A stretch of 64,000 nucleotides of DNA from Candidatus Magasanikbacteria bacterium RIFOXYC2_FULL_42_28 (GTDB taxonomy: Bacteria; Patescibacteriota; Patescibacteriia; Magasanikbacterales; GWA2-37-8): the NCBI GenBank assembly GCA_001784435.1, contig MFQZ01000003.1, positions 3,022 through 67,021 on the forward strand, given 5' to 3'. How positions within the stretch are numbered: the first letter of the stretch is position 1; each line of letters opens with the position of its first letter. Both the position numbers and the translations under genes were made by a program. This document shows, in pieces, positions 1 through 64,000 of the stretch. The notes beneath the pieces are model-generated. The model saw only the letters and a program-made list of their open reading frames with translations, was not told the DNA's origin and did not search any database.

Positions 1-1930
1 GCGTCTCTACCACCAGCGATGATTTACCGGAACCCGACACACCAGTAACGCATACCAAACGCTCTAACGGAAAACTCACGGTAATATTTTTTAAATTAAA
101 CGCCTTGGCGCCTACGACCGTCAATCGGGAACAATTTTTACCGCAAAAACGTGGCGTCGCTTTTTCCACCACTTTAACTTTGCCGGATAAATACTGACCG
201 GTAAGTGAATCGGGATTATTTTTTACTTTTAAAAATTCCCCCTCGGCCATAATTTTGCCACCATACACCCCGGCGCCCGGACCAACGTCGATTAAATAAT
301 CGGCCGCTCGCATCATCGCCGCATCATGCTCCACGACAATTACCGAATTGCCTAAATCGCGCAAATAACGCAAAGTGGCGATTAATTGCTCATTGTCACG
401 CGGATGCAAACCAACGGACGGTTCATCTAAAATATAAATAACGCCCGAAAGACCGGATGACAACTGGCTCCCGAGACGCACGCGCGTAATTTCACCGCCC
501 GATAGTGTGGTTAAAGACCGATCTAAACTTAAATACCCCAAACCCACTTTACGCAGATTATCCAAACGCGCCAAAAGTTCGGTCCGCAACTGATCGCTGG
601 CCGGCAAACGTTCAATTTTAATTTTACTCAAAACCGCAAATGAATCATCCAAACTTAACGCCGCGATGGTCGCGATATTTTTACCATCAATTTTTACCGC
701 TAATGATTCGCGCCGTAAACGTCGGCCCTGACAATCCGGACAAATTAACTCGCGCATATACTGCTCAATTTCGCGACGAACATAATCAGAACCGGTTTCC
801 AAATGTCGCGCTCTCAAATCCGCCCGCACGCCCACAAAAGTAATTTTTTTACCATCCACAATATACTCATGAGCACCCACGCCGGTCAAAATTAATTTAC
901 GCGTTTTTTCCGGCAATTCAATAAACGGAGTATCCAAAGAAAAATCTTCCGCGAGCGCGGCTGCGACCAATAATTTTTGATAATAAACCTGATTACCGGT
1001 AATACGGGTCCAGGGCTGCACCGCGCCTTGCCCCAAAGTCAAACGGGGGTTAGGTACGATTAAAGCATCATCCACTTCCATCGTAATCCCGAGACCGGTA
1101 CAACGCGAACAAGCGCCATAAGGGCTATTAAAACTAAAATTGCGCACACTGAGTAGCGGATAAATTTTACCACAACGCGGACACAAACCCGAAGTGGAGA
1201 GAGTGATTTTTTCTTTACCGGACAATAACTGCATCACGCCGTTGCCCAATTCCAAAGCCGTCTCAACCGCTGTAACCGGACTCTGCTTTTTGATGTCTTC
1301 AATTTTTCCGGCCACTACCGCCACCTGATAACGTCGGCCGGCGACAAAATCATAATTGGCAAATTCGCGGCATTTGATAATTTTGTCATTAACCGATACT
1401 TCTTCCAAACCGGAACGCTCAATTCTTTCCAATAAAACTTTTTTATCAATTTTGTCGCTATCAATTAAGGGTGCGAGCACCACTACCGCGCCAGCGCGCG
1501 CGTAGCGACGAACCGTCGCGCCAATTTCACCAACCGTCGCTGATTTAGTTTTGAGCCCGCAGTCGGGACAATGCATCTCACCGGCGGACGCGTAAAGCAA
1601 ACGCAAATAATCATAAATTTCCGTGGCGGTGCCAACGGTAGAACGCGGATTTTGCGCAAATACTTTTTGATCAATCGCGATAGTTGGCGACAAGCCGTCA
1701 ATTTTATCCACATCCGGCTTATCACGCACGCCCATAAACTGACGCGCATACGAAGATAAGGACTCGGCATAACGCCTTTGTCCTTCCGCGTAAATAGTAT
1801 CAAACGCCAAAGAAGATTTCCCCGAGCCGGATAAACCGGTTACTACCACCAATTTGTTTTTCGGGATTTTGATGTTTACATTTTTGAGATTATGGACGCG
1901 CGCGCCTTTGATAGTAATTTCTTCTTTCAT
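1..1930 (-). CDS. uvrA: excinuclease ABC subunit A (UvrA), N-terminal ~643 codons; C-terminus continues past the window start
   Basis: Minus-strand translation from the ATG at 1930 reads [54 protein letters not shown], the UvrA N-terminal Walker A. Further in are [11 protein letters not shown]...[17 protein letters not shown]...VIVVEHD and, at the window edge, a second Walker [16 protein letters not shown]. The frame stays open to position 1, so it is absent from the ORF track only because there is no stop in the window. Confidence 0.9.
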
Positions 1931-1941
1931 AACAAAATTTA

Positions 1942-3378
1942 TTAATCAATATCTTCAATATCCGATGCCTCAATATCTATTCTTATACCACCGCCGGATA
2001 AAATCTTTGTCTTATCTATAAAGTATTGTTTGCGACTATCGGTAACATTTTCTTTTTTAGGGCGCCCCAAATCCTTGGCCTTACCCCCGTCTACACCAAC
2101 AAAATGCACTTCATCAAAAGAATCTCCATATTCATCCATCTCTAACATCAACGCAAAACCCCTAACCTTATCCGCTCCGCCACAATCTTTTACCGCATCA
2201 TCAATATCTTCTTTGGTCGTGGCTAATATATAACCGGCGATAGCATTAGAACCGCCCGATACTTTTCTGGCAGTACTATTAACTTGTTGCCACCAAGAAA
2301 CGACGCTGTTATTGTCACAAAATGCCACTAATTCCGATGCGGTAATATCAACCGGTTCATCATCTTCCCAACCATTGCCAATAAGATGCGTCCACCCCAA
2401 CATTTGCCGTCCAGGATCAGTAAACGGTCGGAATGTTCTGTTGTAAGTAATTTTGCCATAGATGGTTCCCTTTTCACATTTATACGTGCCTTTGGTTGCT
2501 GAAAATGGAATACAAATATTATCATCCGCCGCGCACCAATCCCCTTCGCAAGTTTGATAACCACTTTTATCTACCACAAATTTAGTATTGCAGGCCAAAG
2601 TTTGCGTCCGGTTTTTATTATTAGAGAACAGCTCTTTTTCATTAGAAACAATACCCCAATCATAATCAAATCCGCCCAAAGTTTTAAAATCATAAATTTT
2701 CATATCCGTGTTGGATGGCCCTACCAGAGCGAATTTAGAAGTGCTGGTCGGCAACTCCGAACAATATTCCGGCATTAACGTCTGCGACCTAATCATATAC
2801 ACCTGGGGCAAGCGCAAGTTTACCAACGCCGGATTAATAGTATTTAAAATAACATAAGAAAAATAAGCGATCATTAAACCAATCACCGCTCCACCAATGC
2901 GTTTTTTCGCGCTACTAATCATCTCACTGTTCCCGCCCGATGCCACCCATTGCGCCCCGGACAAAATAATCACAAGTACGGCCACAATCCCAGCCAAACC
3001 CACGCCATAATTATAAATAGTGATAATAAATTCACCGATATTTTCAAATTCTTTTTTGCCACCAAAAGAAATACTGGTAACGGTTTTTCCCACCGGCAAA
3101 CATTTGCCCCACAGCGGTTTCCCATCCGGACCGTTTTTGTCACACTTCCCAGCGCTGACACCAGACAACCAACCGGCTTCGGCTGCGGCATCATCCATAA
3201 CGTCATCAATGATATTGGTATTAATCTGCTTGCGCGCTTTCATACAATCCTCTTTCTGCCAACACAGCGGATTTAATTCCGGAATATCACTTTCGGCTCC
3301 GGTTTGGGCACGCGCCGGCGCTGATACAAAACCCAATACCAACCCGGCTAATAAAACCGCTAAAAGAATTTTACGCAT
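1942..3378 (-). CDS. secreted/membrane-anchored cysteine-rich protein of unknown function, possibly with a TrbC/VirB2-pilin-like two-helix membrane module
   Basis: 478-aa ORF with an N-terminal signal peptide ([25 protein letters not shown]), two hydrophobic helices ([21 protein letters not shown] and [21 protein letters not shown]) and a long C-terminal extracellular-looking domain with more than 15 Cys. The immediately upstream gene on the same strand is DsbA-like. Confidence 0.45.
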
Positions 3379-3390
3379 ATAGTATAGTTT

Positions 3391-4134
3391 TTATTGTTTT
3401 TCTAAAAATTTATCCCAAACCGTGAAAGGAATTACCCCCTCCACTTTTTTGCCATTAATAAAAAATGTTGGGGTGCCACGCACACCAGCGGAATAGCCAT
3501 CCACATAATCGCGATTCACTTCGATCTTAATAGTACTTTGACGCAAACACACGGATAATTTGTTATAATCCAAACCAATCTGTCCGGCCACAACCTTGAT
3601 TTGTTCGGTTGACAACACCCCATTTAATTCAGTTTGATGCGCGTAAAACCAATCATGCGCCACCCAATACAGCCCTTGCTCGGACGCGCAATTGGCAATT
3701 TCCGCGAGTTGACCGGCGCCCGGGTGCGTGGACTCAACCGGAAAATCCCGAATAATTAATTTTATTTTATGGCCATACTTTTGTAAAACTTGTTTCATAA
3801 TCGGCAAAGCCGCCGAACAATTGGGGCATTTGAAATCCACAAATTCCACCACGACAATCCCGGCGGTCGGATTACCTAAAAACGGATCGTCAATCGACTC
3901 CACCTGTTCGCGCGTTACCGCATCGGCTCCACCGGCACCAACCGGGCCGGTAAAACCGCCGTAAACTTCCTGAAATAAAATTTCTCCGCGACCATTTTTT
4001 ATTTCAAAATAATAACGCGTGACCAAAATTAAAAAAATAATTGCCACCAAAGCAACCAACACTGCCAGACCGGCCAGCAAAATACCCCCAGTCGTTTGGT
4101 ACCAGCGTAAACGGGAGGAAAGTGGGATAGTCAT
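3391..4134 (-). CDS. membrane-anchored DsbA-family thiol:disulfide oxidoreductase
   Basis: N-terminal TM segment followed by a thioredoxin fold with the CPNC active site (VEFVDFKCPNCSAALP) and the DsbA-typical C-terminal RGTPTFFINGKKV. Confidence 0.75.
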   Translation of the reverse strand: MTIPLSSRLRWYQTTGGILLAGLAVLVALVAIIFLILVTRYYFEIKNGRGEILFQEVYGGFTGPVGAGGADAVTREQVESIDDPFLGNPTAGIVVVEFVDFKCPNCSAALPIMKQVLQKYGHKIKLIIRDFPVESTHPGAGQLAEIANCASEQGLYWVAHDWFYAHQTELNGVLSTEQIKVVAGQIGLDYNKLSVCLRQSTIKIEVNRDYVDGYSAGVRGTPTFFINGKKVEGVIPFTVWDKFLEKQ

Positions 4135-4209
4135 ATAAATTGAAAATATAGAAGTATTTTTAATCTGTTCATATTATACCATAATCTGGAAATAGTCAAA
4201 GGGGGGCAT

Positions 4210-4245
4210 TGACATTTCCCCGTTTTTGTGCTATACTATATGTAC
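4210..4245 (+). promoter_or_regulatory. near-consensus sigma70-type promoter (TTGACA, 17-nt spacer, TATACT) upstream of secG
   Basis: The sequence ttgacatttccccgtttttgtgctatactat has an exact -35 box, a 17-nt spacer and a TATACT -10. It is followed by the hairpin agccctttttgggct plus a T-run, then a second -10-like tataatat just before the secG ATG. Confidence 0.4.
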
Positions 4246-4288
4246 TGATAATTACTTCAGCCCTTTTTGGGCTTTTTCTCTATAATAT

Positions 4289-4507
4289 ATGATTGATACT
4301 ATTTTTAATATCGTCCAGTTGGTTCTGGCGATTTTACTAATCATCGTTATTCTCTTACAACAAAAGGGGGGCGGTTTGGGTGGGGTATTCGGCGGATCTT
4401 CCAATGTGTACAGCACCAAACGGGGCGTGGACAAAATTTTGTATTACGCCACCATTGTTATCGCCATCCTCTTCTTCGCCGGCGCTTTGCTAAAACTGGC
4501 AATTTAA
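4289..4507 (+). CDS. secG: preprotein translocase subunit SecG
   Basis: 72-aa protein with two TM helices and the SecG glycine-rich loop LLQQKGGGLGGVFGGSS. Confidence 0.8.
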   Translation: MIDTIFNIVQLVLAILLIIVILLQQKGGGLGGVFGGSSNVYSTKRGVDKILYYATIVIAILFFAGALLKLAI

Positions 4508-4525
4508 ACGCGCCCGCAATTTAAC

Positions 4526-6478
4526 ATGAACTGGACAAAATTAATCGACCGAGTCAAAACCGCGCTCGCGCGTCGGGGAACAAAAACCGATTTTGACAAA
4601 AAATTGTTCCGCCGTCTGCGACCGCGCGCTATTCCCTCTTGGCCACAATTAAAATATTTAGGCCGATTTTTGCGACCGCTGGAAAAACGTCTGCTCTTTG
4701 GTCTCACCGCTCTCGCCGTCATCGTCACCATGGCCTGGCTGGGAATTTTTGTTATCCGCCACTCCGGTTCCGCGCCTAAAATCGGCGGGGAATACCGCGA
4801 GGCGCTCGTGGGACAACCAAAATATATCAACCCGATTTTTTCCTCCATCAGCGACATTGACTCCGATCTGGTTGCCTTAATTTATTCCGGTTTATTTAAA
4901 TACGACCACAACCAAAAATTAGTAACCGACTTGGCGGAAAAATATACCGCCGGCACGGATTTAAAAACTTACGAAATAACTTTGCGCGCCGGTACTAAAT
5001 GGTCGGACGGAATGCCCATCACAATTAACGACGTTATTTTTACTTTTGAGACAATCCAAAATTTAGAAGTGGGCAGTCCCCTCGCGACCGCTTTTGAAGG
5101 CGTAAAAATTGAAAAAACGGGAGAACGAAGCGTGCGTTTTACTTTAAAAGAACCTTACGTCTATTTCTTAAATAGTTTGACAGTCGGGCTTTTGCCAGAA
5201 CACGTCTGGGCGCAAATTGAACCAGCCGGTCTAAAACTTTCCAAATACAATTTACAACCGGTCGGCTCGGGACAATGGCGCTTTGAAAAAATGACCAAAA
5301 ACGAATCCGGTGAAGTCCAAAATTACACTCTGGTTCCAAGCGTGAATTACTATGGCACGAAACCGTATTTCACGAGTGTGGAATTAAAATTTTTCGTAAA
5401 TTTCCCCGACGCGCTGACGGCTCTAAAAGGCCAACTGGTAGACGGGGTGGCCTTTGTGCCTAATGAACTAAAGGATAAAATTGGCCAACGCAATTATACT
5501 GCTTACCAAATTTTACTACCCCAAATTACCGCTCTGTTTTTCAATCCGGATAAAAAAACCGAATTAAAAGATTCCGATGTGCGCGCGGCGCTCACTTGGG
5601 CCACGCCCCGAGAAAAAATTATCGCGGACGCGCTCGGTGGCAACGCGATTTTGGCCGACTCCCCCCTGCCGACGATATCAGTTGCCCATCGCGCCGGCGT
5701 AAAATATGGTTTTGACCCCAATGAAGCCAATAAAATTTTGGATAAAAAATACAAAAAAATAGAACCGGAAGAATATTTTCGCCTGCGCCATGAAATGGAA
5801 TTAAAAACTTACCAAACCGAAATTGACACCGTGCGCGCCACCAACACCTCCACTCCCGAAATAGTATCAACCACTTTGGAAAAAATAGAAAAAGAAATCG
5901 CGACCAAAGTACGCGCCGAAATGAGCGCCGAACAAACATTCTACCGCGCGAGTGATAATAAAATTCTCCAAATAACAATCGCGGTGGCGGAAAATCCCGA
6001 ATACCTGGCCACGGCCGAAATCATCGCCACGGCTTGGAGAAAAGTTGGTGTCCAAACATCCGTAAAAATTGTTACCACTTATCAAATCAATCGCGAAATA
6101 ATCCGTGACCGCAATTACGACGCTTTAATTTACGGCGAAATCACCGGCGCGGACTACGACCTGTTTCCGTTCTGGCATTCATCCCAAGCCAAATATCCGG
6201 GCTTAAACTTGGCGAACTACAACAATCGCGACGCTGATAAATTACTGGAAACCGCCCGTGCCACCGCGGACGAAACCGAACGAATAAAATTAATTAATAA
6301 ATTCCAAGAAATCGTGGACGTGGGCGCACCGGCCATATTTTTATACACCCCCGCGCACTGGCTCGTCGTTGCCAAAAATATTCAAGGTATAAAAATTAAC
6401 GCCCTGACCAAACCGTCAGATCGCTACGATTATCTGGGGCAGTGGTACACCAAAACAAAGTGGCAATGGAAACCATGA
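4526..6478 (+). CDS. ABC transporter substrate-binding protein, family 5 (oligopeptide/dipeptide/nickel type), with N-terminal membrane anchor
   Basis: 650 aa with an N-terminal TM segment followed by SBP_bac_5-like sequence (KYINPIFSSISDIDSDLVALIYSGLFKYD..., DLFPFWHSSQ, APAIFLYTP). The length and the pattern of conserved motifs fit the OppA/DppA family. Confidence 0.7.
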   Translation: MNWTKLIDRVKTALARRGTKTDFDKKLFRRLRPRAIPSWPQLKYLGRFLRPLEKRLLFGLTALAVIVTMAWLGIFVIRHSGSAPKIGGEYREALVGQPKYINPIFSSISDIDSDLVALIYSGLFKYDHNQKLVTDLAEKYTAGTDLKTYEITLRAGTKWSDGMPITINDVIFTFETIQNLEVGSPLATAFEGVKIEKTGERSVRFTLKEPYVYFLNSLTVGLLPEHVWAQIEPAGLKLSKYNLQPVGSGQWRFEKMTKNESGEVQNYTLVPSVNYYGTKPYFTSVELKFFVNFPDALTALKGQLVDGVAFVPNELKDKIGQRNYTAYQILLPQITALFFNPDKKTELKDSDVRAALTWATPREKIIADALGGNAILADSPLPTISVAHRAGVKYGFDPNEANKILDKKYKKIEPEEYFRLRHEMELKTYQTEIDTVRATNTSTPEIVSTTLEKIEKEIATKVRAEMSAEQTFYRASDNKILQITIAVAENPEYLATAEIIATAWRKVGVQTSVKIVTTYQINREIIRDRNYDALIYGEITGADYDLFPFWHSSQAKYPGLNLANYNNRDADKLLETARATADETERIKLINKFQEIVDVGAPAIFLYTPAHWLVVAKNIQGIKINALTKPSDRYDYLGQWYTKTKWQWKP

Positions 6479-6520
6479 ACCAGATGCTTCGCATCGGTTC
6501 ATGGTAAACCCTAAAATTTT
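6466..6520 (+). terminator. hairpin plus T-tract terminator after the substrate-binding protein gene
   Basis: ccatgaacc-(14 nt)-ggttcatgg gives a 9-bp stem, followed by taaaccctaaaattttttaa. Confidence 0.4.
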
Positions 6521-6524
6521 TTAA

Positions 6525-6606
6525 GGGCATGTGGCGGAACTGGTATACGCGTACGTCTCAGAAGCGTATGGGGTAACCCATGAGAGTTCAAATCTCTCCA
6601 TGCCCA
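6525..6606 (+). tRNA. tRNA-Leu (anticodon CAG)
   Basis: Manually folded. Acceptor GGGCATG/CATGCCC; 3-bp D stem with D loop GAACTGGTATA; anticodon stem TACGT/GCGTA (one G-U pair) with loop CTCAGAA (U33, anticodon CAG, A37); 13-nt variable arm; T arm GAGAG-TTCAAAT-CTCTC; discriminator A; CCA not encoded. Confidence 0.85.
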
Positions 6607-6681
6607 CGACGCTTAGCGTCGTAGTCGGCACGCTTAGCGTGCCACAACGCTAAGTATTATATTCGGGACGCTTAGCGTCCC
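6607..6681. repeat. three tandem copies of a short palindromic hairpin repeat (ACGCTTAGCGT core) directly downstream of tRNA-Leu
   Basis: The copies are gacgcttagcgtc, cacgcttagcgtg and ggacgcttagcgtcc within 75 bp. The same palindrome type (gacgctaagcgtc / ggacgttaagcgtcc) recurs inside a coding region at 19529-19562. Confidence 0.5.
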
Positions 6682-6767
6682 ACGAGCGGCCAAATAATTT
6701 TGGTCGCGGTATTAATTTAACTTCAACCGGGCGACTTTAGTCCCCAACTTTATTCATCAAACATACT

Positions 6768-8537
6768 ATGATCTCGACAACAAACAAAACAATGCCCCAC
6801 TCCCGCCGACCCCAGCCCCGCACCCAGCGTAATTTCCGTCCGTCTTTTCCGCGTTTTCGCGATATTGTCGGCGGTCCGGCTAAATTAAAAGTAATGATCG
6901 TCGGCGGTATGGAAGAAATCGGCCGTAACTGCACATTCCTAGAATATGGCAATGATATTATTATCATTGACCTAGGCCTCCAATTCCCCGAAGAAGACAT
7001 GCCGGGCATTGATTACATTATCCCGAACATTTCTTATTTAAAAGGCAAAGAAAAAAATATCCGCGGTGTCATTATCACGCACGGCCATTATGACCACATC
7101 GGCGGCATCCCCCATATTATTCCGGCCTTGGGCTATCCTCCGATGTACGCTCTACCACTCACTAACGCCATCATCAAAAAACGCCAAGAAGATTACCCAG
7201 GCTTGCGTCCGCTTAATATTAATAATGTTAAATTGGAAGACCATTTGAAATTGGGAATTTTTGACATCGAATTTTTTCATGTCAATCACAATATCCCCGA
7301 TTCCATGGGCATTGTCGTCCACACACCCGACGGCACGATTGTGCACACCGGCGATTGGAAATTTGATTATCAACCGGTGGGCGAACAGCCGGCCAATTTA
7401 CAGCGCATTGCCGAAATCGGCGCCAAAGGTGTTACCGCTTTAATTTCCGATTCCACGAACGCCATGCATCCGGGCCATCAAATTTCTGAAAGTGAAATCG
7501 GCGTTAATTTGGAAACGTTATTAGAAAAAGCCAAAGGGCGCGTTATTATCGGGGTATTTTCTTCACTACTTTCGCGCGTTAAACAATTAATTGAAACTTC
7601 GGAAAAGTTAGGCAAGGTGGTAGCGCTCGGCGGCTTTAGTATGCGTTCCAATGTGGAAATCGCCAAGGCCTTGGGCTACATGAAATTCAGCCCCAAAATT
7701 TTAATTGACATTCGCGAAATAAACAAATACCCGCCAGAAAAAGTGGTGATTGTCTGTACCGGCGCGCAAGGCGAAAAAAACGCCACATTGATGCGCATTG
7801 CCACCGGCGAACACCGCGATGTCCATTTGATGCCGGGCGATACTGTGATATTTTCGTCATCGGTTATTCCGGGTAACGAACGCACGGTACAACGACTGAA
7901 AGACACACTATTTCGCAAAGGCGCCGAGGTCATTCATTACGAAATGATGGACGTGCACGCTGGCGGTCATGCCAAATCCAACGATGTCAAATTGATGTTG
8001 TCTCTCATGAAACCAAAATATTTTATCCCCAACCACGGCAACCATTTTATGTTGCGCTTAAACGGTCGGATCGGTGTGGCGATGGGTATGCCCAAAGAAA
8101 ATGTCTTTATCGCCGATAACGGCCAAGTAATGGAATTTACCAAAGGCGTGGGCGTGCTGACTAAAAATAAAATTGTTTCCGACTATGTGTTTGTGGACGG
8201 CTTGGGTGTGTCAGACGAAACCAATGTGGTGTTGCGCGACCGTCAGGTCTTGGCCGAAGATGGTATGGTTGTCGTAATCGCGACCGTGGATTCTAAAACC
8301 GGTCAACTAATCCAAAACCCCGACATTATCTCACGCGGATTTGTGTTTTTAAAAGAACACAAAGAATTAATTGAGGACTTGCGCAGTCGCGTGCGTAAAA
8401 TTGTGGCCGACTCCGACCCGCTCTCTTGGGCTGATACCAATAATATCCGCAATAAAATTCGCGATTACGTGGGGCAGTTTTTGTTTACAAAAACCGAGAA
8501 ACGGCCAATGGTGTTGCCGGTGGTGATTGAAGTGTAA
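6768..8537 (+). CDS. rnj: ribonuclease J (metallo-beta-lactamase / beta-CASP family)
   Basis: KLKVMIVGGMEEIGRNCTFLEYGNDIIIIDLG followed by the metallo-beta-lactamase motif ITHGHYDHIGGIPHI, at the beta-CASP length of 589 aa. The first ~40 codons are an Arg/Pro-rich extension, and the true start may be an internal Met. Confidence 0.85.
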   Translation: MISTTNKTMPHSRRPQPRTQRNFRPSFPRFRDIVGGPAKLKVMIVGGMEEIGRNCTFLEYGNDIIIIDLGLQFPEEDMPGIDYIIPNISYLKGKEKNIRGVIITHGHYDHIGGIPHIIPALGYPPMYALPLTNAIIKKRQEDYPGLRPLNINNVKLEDHLKLGIFDIEFFHVNHNIPDSMGIVVHTPDGTIVHTGDWKFDYQPVGEQPANLQRIAEIGAKGVTALISDSTNAMHPGHQISESEIGVNLETLLEKAKGRVIIGVFSSLLSRVKQLIETSEKLGKVVALGGFSMRSNVEIAKALGYMKFSPKILIDIREINKYPPEKVVIVCTGAQGEKNATLMRIATGEHRDVHLMPGDTVIFSSSVIPGNERTVQRLKDTLFRKGAEVIHYEMMDVHAGGHAKSNDVKLMLSLMKPKYFIPNHGNHFMLRLNGRIGVAMGMPKENVFIADNGQVMEFTKGVGVLTKNKIVSDYVFVDGLGVSDETNVVLRDRQVLAEDGMVVVIATVDSKTGQLIQNPDIISRGFVFLKEHKELIEDLRSRVRKIVADSDPLSWADTNNIRNKIRDYVGQFLFTKTEKRPMVLPVVIEV

Positions 8538-8544
8538 AAATAAA

Positions 8545-8590
8545 AACATGTAACCAATCAACCTCACTACTTAAGTGAGGTTTTTGTTTG
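8545..8590 (+). terminator. rho-independent terminator after rnj
   Basis: aacctcactacttaagtgaggtttttgtttg: a 7-bp stem (cctcact/agtgagg) followed by a T-run. Confidence 0.5.
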
Positions 8591-8630
8591 CCTAATAAAC
8601 TAAAAAGCGGTATAATATCACAGTCAAAAT

Positions 8631-9008
8631 ATGCTAGAAAGACCAGGGGCGAAAATAATAAACTTAGCCGAAGCTAGACGCAAGCGCGAAAATCCATGCC
8701 CTTGCGAAATTTGTAATATGGAAAAACAGGGATACAAAATGCCCCGGCTGGAAGAAAAAATGGGAGAATTAAAAAATTATTTACGTTTTCACAAACCCAA
8801 CCAAAATTCCGCGTTAATGTCACGCGCTTACGATAAAATGGTAATTTTACCACTAGCCACATTAGCACGCTCCCTACTCAACTGGGAATTAGACGGTAAA
8901 AATATCACGCCGGAATATACATTGGCGCTACTCATGCTAATTAAACAAAAAATTTCCGACGCGCGGGTAAGACACAACGCCAAAATTCCGCCACCGGATA
9001 TGATTTAA
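8631..9008 (+). CDS. hypothetical protein (125 aa)
   Basis: ORF preceded by a -10-like ggtataat; contains CPCEICN; no family recognised. Confidence 0.35.
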   Translation: MLERPGAKIINLAEARRKRENPCPCEICNMEKQGYKMPRLEEKMGELKNYLRFHKPNQNSALMSRAYDKMVILPLATLARSLLNWELDGKNITPEYTLALLMLIKQKISDARVRHNAKIPPPDMI

Positions 9009-9027
9009 AAAAATAATTTGTATATAT

Positions 9028-10056
9028 ATGCCCACCAAAAAACTCACCGTCGCCTTCTACGGCATCTGGCCGGAAATCAAAGACTATGTGCGCGCCAAAA
9101 TGAGTGGCTTCCATACCACCATTCACACCGAACCGATTAGTTTGGAAAATATGAACAAAGACGCGGACGTGATTGCGATTTTTGTGGAGTCGGCGTTGGA
9201 TAAAAAAATGATTCACGCTTTGCCAAAATTAAAAATGATTGCAGCAATGTCAACTGGCTACGATCATGTTGACGCCAAAGCCGCCCAAGCCAAGAAAATT
9301 CCGGTTTGCAATGTCCCCTTTTACGGCGAAAATACCGTGGCCGAACATGCCTTTGCTTTAATTTTGGGCTTAACCCGCAAATTATTTTTATCAACTAAAC
9401 GAGTTAAAGAAGGAGTATATGATTACCATGGTTTGCGTGGCACGGATTTAAAAGGTAAAACTTTAGGCGTTATCGGCACCGGCCACATTGGCGCGCATCT
9501 GATAAAAATGGCTAACGGTTTTGAAATGAATGTTTTAGGATATGACCCCTATCCTAACAAAGAATTGGCTAAAACTTTGGGATTCAAATACGCGACCTTG
9601 GACAAATTACTGGCCAAATCCGACATTGTGAGTTTGCATGTCCCCCTTTTCAAAAATACCTACCATTTAATCAACAAAAAAAATATTAAAAAAATGAAGC
9701 CGGGCGCGTATTTAATTAACACTGCGCGCGGTGCCCTGGTTGATCCGGAGGCACTTGTCTCGGCTTTACAAAGCAAACAATTGGCGGGGGCGGGATTAGA
9801 TGTTTTAGAAGATGAAAATTTTATTCAACACGAAGAAGCGTTAATGGCGAGCGGTTGTAAAGAATGTCAAATAAAAACAAATTTGATGAATAATATTATC
9901 ATTGACCACCCCGATACGATTGTGACTCCGCACAATGCCTTTAATAGCACCGAGGCATTAAAAAGAATTGTTGACGCCACTGTTGAAAATATTCGTTCGT
10001 TTGCGAAGGGTGAAATCATTAATGACGTAACGGCGGCAAAGCCAAAGAAAAAATAA
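9028..10056 (+). CDS. D-isomer-specific 2-hydroxyacid dehydrogenase (NAD-binding; D-lactate / hydroxypyruvate reductase-like)
   Basis: Rossmann motif GVIGTGHIGAHLIKMA, then catalytic-domain hallmarks INTARGALVD, GAGLDVLEDE and TPHNAF, with a short Cys-containing insert (CKECQIK). Confidence 0.8.
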   Translation: MPTKKLTVAFYGIWPEIKDYVRAKMSGFHTTIHTEPISLENMNKDADVIAIFVESALDKKMIHALPKLKMIAAMSTGYDHVDAKAAQAKKIPVCNVPFYGENTVAEHAFALILGLTRKLFLSTKRVKEGVYDYHGLRGTDLKGKTLGVIGTGHIGAHLIKMANGFEMNVLGYDPYPNKELAKTLGFKYATLDKLLAKSDIVSLHVPLFKNTYHLINKKNIKKMKPGAYLINTARGALVDPEALVSALQSKQLAGAGLDVLEDENFIQHEEALMASGCKECQIKTNLMNNIIIDHPDTIVTPHNAFNSTEALKRIVDATVENIRSFAKGEIINDVTAAKPKKK

Positions 10057-10059
10057 ATT

Positions 10060-10745
10060 ATTTACTGTCATCCCGATGAAAATCGGGATCTCTGTCCAAA
10101 AATATAACAAGCAAAAACATCCCGACTAAGTCGGGATGTTTTCATTTTGTCTATAACTATAAGCCGAATTTTGTCCGGCGTCGCTACGCTATGCCGGACA
10201 AGTTCCGTTCCTTTTTACAAAGATACGGGCTTGCCCGAGCGTAGTTCCGACCAAGTCGGAACGAAGCCGGGATAACCATTTATCTAGGCCGACCATTGCT
10301 GGACGACTCAAGCCCGCCTTCGCTAATGCTATGGCGGACAATGCGAACGAACTTTTCCGGGCTTCGCTGCGCTTCGCCCGGTAAACCGTGATATTAATAT
10401 CATTGGGTTTACCCTGCGTAGCGCAGCGAAGCAGGGCTGCTCTTGCGCGCGGATAAGGATTTAGCCGTTTCACCCCCGATCTTATTTCCCCCTGTAATCG
10501 GGATTAAGCCATAATTTTGATAAATCAAAATTTTAGGGTTTGGCTCTTCCGGCAATTTCTCGCCGAAACGTCTCTGCTCGCACCTCGCGGGTTGCCCCGG
10601 GTTGGCGTTACCAACTATCTTTTTTCTCCCGACTTAGTCGGGAGGAGCGTGTTCGGACTTTCCTTCCCGACTAAGTCGGGATGGTTATCCATTATAGACA
10701 CCTATATTATAACACATTTTTGATGTTTTGTCAAGATACCAACCC
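10060..10745. repeat. ~690-bp noncoding stretch made almost entirely of nested palindromic repeat elements (several families)
   Basis: Contains gtcatcccgatgaaaatcgggatctctgtc (10067-10096; an identical copy is at 41375-41404), cccgactaagtcggg palindromes at about 10121, 10628 and 10666, tgtccggcg...gccggacaag, gttccgaccaagtcggaac, and gcttcgctgcgc...gcgtagcgcagcgaagc (shared with 37764-37784). The ORFs predicted here (10189..10473, 10517..10723) are repeat-derived. Confidence 0.6.
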
Positions 10746-10760
10746 TCGATAATGACTAAT

Positions 10761-11387
10761 TTAAGCCAAATTTTCTGCCACACTATACTCTTGCAACGCC
10801 TTTTTAATTTTCTGCTCGCTTACTTCATAACCTGGCAAAAAATAAACTTTCTCGCTATAATTAATATCATTAAAATACGCTAACTGCTCTCTAAAAATTC
10901 TTCCATTAAACTCACCACCAAATATTGCTTTCCCGGCTTTGGTTATTTCTACGACTGAATGATGATCACGAATGATAAAATATAAGTCAACATAATCTTT
11001 CCATTTTGCTCGCCGCCCCAAAGCGTACGCTTTCATCGCGGCCAAAGTAAGCAAATCCGGAAAACGCAGTAACTTGTCAAAATTTTTGCTATAATCAATT
11101 TTGAATGGATATTGAAAAAAAGTCAACTGTACTTGTCCAATAAAAAAAGTAAATTGACCATCTTCGTCCTTATACACCGTTTTTATCTTTCGTCGGCTCT
11201 TAGTAATCGCTTTTCTAATTTTGGCATTATCAAATTTCTCCAAAGAAAACAAATCAAAATCAATTGACTGACGATGGCCAATTTGCAAAGCAATAGCCGT
11301 TCCTCCCACCAAACCAAATTTTTTAGTAAATTTTCCCACTAACGGCAAGAGTTGACGTTGTTCCTCTGATAAAATTTCTGGATGCAT
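10761..11387 (-). CDS. nucleotidyltransferase-family protein, AbiEii/DUF1814-like (putative toxin of a type IV TA module)
   Basis: N-terminal GG...D.D motif LVGGTAIALQIGHRQSIDFDLF, as in AbiEii-like nucleotidyltransferases. 208 aa; immediately follows a small ORF on the same strand. Confidence 0.4.
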   Translation of the reverse strand: MHPEILSEEQRQLLPLVGKFTKKFGLVGGTAIALQIGHRQSIDFDLFSLEKFDNAKIRKAITKSRRKIKTVYKDEDGQFTFFIGQVQLTFFQYPFKIDYSKNFDKLLRFPDLLTLAAMKAYALGRRAKWKDYVDLYFIIRDHHSVVEITKAGKAIFGGEFNGRIFREQLAYFNDINYSEKVYFLPGYEVSEQKIKKALQEYSVAENLA

Positions 11388-11392
11388 AATAT

Positions 11393-11677
11393 TTAGCGGT
11401 GTTTATCAAAATAAAGATTGAAGAAATTAGTTGTTTTTTCATCATAATTCGTCCGCCCCCACTTCTTTGGCTTGGAATCGGCGCGAAAAATTTTCGCGGT
11501 TTTTTCCATCCCTAAAATTTTAATCAATTTTTGCACATCATCCCAATCGCCATAATTCAAAGTGGCTTCCACAATGGACTCAGCCCCGAGGGAGTCATAA
11601 TCCTTCACATACCAAATCAGATATTTTCTTTTTTTAATAAAATCGTGAATTGTCATATAAATATTGGCTATATTCAC
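11393..11677 (-). CDS. hypothetical small protein (94 aa), possible partner/antitoxin of the downstream nucleotidyltransferase
   Basis: Sits 5 nt upstream of 10761..11387 on the same strand; no recognised motif. Confidence 0.3.
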   Translation of the reverse strand: MNIANIYMTIHDFIKKRKYLIWYVKDYDSLGAESIVEATLNYGDWDDVQKLIKILGMEKTAKIFRADSKPKKWGRTNYDEKTTNFFNLYFDKHR

Positions 11678-11986
11678 CTATATTATATCATAATTTGACG
11701 AAAAAATCAATATCATTTCCCCCTCAATCTCTACCGCTCCGCCCTCATATTCCCCCGCGTGCGCCGCTTGTCCTTCATACACCGGCGCCTTCTGATCCAA
11801 ATGTAAATTCAATTCCCAATTTGCGCCGGCGTCTTTAACATATAAATGAAATCGGGGATACAACATCCCCCGCACCGGATGGCGCGCGTAACTTTTCTCG
11901 CCCCGAAACATTTTCAAACCATAGCCACAGCGACGGACAAATTTATCAACGTCGGGGATTTTAGTTTTTAATAATGGAATTTTCAT
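11678..11986 (-). CDS. hypothetical protein (102 aa)
   Basis: ORF only; no family recognised. Confidence 0.3.
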   Translation of the reverse strand: MKIPLLKTKIPDVDKFVRRCGYGLKMFRGEKSYARHPVRGMLYPRFHLYVKDAGANWELNLHLDQKAPVYEGQAAHAGEYEGGAVEIEGEMILIFSSNYDII

Positions 11987-11995
11987 ATTTTTGTT

Positions 11996-12028
11996 GTCAT
12001 TGCGAGCCCAAAGGGGCGTGGCAATCTC
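11996..12028. repeat. palindromic repeat element of the GTCATTGCGAG...GGCAATCTC family
   Basis: gtcattgcgagcccaaaggggcgtggcaatctc. The overlapping spurious ORF translates to ...CHCEPKGAWQSL, the signature peptide of this repeat family. Confidence 0.6.
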
Positions 12029-12039
12029 TATTTCATCTA

Positions 12040-13527
12040 TTATTTTATTTTCCGCACCACTCCCTTATCCGCATCCACCTCCACCATATCGCCGTCTTTA
12101 AAAATTTTAGTGGCATTTTTAAAACTTACCACGCACGGCACACCGAACTCGCGCGCCACCACCGCCGCATGGCAAGTCAAACTCCCCACTTCGGTAACAA
12201 TCGCACCGGCATTTTTCATGGCCGGTAAATAATCCACCATTGTAACCACACTAATCATAATATCGCCCTTTTTTACTTTATAATTATCTTGCGGACCGGC
12301 AACTATTTTCGCTTGACCAACTGTTCGCCCAACGCTGGCACAAATACCTTTGCCACTATTATTTTCTCCAATGTACCCGGTAGTTTTTTCTAAATAAGCA
12401 AATAATTTTTTTGCTTCGGACGTAGTAAATATATATCTTTTTAACATCGCTTTATCATATCCATAACCACAAATTTCCCGCCGATCGCCCAATATTTTTT
12501 CGACATTTAATTCTCCTCGTAACGCTAATACCACCTCATGTTCATACAAAGTGCGCAACTGTTTAACTGATAAAAATAACCGTTTACATATTTCTTTATA
12601 CAACGGCAATACCTGGAAAGTGCAATAACTCATTAAATATTCCGCTTCATTACGCGCGTCCAATGCCAAACTAAAATCTATAAATACTTGCAACTCACGC
12701 TTGGATAAATTATACTTTTTTACAATATTAAAAATATCATTTCTACGTACACGCGTATATTTTTTTAATTCATTAAATTGGCGACTTAGTTCGTCAACAT
12801 CTCGATTTTGCAATTCTACCAACTCTTCTTCGTAATGTTTGGCGCCCCACGGCTCACCATACGCCGCCACCGGCATCCAACCAAAATTCTTGGCCAACCG
12901 CATTGCTGAAATTTTTAATTCATAACCTGATTTAATCTTAATTACCTCACCCAAAACCGCGCGCTTCTCTTTTAAAGTTGTAGAAATTTCATCTGGTTTT
13001 GTTAAAATAAATAACGCCTTAAAATATTCCGGCGAATTGTCCGCCAAACCTTTACTAATTAGAATCTCCCGCATCGGCGAATTCCAATAATCTTCCGCAA
13101 TCCAACCAATTTGATCAAATACGGTAGCGCGATGAACCCAATCCCGATTAGTTTGATACATTTTAATCAATTCCGGTGTAGATAATTTAGCCACCTGCGC
13201 TACACCAACTTTTAGCAAACTTTTCAACAGTTGCGCGCGTAAATTATAGAATTTCAATAATTTCTTTTCAATAAATTTATAATCTTTTTTAGTGCTATTT
13301 TTTATATATTTATTCAACTTTTCAAAAAACCATTCAGGAAAATACGCGTGCTGATAAACATTGTTATTTTCAGCAGTACTAACAATAAGAGTGCCTTTTC
13401 CAAAACCAAAGGTCTTCTTAAAATAGCGCGCTGACTCTGGCCCATGCCAAGCTTCAGTATCCAAAGGATATACACTCCACTTCCCCATTTTCTTCAATTT
13501 TATTTTATAATAATTTTCGTGAGGCAT
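12040..13527 (-). CDS. PEP-utilising-enzyme mobile (phosphohistidine) domain protein (PpsA/PPDK/rifampicin-phosphotransferase-like C-terminus), N-terminal domain unassigned
   Basis: C-terminal ~90 aa match the PEP-utilizers domain (IVTEVGSLTCHAAVVAREFGVPCVVSF). The preceding 400 aa are not recognisable as an ATP-grasp or TIM barrel. Confidence 0.55.
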   Translation of the reverse strand: MPHENYYKIKLKKMGKWSVYPLDTEAWHGPESARYFKKTFGFGKGTLIVSTAENNNVYQHAYFPEWFFEKLNKYIKNSTKKDYKFIEKKLLKFYNLRAQLLKSLLKVGVAQVAKLSTPELIKMYQTNRDWVHRATVFDQIGWIAEDYWNSPMREILISKGLADNSPEYFKALFILTKPDEISTTLKEKRAVLGEVIKIKSGYELKISAMRLAKNFGWMPVAAYGEPWGAKHYEEELVELQNRDVDELSRQFNELKKYTRVRRNDIFNIVKKYNLSKRELQVFIDFSLALDARNEAEYLMSYCTFQVLPLYKEICKRLFLSVKQLRTLYEHEVVLALRGELNVEKILGDRREICGYGYDKAMLKRYIFTTSEAKKLFAYLEKTTGYIGENNSGKGICASVGRTVGQAKIVAGPQDNYKVKKGDIMISVVTMVDYLPAMKNAGAIVTEVGSLTCHAAVVAREFGVPCVVSFKNATKIFKDGDMVEVDADKGVVRKIK

Positions 13528-13639
13528 ACAGACAAATTTACTATTAATCCTATCTTACCAGCAATCCCCACTTTTTTCAATCCTTTAGCATTTGACCCCC
13601 ACACCAATTTGCGGTAAAATGACAGTGCCGACCGACGAA

Positions 13640-13717
13640 TACCCCACCCTCGCCCTCCCCTTTTTATAAAGGGAGGGGAAACCGAGATTGCCGCGTTGTT
13701 TCACTCCTCGCAATGAC
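13640..13717. repeat. palindromic repeats upstream of the sugar transferase gene (ccctcccc...ggggaggg hairpin plus a GAGATTGCC...CTCGCAATGAC element)
   Basis: ccctcgccctcccctttttataaagggaggggaaaccgagattgccgcgttgtttcactcctcgcaatgac. The second part is the reverse-orientation copy of the 11996 element. Confidence 0.55.
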
Positions 13718-13728
13718 AAATAAACCCT

Positions 13729-15147
13729 ATGAAACGCTTTGAACTATTTTTCACTTTTTTACAATTACCGCTGGATTACGCCGCTTTGGTACTCGCCGGA
13801 TTCACGGCCTATACCTTGCGTTTTTCCGATTTCGCCATTTCTATTCGGCCGGTAATTTTTAATTTATCTTGGGAAAAATATTGGCCGCTCGTACTGGCTG
13901 TCTCGGCGCTTTGGGTGATGATTTTTGCGATTTCCGGATTATATAGTGCCGATCCTAACCGTAAATTCGCCGCTGAATTTTCCAAAATAATTTTGGCCTG
14001 CTCCACCGGATTTTCGGCCATCACAATTTACGTTTTTTTTACTTTACAAAAATTTGATTCCCGCTTTTTGGTTTTAGCCGGTTGGATTTTGGCGATGATT
14101 TTTGTGGTATTTGCTCGCATGCTGATGCGCGCTTTTAAAGCCGGCCTGCACTACGGCGGATTTGGCTTACGCTTGGTAGGAATTATTGGTGCCGAAGAAA
14201 TTGCCGAAACCATTGCTTCGGAACTTGATGGGCGCCGCTATTTGGGATACAAAGTCGTAGGAATTTTTCCGCATTTTAATCAAGAGACGTCCAAACGATT
14301 GCTCACCTTAAATCCGGATGAAATTTTATTCACCGACCCCAAAGCACACGAAGCCGATACTTTAAAAGCCATTGATTTTGCCAATGAACATCATTTGACT
14401 TTTAAATATTCCGCTGATCTTTTTTCTACCATTTCCACCAACATGACTGTCTCAACTTTGGCCGGCGTGCCGATAATTGAACTCAAACGCGCGCGTATCA
14501 CGAGTTGGGGTAGAATTATCAAACGCTTAATTGACATCGTTGGCGGGCTGACTTTATTGTTAATTTGCGTTCCGATATATTTAATTATCACCCTCATAAT
14601 TTTAATTGAAACCGGCCGGCCGATAATTTACAAAAATGAACGCGTGGGACAAGAAGGCAAAAAATTTAACGCCTATAAATTCCGATCACTCTATCAGAAA
14701 TTTTGCACTGGAAGGCAGTTTGGCGAAGACGGCCAAATGGCTTTACAAAAAGAACAAGAATTAATTTCCGCGCAAAGTATTAAATCCGGACCGGTTTATA
14801 AAATTCAAGACGACCCGCGCGTGACGCCTTTCGGCCGATTTATTCGTCGTTTTAGTTTGGACGAGATTCCCCAATTTTTAAATGTATTGCTTGGTAATAT
14901 GAGTTTAGTTGGTCCGCGCCCACATCAACCGCGCGAAGTGGCCAAATATGAAAAGCAACAAAAAATTGTCATGGCGGTTAAGCCGGGCATGTCCGGCCTG
15001 GCCCAAGTTTCCGGCCGCAGTAATTTAAGTTTTGAAGATGAAATAAAGTTAGATACTTTTTATTTAGAAAATTGGACGATTTTAATGGATGTGATAATTA
15101 TTTTAAAAACGCCGTTTGTGGTGATTAGACGAAAAGGGGCGTGGTAA
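13729..15147 (+). CDS. polyprenyl-phosphate sugar phosphotransferase (WbaP/bacterial sugar transferase family)
   Basis: N-terminal TM segments, then the C-terminal sugar-transferase domain with [44 protein letters not shown] and [14 protein letters not shown]. Confidence 0.85.
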
Positions 15148-15281
15148 TAAAAATTAAACACTAAATACTAAACCATAAATTCTAAACAAGTTCAAATGTT
15201 CAAAATACAAATTTTAAACACTTTGAATTTTAGATTTTGAAATTGTTTAGAATTTAGGACTTAGAGTTTAGAGTTTCAATT

Positions 15282-16400
15282 ATGCGCGTAGCGCTAGTAC
15301 ACGACTATCTATTCCAAGACGGCGGAGCCGAAAGAGTGCTCCGCGCCCTCCATGAAATTTGGCCCGAGGCGCCGATTTTTGTTTTGTTTCATAATAAAGA
15401 AAAAATCAGTTCATCGGCCGAAACGCGCGAATCATTTTTAGCCAAATTACCGGGCGGACGCACCGCGTTTCAATGGTATCTCCCTTGGATGCCGCTGGCC
15501 ACTGAGCGCCATGATTTATCCGGCTTTGATTTGGTAATTTCTTCGTCCAGTATTTTCGCCAAAGGCATTATCACTTCCCCGGGCACTTTGCATATTTCTT
15601 ACTGCCACACGCCGGCGCGCTTTTTGTGGGCCGATGGCCACGAATATTTATCTGATTTAAAACATTCGCCTTTTGTCAAACTGATTTTACCCGGACTAAT
15701 TCATCGTTTGCGTTTGTGGGACCAAATGAGCACGGCGCGCGTGGACCGCATCGTTGCCAATTCGCACACCGTGCGCAATCGCATTTTAAAATATTATCGA
15801 CGCGACTCGGAAGTGATTTACCCGCCAGTAAATACTAAACTTTTCAAAGCCAGCCCGCTCGTGGAAAATTATTTTGTCGCCGGTGGTCGGCTCGTCCCTT
15901 ACAAACGATTAGATCTGGCCGTCAAGACATTCAATCGCCTTAAACTGCCGTTAAAAATTTTTGGCATTGGGCCGGAATTAACATACTTACAAAAAATCGC
16001 CAAATCCAACATTGAATTTTTAGGAAAAATATCCGAAATGGATAAAGCGAGTTTACTCGCCCACGCCCAAGCGTTTATCCACCCTCAATTGGAGGACTTT
16101 GGCATCACGCCGGTCGAATCAATGGCCGCCGGCCGGCCGGTAATCGCCTATGGCCAAGGTGGAGCCACCGAGACCATCACCCACGGTGAAACCGGTGTCT
16201 TATTTCCCCGCCAAAATTGGGAATCACTTTATCAAGCCGTGCGAGATTTTGACGGCAAGGCCTGGGATAGCGAAAAGTTACACGCCCAAGCGGAAAAATT
16301 TTCTACCGAAGAATTTAAACAAAAAATCAGCCGATACGTGGCTGACTCTTATGATGAATTCAAAAAAGGTTTTAATCAGTGCGAGTTGAAATTAAAATAA
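15282..16400 (+). CDS. glycosyltransferase family 4 (GT-B, glycos_transf_1)
   Basis: MRVALVHDYLFQDGGAERV N-terminus; C-terminal E-x7-E region FIHPQLEDFGITPVESMAAGRPVIAYGQGGATETI. Confidence 0.8.
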   Translation: MRVALVHDYLFQDGGAERVLRALHEIWPEAPIFVLFHNKEKISSSAETRESFLAKLPGGRTAFQWYLPWMPLATERHDLSGFDLVISSSSIFAKGIITSPGTLHISYCHTPARFLWADGHEYLSDLKHSPFVKLILPGLIHRLRLWDQMSTARVDRIVANSHTVRNRILKYYRRDSEVIYPPVNTKLFKASPLVENYFVAGGRLVPYKRLDLAVKTFNRLKLPLKIFGIGPELTYLQKIAKSNIEFLGKISEMDKASLLAHAQAFIHPQLEDFGITPVESMAAGRPVIAYGQGGATETITHGETGVLFPRQNWESLYQAVRDFDGKAWDSEKLHAQAEKFSTEEFKQKISRYVADSYDEFKKGFNQCELKLK

Positions 16401-17681
16401 AATATCTTTCGCCCAATTGATAATGTGATCGCCCGCGTTGGGAAAAATACTAACAACGAGCAACAGTAAACTCACGAGCGACAACCGCACCACCGCTTCC
16501 CAAGTAACCAAATTATACCAAAATTTTTGAAATTTGCTCGGTTCCGGTAGCCCGAGTTTTTTTGTTTTGTTCATGAGTAACGCCACGAACACCAAAATTA
16601 CTGGGAGTAAAATCGCGTTCACCACCTGCGCCGAAACCATAATGTGAAACAACGACAAAAATGGCAACAGCACTATTACCGAAGCGATGCCAATTATTAC
16701 CGCCATCAGTCCATAAAACCACGGGGCTTCTTTCCAGGTGCGATTCATGCCATATTCAAACCCCAAGGCCTCACAAATAGTATAGCTCGTGGTTAATGGC
16801 AAAATAAACGCGCCCAAAAGTGACGCGCAAAAAAATCCAAACCCAAACAAAAACTCGGCCCAGTTGCCCAAAATTGGCCGCAAGGATAAAGCGGCGCTTT
16901 TGGCGCTATCCACCACAATGCCATTATCATACAAAACATTTTTGGTAGTAATTATTATCATCGCCGCGATCAAACAGGTAAAAAACGCGCTCAAAAATAC
17001 TTCCCATTTCTCAATTTTAAAATACTTAGGGCTGACGCCTTTGTCTACGATATAGGACTGAATAAAAAACTGCCCCCACGGCGTGACGGTCGTGCCCATA
17101 ATGCCCAAAAATGCCACAAGATAGGCACTGCCAAAAGAAAAATGCGGCACTGTCAGCGCGCGCCCAACTTCGGCCCAATCCGGTTGCGCCATCACCGCCG
17201 CGAAAACATAAACAACAAAAAATAATGATATCAATAAAAAAAATCTTTCCACTTTTTTAAATGAACCTTTGTACAAAATCCACCAAATTAAAACCGCAAA
17301 AATCGGCACGGTGATAAATTTACTGACGCCAAAAATTTCAAATGAACTCGCGATACCAGCCATTTCCGAAGCCGACACCGCGGTATTGGCGATAAATAAT
17401 GTTAAGAGCGCGAGCACGGTGGCGCGTACGCCGAAATTTTCCCGAATCAATGCCGACAGACCTTTGCCGGTATAAATTCCTAAACGCGCTCCGACGCTTT
17501 GAGTGACGAATAAAGTGATGACATTAAGCGTCAAAACCCATAACAATAGATAACCAAAACGCGAACCGGCGTAAGCGTAGGTGCTAATACCGCCGGCATC
17601 GTTATTAGCCGCGCCCGCGATGAGCCCGGGACCGACAACGCCCAGCGCAATCACAATTTTTGGCCAAAAATTTTTAAACAT
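16392..17681 (-). CDS. NRAMP-family divalent cation transporter, NRMT-like variant (metal-site substitutions typical of NRAMP-related Mg2+ transporters)
   Basis: 429 aa and polytopic. The TM1 motif is GPGLIAGAANNDAGGIS (canonical DPGN replaced by DAGG). The TM6 motif is GIMGTTVTPWGQFF (canonical MPH replaced by TPW). The gene lies 7 nt downstream of an MgtE-N/CBS protein. Confidence 0.65.
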   Translation of the reverse strand: MFKNFWPKIVIALGVVGPGLIAGAANNDAGGISTYAYAGSRFGYLLLWVLTLNVITLFVTQSVGARLGIYTGKGLSALIRENFGVRATVLALLTLFIANTAVSASEMAGIASSFEIFGVSKFITVPIFAVLIWWILYKGSFKKVERFFLLISLFFVVYVFAAVMAQPDWAEVGRALTVPHFSFGSAYLVAFLGIMGTTVTPWGQFFIQSYIVDKGVSPKYFKIEKWEVFLSAFFTCLIAAMIIITTKNVLYDNGIVVDSAKSAALSLRPILGNWAEFLFGFGFFCASLLGAFILPLTTSYTICEALGFEYGMNRTWKEAPWFYGLMAVIIGIASVIVLLPFLSLFHIMVSAQVVNAILLPVILVFVALLMNKTKKLGLPEPSKFQKFWYNLVTWEAVVRLSLVSLLLLVVSIFPNAGDHIINWAKDILF

Positions 17682-17688
17682 AAAATAC

Positions 17689-18972
17689 TTACGCTCTCGG
17701 ACGCATCGTGCGCATCACGTCGTCAATGGTAACCACCCCCAACATCTTGTGATCTTTGTCCAAAACCGCCACGCTAAACAAATTATAGCGCGTCATCATA
17801 TCACAAATATAATTAAGATTATCATCCGGGCTTAGGGTCGGCAAACGCTTCTGTTTTTTGATTACTTCGCGCAATTTTTGTTCCGGTTTTGCCAAAAGCA
17901 AACGCCGCAGCGAAATAGCGCCTCGAAATACGCCTTCGGTATTAATACCATAAATATACAAAATGGAACGAAATCGCGCGGAAAATTTACGAACTTCTTC
18001 CATTGCTTGCGCCACGGTCAAATCTAAACTAACCGGAATATAATCAACGGTCATAAGACCACCCGCCGTATCATCGTCGTGCGCCAATAACTTCTTAACT
18101 GCTTGATGGCGCTCATCTCCTAAAAACGACAAATAAACCGCGGCATCAGATTTAGAAAATGATTGAATCAAATCCACCACTTCATCGGTGGACATATTAT
18201 CTAAAATTTGGCGAATCCGCCCTGGGTCAAAACTTTTTAAAAATTTCTTTTGAGTTTCTTCATCCATTTCTTCCAACACTTTGGCGGCACTACGCGGATC
18301 TAAATAACCAACTAACTTACTACCGCGTTTTAAATGTAAGTCCTCGATAATATCGGCCATATCGGCCGGATGCAAACGATGAAAATTACTGGCCAACGCC
18401 CCGATTTTTAAAGTCCCGCGCACGGGCGAAGCATCGCGCCAATCAATCAAATTGGTTTTAAGTAAATGAAAAACATCTAACCACAAAAGTCCAAGGCGCC
18501 GAAACAATCCGCGCACACTCACATCAATCCCCACCACGCGCATTTTATCGTCCACCACCGCGAAACGCAAATCATTGGCTCGCACCACGCGCGCGCCGTT
18601 GATATCCATAATTTGTTGATCGTAAATATCGTCCACGAGCGAAAGACAACCGGTGGGACGCTCGGTAACGCGCTCTAATTTATCCCAAACCCGACGCAAT
18701 ACCACTCCGGATTTACTAATATGCTCGGTTTCTCCGTAAGGAATATAAAATAATCCTCCGCCTTTTCCGGCAATAACCAAAAATTCCAACGGAGCATATT
18801 CGCCGTCTTGTGATTTAATTAAAATATCTTTTAAGCGACCGACGACTTTTTCCGAAGCATCAGTGACATCGGATTTTAAAATACCGCTAAAATACATCAT
18901 ATTGGCGACATTAAATTTCAGCTTAATTATACCCCCAAAAAACAAAAAAATCAATATGGACAAAACTACCAA
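17689..18972 (-). CDS. MgtE N-terminal domain + CBS-pair cytoplasmic protein lacking the MgtE pore (putative Mg2+-sensing regulatory subunit)
   Basis: Contains the MgtE_N-like region (PADMADIIEDLHLKRGSKLVGYLDPRSAAKVLEEMDEETQKKFLKSF...DEVVDLIQSF) and two CBS motifs (MTVDYIPVSLDLTVAQAMEEVRK...; SVAVLDKDHKMLGVVTIDDVMR). It ends directly after the CBS pair with no TM pore domain. The N-terminus has one hydrophobic segment and a beta-rich region. Confidence 0.7.
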   Translation of the reverse strand: MVVLSILIFLFFGGIIKLKFNVANMMYFSGILKSDVTDASEKVVGRLKDILIKSQDGEYAPLEFLVIAGKGGGLFYIPYGETEHISKSGVVLRRVWDKLERVTERPTGCLSLVDDIYDQQIMDINGARVVRANDLRFAVVDDKMRVVGIDVSVRGLFRRLGLLWLDVFHLLKTNLIDWRDASPVRGTLKIGALASNFHRLHPADMADIIEDLHLKRGSKLVGYLDPRSAAKVLEEMDEETQKKFLKSFDPGRIRQILDNMSTDEVVDLIQSFSKSDAAVYLSFLGDERHQAVKKLLAHDDDTAGGLMTVDYIPVSLDLTVAQAMEEVRKFSARFRSILYIYGINTEGVFRGAISLRRLLLAKPEQKLREVIKKQKRLPTLSPDDNLNYICDMMTRYNLFSVAVLDKDHKMLGVVTIDDVMRTMRPRA

Positions 18973-18980
18973 AAAAAGAT

Positions 18981-20117
18981 ATGATTAAGAAAGAATATAT
19001 GCGAATTGGAATTGACGCGCGGATGTATGGCCCAAAACAAGGCGGACTCGGACGATACATTCAGCAACTAATTTTAAACTTGGAAAAAATTGATAGCGTT
19101 AACGAATACGTAATTTTTTTGCGTAAGGAAAATTGGGATGAATTTACGCCAACCGCGCCGAATTTTACGAAAAAATTAGCCGACATTCATTGGTACGGCT
19201 GGCGCGAACAACTGCTTTTACCAAAAATTTTAAATACTGCCAAAGTAGATTTAATGCATTTCCCCCATTGGAATGTGCCATTTTTTTATCGCCAGCCATT
19301 TGTCGCGACTATTCATGATTTATTGCTACTTCACTATCCCACTCGCGCCGCCAGCACTCTCGGACCGATTTCGTATTTCTTCAAAAATATTGCATTTAAA
19401 TTTATTTTAAACCACACTGCCAAATCTGCCAAACAAATTATTACGCCGTGCGAGTTTGTAAAAAACGATATTGTAAAAACGTTAAAAATAAATCCCGAAA
19501 AAATTGCCGTCACACTTTTAGCGCCGACGCTAAGCGTCGGCCATGGGACGTTAAGCGTCCCGCCCGATAACCTCCCCACCCAACCCTATGTTTTATACGT
19601 TGGCGTGGCCTTCCCCCACAAAAACCTGCCCGGTCTGATTCGCGCTTGGAAAATTTTTACAGAAAAATATGACAACAGTTATCGCTTAGTTTTAGTTGGT
19701 AAGGAAAATTATTTTTACAGACAACTTCAAAATCATCCCCTTGTTAAAGAATTGAAAAACAAACCAATTTTCACCGGCTTTGTGCCGGACGAACAGTTGG
19801 CGCATTTTTATCAAAACGCATCGCTGTATATTTTTCCGTCGCTCTACGAAGGATTTGGTGTGCCACCGCTGGAAGCAATGCAATATAATATTCCGGTCGC
19901 GTCCTCAAACCGCACCTGCCTGCCCGAAATTTTAAAAGACGCGGTGGTATATTTTGATCCGGAAAACTACGAAGCAATAGCCGAAACGATAAAACACGCG
20001 CTCACTGACGAAAATTTACGCAAAAATCTCATAATTAAAGGCCAAAATCTTCTCAAGAATTACTCTTGGGACGCGACTACCAAACAAACGCTCAAAATTT
20101 ACCAAAATTGGGGATAA
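18981..20117 (+). CDS. glycosyltransferase family 4 (GT-B) with an in-frame palindromic-repeat insertion
   Basis: Typical GT4 C-terminus FPSLYEGFGVPPLEAMQYNIPVASSNRTCLPEI. Nucleotides 19529-19562 (gacgctaagcgtcggccatgggacgttaagcgtcc) are two hairpin repeats that translate as PTLSVGHGTLSVP. Confidence 0.8.
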   Translation: MIKKEYMRIGIDARMYGPKQGGLGRYIQQLILNLEKIDSVNEYVIFLRKENWDEFTPTAPNFTKKLADIHWYGWREQLLLPKILNTAKVDLMHFPHWNVPFFYRQPFVATIHDLLLLHYPTRAASTLGPISYFFKNIAFKFILNHTAKSAKQIITPCEFVKNDIVKTLKINPEKIAVTLLAPTLSVGHGTLSVPPDNLPTQPYVLYVGVAFPHKNLPGLIRAWKIFTEKYDNSYRLVLVGKENYFYRQLQNHPLVKELKNKPIFTGFVPDEQLAHFYQNASLYIFPSLYEGFGVPPLEAMQYNIPVASSNRTCLPEILKDAVVYFDPENYEAIAETIKHALTDENLRKNLIIKGQNLLKNYSWDATTKQTLKIYQNWG

Positions 20118-20169
20118 CTTCCTGCCCAAACCAGCAAAAAAATGGTATAATACCGCTGTCAGAAATTCA

Positions 20170-22758
20170 TTGCTTGTCATGAAAAATTCTTCATTTAATA
20201 AAAAATCCGTGCAACGGCGTTGTTGCGGTGTTTGTGGCAAACATGGCCACAACAAATCTACCTGTTCCGGCTTCGCCTTGCGGGCTACGCCGGACAAGTC
20301 CGGCTTTGCTTTACGGGATACGCCGAGCGAGTCGATTTTAGAACCAGCAAAAATCATGCCGGCTAAATATTCTCCGGCTTTGCCAACTCCTAATCGTGGT
20401 ATTGGTTTTTTTGTTCATCATGTCAGTGGCGCGCCTCAAACTTCGGCGCACGTGGTAAATTTAAAAAATACTAAAACTGATGTTTGGGAAAAGGTACAAG
20501 CCATTGCCCCGGAACAAGACACCAATCTTTACCACCACTATCACGAAATTCCGACCGCGCCCCAACCGAACTTTTCCGTTCCTGTTAAAAAAACCATCAT
20601 AATCACCGATGAATTTGATCTGCCGGTATTGCAACAAACCGATGAAACGGTGATAGCGCCAAAACAGTCGCTGATAGAGCAAACAATCGCGTTTGCCCCG
20701 ACTCCCAAAAAACGCGACGTTTTGGCAGCTGATTTAAAAAATTACACTAACGCCAAATTAAATAACCTGCGCGCTAACGTCAAAAATTTAGCCAACAACA
20801 GTTTGTTTTGGAAACGTAGCGCCGCGATTATGACTGCCGTCCTGATTTTTGGCATTGCCCCCATTCCGGCGCAACAATACGCGCGCGGTTTAAAATTTTC
20901 CGTGGCGACCGTAGCCGAAAACAGTTTGGCCGGTTTTTCATCTTTACAAAAATCAGTTACCTCATTATTTTCCGCCAATACCGCCCAAGCTCAAACCGAT
21001 TTGGACAGCGCTCTCACCAGTTTTAATCTGGCCGTAGATACCATGCAAACCAAGCACCGATTTTTACAAACTTTGGCGCGCGCCCTACCGCTTGTCAACA
21101 CCGAATTTGAAAGTCGACAAAATATAATCTTGGCCGGCCAAAACATTGCTTTGGGGAATTCCCATTTACTTTCGGCTTACAACAATAGCAACGCCACCGC
21201 CTCCACCACTTTAACCGACCGCCTGAAAACAATTTCCATTGGCTTAAACTCCGCCCTGCCCAATTATCAATCCGCTTTAGAACTCTTAAAACCGGTCAAA
21301 GAAAATGTTTTACCGGAAGAATATCGCGCTGAATTTAATAAATTCAAGATATTGTTTAGCGCCCTGGTTGGTGATCTAGATAACCTCTCTAAATTAACCG
21401 ATCAGTTACCGGAAATTTTTGGTGGACAAGGATTACGACGCTATTTACTCGTGTTTCAAAATGAACACGAATTACGTCCGACCGGCGGATTTATGGGTAG
21501 TTTCGCCCTGCTGGAAGTAAAAGACGGTCAAATTATAAACATCGATGTCCCACCTAACGGCTCTTACGCCTTGCGTTACACGAGCGATGTATATTTGGAA
21601 CCACCGGCACCCCTACTTTTAATTAACAGCCGTTTTGAATTTCAGGATTCCAATTGGTATCCGGATTTCCCGGCTAACGCGCAAAAAGCGCTTTGGTTCT
21701 TCCGCCACAGCCGTGGTATTACGGCTGACGGCGTGATTGCCATTAACAGCAGTGTATTTGAAAAATTATTAAAAATTATCGGCCCGATTACCGACGATAA
21801 TCGCCAAGTGGTATTAGCGCACGATAGCGCTTTGGGCACGCTCCAAGCGATTGTGGAGACGGGCGCGGAGAAAAAAGAAGGACGCCCCAAACAAATCATC
21901 ACCGATTTAACACCAAAAATAATTGACGCGGTTTTAAAACCAAAGACCGACCAACTGTTGCCAATTTTATCAGGTCTGCAAAATTCTCTGAAAGAAAAGC
22001 AGATCCAAGCATATTTTACGGATGAAAAAGCGCAAAGCGCGATTACCGAATACGGCTGGGGCGGAGAAATTTTGCCAACCGACGGCAATCAGGATTATTT
22101 ATTTGTGGTAAATACCAACATCCACGGTGAAAAAAGCGACGCGCGCATGATCCAAACGGTGAGTCATGAAGCCAAGATTGACGACGTTGGTACCATAACC
22201 AATACCGTCGTCATCACTCGTACTCATACCGGCACACGTGGTGAAAAATTTTATGGCGTCGATAATATTGATTACTTGCGTATATATGTTCCGGCGGAAA
22301 GCGAGCTCGTCAGCGCCCAAGGGTTTACTTGGCCGGAAGAAGAACAATTTTTTGCGCCCACGCCCGGAGCTACTATCGACACCGATTTAATTAAAAAAGA
22401 AAAAGAAATTAAATTTGACCAAAGAAGTGGCACTAGAATTACCGAAGAATTTGGCAAAACCGCTTTTGGCAATTGGCTCATTACTGAACCCGGACAAACC
22501 ACGCAAGCCACTTTTATATATCATTTGCCATTTAAAGTGAACCCAGCGGAAAACGGTGGTTTGGCTAATTATCAACTGATAGTCCAAAAACAAAGCGGTA
22601 TTAACAGCACTTTTGACAGCCAAATTATCACCCCTGATTCAGTAGAACCAAAATGGGCCGACGGTGTGGGTACGATCTTGGCATCCAACGGAGTGCGCGT
22701 GGAACCACTGACGCTTGATACCAACAAAATTTGGAGTTTAGTAATGAAAAAACGCTAA
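20170..22758 (+). CDS. large envelope-associated protein, DUF4012-like, with N-terminal CCHC zinc knuckle and a single TM segment
   Basis: N-terminus CCGVCGKHGHNKSTC (exact C-x2-C-x4-H-x4-C). Tandem GFALR(A/D)TP peptide repeat encoded by a palindromic DNA repeat (20262-20335). TM segment AAIMTAVLIFGIAPI, then an ~600-aa extracytoplasmic domain (RYLLVFQNEHELRPTGGFMGSFALLEV...). Lies inside the glycosylation cluster. Confidence 0.45.
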   Translation: MLVMKNSSFNKKSVQRRCCGVCGKHGHNKSTCSGFALRATPDKSGFALRDTPSESILEPAKIMPAKYSPALPTPNRGIGFFVHHVSGAPQTSAHVVNLKNTKTDVWEKVQAIAPEQDTNLYHHYHEIPTAPQPNFSVPVKKTIIITDEFDLPVLQQTDETVIAPKQSLIEQTIAFAPTPKKRDVLAADLKNYTNAKLNNLRANVKNLANNSLFWKRSAAIMTAVLIFGIAPIPAQQYARGLKFSVATVAENSLAGFSSLQKSVTSLFSANTAQAQTDLDSALTSFNLAVDTMQTKHRFLQTLARALPLVNTEFESRQNIILAGQNIALGNSHLLSAYNNSNATASTTLTDRLKTISIGLNSALPNYQSALELLKPVKENVLPEEYRAEFNKFKILFSALVGDLDNLSKLTDQLPEIFGGQGLRRYLLVFQNEHELRPTGGFMGSFALLEVKDGQIINIDVPPNGSYALRYTSDVYLEPPAPLLLINSRFEFQDSNWYPDFPANAQKALWFFRHSRGITADGVIAINSSVFEKLLKIIGPITDDNRQVVLAHDSALGTLQAIVETGAEKKEGRPKQIITDLTPKIIDAVLKPKTDQLLPILSGLQNSLKEKQIQAYFTDEKAQSAITEYGWGGEILPTDGNQDYLFVVNTNIHGEKSDARMIQTVSHEAKIDDVGTITNTVVITRTHTGTRGEKFYGVDNIDYLRIYVPAESELVSAQGFTWPEEEQFFAPTPGATIDTDLIKKEKEIKFDQRSGTRITEEFGKTAFGNWLITEPGQTTQATFIYHLPFKVNPAENGGLANYQLIVQKQSGINSTFDSQIITPDSVEPKWADGVGTILASNGVRVEPLTLDTNKIWSLVMKKR

Positions 22759-22826
22759 ATCTTAATCTAAAAAATAAGTTCCCGCCACAAGCGGGTCCGC
22801 CTCTGGCGGATAATTATAAAATTTTT

Positions 22827-24695
22827 ATGTCAGACACTCCTGAATTTTCCGTCAAACCGTTGGAAGAGGAAGAAAAACCCAAACGCCGTCGCGCCGTGCC
22901 ACGCCGTAAAACCGTTAAAAAAAGTCCACTGGAAAGCGACTTGGCTATGGCCCGGCATTTGGATGCGATTTACAAAGATGAAAACGGCGACATGCCGGAC
23001 ATGAAAAAAATTGACGTTAAAAAAGGAGGAAAATTTTTCCGCCGGGTATTTGTTTTTCTGATTATGCTGGGACTGCTCGCGGCCGCGGCCTGGGCCGGAT
23101 TTTTTATGATGCCTTCGGCGCAAAAACCGGTGTCTGACCAAGTTACTTTAAAAATTACCGGACCGGAAGACGCGGAGTTGGGTGCGACTACCACTATTAC
23201 CATTACTTACGAAAACAACCAACGCGTAGCCTTGAATAACGTGGTGCTAACTATGCGCTACCCCGAGGGCTTTATGGTACTGGCAAGCGATGTGCCGGCC
23301 GAAAACCCGACTTTCACCGAATGGCAACTAAATTCACTGCCCGCCCGCCAAACAGGCGAGGTGATTATCACCGGCAAAATGTACGGCTCGCCCGATACGG
23401 TGATGGCCTGGCGCGCGTTTTTAAACTACCGCCCGACGAATTTCCAATCCGATCTGCAAACCATGGCCACTTTCGAAAATAAAATTACCCGCTCTCCTTA
23501 CACTCTAAAACTGGCCGGTCCGGATAAAATAGGCGCGGGCAAAGAAGCCAATTTTACCGCCACCTTAGAAAACGCCGGCACCGAATGGCTTAACGGCTTA
23601 ACAGTGGTGCCAATCTTTCCGGCAAATTTCCGCTTGTCTTCGTCCACACCTACTCTTACCAAAACCGCTTGGGTGATAACACCGGGCACGAGCACACAAT
23701 CGGAAATTAAATTCAGCGGACAATTTTCCGAAAACGCTGACCCGCTTGCTAAAATAAAATTACAAGTAATCTGGACGGACGCGGCCGGCGAGCGCCATCT
23801 AATTGCTGAAAATGAATTCGGCGCGGAACTAATCAAAAATTCGCTTTCCGCAAGTTTGGCGGTTAACGGCACTTTAACCAAAGCCGCCAGTTTCCCCGGC
23901 GATATGTTAAACGCCACCATTGTTTTGAAAAATGGCAGTGATAGTGATATGACTAAAATGTCGGTAAAATTAAAATTTGACGCGCCCAGTTATGGCAAAG
24001 TTAGCGTGCTAAATTGGGCGGATTCGGAAGAAAAATTTAATGGCGTAATCAAAGGCACACAAGTGTCTGACACCGTTAGACGCGGGGAAATTGTTTGGGA
24101 TGGCAGTAAAATTCCGGAACTGAAAAAATTAGTTGTTGGCAAAGAAATAACCTGGGACATGCAATTGCCGGTTAAAGATACTAAAACCGCCGACTGGGAA
24201 GCAGTCAAAGAATTTTTGGCCACCGGAGTGGTAGAGGTAACTTTTACGGATAAAAACAATATCACCCAAACACTAACAAGTAATCAAATTGAAATTATTT
24301 TCAATTCCGACCTCAAAGCCGAGGTACGCGACGAAATAAAAACCGGCGCGACCGGCAATGACGAACACGCCATCAGCTGGGTAATAACCAACACCTTGCA
24401 CCCGCTTAAAAATGTTACGTTATCAGCCGACATTTACGGCGACGTAGAAGTAAAATTACCCGCCACCCCACCCGCCGGTAAATTGGATTACGACAGCGTC
24501 GCTAAACATTTAACCTGGACCATTGACGAGATGACGGTTAATACTGATGTGCTCGCCTTGCCGTTCACGGTCGTGCTCAAAACCAAAAATCCCACCCAAA
24601 ATGTGCTCGTTTCCAAAGTGCGCGTGCAGGCGTTAGATAATGTTACCGGTGAACAACTAAATTTGATGGCGGATGAAATTGGGCTGACACAATAA
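22827..24695 (+). CDS. membrane-anchored surface protein with repeated beta-sandwich (DUF11/CARDB-like) domains
   Basis: The ORF track starts at 22731, overlapping the previous gene; the ATG at 22827 (MSDTPEF...) is more plausible. Lys/Arg-rich cytoplasmic tail, TM segment FVFLIMLGLLAAAAWAGFFMM, then repeated ~100-aa modules (VTLKITGPEDAELGATTTITITYENN...; ANFTATLENAGTEWLNGLTVVP...). Confidence 0.45.
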   Translation: MSDTPEFSVKPLEEEEKPKRRRAVPRRKTVKKSPLESDLAMARHLDAIYKDENGDMPDMKKIDVKKGGKFFRRVFVFLIMLGLLAAAAWAGFFMMPSAQKPVSDQVTLKITGPEDAELGATTTITITYENNQRVALNNVVLTMRYPEGFMVLASDVPAENPTFTEWQLNSLPARQTGEVIITGKMYGSPDTVMAWRAFLNYRPTNFQSDLQTMATFENKITRSPYTLKLAGPDKIGAGKEANFTATLENAGTEWLNGLTVVPIFPANFRLSSSTPTLTKTAWVITPGTSTQSEIKFSGQFSENADPLAKIKLQVIWTDAAGERHLIAENEFGAELIKNSLSASLAVNGTLTKAASFPGDMLNATIVLKNGSDSDMTKMSVKLKFDAPSYGKVSVLNWADSEEKFNGVIKGTQVSDTVRRGEIVWDGSKIPELKKLVVGKEITWDMQLPVKDTKTADWEAVKEFLATGVVEVTFTDKNNITQTLTSNQIEIIFNSDLKAEVRDEIKTGATGNDEHAISWVITNTLHPLKNVTLSADIYGDVEVKLPATPPAGKLDYDSVAKHLTWTIDEMTVNTDVLALPFTVVLKTKNPTQNVLVSKVRVQALDNVTGEQLNLMADEIGLTQ

Positions 24696-24708
24696 TCCAT
24701 CAATAACA

Positions 24709-24745
24709 AAAAATTCTCGATCATGCATCGAGAATTTTTTTAATG
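24709..24745. terminator. bidirectional rho-independent terminator between convergent genes
   Basis: aaaaaattctcgatcatgcatcgagaattttttta: A-run, a stem of about 10 bp, then a T-run. Confidence 0.55.
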
Positions 24746-24779
24746 TCAAATTTCCAATTTCTCCGCCAAAGGCGGATCG

Positions 24780-24890
24780 GCCTGTGGTGGACAATGTCAA
24801 ACCAAATCCAAAGTTCAAATTACAAATTTGATATTTTGATTTTGACATTGATTTGACATTGCCCATTTTGATTTTGAAATTTAAGAATTT
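24780..24890. repeat. AT-rich intergenic repeat block containing TTTGACATTGATTTGACATTG (same 21-mer as at ~60267)
   Basis: ttgattttgacattgatttgacattgcccattttgattttgaaa. Related ttttgattttga motifs occur at 15150-15280, 34183-34223 (reverse complement), 37668-37700 and 45180-45213. Confidence 0.45.
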
Positions 24891-25885
24891 TAATAATTCA
24901 AAAAAACACCAACTAAATCTCCCGCCATCCTGTTATCATTCCGCTCTACCCAATTTATCCTCTGATCACGCTTAAACCAAGTCAGCTGCCGTTTGGCATA
25001 ACGCCGTGTATCGCGTTTTAAAATTTCGATCACTTCGTCCAGCGTCATCTCGCCCCGCAAATAATACCCCATCTGCCGATACCCAATTCCGCTCATACTC
25101 GGCAACGCCCATATGTCATTGCGAGCGAAGCGCGGCAATCTCTCACTGTCATCCTGAACTCCATGCGATGCCGCATGGCTATCGTGTTTCAGGATCTCTC
25201 GCACTAACCCCTCCGTCTCCCCCACCAACCCATCTTTTATTTGCTCGTCCACCCGCGCGTTAATCCGTTCATACAATTCTTCTCGCGGCCAATTCAATCC
25301 AATCTGTAAACAATCATACAGCTGTTTACCTTTTTTCTGCTGTTTTACAAACGACTCCCCCGCCAAAGCCACTTCCACCGCCCGCAATACCCGTCGCGGA
25401 TTTTTTAAATCAATTACCTCGGCACTATCTGGGTCTTTGGTACGCAACATTTTTACCATTTCCGTTAATGATAATTTTTCTAATTCTTTTCGCAAAGTTT
25501 TATCCGGCACCACTTTGGGGATATCCAAATTATCAATCACCGCCCAAAAATACAACCCCGTTCCGCCCACCAAAATCGGCAACTTCCCCCGCGCCAAAAT
25601 ATCGTCAATGGCATTGATGGCGTCCGCCTTAAAATCCGCCAAACTATAATCTTGGTCAGGGTCAACGGTATTTATCAGATGGTGTGAGATCCCTTCTACT
25701 ATATATACCCCGTTCCCAGGACTTCCTGGTGGCTTAGCAGTGCCAATGTCCATGTTTTTATATATCTGCCGAGAATCAAAACTCACCACTTCCCCGTTAA
25801 ATTTCTTAGCCAAAAAAATACCAACATCGGTTTTTCCCGAAGCTGTTGGCCCTAAAATGGCAATAATTTTTGGTAATTTGGACAT
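24890..25885 (-). CDS. miaA: tRNA dimethylallyltransferase (MiaA) carrying an in-frame insertion of a palindromic repeat element
   Basis: N-terminal P-loop MSKLPKIIAILGPTASGKTDVGIFLAKKFNGEVVSFDSRQIYKNMDIGTAKP. Near the C-terminus the repeat 25115-25205 translates as ...HGVQDDSERLPRFARNDIWALPSMSGI (LPRFARND is the peptide signature of this repeat). The MiaA sequence resumes afterwards (GYRQMGYYLRGEMTLDEVIE). Confidence 0.85.
   Translation of the reverse strand: MSKLPKIIAILGPTASGKTDVGIFLAKKFNGEVVSFDSRQIYKNMDIGTAKPPGSPGNGVYIVEGISHHLINTVDPDQDYSLADFKADAINAIDDILARGKLPILVGGTGLYFWAVIDNLDIPKVVPDKTLRKELEKLSLTEMVKMLRTKDPDSAEVIDLKNPRRVLRAVEVALAGESFVKQQKKGKQLYDCLQIGLNWPREELYERINARVDEQIKDGLVGETEGLVREILKHDSHAASHGVQDDSERLPRFARNDIWALPSMSGIGYRQMGYYLRGEMTLDEVIEILKRDTRRYAKRQLTWFKRDQRINWVERNDNRMAGDLVGVFLNY
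25115..25205. repeat. composite palindromic repeat element (GTCATTGCGAGCGAAGCGCGGCAATCTC unit + GTCATCC...GGATCTCTC unit) inside miaA
   Basis: gtcattgcgagcgaagcgcggcaatctctcactgtcatcctgaactccatgcgatgccgcatggctatcgtgtttcaggatctctcgc. The same unit types occur in intergenic DNA at 11996, 13684, 10067, 41375 and 45123. Confidence 0.65.
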
Positions 25886-26003
25886 ATTTTACGCTTGCCT
25901 CTTGAGTATTTTGGTGATAATATACTATATATTAAGTTAATAATCAACAGGTTCGCATATACATACGTTAGGCGAAATAATAAATTTTTTTTATACTAAA
26001 CCT

Positions 26004-26459
26004 ATGAAAAAAGAATCATCCCAGCCAGAGCCAACCAAAATTAACCATCACCGGTATGAAATTGATTCTGCCGACTTTATTCCTGCCGGTACTTTCTATG
26101 CAGAGGGTAATGATGAATTAACACGAGAAAGAATTCTAGCAATTCAACTTGTGGAAGAAATAGGCAATCAACTCGCCATTGAACATCCTGAAATTAATGA
26201 AATATACAAAAATCCTTCTCTTCGTTTGATTGATATTGCTTACCAATTTTTCCCAAGAGAATATGTAGATCAATTCCCGGAGGTTTGCAATAAAGCCGTT
26301 GGTTATGCAATCAGACAACTAAATACTGCCGAAGAACAAGCTGAATTAACACGCCAACACAGACAACATATCGCCGCATTAAATTTTAATTTAGGAAGTG
26401 CGGAATTTATTGCGCAGTGTAAAGAAGCGGCAAAAAAAGGCATGAGATGCACGGTGTAG
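26004..26459 (+). CDS. hypothetical protein (151 aa)
   Basis: ORF with a plausible upstream AT-rich promoter; no family recognised. Confidence 0.35.
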   Translation: MKKESSQPEPTKINHHRYEIDSADFIPAGTFYAEGNDELTRERILAIQLVEEIGNQLAIEHPEINEIYKNPSLRLIDIAYQFFPREYVDQFPEVCNKAVGYAIRQLNTAEEQAELTRQHRQHIAALNFNLGSAEFIAQCKEAAKKGMRCTV

Positions 26460-26698
26460 ATACAGAAGCTATGATCCGTGGTCGCGGAAGAGAACCTTGG
26501 AGTTTATCCGAAAAAGTATTGGTTAATGATTTGGTTATAAATCCCAATTTCCAGCATCAAAGCGGTTCCATAAAAGGAACTCCTGACCATAAAAAGATCG
26601 CAGACGAACTGAATCGATTATTTCATGACGATCAAAAAATTAGAACAAGTAATTCGGTTGGCTCTTTAGTTAGTGACATAAGAAGGAAAAAAAGATAA
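26447..26698 (+). CDS. hypothetical protein (83 aa), overlaps the previous ORF by 13 nt
   Basis: ORF only. Confidence 0.3.
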   Translation: MHGVDTEAMIRGRGREPWSLSEKVLVNDLVINPNFQHQSGSIKGTPDHKKIADELNRLFHDDQKIRTSNSVGSLVSDIRRKKR

Positions 26699-26786
26699 AA
26701 ATTAAGGAAGTCGGCGAAACTTCTCATACACGCGACCCAATGGATGGAATTGGCCTTGGACCGCTTTCGCTTTTTTCGGTGTCGTC

Positions 26787-27020
26787 TTGTTTAGCGCCGG
26801 TCTCGCGCATGAACTTGCGGAAAAGTACGCCAAGATGGTGGTAATCGGCGGTTTTGTCTTCGGCGAGATGGTTGCTGGTGGCGTAATAGCAACATTGCGG
26901 TATCTAAACCCAAATGACGATGCGGCGGGAGTTGTTATCATTACCTCCCTTATCTCCGGATTATTTTTTGCGTTTGTGGGATATTTAATTCAGAAATATC
27001 TTGGAAAGAAGCGGAATTGA
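26787..27020 (+). CDS. small hydrophobic protein (about 2 TM)
   Basis: TTG-initiated ORF with two hydrophobic helices. An overlapping antisense ORF (26702..26941) is less plausible. Confidence 0.3.
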   Translation: MFSAGLAHELAEKYAKMVVIGGFVFGEMVAGGVIATLRYLNPNDDAAGVVIITSLISGLFFAFVGYLIQKYLGKKRN

Positions 27021-27063
27021 AATAATATTTTTTAAACAATAGCTTAAATTCTAACAAAAACAT

Positions 27064-27354
27064 ATGGATATCATCATTAGGCACTTAATCTTTTTCTCGG
27101 TCGGCGTTTTTCAGGACATTTTAATTACCTACTACTACCAAACTATCGCCAAGGAATACGCTTGGCGAGCGGCGTTTTTCTCAACGATTGTGACGCTTTT
27201 GAACTTATTAATTTTATACGAAATATTAGCGGGAATTGAAGACCAAATATTTACTATAATTTTGGCCTATGCTGTCGGCAACGGCGTAGGAACGAGTTTG
27301 GTAATTAAAAAACACCAAATCCTAAAACTTTTTTATAAAAAAACCGGACGCTAA
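27064..27354 (+). CDS. small membrane protein (96 aa, 2-3 TM)
   Basis: Hydrophobic ORF only. Confidence 0.35.
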   Translation: MDIIIRHLIFFSVGVFQDILITYYYQTIAKEYAWRAAFFSTIVTLLNLLILYEILAGIEDQIFTIILAYAVGNGVGTSLVIKKHQILKLFYKKTGR

Positions 27355-27366
27355 TTTTAAAATCCC

Positions 27367-27885
27367 ATGAAAAAGCAATATCTCCTTTTGGCCGCGGTCA
27401 CTATCGACGGCAAAATTGCCAAAAACAGCGGACACCTATCCACGCGTTGGACCAGTGACGAAGACAAAAATCATTTACACGCCATTTTGGATAAAAGCGA
27501 TTTGGTTGTCGTCGGCAATAATACTTACAAAACTGCTTACCGACCTTTGCGCCAACGCAATTGCGTGGTGTTTACGCGTTCGGTAAAAACCACTGCCCAA
27601 AAAAATGCCAAATGTTTATACTTAAACCCGAGCGCGGTTGATATAAAAAAATGGCTGGCCCAAAGTCCATACAAAAAAATCGCAATTTTGGGCGGAACCG
27701 CCACTTATAATTTATTTTTAGAAAAAAAATTAATTAGCGATATTTACTTAACCATTGAACCGGTAATTTTTGGTACCGGTTTGGGATTATTTGATACCAA
27801 CTTAAAAAATTTCCAACGGTTTAAACTTTTATCAATAAAAAAATTGAACCGACGCGGTTCAATTCTGCTCCACTACACAGCTTAA
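27367..27885 (+). CDS. dihydrofolate reductase-family protein (RibD C-terminal domain type)
   Basis: LLAAVTIDGKIAKNSG...W.SDEDKNHLHAILDKSDLVVVGNNTYKT...RNCVVFTRS matches the RibD_C / DHFR-like reductase pattern. Confidence 0.6.
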   Translation: MKKQYLLLAAVTIDGKIAKNSGHLSTRWTSDEDKNHLHAILDKSDLVVVGNNTYKTAYRPLRQRNCVVFTRSVKTTAQKNAKCLYLNPSAVDIKKWLAQSPYKKIAILGGTATYNLFLEKKLISDIYLTIEPVIFGTGLGLFDTNLKNFQRFKLLSIKKLNRRGSILLHYTA

Positions 27886-27893
27886 CGCCGTGC

Positions 27894-28367
27894 TTACAAA
27901 TTCACCGCCGCGCAATACGCGCCCGCTAACGCGTCCGCCGCGTCATCGGATTTAATCGGTTTTTTAACGCCCAAAACCATGGCGGCCATTTTTTGCATTT
28001 GGCCTTTTTCCGCTCGACCATAGCCGGTCAGCGCTTGTTTGATTTGTAAAGGCGTATATTCATAAATTTCCAAACCGCAATCCAAAAGCGTCAATAAAAT
28101 TACCCCACGCGCCTGCCCGACATCCAGCGCGGTTTTGGCGTTATTAAAAAAATATAATTTTTCCACGGACGCGAGCGTTGGTTTGTGTTCTTTTACCACT
28201 TCTTTTATTTTATCACGCAATTCTTGCAAACGCGCGATTAAAGATTTTTTAGGCGAAGTTTCCAGACAACCATAAGCAACCGCTTGCCACTGACCGTGGC
28301 CGACCGATTCGATTACGCCATAACCCATGCGACCGAACCCAGGGTCAACACCTAAAATTCTGGTCAT
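27894..28367 (-). CDS. ruvC: crossover junction endodeoxyribonuclease RuvC
   Basis: MTRILGVDPGFGRMGYGVIE...; catalytic Asp/Glu pattern and length (157 aa) typical of RuvC. Confidence 0.85.
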   Translation of the reverse strand: MTRILGVDPGFGRMGYGVIESVGHGQWQAVAYGCLETSPKKSLIARLQELRDKIKEVVKEHKPTLASVEKLYFFNNAKTALDVGQARGVILLTLLDCGLEIYEYTPLQIKQALTGYGRAEKGQMQKMAAMVLGVKKPIKSDDAADALAGAYCAAVNL

Positions 28368-30253
28368 AGTGCTAATTTACCAACTTCAAATTTTTTACCA
28401 TCCAACCGACTATTGGTATTAAACCATTCAAAAAATTTATCACGACGCTCGCCGGACATTAAATAATTTTGGGATTTGACCGAATAAAACGGCATGACAT
28501 AAATATCTTTAACACTCCCGCCGGTGAAAGTCATTCCAACACTAAAACCTTCTTGAGTGTCTTGCGAAAAATATTGATCAAAAATAAAATTTCCGAGTGA
28601 GTAAAATATCGGCGCGCCGTTATATATTTCCATTTCTTGAATTACGTGGGGATGACCGCCGACTACCGCTGTCGCGCCGGCATCGATTAAATCACGCGCC
28701 CATTGCCGTTCGCGCTCATTGGAAATACGGTCATATTCCTGCCCCCAGTGCGGCATCACGACCACATTGGGCGCTTGGGATTTGGCTGTGGCAATGGCCA
28801 ATCTGATTTGACTCCAACTAACTTCGCCTTCGGTAAAATTTATTCCCACCAAAGCCATTTTTTCCGGTAAATTATTGGCCACCCAAATTCCACTGGTGCT
28901 CACGCTATATTCATTACCAAAATATCCCAAATTATTTTGTTCTAAAATTGTTTTGGTAAAATCCACATTCGCCCGCCCCATATCAATGGTGTGATTATTG
29001 GCCAAAGACACAGCTGAAAAATTATAACGCTTTAGCTGCCCCGCGAGCGCCGGATCAAAACGGAAAGCGATGGATTTAGAAGTATTAATACGTTTGATCG
29101 CGAATGGTCCTTCCAAATTGGCGACCGTCAAATCCTGCCCATAAAAAAATCTATTTTCTTGCCCGGTCAAATGTTCAAATACATAGTCCAAACCTTTTTC
29201 TCCCATCGCTTTGGCAACACTGCGGTCCAACATCATATCACCAAAAAATTGGACGGCGATGGCCGGAATGGCAACAGGTTTTCCACCAACGAAATACCCC
29301 ATCACATGCGAAGTGGTTTCGGCCAACTCCGAATTTTTAATAATATCGGCGCTATTGGTATGGTGCGCCAAAGTAAAATTTTGCGCTCCTTTTAGTTCAT
29401 TATATTTCAAAAGCAACCGAATAGAATTTTGGCTGTCAATTTCCATTCGTTCCAGACGATTATAGTCGCCGGTTTCTAAAACATTTATAGACAATTCATC
29501 GTGCCAATTAGAAACAGTAAGTGGAAGATAGTGCGAAAAATCCACCGACGCTAACACTAAAGAATTTTTTGGTAAAATTTTATTTAATAATTCCGCCACC
29601 TTGTCAATCTCTTGAAAATTGCGTTCATTTTTGACAATTATCGGCACGAGTTTGGTGTTTGGCCAAATTTTTTTAACTAAACTCACGAGCGCGCCCACGC
29701 CGTGTTCATTGGCAATGGCCGGATCATCAACCATTACGCCCGCGTCCGCTAATTTTCCAATAATTTTTTGATTGGTTTCTAAAATTCCAAACGGCGTTTG
29801 CCACGGCTCTAACGCCGTAATTATTTTTCCGCGTCCGGTATTAAAATGATTGGGACTGACAATTACCACGACCGCTGGCGTAATTTTTTTACTCACCGCC
29901 TCTAACATTCCAATTTCATAACTGCCAGCGACAAGATGGTGGGGCAAAACGGCGGAAACAGGCGCGGACGACAAATCAGCGATCGGTTGCGAGTATTTAA
30001 ACAAGGTCTCGAACAGGTCCTTATCATTAGGTATGGCCGTGTGAACATTGCCCTTAAGACCTTCGGAGGGCAACTGGATGCCGGTAAGGATGATTTTCGA
30101 TAATCCGGCTTGGTCGTTTTTAAAACGTGGCCCCAACCAAAATCCGGCCAAACCAACGGCAATGCCAATTGTGCCAATTAAAGCCAAAAATATAACTTGT
30201 TTAATACGCATACATCTTAATTTTACGCCTAATTTGGGGAAAATACAATACAA
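28364..30253 (-). CDS. fusion protein: MEMO1/AmmeMemoRadiSam-B-like N-domain + CapA/PgsA-family metallophosphoesterase (poly-gamma-glutamate capsule-synthesis-like)
   Basis: The C-terminal half carries CapA hallmarks (GDMMLDR, SAVSLANNHTIDMG, VVVMPHWGQEY, GGHPHVIQ, SLGNFIFDQ). The N-terminal half carries VLPHHLVAG...VVIVSPNHF. N-terminal TM anchor present. Confidence 0.65.
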   Translation of the reverse strand: MYCIFPKLGVKLRCMRIKQVIFLALIGTIGIAVGLAGFWLGPRFKNDQAGLSKIILTGIQLPSEGLKGNVHTAIPNDKDLFETLFKYSQPIADLSSAPVSAVLPHHLVAGSYEIGMLEAVSKKITPAVVVIVSPNHFNTGRGKIITALEPWQTPFGILETNQKIIGKLADAGVMVDDPAIANEHGVGALVSLVKKIWPNTKLVPIIVKNERNFQEIDKVAELLNKILPKNSLVLASVDFSHYLPLTVSNWHDELSINVLETGDYNRLERMEIDSQNSIRLLLKYNELKGAQNFTLAHHTNSADIIKNSELAETTSHVMGYFVGGKPVAIPAIAVQFFGDMMLDRSVAKAMGEKGLDYVFEHLTGQENRFFYGQDLTVANLEGPFAIKRINTSKSIAFRFDPALAGQLKRYNFSAVSLANNHTIDMGRANVDFTKTILEQNNLGYFGNEYSVSTSGIWVANNLPEKMALVGINFTEGEVSWSQIRLAIATAKSQAPNVVVMPHWGQEYDRISNERERQWARDLIDAGATAVVGGHPHVIQEMEIYNGAPIFYSLGNFIFDQYFSQDTQEGFSVGMTFTGGSVKDIYVMPFYSVKSQNYLMSGERRDKFFEWFNTNSRLDGKKFEVGKLAL

Positions 30254-30261
30254 CCATTAAC

Positions 30262-30300
30262 TAAAACACCCCGACAATTGTCGAGGTGTTCTTTGTTTAG
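30262..30300 (-). terminator. hairpin terminator after rpoC
   Basis: The minus strand reads acacctcgacaattgtcggggtgttttag. The stem is closely similar to the terminator at 45016-45052 (shared GTCGGGGTGT). Confidence 0.4.
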
Positions 30301-30303
30301 ATA

Positions 30304-33300
30304 TTATTTCTTAAACCCTGTCCCCGCCGGAATCAACCGACCAATAATTACATTTTCTTTCAGGCCCTCCAAGTAATCAACTTTACCGGTAATAGCAGAA
30401 TTGATTAATACCTTGGCGGTTTCTTGGAAAGAAGCGGATGATAAGAAGCTTTGGGTGGACAACGACACGCGCGTAATACCCAAAAGCAACTCGCGCGCCA
30501 CCGCCAATTTGCCACCGGCTTTTTTGGCGCTACGATTGGCAAAATCCAATTGGGATTTTTCAATCACTTCGCCCGGCAATAAATCAGTGTCGCCGGCATC
30601 TTCCACATAGGCGCGGCTAAACATTTGCTTGATGAGCAATTCCACGTGCTTGTCATTAACTTTCTGGCCTTGACTGGAATAAATATTTTGCACTTCCTGC
30701 AAGACATAACGTTGCACTGCCGGTCGGCCTTTTAATTCAAATAATTCTTGCAAATAAATACTGCCGTTAGTCAAGGCCTGACCCTTTTCAACAACATCGC
30801 CATCTTTGGCATACAACTTATAACCCAACGGAATAATATATTCGCGAATTTTTGGTCCGTTATAGGAAAGGGTGAGATTATTTTTGACAATCTTCACCTG
30901 ACTTTCAAACTTGGCCGTCACTTCTTCGCCGGTTGATCCGCGCACGATAACGACCGCGTCTTTTGCCACCGTATCGCCATCTTTTACCAGCACTTCATCC
31001 TCGGCCGTATATTTAATTTTGGTTTCATCCATGCCTTCAAAATGGACTTTGGCAATTTTCTGACCGCGGCGGCCTTCGAAAATTTTCTTGCCGGTTGAGG
31101 AAGTGATAATTTTACCATCCGCGTCTTCAATTTCCACTTTACCGGCCACTTCGGACAATACGGCTTTGTGTTTCGGCGGACGATTTTCAAATAATTCTTC
31201 TACGCGTGGCAAACCCTGGGTAATATCGCCACCAGCCACACCACCGGCGTGGAAGGTGCGAAGCGTCAACTGCGTGCCTGGTTCACCCAATGACTGCGCG
31301 GCGATCACACCAACGGCCGTGCCAAATTCCACCGGCACGTTGTGGGCCAAATCATAACCATAACATTGACGACAAACACCTTTGGGTAATTTGCATTGCA
31401 AGACACTACGCACATGCACGGACGGCACTTTTTTATCTTCAATTACGCGCGCGGCTTTGTCAGTGATAACCTCGCCTTTTTTGACAATCACAACGCCATC
31501 GGCTTTGACATCAGTCAAAACATAACGATCCCAAACGCGGTCGGATAATTTTTCACCCATTTCTTTGGATTGTTCCACAGTGAAAATTTCGCCATCAGTG
31601 TCCCCGCAATCTTCTTCTAACACCACCACATCTTGCGCGACATCTACGAGACGTCGAGTTAAATAACCGGCGTTAGCAGTACGCAAGGCCGTATCAGACA
31701 AACCTTTACGCGTACCGTGGGAAGAAATAAAATATTCCAAAACATCAAAACCTTCTTTAAAGTTGCCTTTGACCGGCAATTCAATAATATCACCGCTTGG
31801 TGACACCACCAAACCCTTCATACCGATAACCTGACCTAACTGGCCCCAAGTACCGCGCGCGCCGGAATCAATCATGGCGAACACTGAACTGCTTTTGTCC
31901 AAAGTGGCTTGATTATTGGCGACGATTTTATCTTTAGCGCCGGTCCAAATTTCCAAAATTTTAGCGTGACGTTCGGTCTGGGTTAACAAACCATCACGGT
32001 ATTGTTCTTCACACAAAGTAATTTCCGCGTCCGCGTCTTTCAAAATCGCCGGTTTTTCTTTAATTTCCGGAAAGTCGGCAAAGCCCAACGAGTAGCCGGA
32101 TTTGGTAACATAACGGAAACCGAGATTTTTTAACTCATCCAAATATTTGGCAGTTTCCGGTTGGCCGTAATATTCTAAACAGTAGCGAATAATTTCGGCT
32201 AATTTTTTAACGTTGATGGTTTCGTTGTAATAGCGTAATTTGTCCGGCACGATTTCGTTAAAGAAAACGCGACCGACCGAGGTCTCAATAATCAAACTTT
32301 CGCTGTCCGTAAATTTATTGGCCGAAGCGGTCATACGCACTTTGATTTTTTCATGCAAAGTAATGGCGCGAGATTTGTAGGCCAACTTGGCTTCTTTTTC
32401 CGAACCAAACAATTTAGTCGCGGTACTTTTATCATTAACATTATAATTGGTAAGATAAAAACAACCAAGCGCGATGTCCTGTTTAGGAGTCGTTACCGGC
32501 TGACCGGTCGCGGGTTTTAAAAGATTTTTTTCCGCGGCCATTAAGTTATCGGCTTCCCAACGCGCTTCGGCCGTAAGTGGCAAATGAACCGCCATCTGGT
32601 CACCGTCAAAGTCAGCGTTAAAAGCGGTACAAACTAATGGGTGCAATTGAATGGCTTTGCCTTCAATCAAACGCGGGTGAAAGGCCTGGATACCCAGGCG
32701 GTGCAAAGTAGGAGCGCGATTTAAAAACACGCGCGTGGTTTTGGTTAAATTTTCCAAAATATCCCAAACCTCGTCGTGTTCACTTTCAATATAGCGACCG
32801 GCACTGCGCACATTGTGCGCGAGTTCGCGCTTAATAATTTCACCCATGATAAACGGCTTGAACAATTCCAACGCCATGCGTTTGGGCAAACCACATTCAT
32901 CAATATTCAAAGTCGGACCAACGACGATTACGGAACGGCCGGAATAGTCCACGCGCTTGCCCAATAAATTTTGGCGGAAACGCCCTTGTTTGCCTTTCAA
33001 AATGTCGGCGAGCGAACGCAGTTGGCGTTTTTGACCGGTCGCGGCCAAAACTGTTTTAGAATGACGAGCGTTGTTGTCGATGAGCGCGTCCACCGCTTCT
33101 TGCAACATGCGTTTTTCGTTGCGGCAAATAACTTCCGGCGCGTCTAATTCCAATAACCGACGCAAACGATTGTTGCGGTTAATAACCCGACGATATAAAT
33201 CATTTAAATCCGAAGTGGCAAACCGACCGCCGTCCAAAGCCACCATCGGGCGTAAATCCGGCGGAATCACCGGAATCGCTTTCAAAATTGCCCATTCGGG

Positions 33301-34182
33301 ACGAACACCGTTGACATGTAAACTTTTCAATAATTTTTTACGGCGAATCAACCGTTCCAATTTAGCGCCTTTCGCGCTAATTTGGCTTTCGGTAATTTGT
33401 TTAATGGTTTCTTCCAAATTCACGCGCGCGAGCAAATTATAAACTGCTTCCGCGCCAATACTGGCCTCAAACAAATGACCAAAACGCAAAGACATCTCCT
33501 GATAGCGATTTTCCGAAATCACGCGCATCACTTGTAAGTCCTTCAACTCGCGATCAGCGGCTTGAAAATCTTCATCTAATGCTTCTATTTTTCTCTCGGA
33601 TTCTTTCACGATTTCGTCAATGGCGGCCTTGCCCAATTTTTCATTATTGGCTTTGGCAATTCCTTCTTCGCGCTCGCGGTCAATTTGTTTGCGTTTGGAT
33701 TTATATTCTTGACGCAATTGATCAGATGCTTGCTTTTTTCCTTCTTCATTAACCGAGTTGATAATAAAAGCGGCAAAGTAAACTACTTTTTCTAGCGACT
33801 GCATCGTCAAATCCAAAATCAAACCAATCTTGGACGGCACGGAACGTAAAAACCAAATATGCGTAACCGGCGCGGCCAAATCAATGTGGCCCATGCGTTC
33901 GCGACGCACGAGCGAGGTGGTAACTTCCACGCCACACTTATCGCAAACAATTCCTTTGTAGCGAATTTTTTTGTATTTACCACAATAACATTCCCAATCC
34001 TTGGTCGGGCCAAAAATTTCTTCGGCAAACAAACCGCCTTTTTCCGGTTTTTGCGTACGGTAATTAATTGTTTCCGGTTTGTTAACCTCGCCAAATGACC
34101 AACCCCTAATAACCTCGGGAGAAGCCAAGCGCAGGCGAATGGCGTCAAAGTCAACATGACGGACAGAATCGCGAGTAATCAT
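30304..34182 (-). CDS. rpoC: DNA-directed RNA polymerase subunit beta'
   Basis: 1292 aa; NADFDGDQMAVH catalytic motif, zinc-binding CYCGKYKKIRYKGIVCDKCGVEV, and bridge-helix and trigger-loop regions. Confidence 0.95.
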   Translation of the reverse strand: MITRDSVRHVDFDAIRLRLASPEVIRGWSFGEVNKPETINYRTQKPEKGGLFAEEIFGPTKDWECYCGKYKKIRYKGIVCDKCGVEVTTSLVRRERMGHIDLAAPVTHIWFLRSVPSKIGLILDLTMQSLEKVVYFAAFIINSVNEEGKKQASDQLRQEYKSKRKQIDREREEGIAKANNEKLGKAAIDEIVKESERKIEALDEDFQAADRELKDLQVMRVISENRYQEMSLRFGHLFEASIGAEAVYNLLARVNLEETIKQITESQISAKGAKLERLIRRKKLLKSLHVNGVRPEWAILKAIPVIPPDLRPMVALDGGRFATSDLNDLYRRVINRNNRLRRLLELDAPEVICRNEKRMLQEAVDALIDNNARHSKTVLAATGQKRQLRSLADILKGKQGRFRQNLLGKRVDYSGRSVIVVGPTLNIDECGLPKRMALELFKPFIMGEIIKRELAHNVRSAGRYIESEHDEVWDILENLTKTTRVFLNRAPTLHRLGIQAFHPRLIEGKAIQLHPLVCTAFNADFDGDQMAVHLPLTAEARWEADNLMAAEKNLLKPATGQPVTTPKQDIALGCFYLTNYNVNDKSTATKLFGSEKEAKLAYKSRAITLHEKIKVRMTASANKFTDSESLIIETSVGRVFFNEIVPDKLRYYNETINVKKLAEIIRYCLEYYGQPETAKYLDELKNLGFRYVTKSGYSLGFADFPEIKEKPAILKDADAEITLCEEQYRDGLLTQTERHAKILEIWTGAKDKIVANNQATLDKSSSVFAMIDSGARGTWGQLGQVIGMKGLVVSPSGDIIELPVKGNFKEGFDVLEYFISSHGTRKGLSDTALRTANAGYLTRRLVDVAQDVVVLEEDCGDTDGEIFTVEQSKEMGEKLSDRVWDRYVLTDVKADGVVIVKKGEVITDKAARVIEDKKVPSVHVRSVLQCKLPKGVCRQCYGYDLAHNVPVEFGTAVGVIAAQSLGEPGTQLTLRTFHAGGVAGGDITQGLPRVEELFENRPPKHKAVLSEVAGKVEIEDADGKIITSSTGKKIFEGRRGQKIAKVHFEGMDETKIKYTAEDEVLVKDGDTVAKDAVVIVRGSTGEEVTAKFESQVKIVKNNLTLSYNGPKIREYIIPLGYKLYAKDGDVVEKGQALTNGSIYLQELFELKGRPAVQRYVLQEVQNIYSSQGQKVNDKHVELLIKQMFSRAYVEDAGDTDLLPGEVIEKSQLDFANRSAKKAGGKLAVARELLLGITRVSLSTQSFLSSASFQETAKVLINSAITGKVDYLEGLKENVIIGRLIPAGTGFKK

Positions 34183-34223
34183 ATTAAAATCAAAATTTAA
34201 AAATCAAAAATCAAAATTAACAA

Positions 34224-37200
34224 TTAATCTTTCTTCAATTCTTTATTGGGCACTTCAATCGTGTTACTCGCGACCTCTCCTTCTTCCTTCTTATTTTCCG
34301 CGTCCACTTCAGCCACCGGGCGATATTCGCCGGATTCACTTCTCTTCAACAATTCTACTTCCATACCGAGACCTTTAATTTCACGCACCAAAACATTAAA
34401 AGATTCCGGAATGTTCACGCGCGTGATTGGCTCACCTTTAATAATGGCCTCATACGCTTTGGAACGACCTGGAACATCATCGGATTTAATGGTTAAAATT
34501 TCTTGCAAGGTATGCGCGGCGCCATAGGCCTCCAAAGCCCAAACTTCCATTTCACCAAATCTCTGACCACCAAATTGCGCTTTACCACCCAAAGGTTGCT
34601 GGGTAATCAAACTATATGGACCAATAGAGCGTTGGTGGATTTTATCTTCCACCATGTGGTTCAATTTCAACATGTAGTTGTAACCAACCGTCACTTTATT
34701 ATCAAACGGTTCGCCGGTGCGACCATCGCACAGCGTCATCTGACCATGAGCGGGAAAACCGGCTTTTAACAATTCATTACGAATCTGTTCTTCGGTCAAA
34801 CCATTTAACACCGGTGTCGCCACTTTGTAGCCCAAAGCATTAGCGGCCAAACCAAGATGCGTTTCCAAAATCTGCCCCAAGTTCATACGAGAAATAACGC
34901 CCAAGGGAGACAAAATAATATCAACTGGCGTGCCATCTTCCAAAAACGGCATGTCCGAGCGAGGCACCACGCGTGAAATTACACCTTTGTTACCGTGGCG
35001 ACCGGCCATTTTGTCACCGACCTGAATTTTGCGCATGTCAGCCACTGTCACCTGTACTTGTTTAATTACGCCCGGTTCTAATTTATCACCATTTTCTTCT
35101 GAGAAAATTCGGATGTCAATAACTTTACCGTGTTCGCCATGCTCCAAATACAAAGATGAATCACGCACGTCGCGCGCTTTTTCACCAAAGATGGCGCGCA
35201 ATAATCTTTCTTCCGCGGATAATTCGGTTTCGCCTTTCGGGGTAATTTTACCAACTAAAATATCGCCGGATTTAACTTCGGCGCCTACTCTAACTATACC
35301 CTCACTGTCCAAATTTTTCAACTTCTCTTCGCTGACATTCGGAATGTCATTCGTGATAACTTCCGGACCCAATTTTGTTTCACGAACATCAATAATATAA
35401 TTTTCAATATGAATGGAGGTGAAACGATCGCGTTGCACCAAGCGTTCATTCAAAATAATCGCGTCTTCATAATTGAAACCGTCCCACACCATGTAAGCCA
35501 CTAAAACATTTTGACCCAAAGCCAATTCACCATCCTGAATTGATGGCCCATCGGTCAAGGGCTGGCCTTTTTTCACTTTCTCGCCTACCTCCACGGTCGG
35601 ATGTTGATTGATACAAGTGGCGGCATTGGAACGGTGAAATTTATTTAATTTATAAGTATAAGAATTTCCTTTTTTGCCTTTTAAAATAATTTTGCCACCA
35701 TCCATTTCGGCAATTTCGCCGTCTTCGTCGGCCAAAAACATATGGCCGGAATTGCGCGCCGCGTCTACTTCTACGCCCGTGCCCACAAGCGGCGCATCCG
35801 GAGAAATACACGGCACGGCCTGACGTTGCATGTTGGTGCCCATGAGAGCGCGAGTGGCGTCGTCGTGTTCCAAAAATGGAATACACGCGGTCGCTACGCT
35901 CACAACTTGATAAGAGCAAACATCAACATAATCCAATTCTGAAGTGTTGGAAACGCTCGGCTTGCTGTAAACGCGCGCCGGCACATTACCATCGATAAAA
36001 TATCCTTTTTCATCAACGCGAACTTTCGCGGAAGTGGTAATTACTTTTTCTTCCTTAAAAGCGGAAAGGTATGATACCTCGTTCGTCAAACGCGGTTTTA
36101 CTTTGATAATTTTTTCTTTGGAAGCGGATAATTTTTTAGCAATTTCTTTCGTAATCAAAGTGCCATCTTTCACGCCGGCCGTATCTTCGCGTAAAATTTC
36201 CCCTTCAGTCAATTCCGGTTTGTTATCAACTTGGCGCAAAACTTTGCGGTAAGGGGTTTCAATAAAACCAAACTCATTGATACGAGCGTAGGAAGACAGA
36301 TGGTTCACAAGACCGATGTTCGGACCTTCGGGAGTGGCAATCGGACAGATGCGACCATAGTGAGTGGTGTGCACATCGCGCACTTCAAAGCCAGCTCGAT
36401 CGCGCGATAAACCGCCGGGACCAAGCGCAGACAAGCGACGTTTGTGTTCCAATTCGGACAGCGGATTGTGCTGATCCATGAACTGGGACATTTGCGAACT
36501 CATGAAAAATTCGCGCACCGCCGACACTACCGGCCGGGCGTTCACCAAACGATTCGGTGTCACCTCTTCTATATTATAAGTACTCATCCGGTCTTTGATG
36601 ATGCGCTCCATGCGCGCCAAGCCAACGCGGAAACGATTCTGTACCAGCTCGCCCACCGCGCGCACACGGCGATTGCCCAAGTGATCTACATCATCAGGAT
36701 CTTCTTGCGTAACATTCAAACGGATCACTTCGCTGATTACCGCGGCTAATTTTTCTTTGGACAACACGCGATTTTCTTTTTTGTCATAATCTTCGCTGGA
36801 GCTCGCGATGTCAAATTTATTGTTGAATTTATAAATACCAACGCGACCTAAATCATAACGGTCAAAATTGAAAAACATCGCTTCCACCAAACTCTTGGCG
36901 TTGTCGGCCGTAGCCAAATCGCCCGGACGAATGCGTTTATAAACTTCCACAAAGCCCTCATCGCGATTGGTCGCCAAATCCTTTTTCAAAGTGGCGTCAA
37001 TGTAATCAATTTGCGGATGATTATTTACTTTTTTGAAAAGTTCAATAATTTCTTCGTTGGACTCGCAACCAAAAGCGCGCAAAAGCGAGGTAACCGCGAC
37101 TTTGCGTTTGCGATCTACTTTTACCCAAATAGCGTTGTTTAAATCCGTTTCAATTTCCAGCCACGCGCCACGATTTGGAATAATTTTAGCGCCATAATAA

Positions 37201-37667
37201 TTGCGTCCGCGCACATTTTCCGCGGTGAAAAAAGCGCCGGCACTGCGGATTAGCTGGGACACGACCGCGCGTTCAATGCCGTTCACAATAAACGTACCAC
37301 GGTTGGTCATGATGGGGATATCGCCCAAATAAATTTCTTGCGATTTGCTTACGTTGGTTTTTTTATTTACCAAACGCGCGGTTATGCGCAGGGGCGCTTC
37401 AAAAGTGGTGTTGCGCTCGCGACAAACATCTTCTTCAAAACGCGGTTCATCTAAAAAATAATTTTCAAAATATAATTCCAAGTCGCGACCGGAAAAATCC
37501 GTAATCGGTGAGACCTCATCAAACAATTCTTTAATACCATTTTTTAAAAACCAAGCGTACGAATCAGTTTGAATTTCTATTAAATTTGGTAGCGGCGCGT
37601 AATTTTTTTCATCAGTAAAATATTTGCGCTCGCGAGTTTTAAGAGGTTGGCGTTTGAAGGTAGGCAT
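34224..37667 (-). CDS. rpoB: DNA-directed RNA polymerase subunit beta
   Basis: 1147 aa; conserved rifampicin-cluster region (FFGSSQLSQFMDQ-like: SSQMSQFMDQHNPLSELEHKRRLSALGPGGL) and the C-terminal catalytic region. Confidence 0.95.
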   Translation of the reverse strand: MPTFKRQPLKTRERKYFTDEKNYAPLPNLIEIQTDSYAWFLKNGIKELFDEVSPITDFSGRDLELYFENYFLDEPRFEEDVCRERNTTFEAPLRITARLVNKKTNVSKSQEIYLGDIPIMTNRGTFIVNGIERAVVSQLIRSAGAFFTAENVRGRNYYGAKIIPNRGAWLEIETDLNNAIWVKVDRKRKVAVTSLLRAFGCESNEEIIELFKKVNNHPQIDYIDATLKKDLATNRDEGFVEVYKRIRPGDLATADNAKSLVEAMFFNFDRYDLGRVGIYKFNNKFDIASSSEDYDKKENRVLSKEKLAAVISEVIRLNVTQEDPDDVDHLGNRRVRAVGELVQNRFRVGLARMERIIKDRMSTYNIEEVTPNRLVNARPVVSAVREFFMSSQMSQFMDQHNPLSELEHKRRLSALGPGGLSRDRAGFEVRDVHTTHYGRICPIATPEGPNIGLVNHLSSYARINEFGFIETPYRKVLRQVDNKPELTEGEILREDTAGVKDGTLITKEIAKKLSASKEKIIKVKPRLTNEVSYLSAFKEEKVITTSAKVRVDEKGYFIDGNVPARVYSKPSVSNTSELDYVDVCSYQVVSVATACIPFLEHDDATRALMGTNMQRQAVPCISPDAPLVGTGVEVDAARNSGHMFLADEDGEIAEMDGGKIILKGKKGNSYTYKLNKFHRSNAATCINQHPTVEVGEKVKKGQPLTDGPSIQDGELALGQNVLVAYMVWDGFNYEDAIILNERLVQRDRFTSIHIENYIIDVRETKLGPEVITNDIPNVSEEKLKNLDSEGIVRVGAEVKSGDILVGKITPKGETELSAEERLLRAIFGEKARDVRDSSLYLEHGEHGKVIDIRIFSEENGDKLEPGVIKQVQVTVADMRKIQVGDKMAGRHGNKGVISRVVPRSDMPFLEDGTPVDIILSPLGVISRMNLGQILETHLGLAANALGYKVATPVLNGLTEEQIRNELLKAGFPAHGQMTLCDGRTGEPFDNKVTVGYNYMLKLNHMVEDKIHQRSIGPYSLITQQPLGGKAQFGGQRFGEMEVWALEAYGAAHTLQEILTIKSDDVPGRSKAYEAIIKGEPITRVNIPESFNVLVREIKGLGMEVELLKRSESGEYRPVAEVDAENKKEEGEVASNTIEVPNKELKKD

Positions 37668-37719
37668 AATAAAAATTCAAAATTTAAATATCAAAATGAA
37701 AAATTATTGTAATTGTCGC

Positions 37720-37830
37720 CACGAACTAGTTTACAGGGTGCAACATGTCGCGGAAAGTTTACAGGGCGTAGCGTAGCGAAGCCCTGAAATATAGGTAAAC
37801 CATATTTGCTTCGCTCGCTCGGAATTAAAA
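37720..37830. repeat. palindromic repeats in the rpoB leader/promoter region
   Basis: agtttacagggtg...agtttacagggcgtagcgtagcgaagccctgaaat. The gcgtagcgYagcgaagc core is shared with 10412-10436. A putative rpoB promoter (ttgacatttcttgacaaatagtataaa, minus strand) sits at about 38045-38080, leaving a leader of more than 350 nt. Confidence 0.45.
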
Positions 37831-38103
37831 ATAAATTTTTACTTCTCTCACTCTACTCGCAAATAAAAAAAGGGCCAACAAAATAGGGGCTTTTTGAGTT
37901 TTTCCTTATAAATTGGCCAAAATCCGCAAGGTTGACATGAAGATTATTTTATGTCCTTGCACGCCGCTCTCCCCACCAAACCGATGAGGGAGGGTAGCAT
38001 TTTTTGCTTAATTGAGCGAAAAAACAGCTAATCTTTTCCTCTCAATCAATAGTGAATACATTTTATACTATTTGTCAAGAAATGTCAACTGTGGATAAGT
38101 ATC

Positions 38104-38475
38104 CTATGCATGAGGCAACTTATCAATAATCTTAATAAAATCCTTCTTGTCCACCAAACTGATTTTCCCAGCCAAACGTGCGCGCTCCACCTCTTCTTTC
38201 ATCCGTAAACGCAAACTACGGCCAAAACCAGTGCCAGCAGGCAACAATTTAGCGTGTTTAGTAATTAAATCAACAATAAACTGACGATTGGCCGGCGAAA
38301 TATTAGCAAATGTTTCATGCCGTAAAGCATACATCTGTTCGGCAATTTTGTGTTCAATGCCATAACGCCCGGAACGCAACTGGTTATTGCCGGTTTTAAT
38401 GTTTAGTTTGTAGGGGTCCGGTTTTGGGTCTGCTTTCGGATCTAATTTTGGTTTTGGGGTGCTAAAGGGCCACAT
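38104..38475 (-). CDS. hypothetical protein (123 aa)
   Basis: ORF, last gene of a three-gene minus-strand cluster with MIPS; N-terminal (K/P/D)-rich repeat KLDPKADPKPDP. Confidence 0.35.
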   Translation of the reverse strand: MWPFSTPKPKLDPKADPKPDPYKLNIKTGNNQLRSGRYGIEHKIAEQMYALRHETFANISPANRQFIVDLITKHAKLLPAGTGFGRSLRLRMKEEVERARLAGKISLVDKKDFIKIIDKLPHA

Positions 38476-38479
38476 AAAA

Positions 38480-39535
38480 TTATTTAATACTATTTAAAAT
38501 TTTATCAAAAGCCACGGCGGCCTCCATATCCGACATTTGTTCAGGTGGTGATTTCATTAAAAACGGGCAGACACGGGAGGCTTCTTTTTGCCGGCCGCTA
38601 TCAACTAACAATTTTGCCACGCGAATAGCGTCCACCACCGTGCCGGCACCATTGATACTAATTTCATCTTCGATAACTGAAGTAATAGAAATAGGCGCGC
38701 GCCCGAATATCTCACCTTCAATTTTTAAATTAACAATCTTGTGGCCGGAGGGTTCACCGGTATAGTGAAATGTTACGGTTGGTTTAGCATCATCAGTATC
38801 TAAAAACTTGGTTAGGGCCTCGCGTTTGGATTTTTCTTTGGTTTGCGCGCGATAAAGCAAATTGTAATGGTCGGTATTGCCACCGCGATTCTCTTGTTCG
38901 GATTTAGTAACTTTTATTCCACGCATTTTAAGAAGTGATAATAAAAATCGATTTAACATGGTCGCGCCCAATTGACTCTTGGTATCATCGCCCAAAAGCA
39001 CCAACTTTTTATTTTCAAATTTAGCGCGCCATTTTGGAATCGTTACCAGTGGAGTAGGGATACAATTTATAAAACTACAACCCGCCTCTACGGCGGCTTC
39101 GGCATAAAAATACGTCACTTGGTCACTCCCGGTTGGAGCCAAATTAACCACAATATCGGTTTTGGAATTTTTTAAAATTTTCACGATATTCGCGACCGGC
39201 GATTCACTTTCAATCACAAAAGACCCTTTCATCTCATCAACCACACCGTCCAAGGTCGGCCCACGATGTACTACCGCGTCATATACCAAGGGATCGGCAA
39301 TTTTTTTAGTAACATTGGCACCGGCATAAATCGCCTCATGTAATTTTTTGCCAACTTTACGTTCGTCTACGTCAAAAGCCGCGACAAAATTAATGTCGGC
39401 CACGCGATACTTACCAATCAAAGGATGCGCGAGGCCAGTTATATCCTTTGGATTTTTGGTATAAAAAGCCACACCTTCAACTAACGCTTTGGTAAAACTA
39501 CCTACTCCGATAATCGCGACATTAATTTTTTTCAT
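38480..39535 (-). CDS. myo-inositol-1-phosphate synthase (archaeal/bacterial short type)
   Basis: N-terminal Rossmann KINVAIIGVGSFTKALVEG; overall length (351 aa) and central/C-terminal conservation consistent with the short MIPS form. Confidence 0.7.
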   Translation of the reverse strand: MKKINVAIIGVGSFTKALVEGVAFYTKNPKDITGLAHPLIGKYRVADINFVAAFDVDERKVGKKLHEAIYAGANVTKKIADPLVYDAVVHRGPTLDGVVDEMKGSFVIESESPVANIVKILKNSKTDIVVNLAPTGSDQVTYFYAEAAVEAGCSFINCIPTPLVTIPKWRAKFENKKLVLLGDDTKSQLGATMLNRFLLSLLKMRGIKVTKSEQENRGGNTDHYNLLYRAQTKEKSKREALTKFLDTDDAKPTVTFHYTGEPSGHKIVNLKIEGEIFGRAPISITSVIEDEISINGAGTVVDAIRVAKLLVDSGRQKEASRVCPFLMKSPPEQMSDMEAAVAFDKILNSIK

Positions 39536-39547
39536 AAACCAAAATAA

Positions 39548-40414
39548 TTATTTAATTACTTTTACCACAAAACGGTAATGGTGTTCGGGAACAGTTTTTT
39601 GGTCCCGTCCTAAATCAGTACAATCCACCAACTCCAATCCCTTTTCCGCAAAAACCTTACGCCAACCGTCCGGCGAATTAAAATTATACGGACAATTTAC
39701 CTTATCATGCAAAACACGATTATAAAACCAATCCAAAAATGTCTGCAGTTTGCGGTCTTGTTCCGATGTATAAACCGACTCAATCAAAATAATATTACCG
39801 TTATCATCAGTTACTCTAATGGCTTCGTCTAAAACTTTTTCCGGCTCATCACAATGGTGAAGCACGGTCAATAATAATGTGGTATCAGCAGAATTGTCCG
39901 GCCGAGGCAATTCTGTGCCGTTATATTCTACTAACGGCAAATCTGTCTTGTTGTAATCAATAACATCTAATAAAATTACCTCTTTACCTTGGCGGTCATG
40001 TATGGCCTCACCAACCTTGCCATCGCCAGCACCAACGTCATAAACCACATCACCAACGACAAAATCTTTTATTTGGCCAAATATCTTTTCCGCGCGGTCA
40101 ATTAATTTTTCAGCAATCTTTTCATTTAAACCGGCTTCACTCAATAATAATTTCAGTGACGTTTCTAATTGAACATCATCTGGCGCTTCTTCTCCGATTT
40201 TAATAATTTGTTCAACCAAATCTTGAGATTTATCATCATCAAGCCCTAAATGATCAAATAAATCTATCAAAAGCGAGCAAACATTCCCAACTACTTCTTT
40301 ATCTTTAAAAACATCCTTTGGGGTGTATTTGTTTGAAGGAATTAAATGTTTATATTCAGGACCTGGTTCAACACGTAAACCAGTATCACCGGCAAATGGT
40401 TTGGTTGCAGACAT
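39548..40414 (-). CDS. class I SAM-dependent methyltransferase with N-terminal extension
   Basis: Methyltransferase motif I VVYDVGAGDGKVGEAI and post-I acidic residue (LLDVID). The N-terminal 110 aa are unassigned. Confidence 0.55.
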   Translation of the reverse strand: MSATKPFAGDTGLRVEPGPEYKHLIPSNKYTPKDVFKDKEVVGNVCSLLIDLFDHLGLDDDKSQDLVEQIIKIGEEAPDDVQLETSLKLLLSEAGLNEKIAEKLIDRAEKIFGQIKDFVVGDVVYDVGAGDGKVGEAIHDRQGKEVILLDVIDYNKTDLPLVEYNGTELPRPDNSADTTLLLTVLHHCDEPEKVLDEAIRVTDDNGNIILIESVYTSEQDRKLQTFLDWFYNRVLHDKVNCPYNFNSPDGWRKVFAEKGLELVDCTDLGRDQKTVPEHHYRFVVKVIK

Positions 40415-40518
40415 AAATGAAAAAGGTTAAATTTTACTATATATATACTACCTTATTGGAAGAAAACAATCAACTGGCTCACTAACAAAAAACCGGCCAA
40501 TCGGCGCGGTTTTTTGAT

Positions 40519-40604
40519 TGGTGGTCCGAGTGGGAATCGAACCCACATGCCTTTTGAGCATGACATTTTAAGTGTCACGTGTATACCAGTTCCACCATCG
40601 GACC
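40519..40604 (-). tRNA. tRNA-Leu (anticodon UAA), CCA encoded
   Basis: The reverse complement folds as acceptor GGTCCGA/TCGGACC, D arm GTG-GAACTGGTATA-CAC, anticodon stem TGACA/TGTCA with loop CTTAAAA (anticodon TAA), 14-nt variable arm, T arm GTGGG-TTCGATT-CCCAC, discriminator A, CCA. Confidence 0.85.
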
Positions 40605-40607
40605 ATT

Positions 40608-41081
40608 TTAACCTCTTTTTTTATTTCTACCACGGTGAGTGGATTTTAAACTATGGCAATTTGGACACAAAACTCGTAAATTTTCCAATCGATTGTCGTG
40701 TCTATCTCCATTTATATGATCCAACTCTACCGGGATCCGACCGTCAATTGCTTTTTGCGCCCAACCACATTCTTCGCAAGCCGGTTTTTTTATTTTCACC
40801 GCGAATAATCTCTTCTTTAATTTAAAACTCTGAAAACGACTTCCTGAAACTAAAATACTCTCAAGAGAGAAAAGTGGTTCTCGAGGAACCTTTTTTCCCT
40901 TGCTCCAACCCATACCGGTAAAGTGCGCATTATCCAATTTCAAATCAGCGATATAATTCTTAACCTGCTCATAATTACCGCCCGCTTCGACTAACCCTAA
41001 TTTGCCAATGACCTGCCGAATACTAGTGGAATTTTTTACTGCTTTTTGTAATTGCTCAATTGTCCATTTTCTTTTTCTCAT
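40608..41081 (-). CDS. HNH homing-endonuclease-like protein (phage-type N-terminal DNA-binding module + HNH nuclease)
   Basis: C-terminal HNH motif ELDHINGDRHDNRLENLRVLCPNCHS. The N-terminal module (SIRQVIGKLGLVEAGGNYEQVKNYIADLKLDNAHFTGMGWSKGK) is typical of free-standing phage HNH endonucleases. Its stop is 4 nt from the tRNA-Leu(UAA) 5' end. Confidence 0.7.
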   Translation of the reverse strand: MRKRKWTIEQLQKAVKNSTSIRQVIGKLGLVEAGGNYEQVKNYIADLKLDNAHFTGMGWSKGKKVPREPLFSLESILVSGSRFQSFKLKKRLFAVKIKKPACEECGWAQKAIDGRIPVELDHINGDRHDNRLENLRVLCPNCHSLKSTHRGRNKKRG

Positions 41082-41374
41082 ATGTTACCCATTATAACAT
41101 ATGGTAGACAAATAAGCAATAGCATTCCTTTTGCTCTACCAAAATTCCCTCCACAGAGCTGCGAGTAGATTTGCGTGTTTTAGCTTCAAATAAAATGGCG
41201 AAAGCTCCACTCATAACAAAGAAATGTTAGGAGATGGGAGAGAGAATGCTTTAACTCATCTTATTCGGTTGAGACACCAATTCTATCGCAGCTCAATAGA
41301 GAGAACAGATACCATTGTAGACGATTTAAAAGTTATGTCAAGACACCTTATCTGTTGATAAGTGATTACAAATT

Positions 41375-41477
41375 GTCATCCCGATGAAAATCGGGATCTC
41401 TGTCTCAAACAATGTGTTAAATTGTGAAGATCCCGATTTTCATCGGGATGACAACCCCCACTACGACTCGCAATGAC
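41375..41477. repeat. large inverted-repeat (cruciform-capable) element built from the GTCATCCCGATGAAAATCGGGATC unit
   Basis: gtcatcccgatgaaaatcgggatctctgtc...(30 nt)...gatcccgattttcatcgggatgac forms a perfect 24-bp inverted repeat, then ...ctcgcaatgac. The left arm is identical to 10067-10096. Confidence 0.6.
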
Positions 41478-41479
41478 AA

Positions 41480-42022
41480 TTAAACGATTTCTTCTTCAAT
41501 ACTATTTTTAAAATTCACAAACCGCGCCGTCGCAAATAAATAATCACTCAACCGATTAAGATATTGATAAATTTCTGGACGCAATTTTGTTTCGCGTCCG
41601 AGCGTGACGAGTGCCCGTTCGGCCCGCCGGCAAATCGCGCGCGCCTTATGCAAACTCGCGGACGCTACGCACCCACCCGGTAAAATAAAATTTTTTAATT
41701 CCGGCAACTCACCCCATATTTTATCAATTTCTTTTTCTAATTCCAGAATTTGTGCGCTGTCAATTTTATCCAAACTCGCAGACACATTTTCATTTTGCGT
41801 GGCCGCTAATTCCGATCCGACTTTAAATAAATCCCGCGAAATCTTTCGCAAAAATTCCGCCGGCTCTGACGCGCCCAAAAGTGCCCGCGCCATCCCGAGT
41901 TCGGCGTTCAATTCGTCAATTTCGCCGATTACCATTAAACTAATACAATCCTTGTCGGTGCGCGCGCCGCCGAGGAGAGATGTTTGGCCGGTGTCGCCGG
42001 TTTTGGTGTAGATTTTGGTCAT
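41480..42022 (-). CDS. ATP:cob(I)alamin adenosyltransferase, PduO/MMAB type
   Basis: MTKIYTKTGDTGQTSLLGG N-terminus and overall 180-aa PduO-type fold signature. Confidence 0.8.
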   Translation of the reverse strand: MTKIYTKTGDTGQTSLLGGARTDKDCISLMVIGEIDELNAELGMARALLGASEPAEFLRKISRDLFKVGSELAATQNENVSASLDKIDSAQILELEKEIDKIWGELPELKNFILPGGCVASASLHKARAICRRAERALVTLGRETKLRPEIYQYLNRLSDYLFATARFVNFKNSIEEEIV

Positions 42023-42046
42023 ATACTTATATACTTAAACACATTT

Positions 42047-42778
42047 TTAAACTGCTGGCAACATATCCCAAATTAAATCAAAAACTGATTTAAAAACATC
42101 GGTCATCACCGGCACGGCCACCACTACCGCGAGCGAACTAAGCGCGGGGCTGACAATTAAAATCTTATCATCATAAATATCAATTGTACTGCGAAAATCA
42201 TATTGCGCGGGCAGATATTTCCAGTGGCGCAACAAATTTTTATCTTCTGGATTAATGGCGCCTGATTCCTGCGTGAGCAAAAGACGCGTCTTAATTCTAG
42301 CGCGTCCGCGTCGTTCACGAAAATTGATAAACCAAGAAGTATCTAATCCCTCCCAAGCGGTAGCACTGCCGATAACACAATAAGATTTATTTTTATACTC
42401 TTCCAAAATACCATTATAAAATATTTTTAACTCATCCAGAGTTTCAATAAACTGCAAACCGACGCACGTGGATTCATGTTTGCCGAGCATGGTTAACACC
42501 GGGATAACATTCACGAACGCGTCTAATTTGTTTTGGAATAAAGCCATTAACTTTTGAGGATTCTCCGCGTAATAAAACCGATGATTCTTGCGAAAATAAA
42601 TATTTACAAACCCACGTTGCGCGAGCGTTTGTAAAATCGGATAAACTGTGGTGCGTTTTATGCCAATTTCTCTGGCAATGACGCTGGCCTTAGAGCCACC
42701 CAAACGCGTTAAGGCCAAATATGCCTTAGCCTCAACCTGATCAAGCCCTAAATTTTCCAATATAGCCGCATTTTCCAT
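42047..42778 (-). CDS. TrmB-family transcriptional regulator
   Basis: N-terminal wHTH LGLDQVEAKAYLALTRLGGSKASVIAREIGIKRTTVYPILQTLAQRGFV; about 240 aa. Confidence 0.7.
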   Translation of the reverse strand: MENAAILENLGLDQVEAKAYLALTRLGGSKASVIAREIGIKRTTVYPILQTLAQRGFVNIYFRKNHRFYYAENPQKLMALFQNKLDAFVNVIPVLTMLGKHESTCVGLQFIETLDELKIFYNGILEEYKNKSYCVIGSATAWEGLDTSWFINFRERRGRARIKTRLLLTQESGAINPEDKNLLRHWKYLPAQYDFRSTIDIYDDKILIVSPALSSLAVVVAVPVMTDVFKSVFDLIWDMLPAV

Positions 42779-42946
42779 ACTGTTGATAACTGCTTAATTT
42801 TGTATGTCAAAATTTTACGACATTTTTTATATTTACTTATATTTTATTATATTTAAGCAAAATTGTCAAGTATCATAGTTAAAGATTATTGACATATATC
42901 TATAAATACCCTATGATAACTTGTTCTGTTTAATTGCTAAAACATT

Positions 42947-44305
42947 ATGAATGAACCAATAAATCCGCAAGAATTGTTCTCCGCTGAAATTATTAATTAC
43001 CCGGTGGACACGGAAAAATTAGGAAAAATAAATTATGTAAATCTGGATAACGCCGCCACCACTCCCCCGTTTAAGTGCGTGGAAGAGGGTGTTAAAAAAT
43101 ATCTGGAAAGCTACGGCTCGGTCCATCGTGGTGCAGGCGCTAAATCAATCGTATCCACGGACATTTACGAGCAAAGTCGCGAATATATCAAAACTTTTGT
43201 CAACGCACCTGCTGACTCTTATGTGATGTTTACCGGCAATACCACCGGCGCCATGAATATGGCCGCCTATTTCTTTTCCTTTATACCGGGAAAAATTTTA
43301 GTTTCAGAAATTGAACACAGTTCTTCTTGGTTGCCTTGGATAAAAAGCGAAGGCATAAAATTTGTCGGCAAGGAACGCTTACCGCTTGACGAATTAGAAA
43401 ACATCAATCAAAAAGTACAAAACCGCGGTCGGGAATATGTTTTACAATATCACATTAACGACCAATTTGAATTTGACTTGGAAACAATTGAGGAACAATT
43501 GCGCGAAAACCGCATCAAAGCCCTGGTGCTCACGGCCTCGTCAAATCTGACCGGCTATTGTCCGGATATTAAAAAAATCAGCACACTAACACACCGATAC
43601 GGCGCTTACCTGATAGTGGATGCCTGCCAATATCTGCAACATCACGAATTAGACATGACGGAATTGGGCATTGATTTCTTGGCCGCATCCGGACATAAAT
43701 TTTACGCTCCTTACGGCGGTGGATTCTTGATCGGCCCCAAAAAGTTTTTAGATAAATTTTTGCCTTATCAAATTGGCGGTGGTAATTTGCCATACATCAC
43801 GGACGGCGACGAATTTATTCGTTATCAAAATGTGCAAGCCCACGACCCGGGCACCCCTAACGCCGTTGGGGCAATCGCAATGGATCTAGCTTTAAAACAA
43901 CTACGCGAGTTAGGTTTTAATAATATCATCGCGCACGAACGGCATTTGACTCGCAAGGCATTTGAATACATGGCACAAAATCCAGCCATAAAACTATACA
44001 CGAACGACACTCACCTCAACACCGTAATCCCGTTCAATGCCATCGGACAATCAGCGACGGCGATCGCGGAAAAATTGAACAAACAATATGGCATCGGCGT
44101 GCGCGCCGGCAGTTTTTGTGTATACCACGTAGTCAGAAAATTATTAAAAATTGAGAACGAAAGTCAAATTGTGGCCGAAGTCAAAAACGGCAATACTGAT
44201 AATATTCCCGCTCTTGTCCGAATCTCTTTCGGGTTAGGCAATAACGAGGAAGATGTTGATCGATTGATTATGGCACTAAACGAATTAACCCAATCAAATA
44301 AATAA
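42947..44305 (+). CDS. aminotransferase class V-fold PLP-dependent enzyme (cysteine desulfurase/SufS-like)
   Basis: NLDNAATTPP near the N-terminus and a PLP-lysine region (AASGHKFYAPYGGGFL); 452 aa. Confidence 0.65.
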   Translation: MNEPINPQELFSAEIINYPVDTEKLGKINYVNLDNAATTPPFKCVEEGVKKYLESYGSVHRGAGAKSIVSTDIYEQSREYIKTFVNAPADSYVMFTGNTTGAMNMAAYFFSFIPGKILVSEIEHSSSWLPWIKSEGIKFVGKERLPLDELENINQKVQNRGREYVLQYHINDQFEFDLETIEEQLRENRIKALVLTASSNLTGYCPDIKKISTLTHRYGAYLIVDACQYLQHHELDMTELGIDFLAASGHKFYAPYGGGFLIGPKKFLDKFLPYQIGGGNLPYITDGDEFIRYQNVQAHDPGTPNAVGAIAMDLALKQLRELGFNNIIAHERHLTRKAFEYMAQNPAIKLYTNDTHLNTVIPFNAIGQSATAIAEKLNKQYGIGVRAGSFCVYHVVRKLLKIENESQIVAEVKNGNTDNIPALVRISFGLGNNEEDVDRLIMALNELTQSNK

Positions 44306-44309
44306 CACT

Positions 44310-45011
44310 ATGAAAAAAAGCCAATTTACGACAATCAAACCAACAGAATTAAACTATGAAAAATACGCTACTGAAAAATATGATGATGAAATCAAGAAAG
44401 TAATTCCCGGGTATAAAAAAATTCACCAAACCATTTATCAATACACACGAAAAATAAACAAAAAAACTACCAGCCACGTGCTCGACCTGGGCTGCGGTAC
44501 CGGCATCACCAGCGCGGTTATTCGACGCGCTCTCCCGACCGCTTATTTTGATTTAATTGATTTTTCTAGACAAATGCTGTCTGGAGCGAAAAGAAAATTG
44601 GGTAAAAACAGAGTCCGCTATTATTTAGGTGATTTGGCATTGTTTAAACCAAAAATAAAATATGACATTACCACTACTGTCATCGGATTGCATCATCAAA
44701 ATGATCGTGGCAAACAAAAAATATTTAAAATGACCTATAATAATCTTAACGGTGGTGGTATTTTTATTTATAGTGACTTGATGACATACCAAAATCTTAA
44801 TACAGCCGCTTATAACTCGGCCCGACATATCAGTCACCTGACAAAGAATTCAAAAAGTAAAAAGATGCTTACGGAGTGGGCTTACCACCATTTGTATTTA
44901 AACAAACTTACCACCGTTGAGCAACAAATAAGCTGGCTTAAAAAAACCGGCTTTAAAATAATTAAACGGCAGGATTTCTTTAATACGGTATTACTGATAT
45001 GTAGGAAATAA
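44310..45011 (+). CDS. class I SAM-dependent methyltransferase
   Basis: Motif I HVLDLGCGTGITSAVI; 5 nt downstream of the aminotransferase (likely an operon). Confidence 0.6.
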   Translation: MKKSQFTTIKPTELNYEKYATEKYDDEIKKVIPGYKKIHQTIYQYTRKINKKTTSHVLDLGCGTGITSAVIRRALPTAYFDLIDFSRQMLSGAKRKLGKNRVRYYLGDLALFKPKIKYDITTTVIGLHHQNDRGKQKIFKMTYNNLNGGGIFIYSDLMTYQNLNTAAYNSARHISHLTKNSKSKKMLTEWAYHHLYLNKLTTVEQQISWLKKTGFKIIKRQDFFNTVLLICRK

Positions 45012-45015
45012 AACA

Positions 45016-45052
45016 CCCTGACAAAATTTTGTCGGGGTGTTTTTTTGTGAAA
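45016..45052 (+). terminator. rho-independent terminator
   Basis: acaccctgacaaaattttgtcggggtgtttttttg: a 10-bp stem with one G-U pair, then T7. Confidence 0.55.
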
Positions 45053-45104
45053 CGAATTTTAGAGATTAAACTAGCGTTAAGGGATTCCTCCGCTCGCTAC
45101 GGCT

Positions 45105-45172
45105 CGGTCGGAATGACAGCGAGAGATTGCTTCCCGCCAGAGGCGGGCAGGCGTCTGCTTCTCGCAATGACA
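45105..45172. repeat. palindromic repeat element (GAGATTGC...CTCGCAATGAC family, reverse orientation) with internal cccgccagaggcgggc hairpin
   Basis: ggaatgacagcgagagattgcttcccgccagaggcgggcaggcgtctgcttctcgcaatgac. Confidence 0.6.
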
Positions 45173-45213
45173 ATCGCTAATTTTGATTTTTGATATTTAA
45201 TTTTTGATATTTT

Positions 45214-48200
45214 TTAACTGCACCCCGTCGTACTCCCACAATTCAAACACTTGTAACAACTTCCACTCCGAATAGTCATGTGCCCACAAGTTCCACACGG
45301 AGGCGCGTCGCCCATCATATTAGACAGCATCGCGTCGACGGCGGTAGTTTTTTTGCTGGCCGATGGCATTTTTGGCAAACTCATTTGGGCTTCGGCAATT
45401 TCTACTTGCTCGGATTCTTTTTTAACTAAACTGTCTGGCGTTTCCAATTCTAACGATGTCTGCGCCGTCGCCTCTTGGGCAATATGCGCCAACTGTTGAG
45501 CGCGGTTGCGTTGGATGCCGGTGGGTTTGACTTGGACAAAATCCGTTCGGCCTAAATATTCCATTCCGATGACGCGGAAAATAAAATCAATAATGGAAGT
45601 GGAAAATTTAACATTGGGGTGATCAGTCATGCCCGATGGCTCAAAGCGCGTAAAAGTAAATTTATCTACATATTCTTCTAGTGGCACGCCATATTGCAAA
45701 CCGGTAGAAATGGAAATGGCGAATAAATTTAACAAACTGCGGAACGACGCACCCTCTTTATACATATCGATAAACACCTCGCCTAATTTGCCGTCCGGGA
45801 ATTCGCCGGTGCGTAGGAATAGTTTTTGACCGCCAACTTTGGCTTTAATAGTCATACCACTGCGTTTGTAAGGCAACTTGCGTTGTTCGCCGTGGATGTA
45901 AACATGTTTGCCGTTGGAGGTGCCATCGTGGGCGTAATTTATTTGCATGTCTTCGGCATCAACGGCTTGTTGCCAATCGCCGTTGGCGAGTGCTCCCACC
46001 CCCTCTGCTTCTCCCCCTCGGGCAGGGGGAGACACCGCGACCGCGCCACCAACTACCGGGGCAACTTTCTCTTCAATTTTTTCTTCTTTTTTGCTTTCGG
46101 TTTTTTTGCTTTTGGCCGAAAGCGGTTGTGATAATTTACAACCGTCGCGATAAATTGCGTTGCATTTTAAGCCCAATTTCCACGAGGCCATGTAAGCGAT
46201 TTTGATATCCTCTACCGTCGCTTCGTTCGGCATATTAATTGTTTTGGAAATTGAACCGCACAAAAACGGTTGCACCGCGGCCATCATCCGGATATGACCA
46301 AGATAATGAATATAGCGCTGGCCTTTTTTGCCGTTCTTGTTGGCAGTATCAAACACCGCATAATGTTCCGAGCGTAAATGGGGCGCACCTTCAATCGTCA
46401 TCGCTCCGCAGACAAATTCGTTCGCTTCGGACACCTGTTCATCAGTAAATCCAAGCGCTTTTAACAAATTAAAATTGGGGTCATTGTATTGTTCGCTCGT
46501 GTAGCCCAATCGTTTTAGACATTCCTCTCCCAAAGTCCAAACATTAAATACAAAACCCATTTCAAACGCACCGAGCAAGGTCTTTTCAATTTTGGCAATA
46601 TCTTCATCAACAAAACCTTTAACTTTTAAACTTTCGGAGTTGATGTGCGGACAATTTTTTAGAGTGGCGCGGCCTTTTAGATAATCAGCAATGTCGTCAA
46701 TTTGTTTCTGATTATAACCCAAAGTTTTAAGCGCCATCGGGACGCTCTCATTCACAATTTTGAAATATCCGCCACCGGCTAATTTTTTAAATTTCACGAG
46801 CGCGAAATCCGGCTCCACGCCGGTGGTGGAACAATCCATCACAAGACCAATCGTTCCGGTCGGAGCCAGCAAAGTGGTTTGAGCGTTACGATAACCATAA
46901 CGCTCACCCATTTCTAACGCTTCATTCCACAAATTGCGCGCGGCCACGAGCAAATACGCGGGCGCAAATTCTTCAGAAATTCCAACCGGCTTAACAGCCA
47001 AAGATTCATATTCGTCATCAGAGGCGTTAAACGCGGCCCGACGATGATTGCGAATCACACGCAGCATTTCGGCGCGATTATGTTTGAATTTTGGAAATGG
47101 TCCTAAATTTTTCGCCATTTCGGCCGAGGTAATATATGATTGTGCGCCCATGATGGCCGTGACGGAACCGGCAAAAGCCAGGGCCTCGGGTGAGTCATAA
47201 GGAATACCAGCGGTCATAAGTACCGAACCAATATTGGCATAACCCAATCCCAAAGTGCGAAAATCATAACTACCTTGCGCAATTTCTTTACTGGGGAATT
47301 GTGCCATTAAAACACTTGTTTCCAAAACTACAGTCCAAAGACGCGTGGCATATTTAAAACCTTCAATATCAAAACTCGCGGTCTCGCTGTCATAAAAATG
47401 GGCAAGGTTAATAGAGGCGAGATTACAGGCAGTGTTGTCGATGAACATGTATTCACTGCAAGGATTACTCGCGTTAATCCGACCGGAATTCGGACAGGTG
47501 TGCCATTCATTAATGGTAGTATCATACTGCAACCCCGGATCGGCACATGACCAAGCCGAAGTGGCGATTTGTTCCCAAAGTGAGCGCGCGGGCAAAGTTT
47601 TACAAACCTTACCGCCGGTACGCCATTTTAAATTCCAGTCCGCGCCGGTTTCTACTGCTTCTAAATATTCTTGCGTAACGCGCACAGAGTTGTTGGAATT
47701 TTGACCGGACACAGTGTTATACGCTTCGCCTTCATAATGTGAATCATAGCCGGCCGCGACCATGGCCGCAACTTTCTTTTCTTCATTAACTTTCCAAATA
47801 ATAAATTCTTCAATATCCGGATGATCAACATCTAAAATTACCATTTTCGCCGCACGCCGAGTGGTACCGCCGGATTTAATCCCACCGGCCGCACGATCGC
47901 CGATTTTAAGCCAGCTCATTAAGCCCGATGATGTGCCACCACCGGATAACGGCTCGCCCCGTCCACGCAAAGCGGAAAAATTCGTGCCGGTACCGGAGCC
48001 ATATTTAAACAACCGCGCCTCGCGCACCCATAAATCCATAATACCACCTTCGTTGACCAAATCGTCGTTAACGGATTGGATAAAACAGGCGTGCGGTTGC
48101 GGATGAGTATAAGAATCTTCCGAACGAGTTAATACGCCGGTGTCAGGATTAATATAATAATGTCCTTGTGATGGCCCGTTAATTCCATACGCCCATTGCA

Positions 48201-48702
48201 AACCGGTATTAAACCATTGCGGAGAATTTGGCGCGGCCATTTGGTTGATTATCATGTAAACGAGCTCGTCGTAAAATACAACCGCGTCCTCGGCACTGGC
48301 AAAGTAACCATATTTTTCCGCCCAATATCGCCAAGTACCGGCCAAACGGTGCGCCACTTGCTTAACGCTGTTTTCAGGACCAAGCATGGGGGTCCCGTCA
48401 GCGTTCAACTTTGGCGCACCGTCCGCATCATACTGCAGAACGCCGGCTTTACGAAAATATTTTTGCGCCAAAATATCCGTGGCCACTTGCGACCACGTTT
48501 TTGGCACCTCTACATCGTTCATTTCAAAAATTATCTTACCGGTTGACTCGCGAATTACAGACGAACGCAGTTCGTACTGGAACATATCGTACGGACTCAC
48601 CCCGTTTTTAGTAAAATGCCGTTCAAATTTCAGGCCATTTTCCGGTGAATATTTATAATCAGAATCAACTTTAAAAATTTTAGTGGCGACAGCGGTGTTC
48701 AT
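45214..48702 (-). CDS. nrdJ: adenosylcobalamin-dependent (class II) ribonucleoside-triphosphate/diphosphate reductase
   Basis: Long RNR alpha-type ORF. The ORF track extends to 48759, but the ATG at 48702 (MNTAVATKIF...) is the likely start. It has class II RNR core motifs and a C-terminal Cys-rich Zn ribbon CGTCGHMTIRSGSCYKCLNCGSTTGC. The window also encodes a PduO cobalamin adenosyltransferase. An in-frame GC-rich palindrome (tctccccctcgggcagggggaga) lies at 46005-46030. Confidence 0.8.
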   Translation of the reverse strand: MNTAVATKIFKVDSDYKYSPENGLKFERHFTKNGVSPYDMFQYELRSSVIRESTGKIIFEMNDVEVPKTWSQVATDILAQKYFRKAGVLQYDADGAPKLNADGTPMLGPENSVKQVAHRLAGTWRYWAEKYGYFASAEDAVVFYDELVYMIINQMAAPNSPQWFNTGLQWAYGINGPSQGHYYINPDTGVLTRSEDSYTHPQPHACFIQSVNDDLVNEGGIMDLWVREARLFKYGSGTGTNFSALRGRGEPLSGGGTSSGLMSWLKIGDRAAGGIKSGGTTRRAAKMVILDVDHPDIEEFIIWKVNEEKKVAAMVAAGYDSHYEGEAYNTVSGQNSNNSVRVTQEYLEAVETGADWNLKWRTGGKVCKTLPARSLWEQIATSAWSCADPGLQYDTTINEWHTCPNSGRINASNPCSEYMFIDNTACNLASINLAHFYDSETASFDIEGFKYATRLWTVVLETSVLMAQFPSKEIAQGSYDFRTLGLGYANIGSVLMTAGIPYDSPEALAFAGSVTAIMGAQSYITSAEMAKNLGPFPKFKHNRAEMLRVIRNHRRAAFNASDDEYESLAVKPVGISEEFAPAYLLVAARNLWNEALEMGERYGYRNAQTTLLAPTGTIGLVMDCSTTGVEPDFALVKFKKLAGGGYFKIVNESVPMALKTLGYNQKQIDDIADYLKGRATLKNCPHINSESLKVKGFVDEDIAKIEKTLLGAFEMGFVFNVWTLGEECLKRLGYTSEQYNDPNFNLLKALGFTDEQVSEANEFVCGAMTIEGAPHLRSEHYAVFDTANKNGKKGQRYIHYLGHIRMMAAVQPFLCGSISKTINMPNEATVEDIKIAYMASWKLGLKCNAIYRDGCKLSQPLSAKSKKTESKKEEKIEEKVAPVVGGAVAVSPPARGGEAEGVGALANGDWQQAVDAEDMQINYAHDGTSNGKHVYIHGEQRKLPYKRSGMTIKAKVGGQKLFLRTGEFPDGKLGEVFIDMYKEGASFRSLLNLFAISISTGLQYGVPLEEYVDKFTFTRFEPSGMTDHPNVKFSTSIIDFIFRVIGMEYLGRTDFVQVKPTGIQRNRAQQLAHIAQEATAQTSLELETPDSLVKKESEQVEIAEAQMSLPKMPSASKKTTAVDAMLSNMMGDAPPCGTCGHMTIRSGSCYKCLNCGSTTGCS

Positions 48703-48755
48703 ATTGTTATAATTATGGGTGAAACCCTGTAATTTGTTATTTAAATTGATTTGAA

Positions 48756-48771
48756 ACACTATATGTAGTGT
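48756..48771. promoter_or_regulatory. NrdR-box-like palindrome in the nrdJ 5' region
   Basis: acactatatgtagtgt matches the NrdR box consensus acaCwAtATaTwGtgt. On the minus strand it lies between an extended -10 (tgatataat, plus 48791-48799) and the nrdJ start. Confidence 0.4.
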
Positions 48772-48937
48772 TTAAGTTCAAGGCCTATACATTATATCAC
48801 ACTCCGTCAAGAGCGACCAAATGACGACAAAAACCTTACAGTTGAGAGAAAAAAACCAACAAAAAATTTTGTTTGTAAAAGTTATCCACACCCCTCCGTC
48901 CCGACTGTGTCGGGACTACGGCGGTACAAGTCACTAA

Positions 48938-50008
48938 CTAACGCCACAACCAACACTCGCTCGCTACCTTTTGCTTTAACTTTCGCGAATTGCCATGACT
49001 GATAAGCCCTAAATACGATTGGACAACAGTATCTTTCGTAGTTAGGCGAATTTTTCGCAACATTCTCTGTTTTGTTTTAGTTCGAATAACACGATGGTCA
49101 AAGAAATTCACCCAACCAAGAAAATCAACACCGGAAGACACGGTTTTTATAAAAACTTTATCCGGATGCAAGGTAAGTTTTAAATTTGATTGTAAAAATT
49201 CTTGTATTTTTGGCATTGCCGCCTCCAACCGAAATTTATCACGCGAAAGAAAAATAAAATCATCGGCATACCGCGCGTAATAATGAGATTTTAGCCGGTG
49301 CTTTACCCATTGATCAAATTTATTTAAATAAATATTGGCGAATAACTGTGAGGTAAGATTGCCGAGAGGTAAGCCGACGCCAGATAATGATTCTGTGTGG
49401 AAACTGTTAATAATATTCTGCAACAGTCGAAGTATATTTTGATCAGGAATATAGCTACGCAATATTGTCAGTAATATTTCGTGATTAATACTCGCAAAAA
49501 ATTTCCTAATATCACATTTCAACACCCAACAAGTACGGTTATGATTTTTACTCACTCGAAACACCAAATTTCTAAAACTATTTACCGCCTTATGCGTCCC
49601 TTTATTATCACGGCAGGAAAAAGATCCGGCAATAAAAGTTTTATCAAAAAATGGATATAAAATCCGATAAACAGCGTGGTGGAGTAGCCGATCGCGCACG
49701 CTTGCCTTATGAATATGCCGTCGTTTGGGATCGTTAATAAAAAAACTTTTATAACCGCCGTGTTGATAAACGCGATTGACTAAATCTTCGTGAAGTTCTA
49801 CAATATTATCCATTAAGCGACTCTCAAACTCCACAACATCAATTTTCTTTTTCTTGTCAATTATAAATTCCTCCCACGCTAAACATAAATTTTCGTGGGA
49901 AATAATATTTTCATAACTATGACTCAATTGAATTTTCCCGCCGACACGGCAATTAAGCCCCCCCCCCCAGCAAAGCCGTACTGAAATTCCCATTTTGACT
50001 GAACTCAA
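48938..50008 (-). CDS. diversity-generating retroelement (DGR) reverse transcriptase
   Basis: RT motifs including YARYADDFIF (YxDD box) and the DGR-specific motif-4 sequence GVGLPLGNLTSQLFANIYLN (I/LGxxxSQ). 356 aa (or 351 from the ATG at 49993; the ORF track uses a TTG start). Adjacent TR/VR pair and Avd gene. Confidence 0.85.
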   Translation of the reverse strand: MSSVKMGISVRLCWGGGLNCRVGGKIQLSHSYENIISHENLCLAWEEFIIDKKKKIDVVEFESRLMDNIVELHEDLVNRVYQHGGYKSFFINDPKRRHIHKASVRDRLLHHAVYRILYPFFDKTFIAGSFSCRDNKGTHKAVNSFRNLVFRVSKNHNRTCWVLKCDIRKFFASINHEILLTILRSYIPDQNILRLLQNIINSFHTESLSGVGLPLGNLTSQLFANIYLNKFDQWVKHRLKSHYYARYADDFIFLSRDKFRLEAAMPKIQEFLQSNLKLTLHPDKVFIKTVSSGVDFLGWVNFFDHRVIRTKTKQRMLRKIRLTTKDTVVQSYLGLISHGNSRKLKQKVASECWLWR

Positions 50009-50330
50009 GATTTGTTATTTGTTGTGGCATAGTTTTTTAATTGATCTCCCGCGTTTGACGCGCTACACGCTCGGCGTAAAAATAGATAATTTATTTACCG
50101 AACTACTGGGGATAACGATTGCCGCGCAATATACCAAACGAACTGATAAATTAGAATTTTTAGAAGAATTGAATAGAAAATTTGATAACTTAAAATATTT
50201 TATCACTATTCTCTGGGAAGCAAAAGGGTTAAGTGCCGGAAAATATGCGCAACTATCTCAAAAACTCACACGCATCGGCCAAATGCTCGGCGGTTGGATT
50301 GCGCTTTTAAAAAGAAACTCTCCCAACTAA
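49995..50330 (+). CDS. Avd-like DGR accessory variability determinant (four-helix-bundle family), encoded on the strand opposite to the RT and TR
   Basis: 111 aa. The C-terminus LTRIGQMLGGWIALLKRN resembles the Bordetella Avd C-terminus (...GRILGSWIARVNRKG). The size and helical character fit the 23S-rRNA-IVS/Avd family. The start overlaps the RT start divergently. Confidence 0.6.
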   Translation: MTELKICYLLWHSFLIDLPRLTRYTLGVKIDNLFTELLGITIAAQYTKRTDKLEFLEELNRKFDNLKYFITILWEAKGLSAGKYAQLSQKLTRIGQMLGGWIALLKRNSPN

Positions 50331-50353
50331 ATTGGGAGAGAACGAGGATATTA

Positions 50354-50471
50354 GCTGAGGAAGCCGAACAGGTAGTTCCGATTCCAGTTGCCCTTGACCG
50401 TGTTGAGGTTCAGGTTGCGCCAGTCGGAATTGCCGTTGAGGTAGAGCACGTTGCCGTCCCGCGCGGAGCCG
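50354..50471 (-). repeat. DGR template repeat (TR), 118 bp, sense strand = minus
   Basis: 118/118 alignable with 50827-50944. All 14 mismatches are at positions where this copy has A on the minus strand. The minus-strand reading is ...GNVLYLNGNSDWRNLNLNTVKGNWNRNYLFGFLS, built on AAC/AAT codons. Confidence 0.8.
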
Positions 50472-50820
50472 CCTACAAATATACAAAATAACTTCTGTAA
50501 CACCGCCCCTTGAATACTCTTGGGGTTGAATCGAATTTGGAAACTTTATTTCCCTACTATTTTGTACCGAGTATCTTCATTTTTAGGGTATACCGGTAGC
50601 ACACTAACTGGCAACATATCGCCAATTATTCCGGCCGATCGGTGTATCCAGAGTTCAACCGCCCAAAGCCGTAGCCGTGGACTGTTTCGTTTACTATCCG
50701 GATATAGTATACCACAAAAAGGAAGAGCGCGCACCGAGAACCGATGCGCGCGCGAGGTGAAACGAAGGGACCGAGCGACCAAGGAACAAACAAAGTTCCA
50801 AGGCACCCAGGATCCCAGCG

Positions 50821-51399
50821 CTACTCGCTGAGGAAGCCGAACAGGAAGCGCCGACGCCAGCGGCCCTTGACCGTGTCGAGGTACAGGCCGCGCCAGTCGG
50901 AATCGCCGTAGAGGTAGAGCACGCTGCCGTCCCGCGCGGAGCCGAGCTCCACGATCGGTGCGTTCCTCTGCTCATCGGGGTGTTGCACCCCGATGGCCAA
51001 GAGGTGCTTGGGCAGGATGGGCGGCTTGGCGTTCTCCTTCCCCCAAGCCAGCATCTCCTCGCGGAACGGATCCCTGTCAAACTGCACCAAGATCACGCTC
51101 GCCGGCTTGGCGAGGCCAACTTCATCATTCGCAAACTGCCGAACGATGTTGTCGTCGGTGCCGTCGTACTTGCCGATCTTGATTGCCTCGGCAACCGACG
51201 ACACCTTGTACGGCTGGAGGACGAGCGTCCTCACAACCGTACCGATGAGCGGCGACGGCGGGGTGAGAGCCGGCCGTGTGACATCTTCCACGACGAGCTT
51301 GCGCTCACCGCGAAAAATGGCGCGGGCTACATCTGCGCCTCCCAACATGTTGAGGAGCGCTTCAGTTTCGCCCCTCCTCCAATCATCATACTTTCCCAT
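50821..51399 (-). CDS. DGR target protein (192 aa, unknown fold) with C-terminal variable region
   Basis: The minus-strand ORF contains the VR in frame. The ATG at 51399 is preceded by a strong SD ggaaggagctcgtcATG; the ORF track's longer 50821..51558 version lacks such a signal. The region is GC-rich (about 60% or more) relative to the rest of the window. Confidence 0.6.
   Translation of the reverse strand: MGKYDDWRRGETEALLNMLGGADVARAIFRGERKLVVEDVTRPALTPPSPLIGTVVRTLVLQPYKVSSVAEAIKIGKYDGTDDNIVRQFANDEVGLAKPASVILVQFDRDPFREEMLAWGKENAKPPILPKHLLAIGVQHPDEQRNAPIVELGSARDGSVLYLYGDSDWRGLYLDTVKGRWRRRFLFGFLSE
50827..50944 (-). repeat. DGR variable repeat (VR) at the 3' end of the target gene
   Basis: Same 118 bp as the TR, but with N at 14 TR-adenine positions. 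It encodes the C-terminal ...GSVLYLYGDSDWRGLYLDTVKGRWRRRFLFGFLSE of the target protein and ends 3 codons before the stop. Confidence 0.8.
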
Positions 51400-51637
51400 G
51401 ACGAGCTCCTTCCGAGTTGAAAACCCGAAAAGTGTTTTGCCTCTGCCCGAGGCCCAGGTCTCTCTCTGCATGAGAAGAGCTTTTGTGCCACTTACAAATA
51501 AATATAGGTAAACCATATTTACTCCTTGGTTCGAAAATGGAACGAAAGCACGGCTCATGATTGTTTAATTTTAACACTAAATCATACCTTAAAATAATGA
51601 TTTTGTCAATGTTTGTGTACCACGACCTCTTCATCAC

Positions 51638-51666
51638 TTGACATATTTTGATATTTAGTGTAAAAT
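51638..51666 (+). promoter_or_regulatory. sigma70-type promoter for the AbiEi/AbiEii operon
   Basis: TTGACA (51638-51643), 17-nt spacer, TAAAAT (51661-51666). Confidence 0.4.
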
Positions 51667-51704
51667 ATATACATAAAGTCATTAAATCTTATGACCTACG
51701 CTAT

Positions 51705-52490
51705 ATGAAACAAACTATACTTTCTGCTAAACAAAGCGAACTGCTCGAAAATCTGATTGGTGAATATGGCTTGATTGTCACTTCTGGTCAGATTATTAAG
51801 ATTGCTAAAAATAACTGGGATTACAAACAAGCCAAAAATCTAATAACAAAACTTGTCAAAGACGGCTGGCTCATCCGTATCAAACGAGGTCTGTATACTA
51901 TTTCCGAATTAACCGGCCGAGGATTTTTGTCGCTCTCATCCTATACGGTGGCCAATCTCTTGGTCAAGGATTCATACGTTTCTTTTGCATCCGCATTGCA
52001 ATATCATAATATGTTTGATCAGCTCATGAAAAAAACTACCTCTGTCAGTTTAAAAATGTACAAAACTACCACACTTAATAACATGGAATATGATTTTGTA
52101 AAAACCAAAAAACAATTATTTTTTGGTTTTGAAGAGATCGTGTTTTATAATAAAACAGTACGAATTGCCACAGCGGAAAAAGCGCTAATTGATATGGTCC
52201 ATTTTCACAAAAGTAAATTGATGATTGATGTGGTGATTGAAAAAATTATTAATCACAAACACGATCTGGATTTTAATCGTTTTAACGAATACCTATCTAA
52301 ATTTTCCGGCACTACCATTAAAATATTTGGCCTTATTTTTGATTTTCTAAATATTGATTCCAGTAAATTATACAAAATTGTGAAACATAAGCGCGGCACT
52401 AACTGGATGTTAGTCGGCGACAAAAAATTCGATGCCAAATGGAGAATATACTATGACGAATTCTTTGATCAATATAATGAAAAAACTTAA
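51705..52490 (+). CDS. type IV toxin-antitoxin system antitoxin AbiEi (wHTH transcriptional regulator)
   Basis: N-terminal AbiEi_4-like wHTH (LSAKQSELLENLIGEYGLIVTSGQIIKIAKNNWDYKQAKNLITKLVKDGWLIRIKRGLYTIS). It immediately precedes an AbiEii gene. The ORF track's 51648 start is a TTG inside the promoter; the ATG at 51705 is preferred. Confidence 0.7.
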   Translation: MKQTILSAKQSELLENLIGEYGLIVTSGQIIKIAKNNWDYKQAKNLITKLVKDGWLIRIKRGLYTISELTGRGFLSLSSYTVANLLVKDSYVSFASALQYHNMFDQLMKKTTSVSLKMYKTTTLNNMEYDFVKTKKQLFFGFEEIVFYNKTVRIATAEKALIDMVHFHKSKLMIDVVIEKIINHKHDLDFNRFNEYLSKFSGTTIKIFGLIFDFLNIDSSKLYKIVKHKRGTNWMLVGDKKFDAKWRIYYDEFFDQYNEKT

Positions 52491-52500
52491 TTTTTAAAAT

Positions 52501-53259
52501 ATGATTACTCGCCAACAATTAGAAATTATTAACCGAAAAACTTTGAAATATCCTTTGCATATTGCGGAAAAAGATTATTTTCTCACATTGGTTCTCCAAA
52601 TTATTACCCAATCCACCCTCCAAGATACTCTTATTTTCAAAGGTGGTACCGCTCTACACCATACCTACTTGGAACAACATCGTTTTTCCGAGGACTTGGA
52701 TTTTTCCGCCAACCAAAAACCGGTAGAATTGGAAGAATTGCGAAATATTTTTAGTGGTATTGACTATTTGAATATTAAAAAAGATTATCTCTCTGGCGCG
52801 ACTGTAAAAATTGAAAAATTGCAATACACCGGCCCTTTAATTCAGCCCAATTCTTTGAAAGTGGAAATAGATTTTTTGCAAAATGTTTTGCTTCCTCCTC
52901 AAACCCTAAAATACAACAACGTCTGGAATATAGATTTTGAGGTAAAGGTAATGAACATCAAGGAAATCTGCGCTGAAAAAATTCGCGCCACGAACGATCG
53001 CGCTCGTTATCGCGATTTTTATGATTTATTTCTTATTTTAGAAAAATATCAACTTGATTTAAACGAAATCGCCAGATATATAAAACAAAAAGAAATTAGA
53101 AAGCCGTTGACAAAAAACAACATAAAAAATAACTGGGCAATGATTGGTGCACAAAAAGAAATTGAAATGAGCCAAATATATTATTCTCGAATGATTGAGG
53201 ATGGGGAGATAATGGCCATGATTGAAACTCTGCCATTTACCAAGATTACAAAAATATAA
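52501..53259 (+). CDS. type IV toxin-antitoxin system toxin AbiEii (DUF1814 nucleotidyltransferase)
   Basis: Hallmark FKGGTALHHTYLEQHRFSEDLDF (GG...S.D.D NTase motif) and C-terminal ICAEKIRATNDRARYRDFYDLFLI. Confidence 0.8.
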   Translation: MITRQQLEIINRKTLKYPLHIAEKDYFLTLVLQIITQSTLQDTLIFKGGTALHHTYLEQHRFSEDLDFSANQKPVELEELRNIFSGIDYLNIKKDYLSGATVKIEKLQYTGPLIQPNSLKVEIDFLQNVLLPPQTLKYNNVWNIDFEVKVMNIKEICAEKIRATNDRARYRDFYDLFLILEKYQLDLNEIARYIKQKEIRKPLTKNNIKNNWAMIGAQKEIEMSQIYYSRMIEDGEIMAMIETLPFTKITKI

Positions 53260-53301
53260 TAGTTTGACCAACGCCCGCAATTATACTACAATACAGTCAC
53301 T

Positions 53302-54339
53302 ATGGAAGAAGAAAATCAAAGTGAAGACGAGCGTTTAACCGCGCCTGACGAAAATCCGGAAGAAGCGGTGTTTGACAACACCTTGCGCCCCAAGCAATTG
53401 GGCGATTTTGTCGGCCAAAATCAGATTAAACAAAATTTAATGATTGCGATTGAGGCGGCCAAACAGCGCGGGGATTCTTTGGAGCATATTATGTTGTATG
53501 GCAACCCCGGCCTTGGCAAAACCACGCTCGCGCATATCATTGCCAAAGAAATGGGGGCAAATATTCGTGTCGCCGCCGGCCCGACTCTGGAAAAAGTTGG
53601 TGATCTCGCCGCGATTTTATCAAATTTACAAAAAGGCGATGTTTTGTTTATCGACGAAATTCATCGCTTGAATAAAACTATTGCCGAAGTACTATATCCG
53701 GCACTGGAAGATTTTGCTTTAGATATTATTATCGGCCAAGGTCCGGCCGCGCGCACTTTGCGGATGCCGATTGCGCCGTTTACTATGATTGGCGCTACCA
53801 CAAAATTAAGTTTATTACCTGGACCATTACGCGATCGTTTTGGTCACGTGTTTCACTTGAATTTTTACGAGCCCGAAGATATTAAAAAAATCGTTCACCG
53901 CAATGCCGGTATTTTAAATATGTCAGTAGAACAACCAGCGACGGATTTAATTTCTGCTCGCGCGCGCCGAACACCACGCATAGCAAACCGATTATTAAAA
54001 CGCGTGCGTGATTTCGCGCAAGTTCATTTTAGCAGCAAACCGGTGAATCACAATATTGCCAAATCCGCGATGGATGTTTTGGCAATTGATGAATTTGGCT
54101 TAGACGATGTTGACCGCGCCCTACTCACACTTTTAATTGAAAAATTTAATGGCGGGCCAACCGGATTAAATACTTTGGCCGCCGCGATTTCCGAAGAAAT
54201 GGATACAATCGAAACTGTCTACGAACCGTTTTTATTACAAATCGGATTTTTAGAACGCACGCCACGCGGACGACGGGCTACTAAGGCGGCGTATGATCAT
54301 TTAGGATTTAAATATTTGGAGAATTCAACATTATTGTAA
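53302..54339 (+). CDS. ruvB: Holliday junction branch-migration ATPase RuvB
   Basis: LRPKQLGDFVGQNQIKQNL, Walker A LYGNPGLGKTTLAHIIA, Walker B VLFIDEIHRL, sensor and arginine-finger regions, and the C-terminal winged helix. Confidence 0.9.
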   Translation: MEEENQSEDERLTAPDENPEEAVFDNTLRPKQLGDFVGQNQIKQNLMIAIEAAKQRGDSLEHIMLYGNPGLGKTTLAHIIAKEMGANIRVAAGPTLEKVGDLAAILSNLQKGDVLFIDEIHRLNKTIAEVLYPALEDFALDIIIGQGPAARTLRMPIAPFTMIGATTKLSLLPGPLRDRFGHVFHLNFYEPEDIKKIVHRNAGILNMSVEQPATDLISARARRTPRIANRLLKRVRDFAQVHFSSKPVNHNIAKSAMDVLAIDEFGLDDVDRALLTLLIEKFNGGPTGLNTLAAAISEEMDTIETVYEPFLLQIGFLERTPRGRRATKAAYDHLGFKYLENSTLL

Positions 54340-54390
54340 AAATATATTACCAAGTGATTAACATTAATTAATAATTCTTGAAAAACCACT

Positions 54391-55146
54391 ATGCCCAACC
54401 ATACCAATCTAGACAAAATGGGTACAGAATTAGGAACAGTAGATTTTTCTGTTGACGATCACGATGATAACCAGACCAAACAAGTAGACCTCGGCGACAT
54501 TGGAGACATAAGTACAGTTGAGTTAAATCTACCACACACACAACCATTATCTGAACAAGAAGAACGACGCATAGTAGACGTTGATTTCATTTTTGAACAC
54601 CAGGGGAAAAAATGGAAAGGAAACATACGGTACGAAAGACAAAGATGGGAAGACGGAATTATATTGGACTTCACTATTGATACTTTAACAAATGAGCGGG
54701 CTTTGTGTTTTCAAACATCGATCTTACCGGAAGGGGCAATAAAATCAAGTACAAGACAGAACAGTACACAATATAAACATCTACTGCCTATTTCACGATT
54801 TGTCGCCCCCGAATACCGCCACCAAGGTTTAGGTGAACTAGGATTCAAATATATAGAAAAAACTGTTAAACGGCTCGGCGAGCTACACCCCGATTTTAAA
54901 GTAGGGGCTATCGATCTTGATACATCACTTGCGTCTGTTGCCAAATTACTTTTGAGCCCGAATTTTTTAAGAAAAAACGGCTTTGAAAAATTTGCCAATG
55001 AACACCGAGATATGGGATACGTGCTTGGTGATGAAGAAAATATTGAAAATCTAAAAGCTGTTTTGGAGGAGGGTGTGGAGGCGTTTGCTGACCGCAAAGG
55101 ACAAAAAAGTGCGGCATACGTACACTTAGTTAAAAAAATATTATGA
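54391..55146 (+). CDS. hypothetical protein with a GNAT-like acetyl-CoA-binding motif
   Basis: FVAPEYRHQGLGELGFKYIEKTVKRLG resembles GNAT motif A (R/Q-x-x-G-x-G/A); the rest is unassigned. Confidence 0.35.
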   Translation: MPNHTNLDKMGTELGTVDFSVDDHDDNQTKQVDLGDIGDISTVELNLPHTQPLSEQEERRIVDVDFIFEHQGKKWKGNIRYERQRWEDGIILDFTIDTLTNERALCFQTSILPEGAIKSSTRQNSTQYKHLLPISRFVAPEYRHQGLGELGFKYIEKTVKRLGELHPDFKVGAIDLDTSLASVAKLLLSPNFLRKNGFEKFANEHRDMGYVLGDEENIENLKAVLEEGVEAFADRKGQKSAAYVHLVKKIL

Positions 55147-55406
55147 TCACCGCCCCACTCTATTCACTATTACTTATATATTTAGCATTTTTAATTTTAT
55201 TTGCCATTTTATCAATCGTCAATCTCTCTCATTTGGCACACACCGGCGCCCTAACTTTTGTAAGTTTTATGGTGACGGCCATCATGGGGATAGTGGTGAT
55301 ATTAATTTTTTTCGGCACTTGGTTTTTACTAAAAGATATTGATTGGCAAACTCCACTGACAATTTGGAACAGTGGTTGGTTTGGCGCGACTACCGATGTA
55401 TATTAA
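55143..55406 (+). CDS. small membrane protein (87 aa, 2 TM)
   Basis: Hydrophobic ORF overlapping the upstream stop by 4 nt. Confidence 0.3.
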   Translation: MITAPLYSLLLIYLAFLILFAILSIVNLSHLAHTGALTFVSFMVTAIMGIVVILIFFGTWFLLKDIDWQTPLTIWNSGWFGATTDVY

Positions 55407-55953
55407 CCATATGAACCTACGCAGTTTTATCCATCAAAAATCTTACGAAAAAATTGTTCGCACGGTGCGTCGGCATCCGCTTACTTTTGTGCCGTATATT
55501 TTAACTTTTGCCGTGCTCGCCAGTGTCCCAATAATTGTTTGGTGGCTTTTAAATAACGCTTTTTCCGCTATTGCCGGCAATCAAACTATTTACATTTTGG
55601 CGGTGCTGTTCGGTAGTATGTATTATTTGTCATTATGTTTATTTTTCTATTCCTATTTTACGACGTTTTATTTGGATATGTGGATTATAACCAACGACCG
55701 CTTTATTGATGTGCGTCAAATCAGTTTGTTCGCCCGTTCGGTATCGGAAACGGATTTATACCAAATTCAAGATGTTACTTCCGAAGTCATCGGCCTGTTC
55801 GCCACTATTTTTCACTACGGTGATATCACTATTCAAACCGCGAGCGCCGTGCCCAAATTTATTATCCGCGATGCCAAAAATCCCCACGAGTTGCGCCAAC
55901 TGATTTTGGATTTGGCGACGGAGGATAAAAAGTTTCATAATCAAACTACTTAA
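55372..55953 (+). CDS. membrane protein (193 aa, ~3 TM) of unknown function
   Basis: Hydrophobic N-terminal half and soluble C-terminal half; ORF only. Confidence 0.35.
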   Translation: MVGLARLPMYINHMNLRSFIHQKSYEKIVRTVRRHPLTFVPYILTFAVLASVPIIVWWLLNNAFSAIAGNQTIYILAVLFGSMYYLSLCLFFYSYFTTFYLDMWIITNDRFIDVRQISLFARSVSETDLYQIQDVTSEVIGLFATIFHYGDITIQTASAVPKFIIRDAKNPHELRQLILDLATEDKKFHNQTT

Positions 55954-56010
55954 AACACAAATACAAAAAAATCCTAAACAAAATCTGGATATTTTTTAAT
56001 ATCTAATTTT

Positions 56011-56361
56011 TTACTCCTGACCCCACAACAAATAAAAACGCTTTCTAAAAGAATCAGCAACTTTTTTATCACTTAATTTAATGAAAGTCCTATCATCAGG
56101 CAAACTAATCAAAATTTTATTTTCATATATCAAAAAAACTGCTGGCGTCGTAACACTGTCTTTAAAATACTTAACCTGTGTGTGGTTAATATATCTTAAA
56201 CGCTCGCCAATATCCTGAGCAATATTATGTAAAAATATTTTAGCTTTAATTCCCTTCTCTGCTCTTTTTTTATGAAAATTTACAATAAATTTTGAAAATT
56301 CTAAATCAAAATTAAAAATCCCCATTACCAAAAGCTCATCACCGTATTTTAAAATTTCCAA
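56011..56361 (-). CDS. hypothetical protein (116 aa)
   Basis: ORF only. Confidence 0.3.
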   Translation of the reverse strand: MEILKYGDELLVMGIFNFDLEFSKFIVNFHKKRAEKGIKAKIFLHNIAQDIGERLRYINHTQVKYFKDSVTTPAVFLIYENKILISLPDDRTFIKLSDKKVADSFRKRFYLLWGQE

Positions 56362-56448
56362 AATATTACCAAAGGCCTTTTCAAACCCTTCAGATCCGCT
56401 ATAGATAACAATGAAATAGATGGCGCTTTTATCATCGCAACTTTAGCC

Positions 56449-57939
56449 ATGCAATTAAACGCTGTTGATCATTTAGATTTGAAAACATTACTGCTGGGTC
56501 ACCGTGAAGGATTGGGATTGGTAGTAAATAAAAATATTGTCAAAAGTGCTGACTTGGTCGGTAAAACAATCGCTGTCCCGCACGAATTGTCTACTCATCA
56601 CATTTTGCTAAAAAAATTCCTGGCAAAAGAGGGTTTAAACAGCACACAGGTCAAAATCAAACAAGTTGACCCGCCAGATTTTGTTAGACAGTTGTCAAAA
56701 AAACAAATTGATGGTTATTTTGGTTCCGAACCATTTGGTTCTCAAGCCGAAGAACAATTTATCGGCAAAATTTTTAAACTTTCTAAAGACATTCAAAAAA
56801 ACCACATTGACTGCGTGCTGGCGATTGACAACGAGTGGGTAAAAAATAACGAAACGGCTACGCAGGAATTTGTTCAAAGTTTGGTAAAAGCCGGCCAATT
56901 AATCCACAACAAACCAATTAAGGCCAGCGAAATTGGCGCAAAATTTTTAAACCAATCCCAAAAGGTTATTTACAATGTATTGGCGCCTAAAAAAAGTCAT
57001 TTGACTGCCTGGGATTTGGCGCCTATTTCAGACGAATTTGTCGAACTGCAATCTTGGGGTAAAAAATTACATATTTTAAAATCAGTAATTGACATTGATT
57101 CCTTTGTAGAACCAAAATTTGCTAAAATAGCTTACACTGAATTAGCTGAAAAAAAAGCAACCAAAAAAAATACAATAGAAATATTAAAAAAAGTTTTCTA
57201 TCCGACAGCGTCGTTTGTATTTATCTTTGGCTTATGGGAAATATTGTCCCGTCTGGGCGTTTTTGCAAACAACATTATGCCCGCTCCCTCGGAAATTTGG
57301 GTAGCACTGAAAGATGTGGCACGTTCTGGGGTTTTAGCGCAAAATGCTTGGGCCAGTTTGTATAGAGTTTTTGCCGGATTTTTGATAGCGACCACATTGG
57401 CCATTCCGATGGGCCTTATTATTGGCAGTAAAAAATATTTACACACCACTTTTAACCCACTGATTCAAATCATCCGTACAATTTCTCCAATTTCATGGAT
57501 ACCGCTCGCGATCTTATGGTTCGGCATTGGCAACCAGCCAGCTATTTTTATCATATTTATTACTGCATTTTTTCCAATTCTGTTGTCCACAATGTTGGCG
57601 GTAAAAAACGTTGATCCAATATTAATAAAAGTAGCAGAAAACTTTGGCGCGACCGGTAATAAATTACTATTTAAAATAATCCTGCCTGCCATATTCCCTT
57701 ATATCATTATTGGGCTGCGCGTAAGTTTGGGGATTGCTTGGGTGATAGTGGTGGCGGCCGAAATGGTCGGCATGACTTCTGGGTTAGGGTATATGATTTT
57801 AGACGCCAGAAATTTTTTACGCACCGATTTAATTATTGCCGGCATGTTAGTGATTGGTCTAATCGGTTTTGCATTAGATTCTATGCTGGAATACTTTGAA
57901 AAACGTGCCAAAGCCGCTTGGGGACTTAAACAACAATAA
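56449..57939 (+). CDS. ABC importer fusion: NitT/TauT-family (SsuA/NMT1-like) substrate-binding domain + permease domain; binding domain appears N-terminally truncated (no signal peptide)
   Basis: N-terminal ~240 aa SBP-like (GKTIAVPHELSTHHILLKKFLAKEGL..., GYFGSEPFGSQAE). C-terminal 6-TM permease with the EAA-type loop (VAENFGATGNKLLFKIILPAIFPYIIIGLRVSLGIAWVIVVAAEMVG). No ATG is available upstream in frame before a stop at 56350. Confidence 0.65.
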   Translation: MQLNAVDHLDLKTLLLGHREGLGLVVNKNIVKSADLVGKTIAVPHELSTHHILLKKFLAKEGLNSTQVKIKQVDPPDFVRQLSKKQIDGYFGSEPFGSQAEEQFIGKIFKLSKDIQKNHIDCVLAIDNEWVKNNETATQEFVQSLVKAGQLIHNKPIKASEIGAKFLNQSQKVIYNVLAPKKSHLTAWDLAPISDEFVELQSWGKKLHILKSVIDIDSFVEPKFAKIAYTELAEKKATKKNTIEILKKVFYPTASFVFIFGLWEILSRLGVFANNIMPAPSEIWVALKDVARSGVLAQNAWASLYRVFAGFLIATTLAIPMGLIIGSKKYLHTTFNPLIQIIRTISPISWIPLAILWFGIGNQPAIFIIFITAFFPILLSTMLAVKNVDPILIKVAENFGATGNKLLFKIILPAIFPYIIIGLRVSLGIAWVIVVAAEMVGMTSGLGYMILDARNFLRTDLIIAGMLVIGLIGFALDSMLEYFEKRAKAAWGLKQQ

Positions 57940-57941
57940 AT

Positions 57942-58694
57942 ATGTCACTGATCCAAATACAAAACGTCAATAAACTTTATACCGGTGCCATCAAACAAGA
58001 CGAAAATTACGCGCTGGATATGGTTAACTTTGATATTAAACCGGGAGAATTTTTTTGCGTGCTTGGTCCTTCGGGTTGTGGCAAAACCACTCTACTCAAT
58101 ATCATGGCCGGATTTGAGAAACCAACTAATGGCAAAATTATTATCAACGGCTCCGAGGTTACTGGCCCATCCCCTAAAAATATCGTAGTATTTCAAGAAT
58201 ATGGCCTATTCCCTTGGAAAACAGTAGAAAAAAATATTGAATTTCCTTTAAATTTAAATAAAACAAATGAAGAAACCAAAAGTAAAATCATCAAAGAAAT
58301 TTTAGAATTGGTAAATTTAAGCGACTTTGCTAATAAAACACCAGCAGAATTATCAGGTGGTATGAAACAAAGGGTGGCTTTGGCGCGCGCGTTAGTGGTC
58401 CAACCAGAAATACTGTTTATGGATGAGCCCTTTGCTGCGCTGGACGAAATGACTAGAATAAAATTAGAACGAGAATTGCTAAAAATCTGGAAAGGAAGAA
58501 AAATAACAGTGGTGTTTGTTACCCACAACATAGACAGTGCTATTACTCTTGGCGACAGAATAGCAGTGATGACTCCTTGCCCCGGGAAAATCAAAAATAT
58601 CCTTGATGTTAATCTTAAACGCCCTCGGGATATTACTTCCAATGAATTTGAAAATCTCAAAAAAGAAATTTTGGTAGAATTTGATATCCAATAA
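57942..58694 (+). CDS. ABC transporter ATP-binding protein (NitT/TauT family)
   Basis: Walker A LGPSGCGKTTLLN, signature LSGGMKQRVALARAL, Walker B ILFMDEPFAALD. Confidence 0.85.
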   Translation: MSLIQIQNVNKLYTGAIKQDENYALDMVNFDIKPGEFFCVLGPSGCGKTTLLNIMAGFEKPTNGKIIINGSEVTGPSPKNIVVFQEYGLFPWKTVEKNIEFPLNLNKTNEETKSKIIKEILELVNLSDFANKTPAELSGGMKQRVALARALVVQPEILFMDEPFAALDEMTRIKLERELLKIWKGRKITVVFVTHNIDSAITLGDRIAVMTPCPGKIKNILDVNLKRPRDITSNEFENLKKEILVEFDIQ

Positions 58695-58754
58695 ATATTT
58701 AAATATCATCCAAATTAAAAATACCCCGAGCGGGATATTTTTTTGTTTTTAAAC

Positions 58755-59111
58755 TTATACCAATCCAACCGCCGGCAAAACTTTTTTTAGCTTGTCAAAA
58801 TTATCATTATGTCGTTTAACATCGCGCGCCATAAAGGTAATTTCTTCATCTTTCTTTCGATAATAACCGGCAATTTCATCAAATGTCTTCATTACTTTTG
58901 AAAAATCACTTTTGGTCATCATGTTTTGTTCAATCCGATCAAGTCGTTCAGTGTGATCAACAACAGTACGAGCAATGATATCTAATTGGCAGTCATGATC
59001 GTCCAACCGCTTATTCATCGCCTCAAATTGGGCATCGTGCTCAATTAATTTTTTATTCAACACCACAAATTGGGCATCGTGCTCCGTAAGTTTTTCCATT
59101 ACTTCATCCAT
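58755..59111 (-). CDS. hypothetical coiled-coil protein (118 aa) with repeated EHDAQF heptads
   Basis: LTEHDAQFVVLNKKLIEHDAQFEAMNKRLDDHDCQLD; no family recognised. Confidence 0.35.
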   Translation of the reverse strand: MDEVMEKLTEHDAQFVVLNKKLIEHDAQFEAMNKRLDDHDCQLDIIARTVVDHTERLDRIEQNMMTKSDFSKVMKTFDEIAGYYRKKDEEITFMARDVKRHNDNFDKLKKVLPAVGLV

Positions 59112-59158
59112 AAAAAATTTTTAGACACTTTAATTATACGCCCTTAACAATCGCCCTG

Positions 59159-60148
59159 TCAATACACCTTCTCCACCGCCACCCCCGTATAATAATATTG
59201 TAAAATTTGTAAATAATCCCAGCCATCGCGTTTGGCTCGCGCGCGCGCGTCATAGCAACTCATCCCGACGCCGTGGCCGTATTTCTTTTTGCCTTTGTCA
59301 TAAATCGCCACGACCGGTTGGAGCCACGGCTTATCAATTCCACCCCAAACCTGTTTGGATGTCTTGGTTATACCATTGGAATTGGCAAAATAGGGCGCGG
59401 TAACGGTCCGGCCGTTGTAAGTGACCATCTGCCCATAAGTATCAGTCGCCGCTTGCGCCACTTTGGGCATACTCATTTCCGAATTATACCCCAAATACAA
59501 TTGATCCACGGTCGTAGCATAAACATCAAAAAAACTTTTTGATACGGGCACGCTCCGATCAATATTTATAAACCCATAACTACGCGCGGCAACAAGCAAC
59601 GCTTTGATATATTCAATCGGGTCGTTGTTGCCGGTCTCGCCGATGCCAGCGACATATTGCTCCAACGGCAATTCATTTACTACCCAGGGCATTTTGCTTT
59701 TGGGCGAATAAATATATTCCAAAGTGCCCCGATAAGCATTGAAATTGGTTTTGCCTTTATACGCGAGCGTTCTTTTGTATTCTAAAATTGTAAAATATCC
59801 GGCCGGATCTAACGGCACTAACCGAATCGGATCAGTAGTATCCAAATCAATTTCCGCGGTTTTAATAAAATACGCGCCTTTTTTATACGACAAGGTTGTA
59901 GTCGCGCCCGGCATCAATACACCGACTAAAACCTCTCCCAAATATATTTGATGAGTATAATCAGACACAAACTGCACCGGCAAAGCGGATTTAAATAATC
60001 CAACGCGAATATTTGGTTCGGGCGACAAGGCCGTGCTGTAGCCGGTAAACGGGTCAATTTCAGCGACTACTACCTGCTCAGCCCAAGCGGTCTTGGTTAA
60101 AATCAAAGAAAAGGCCAGTAAAAGTAAGATTGGATAAATTTTTTTCAT
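59159..60148 (-). CDS. SpoIID/LytB domain protein (cell-wall amidase enhancer family), secreted
   Basis: Signal peptide MKKIYPILLLLAFSLILTKTAWA; C-terminal SpoIID-like conserved block (YFANSNGITKTSKQVWGG...KYGHGVGMSCYDARARAKRDGWDYLQILQYYYTG). Confidence 0.7.
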   Translation of the reverse strand: MKKIYPILLLLAFSLILTKTAWAEQVVVAEIDPFTGYSTALSPEPNIRVGLFKSALPVQFVSDYTHQIYLGEVLVGVLMPGATTTLSYKKGAYFIKTAEIDLDTTDPIRLVPLDPAGYFTILEYKRTLAYKGKTNFNAYRGTLEYIYSPKSKMPWVVNELPLEQYVAGIGETGNNDPIEYIKALLVAARSYGFINIDRSVPVSKSFFDVYATTVDQLYLGYNSEMSMPKVAQAATDTYGQMVTYNGRTVTAPYFANSNGITKTSKQVWGGIDKPWLQPVVAIYDKGKKKYGHGVGMSCYDARARAKRDGWDYLQILQYYYTGVAVEKVY

Positions 60149-60179
60149 AGGTGAATATTATACCACATTTTGATAATGT

Positions 60180-60305
60180 TGTTAATATCAAATTGTTAAT
60201 TTCAAAATCCAAATTTCCAATTTCCAATCAAATCCAAAATTCTAATATCAAATTTTACATTTTGGCTTTGACATTGATTTGACATTGGAAATTGGAAATT
60301 TGACA
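60180..60305. repeat. AT-rich divergent-promoter region containing the TTTGACATTGATTTGACATTG repeat and (GGAAATT)2
   Basis: ggctttgacattgatttgacattggaaattggaaatttgacatt. The 21-mer is identical to 24841-24861; TTGACA is reiterated three times. Confidence 0.45.
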
Positions 60306-60386
60306 TTAATCGACTACAATTTACACATAAATAATTGCAAATTTAGTGATATTTAGATATACTTAATGCAAAGTTAACTATTACCA

Positions 60387-61826
60387 ATGTCCCTCATCCG
60401 CCAAATCGCCTACAACACCGGCGTACAAATTTCCGGCAAACTTTTGAGCACCGCGCTTGGCATCGCGGCAATTATGATTATGACGCGCACGCTCGGGGCT
60501 GAACAATTCGGCTGGTACGCCACGGCCACCGGTTTTTTACAATTTGTCGGATTATTTTCGGATTTTGGATTCACCGTGACCACTTCCAATATGCTGTCCG
60601 AGCCCCGCTTTGACAAAACCCGCTTGCTCAATACTATTTTTTCTTGGCGCCTCCTCACCGCTCTAATTTTCAACGGCCTGGCGCCGTTTATTTTTTTATT
60701 TTTGCCCTATCCGGCCGAATTAAAATACGCCGTCTTCACCCTCTCACTATCTTTTTTTGCCATTGCTTTAAGCCAAATATTTTTCGGATATTACCAGGCC
60801 AAGCTTCGCGCCGGCACGCTCGTCGTTGGCGAAATTTTTGGTCGCACGGCGCTCGTTATCGGCACCGCGCTCGTGGCTTATTTTGGTCTGGGACTAATGC
60901 CAATTATCTGGCTCATCAGCGGGGCCGCGATTTTAAATTTAATTTATTTGTGGTCAAACGCCCCGGCCGTGCGCTTATGTTTTGATCGTGAAATTTCGCG
61001 CGCCCTTTATACCAAAATTTGGCCCAATGCCAGCGCGGTTTTGTTAAATTCTTTTTATCTTCAAGGCGATCGCGTTATTTTGCCAATGTTTGTCGCACAA
61101 ACCACGGTGGGATTATACAGCGCGGCCTATCGCGTTTTAGATATCATTATCCAAATTTCCGCCCTGACCATGGGACTGCTTATGCCTCTTATCACCACGG
61201 CCTATATGAGTGGCGATCGCTTGGAATTTCAAAAACGCTGTAACTTGTCGCTTAATTTAACCGCGCTCATCACCCTACCGATGCTAGCCGGTGGCATGGC
61301 TCTGGCCGAACCAATTATGCGTTTTGTCGGTGGCGCGGAATTTGGCGCTTCCGGACCAATTTTACGCGTTTTAATGTTAGCGGTATTCGGAGTATGTTTA
61401 GGAATGGTATTTGGCCATATCAATTTAGCGATTAATCGCCAACGTCAAGCCCTGTGGATTTATGGCTCGGACGCGCTCCTAAGTATTATTGGTTATTTTA
61501 TTTTTATACCGCGCTACGGCATCACCGGCGCGCTGACTGTCACCATATTTTCCCAAATTTACGCCGGCATTTTACTAATGGCGCTCGCCTATCGCGCCGG
61601 CAAATTATCTTTAAATTTTTTACCGCTGACAAAAATAATTTTGGCGAGCGCACTTATGGCCGGCGCGCTCTATTTTACCCCACCCTATAATTTAGCAATA
61701 AAAATTTTAATCGGCATCGCGGTCTATGGTGCCTCGGTCGTGGCGCTCGAAATTATCTCTTGGGAAACCGTCAAAGCAATTTTGGCCAAATCACCAGTTG
61801 TCATTAAACCGGCAAATGAGGTATAA
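60387..61826 (+). CDS. polysaccharide biosynthesis / oligosaccharide flippase family protein (Wzx/MurJ-like MOP superfamily)
   Basis: 479 aa with about 12-14 TM. N-terminus MSLIRQIAYNTGVQISGKLLSTALGIAAIMIMTRTLGAEQFG, typical of the polysaccharide_synt family. Confidence 0.65.
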   Translation: MSLIRQIAYNTGVQISGKLLSTALGIAAIMIMTRTLGAEQFGWYATATGFLQFVGLFSDFGFTVTTSNMLSEPRFDKTRLLNTIFSWRLLTALIFNGLAPFIFLFLPYPAELKYAVFTLSLSFFAIALSQIFFGYYQAKLRAGTLVVGEIFGRTALVIGTALVAYFGLGLMPIIWLISGAAILNLIYLWSNAPAVRLCFDREISRALYTKIWPNASAVLLNSFYLQGDRVILPMFVAQTTVGLYSAAYRVLDIIIQISALTMGLLMPLITTAYMSGDRLEFQKRCNLSLNLTALITLPMLAGGMALAEPIMRFVGGAEFGASGPILRVLMLAVFGVCLGMVFGHINLAINRQRQALWIYGSDALLSIIGYFIFIPRYGITGALTVTIFSQIYAGILLMALAYRAGKLSLNFLPLTKIILASALMAGALYFTPPYNLAIKILIGIAVYGASVVALEIISWETVKAILAKSPVVIKPANEV

Positions 61827-61905
61827 TAGTGATGCGAAATTAACTAATTCACTAATTTCTAATTCGCTAATTATCCACTACATTAATAAACTTTAAAACT
61901 AACAT

Positions 61906-62955
61906 ATGGACTTTTCTAAAATTCGCAACTATCTTTTTTTGGGGTCGCTTCTTATCGTCACATTATTATTTTTAAATCTCTTGCGACCATTCGCCTATGT
62001 AATTTTTTGGGCGGCGGTATTGGCCGCGATGTCTTATCCGGTTTATAAAAAAGTCAATGCGCGTTTGGCTCATCCGGATTTAAGCGCGATTATCACTCTA
62101 TCTTTAATTTTAATAGTCATCATTGTTCCGGTATTAATGATTGGCTCACTGCTAGTAACTCAATCAGTCAACACTTACGCCACCTTTAGCAACGACGGCC
62201 GAATTGGCACTTGGATTTCCGATGTTGCCAATTGGTTACGCGATAACCCCCTCACGGCCTCGCTAAATGTAGACGACGCTTTTTGGACCGAAAAATTTTC
62301 GAGCGCCGCCCAAAGTATCACTGGTTGGTTGTTTAATTTCGCCCGACAATTAACGCAGGACTCATTTAAATTTTTTGGGCTGTTTGCTATCATGGCCTAT
62401 ACTTTATTTTTCCTAATTCGGGATGGTGAAAAAATGTTAAAAAAATTAATGCACTTATGTCCGCTCGGTGATAAATATGAAGAAAAACTTTACGCTAAAT
62501 TTGTGGCCACGGCCGGCGCCACTATCCGAGGCAATTTAACGGTGGCAGTAATTCAAGGCGCGCTCGGCGGAATACTTTTTGCCGTAACCGGCATACCGGC
62601 ACCGCTCGTGTGGGGAGTAATTATGACTTTGCTCGCGATGATCCCGGGCATCGGCACTTTCTTGGTTTGGTTACCGGTCGGAGTGGTGATGTTGATTTTA
62701 GGCAATGTTTGGGAGGGCGTGCTTATCATCACATTGGGGGCACTCGTAATTAGCACCATTGATAATTTCCTGCGACCGGTTTTAGTCGGTAAAACCATTT
62801 CTTTGCACCCCTTAACAATCTTCTTTTCCACTTTGGGCGGAATTATCGTGTTTGGCCCCTCGGGCTTCATCATCGGCCCCATTATCGCCTCGCTCGCCGT
62901 GGCGTTTTGGGATATGTATGAGGATTATTATCGGAGTGAATTAGAAAATAATTAA
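61906..62955 (+). CDS. AI-2E family transporter (UPF0118/PerM-like)
   Basis: 349 aa with 7-8 TM; C-terminal conserved region LRPVLVGKTISLHPLTIFFSTLGGIIVFGPSGFIIGPII. Confidence 0.7.
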   Translation: MDFSKIRNYLFLGSLLIVTLLFLNLLRPFAYVIFWAAVLAAMSYPVYKKVNARLAHPDLSAIITLSLILIVIIVPVLMIGSLLVTQSVNTYATFSNDGRIGTWISDVANWLRDNPLTASLNVDDAFWTEKFSSAAQSITGWLFNFARQLTQDSFKFFGLFAIMAYTLFFLIRDGEKMLKKLMHLCPLGDKYEEKLYAKFVATAGATIRGNLTVAVIQGALGGILFAVTGIPAPLVWGVIMTLLAMIPGIGTFLVWLPVGVVMLILGNVWEGVLIITLGALVISTIDNFLRPVLVGKTISLHPLTIFFSTLGGIIVFGPSGFIIGPIIASLAVAFWDMYEDYYRSELENN

Positions 62956-63020
62956 AATATTGTATTATTTAAACAAAATATCCCGACTTAACCGGGATAT
63001 TTTGTTATCAGGGGTCGGGT

Positions 63021-63797
63021 TTATTTAGCATTTTGCCAAGCCAACTCAAACGTAATTTTTAAAAAATCCGCGAAGGTTTGACTCTGAATTTCAAAAGCGA
63101 CATTTTCGGTTGGCTTAGACAACATCACAATCACTTTGTCGTCAAAAATATTTATTTCCCCGGCCGTGGAAAAGCGCGCGTCCGGTTCAAGCCAACGATA
63201 CTCGGTGACGGCTCGTAAGTTTTTATTTCCTTTATATGTTTTGTTATACCACGCAAGCGCAATATCACTTTTAATTGCTAACACTTTTTCTTTGATTTTT
63301 AATTTGGTCCGCTCACGGGACTGGCGCGCCCCAACCTCATCAAACATTTCGGCATAATTTTTTAAATTCAAAATTGAATACACCTCGCTTTTTGCAGTCA
63401 ACACGTGTAAATATAAATTTATCATCTCTTCTTTGCCCTGCCCAAATTTTACCATCGGCTTTAAATCTGATTTAAACAAGGCCTGCAAATCGGGAAAAAC
63501 CGATCCTAATTCTCTTAGACGAAACTCGGCCTGTTGTCTTTTATTTTCCAAATATTGACGTAAATGATAAGGCGGTTCAGCGGTATATATTTTGGTCTTA
63601 CCGGTTAATGCCCGATTAGCAACTCCGCGCAGACACAAACGCTCTAAAATATCATAACCGGTGGTACGATTTAATTTAGCCGCTTTGCTTATATCAGTTA
63701 CTGCGCCCTTGCCTAATTCTAAAAGAGCCACATAAACCTTGGCTTCGTTGGGTAGCAGGCCTAATTTTTCTAAACGCTCATTTAATGATAATTCCAT
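63021..63797 (-). CDS. TrmB-family transcriptional regulator (second copy)
   Basis: N-terminal wHTH LGLLPNEAKVYVALLELGKGAVTDISKAAKLNRTTGYDILERLCLRGV. Paralogue of 42047..42778. Confidence 0.7.
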   Translation of the reverse strand: MELSLNERLEKLGLLPNEAKVYVALLELGKGAVTDISKAAKLNRTTGYDILERLCLRGVANRALTGKTKIYTAEPPYHLRQYLENKRQQAEFRLRELGSVFPDLQALFKSDLKPMVKFGQGKEEMINLYLHVLTAKSEVYSILNLKNYAEMFDEVGARQSRERTKLKIKEKVLAIKSDIALAWYNKTYKGNKNLRAVTEYRWLEPDARFSTAGEINIFDDKVIVMLSKPTENVAFEIQSQTFADFLKITFELAWQNAK

Positions 63798-64000
63798 ATA
63801 TGTTTATAATAGCATATTAATTAGAATATGTCAAGATACGCCGACATTTTTTAATATATTTATATATTTTGCTTTATTTTAGCCAAATTTTGTATATTTT
63901 ATTATTGGTTAGTATTGACAATAATATAGATATACATTATAATAGCTCATCTTGCTACAAAAATAACGCGCGGTGGATAACTGACCAAAACACATATTTA

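Follow-up and report, generated by a model that had tools for sequence, protein, structure and literature searches.

A small DGR variable protein of a CPR bacterium likely represents a large unannotated sequence family with a compact C-type-lectin-like domain

DGRs are very common in bacteria of the candidate phyla radiation (CPR), the group from which the DNA analyzed here originates, and neither a fold nor a function could so far be assigned to most of their targets. Two described variable proteins, Mtd (Bordetella phage BPP-1) and TvpA (Treponema denticola), share several features with the target of the present locus. In all of them a C-terminal VR of ~40 residues is located on the last β-strands, AAY-coded variable residues stand among aromatic and Gly residues that are fixed, the last strand, hydrophobic and invariant, is encoded beside the IMH, and RT, Avd and TR are required for diversification. 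Mtd and TvpA are of the FGE type, whereas our target has no detectable sequence or profile similarity to them and is far smaller, with a 145-aa domain free of FGE-type inserts. Furthermore, a signal peptide is missing, the protein is not a phage tail fibre, its avd is found on the opposite strand and the structured RNA lies 5' instead of 3' of the TR.

AvpA and AvpA-like proteins of Nanoarchaeota and Woesearchaeota are likewise small, single-domain proteins of nanosized, host-dependent organisms, with a fold unpredictable from sequence and a hydrophobic β5 motif at the C-terminus (PMC5006420). However, the AvpA motifs GXXVVVYAH, HPXXXPFXG and RFXGV are absent from our target and its family consensus, the C-terminal hydrophobic strand being loosely analogous. 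The VR described here covers ~40 residues from β3, that of AvpA 27 residues after β4' (PMC5006420). In contrast to AvpA there are no large inserts, and an extra N-terminal helical module is present.

Most VRs of a CPR set were left as "unknown VR" classes UVR1-6 or ungrouped, with an undecidable fold (Wu et al. 2018, PMC5758913). Our target resembles these in its CPR origin, its B3 TR-(avd)-RT arrangement and its lack of recognisable domains. While the fold was left open there, a confident model points to a lectin-like one here.

The window, i.e. the whole 64-kb stretch of DNA that was analyzed, is 100% identical to Candidatus Magasanikbacteria bacterium RIFOXYC2_FULL_42 and carries the target gene at 50821..51399 on the minus strand (protein record OGH88357.1, A3J93_04875). 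Its translation comprises 192 codons plus stop and ends with APIVELGSARDGSVLYLYGDSDWRGLYLDTVKGRWRRRFLFGFLSE. Length, position and C-terminal end thus agree with the first-pass annotation, which had been made from the letters alone. A Shine-Dalgarno sequence, GGAAGGAG, is located 6 nt 5' of the ATG at 51399. Upstream of it, a promoter (TTGACA-17-TATGAT, 51609..51581) and a conserved 5'UTR occupy 51400..51609 (minus strand). The 180 nt 5' of the ATG, aligned across seven loci, consist of this promoter and the non-coding 5'UTR. Together with the Shine-Dalgarno sequence, the common start of the homologues and a sharp fall in GC content at the start codon, this identifies the start of the 192-aa form as correct, and the 245 aa given for A3J93_04875 in the database are over-extended.

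On the minus strand the cassette is arranged as promoter/5'UTR, target, a conserved segment of 70 nt, terminator, -10 box, leader, TR and a second terminator. Its 3' part consists of avd on the plus strand (49995..50330) followed by the RT gene on the minus strand (48938..50008). The 356-aa RT contains LGNLTSQ and matched RVT_1 (5.2e-27) and a PHROG reverse transcriptase (3.5e-107). The avd gene, on the strand opposite to the target, encodes 111 aa and was recognised by Pfam bAvd (8.9e-13); with NCBIfam DivGenRetAVD it reached 1.5e-17 and 63.8 bits, which is under the curated cut-off of 80 of this model. The order TR-(avd)-RT corresponds to architecture B3, to which Wu et al. (2018, PMC5758913) attribute 90% of the DGRs in CPR. 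Since B3 is the standard architecture of CPR DGRs, the reversed avd is ordinary here, and we rejected it as an unusual trait. A type IV AbiEi/AbiEii pair adjoins the cassette.

The VR forms the last 40 residues of the target. Its core of 118 nt (50827..50944, minus strand; residues 153-191) is 87% identical to the TR core of the same length (50354..50471, minus strand), which contains 26 adenines and nine AAY codons. All 14 mismatches fall on TR adenines, and the 92 positions with another base in the TR are all unchanged (chance ~2e-11, hypergeometric, from these counts). Ten codons differ between TR and VR, namely N159S, N164Y, N166D, N171G, N173Y, N175D, N180R, N182R, N184R and Y185F; in the TR nine of them are AAY and one is TAC. 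Fixed G, L, W and R residues are interleaved with these codons, much as the first-pass annotation had described for conserved aromatic and Gly residues. By our own arithmetic (15^9 x 4) at least 1.5e11 protein variants are possible.

The repeat ends with ...CTCAGC, followed by GAGTAG on the VR side and TAATAT on the TR side. The segment after VR and stop (50752..50820, minus strand) carries a short hairpin and is kept across the aligned loci; here the two sides diverge (CAGCGAGTAG vs CAGCTAAT). By analogy to the Bordetella phage model this segment is presumed to be a target-recognition element near the IMH. It is followed by the intrinsic terminator of the target gene (50727..50751, minus strand), an 11-bp GC stem with a T-run, whose stem covaries between loci.

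By every feature that could be tested the 192-aa protein is a DGR variable protein. According to the Bordetella phage model, TR RNA would be copied by an RT-Avd complex that misincorporates opposite adenines, and the cDNA would then replace the VR and recode the ten codons.

A word-indexed search yielded 17 homologous proteins of 181-204 aa with 45-65% identity to the target and the same start, M-[AG]-K-Y. In their alignment the variable columns coincide, the comparison that the first-pass annotation had proposed, and G153, S154, G158, L161, L163, R170, L172, W181, G188 and F189 are invariant or almost invariant. Four homologues could be placed on contigs, and the same cassette was present wherever the flank was long enough. 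The TRs of these cassettes carry AAY at the same codons, and mismatches are again nearly all at adenines.

An exhaustive profile search extended the family to ~1,200 clusters at 50% identity (E <= 1e-3), with 121 of them at E <= 1e-10. Among the 150 best profile matches a length of 140-220 aa prevailed. In a few members the ~135-aa core is found two or three times in tandem. One match of 3,460 aa (P0078) was discarded as a repeat adhesin and low-complexity artefact. In the wider superfamily ...RFxAVRK is a typical C-terminus, and several proteins possess a signal peptide, a lipobox or a TM anchor, which fits an extracellular binding domain.

No Pfam match was obtained for the target (E up to 1) or for 69 superfamily members (E up to 0.01), and the family HMMs of FGE-sulfatase (PF03781), DUF1566 (PF07603) and Lectin_C (PF00059) matched neither the target nor 69 relatives. 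For the target, NCBIfam and PHROG gave no match, and neither did PDB sequences by phmmer or profile, so that the absence of a C-type-lectin or Ig signature noted in the first pass was confirmed in these libraries. Furthermore, no relatives were found on IMG/VR viral contigs or, with the single protein as query, in JGI metagenomes. Distant superfamily members were located on short contigs that show no gene neighbourhood. The target likely belongs to a new, large and unannotated sequence family on the usual scaffold and not to a new kind of scaffold. New here means without a relative in Pfam, NCBIfam, PHROG or PDB sequences, and the family was set beside the classes UVR1-6 by their description only.

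As a whole, we take the DGR to be intact and the target to be its variable protein, with a compact lectin-like head, an N-terminal module and a role as ligand binder, and assign this explanation a probability of about 70%. A diversified ligand binder is the most likely function suggested by these features.

The N-terminal module comprises residues 1-40 (MGKYDDWRRGETEALLNMLGGADVARAIFRGERKLVVEDV; 51280..51399, minus strand) and is predicted to form helix-GG-helix, followed by a Pro-rich linker. In the full-length model its helices span 9-20 and 22-29 with a pLDDT of 56-78. Residues 1-40 are the best-conserved part of the close family, with the consensus MxKYxxWTxGExEALLNxxGGxDVARAVLRGERKL. The same module was found on four proteins with different C-terminal parts and VR-like ends (P0070, P0074, P0113 and P0141), and a looser version, MKYGxLTLGQIEAIVNKLGGMEGVxxFLxGE, heads many distant members of the core family.

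Additionally, the module occurs as stand-alone ORFs of about 30-72 aa. A search of a large database with the module profile returned only ORFs of 30-72 aa, and in two loci such tiny ORFs lie 5' of genes without a match to the core family. A Pfam scan of the module gave no match. Neither the 64-kb window nor the 10 fetched loci contained a second module-bearing gene. The module is probably an oligomeriser or a docking unit; it would oligomerise the protein or dock the variable head on a conserved partner.

The highest 19-residue Kyte-Doolittle mean of the target is 1.05, and the protein has no cysteines. In agreement with the first-pass annotation it has no Sec signal peptide or TM segment, and none was found in the close family. 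Among 26 unique targets of cassettes sharing the leader RNA (see below), a 17-residue window with a mean hydropathy of at least 1.9 was present in a single one. Most clusters of cellular DGR targets have an N-terminal TM segment or signal peptide (Roux et al. 2021), and this DGR clade is therefore atypical. Without such signals an extracellular binding role is not evident. Proteins that lack any export signal but carry a conserved adaptor at the N-terminus raise the question of their site of action and of their partner.

The protein might stay in the cytoplasm and serve a conflict (defence) system as diversified sensor or adaptor, coupled to an effector by its N-terminal module, and be no surface adhesin. 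We regard this as possible but on balance unlikely. Besides the missing signals here and in 25 of the 26 unique related targets, it would account for a module that is conserved above the binding domain and common to unrelated VR domains. The genomic surroundings point the same way, with AbiEi/AbiEii neighbours here, recombinases or transposases at homologous target loci, and HicAB, ParE and NYN genes beside one stand-alone module ORF (locus L010). For cytoplasmic DGR-diversified sensors a precedent exists (PMC10907252). However, the window and the 10 loci hold no module-bearing partner, and neither an NTPase nor an effector domain is present. Signal peptides or lipoboxes do occur in superfamily members at a greater distance, and non-classical export is possible in CPR organisms.

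The spacer between VR and TR shows a nucleotide conservation far above that of the target protein. It contains a structured leader RNA of ~225 nt directly 5' of the TR (50478..50703, minus strand). With ten sequences RNAalifold gave 51 pairs, and 98.6% of the cells were paired. Compensatory double changes were seen in 17 pairs compared to 6.2 +/- 1.7 in shuffles (0/500 reached this value), and in at most 5 pairs when the partners were slid as a control. Lineage-specific insertions are located at the hairpin tips. Rfam contained no match for the leader.

On one side of the leader stands an extended -10 box, on the other, immediately behind the TR, a terminator. The box, TGgTATACT (50706..50714, minus strand), is nearly invariant, with 6 base substitutions in all in 16 distinct aligned sequences, and is, judging from its sequence, the presumed promoter of the TR RNA. 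The terminator, a hairpin with T-run (50318..50340, minus strand), is kept in other loci and here includes the avd stop codon in its loop. The conserved blocks of the leader retrieved 11 genome loci and 55 metagenome loci.

Against our reading of the target stands that no VR variants, as signs of ongoing diversification, were seen among the cluster members, which share the same sequence and differ in their gene calls only; one read-derived member has a change at residue 184, but also a frameshift. For one homologue, 11 contigs that stem from several samples carry an identical sequence. Moreover, some related loci are degenerate, as in L021, where the leader is fused to the middle of the RT. 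These observations would suit a frozen relic that was diversified formerly and is inactive now. Nevertheless, we consider such a relic doubtful, as our locus has an intact RT, Avd, TR and leader RNA as well as intact terminators and an intact promoter, and nine AAY codons are retained in the TR.

For the fold of the protein, AlphaFold2 with the 17-sequence alignment gave a full-length model with a pLDDT of 84.7, in which the N-terminal 50 residues were weak. For the core α/β domain (residues 48-192; 50824..51258, minus strand) 114 sequences resulted in a pLDDT of 97.8 and a pTM of 0.92. In core numbering the model consists of E6-14, H22-29, H38-41, E53-60, H66-75, H83-92, E102-103, E112-119, E122-129 and E139-144, i.e. 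β-α-α-β-α-α-β-β-β-β. [quoted passage not shown] An Ig fold is excluded, since the model is mixed α/β with four to five helices; Foldseek returned no Ig matches.

In the PDB all Foldseek matches longer than 95 columns (up to ~125) with an rmsd below 6 Å (~4-6 Å) were C-type-lectin-like domains. They comprised the Bd2740 CTD, NKR-P1, NKp80, NKp65, LOX-1, mincle, DCIR2, CLEC5A, DNGR-1 and the aggrecan G1 domain. None of the matches was significant, with E-values of 0.18-0.22 at best, and TM scores ranged from 0.36 to 0.58, mostly 0.36-0.47. In BFVD, herpesvirus C-type lectins and UL45 came out on top, with a DUF1566 protein at rank 21. Mtd, TvpA, AvpA and TaqVP were absent from the Foldseek top 50, and hhalign of the 114-sequence profile against Mtd gave a probability of 0.2%.

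The best neighbours, with TM up to 0.58, were the tip of Bd2740 (PDB 8OKS), NKR-P1, NKp80, LOX-1 and CLEC5A. For the Bd2740 CTD the Foldseek target TM score was 0.53-0.58 and the match probability 0.75-0.92; its authors describe it as a variant C-type-lectin fold with Mtd as the only analogue of its trimerisation. The Bd2740 tip and the NK-receptor domains are all calcium-free, ligand-binding and lectin-like. The core domain shares only 4-12% identity with them and, in contrast to them, has no disulfides and no long-loop region, and carries an extra N-terminal β-α-α.

Within the model the VR (residues 153-191) is placed on the last three strands with a hydrophobic β5-like motif at the end. Variable residues alternate in an i/i+2 manner (171/173/175 and 180/182/184). 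W181 is invariant and W169 nearly so, both between variable positions, and the terminal strand LFGFL is invariant. Given this alternation, the variable residues would line one face of the sheet around the fixed W169 and W181, and the LFGFL strand would close the fold.

The first-pass annotation had offered two options, a compact lectin-fold variant or an uncharacterised VR scaffold. The former is favoured by the pLDDT of 97.8 and the lectin-like neighbours, but with E-values of at least 0.18 and 0.2% for Mtd the lectin assignment is not statistically secure. The latter holds only for the sequence family, which has no Pfam, NCBIfam or PDB relative. [quoted passage not shown]

We also considered that the core might be a distinct α/β scaffold of only superficial likeness to lectins, which would then make a third kind of DGR scaffold in addition to the lectin fold and to the Ig fold, the latter being disputed. 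The E-values, TM scores mostly below 0.5, an extra N-terminal β-α-α subdomain of ~50 residues in the core model and the lack of a sequence or profile link to any lectin family or Mtd would be in line with this idea, as would the CPR VRs that Wu et al. (PMC5758913) could not assign to a fold. It appears improbable to us, however, because C-type-lectin-like domains over 95-125 columns dominate the neighbours in two independent libraries and the VR is C-terminal, on the last strands and with a hydrophobic end strand, as in Mtd, TvpA and AvpA. Moreover, known DGR lectin-fold proteins are equally remote from each other (PMC5006420), and VR regions are systematically lectin-like according to Roux et al. 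(2021).

As a minimal, disulfide-free, probably lectin-like domain of ~145 residues, the family of ~1,200 clusters would extend the lectin-fold rule of DGRs. Such an addition to a known principle is incremental, yet useful. The domain, which is probably soluble, also offers structural work or binder engineering a scaffold of unusually small size.

The first-pass annotation had named one case as refuting its proposal, namely an origin of the ORF from a larger lectin-fold target by truncation or pseudogenisation. Such an origin might be suspected from the longer database annotation of 245 aa and the abrupt GC change at the start codon, but is excluded by the conservation of length (181-204 aa in 17 homologues with a common start, 140-220 aa in most of the 150 best profile matches), promoter, 5'UTR and Shine-Dalgarno sequence in independent genomes and by a complete and very confident core-domain model.

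The GC content falls sharply at the start codon of the target. The target ORF has 62.5% GC and a GC3 of 0.81, compared to a mean GC3 of 0.42 (sd 0.07, maximum 0.53) in the approximately 40 further ORFs of the window that reach 150 aa. RT and avd have 37% GC. Every homologue showed a GC3 of 0.87-0.93 compared to 43-50% GC in the flanks. In other target families of leader-RNA cassettes GC3 was 0.56-0.95 versus 34-52% (63% in one short GC-rich contig), low-GC3 exceptions, down to 0.56, being few. Together, the leader RNA and the GC-rich targets provide handles on the workings of the CPR-type TR-(avd)-RT system.

A more far-reaching and quite improbable proposal is that the small leaderless targets of this clade are diversified cytoplasmic receptors, each with a variable lectin-like head on a conserved helix-GG-helix adaptor and with a common partner, and that the GC3 is a footprint of the same process. 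If true, CPR would own an intracellular antibody-like recognition system instead of variable adhesins, and the extreme GC3 would arise via shielding from adenine mutagenesis or via conversion bias. At third positions outside the VR both A and T are depleted, which argues against a simple adenine effect behind the GC3 bias.

A conserved structured RNA of approximately 225 nt, here referred to as the leader RNA, is located immediately 5' of the template repeat (TR) on the minus strand (window positions 50478-50703). Its fold comprises 51 pairs, 17 of which showed compensatory changes, and the tips of the hairpins were variable. The leader RNA was common to cassettes with many different targets and was found at 11 genome and 55 metagenome loci. 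A search of Rfam with it gave no match. With a -10 box at 50706-50714 and a terminator directly after the TR at 50318-50340 (both minus strand), the leader RNA and the TR appear to form a single short transcript which stops at this terminator. This arrangement differs from that of Bordetella phage BPP-1, whose functional spacer RNA is found 3' of the TR.

The stop codon of the accessory gene avd (plus strand) is placed, within 50328-50340, inside the loop of the minus-strand terminator hairpin that comes after the TR. Additionally, the start codons of avd and of the reverse transcriptase (RT) gene overlap divergently at 49995-50008, and therefore the promoter of each gene must sit within the coding sequence of the other.

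In the related loci L023 to L077 the leader RNA is preceded by small targets (approximately 160-250 aa), with a single ORF of 633 aa; examples are found in L023 (12576-13190), L027 (80-826), L046 (2597-3211) and L072 (1679-2200). The endings of their variable regions (VR) were highly varied, namely ...QVLARKSA, ...RFLALSK, ...QWVFCLPCK, ...RWVFVRKS, ...GFLVPRE and ...WFFGLSE. The HMM of the core domain matched 13 of 38 targets of leader RNA cassettes, and a hydrophobic segment was absent in 25 of 26 unique targets.

The target ORF in the window (50821-51399, minus strand) had a GC3 of 0.81, and the GC richness spans the whole ORF with the jump falling at the start codon. Outside the VR, A and T were both depleted at third positions. 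In the related cassettes, which carry several different target families, the target GC3 ranged from 0.56 to 0.95; the surrounding genomes mostly have 34-52% GC, and the RT and avd genes are AT-rich. Such GC-rich target ORFs were present in L001 (6001-6582), L004 (2294-2908), L005 (230-808), L006 (6001-6582), L013 (506-1249), L015 (1821-2450), L018 (5351-5908) and many of L023 to L077. The GC richness may stem from transfer out of GC-rich donors or from conversion bias; a structural requirement and protection against mutagenesis are further candidate causes.

The target gene promoter and a 5'UTR of approximately 175 nt (51400-51609, minus strand) were conserved over seven loci. The 5'UTR is probably structured; its sole match in Rfam was to a microRNA and due to chance (E = 0.087), far under the gathering score. 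A 245-aa ORF of the public annotation results from translation of part of this 5'UTR.

The N-terminal module of the target, 40 residues of helix-GG-helix (51280-51399, minus strand), also heads proteins with unrelated VR-like C-terminal domains, and the related proteins P0070, P0074, P0113, P0141 and P0164-P0184 are tied to it. It was found as tiny stand-alone ORFs as well (L008, 4001-4129; L010, 4001-4120). The module had no match in Pfam; a faint likeness to helix-hairpin-helix is possible.

Directly adjoining the DGR is a pair of AbiEi antitoxin and AbiEii nucleotidyltransferase toxin genes (51648-53259, plus strand; 32-34% GC). At homologous target loci the cassettes were flanked by recombinases and transposases. 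These neighbours suggest that the cassettes are located in mobile or defence islands. HicAB, ParE and NYN genes adjoin the stand-alone module ORF of L010, not a cassette.

Degenerate copies were present in L021 (about 5039-5400), L017 and L019. L021 carries the first half of the leader RNA joined straight onto the middle of an RT gene. L017 and L019 retain nothing of the leader RNA but its 5' part; both come from a bin labelled Gammaproteobacteria and were probably mis-binned.
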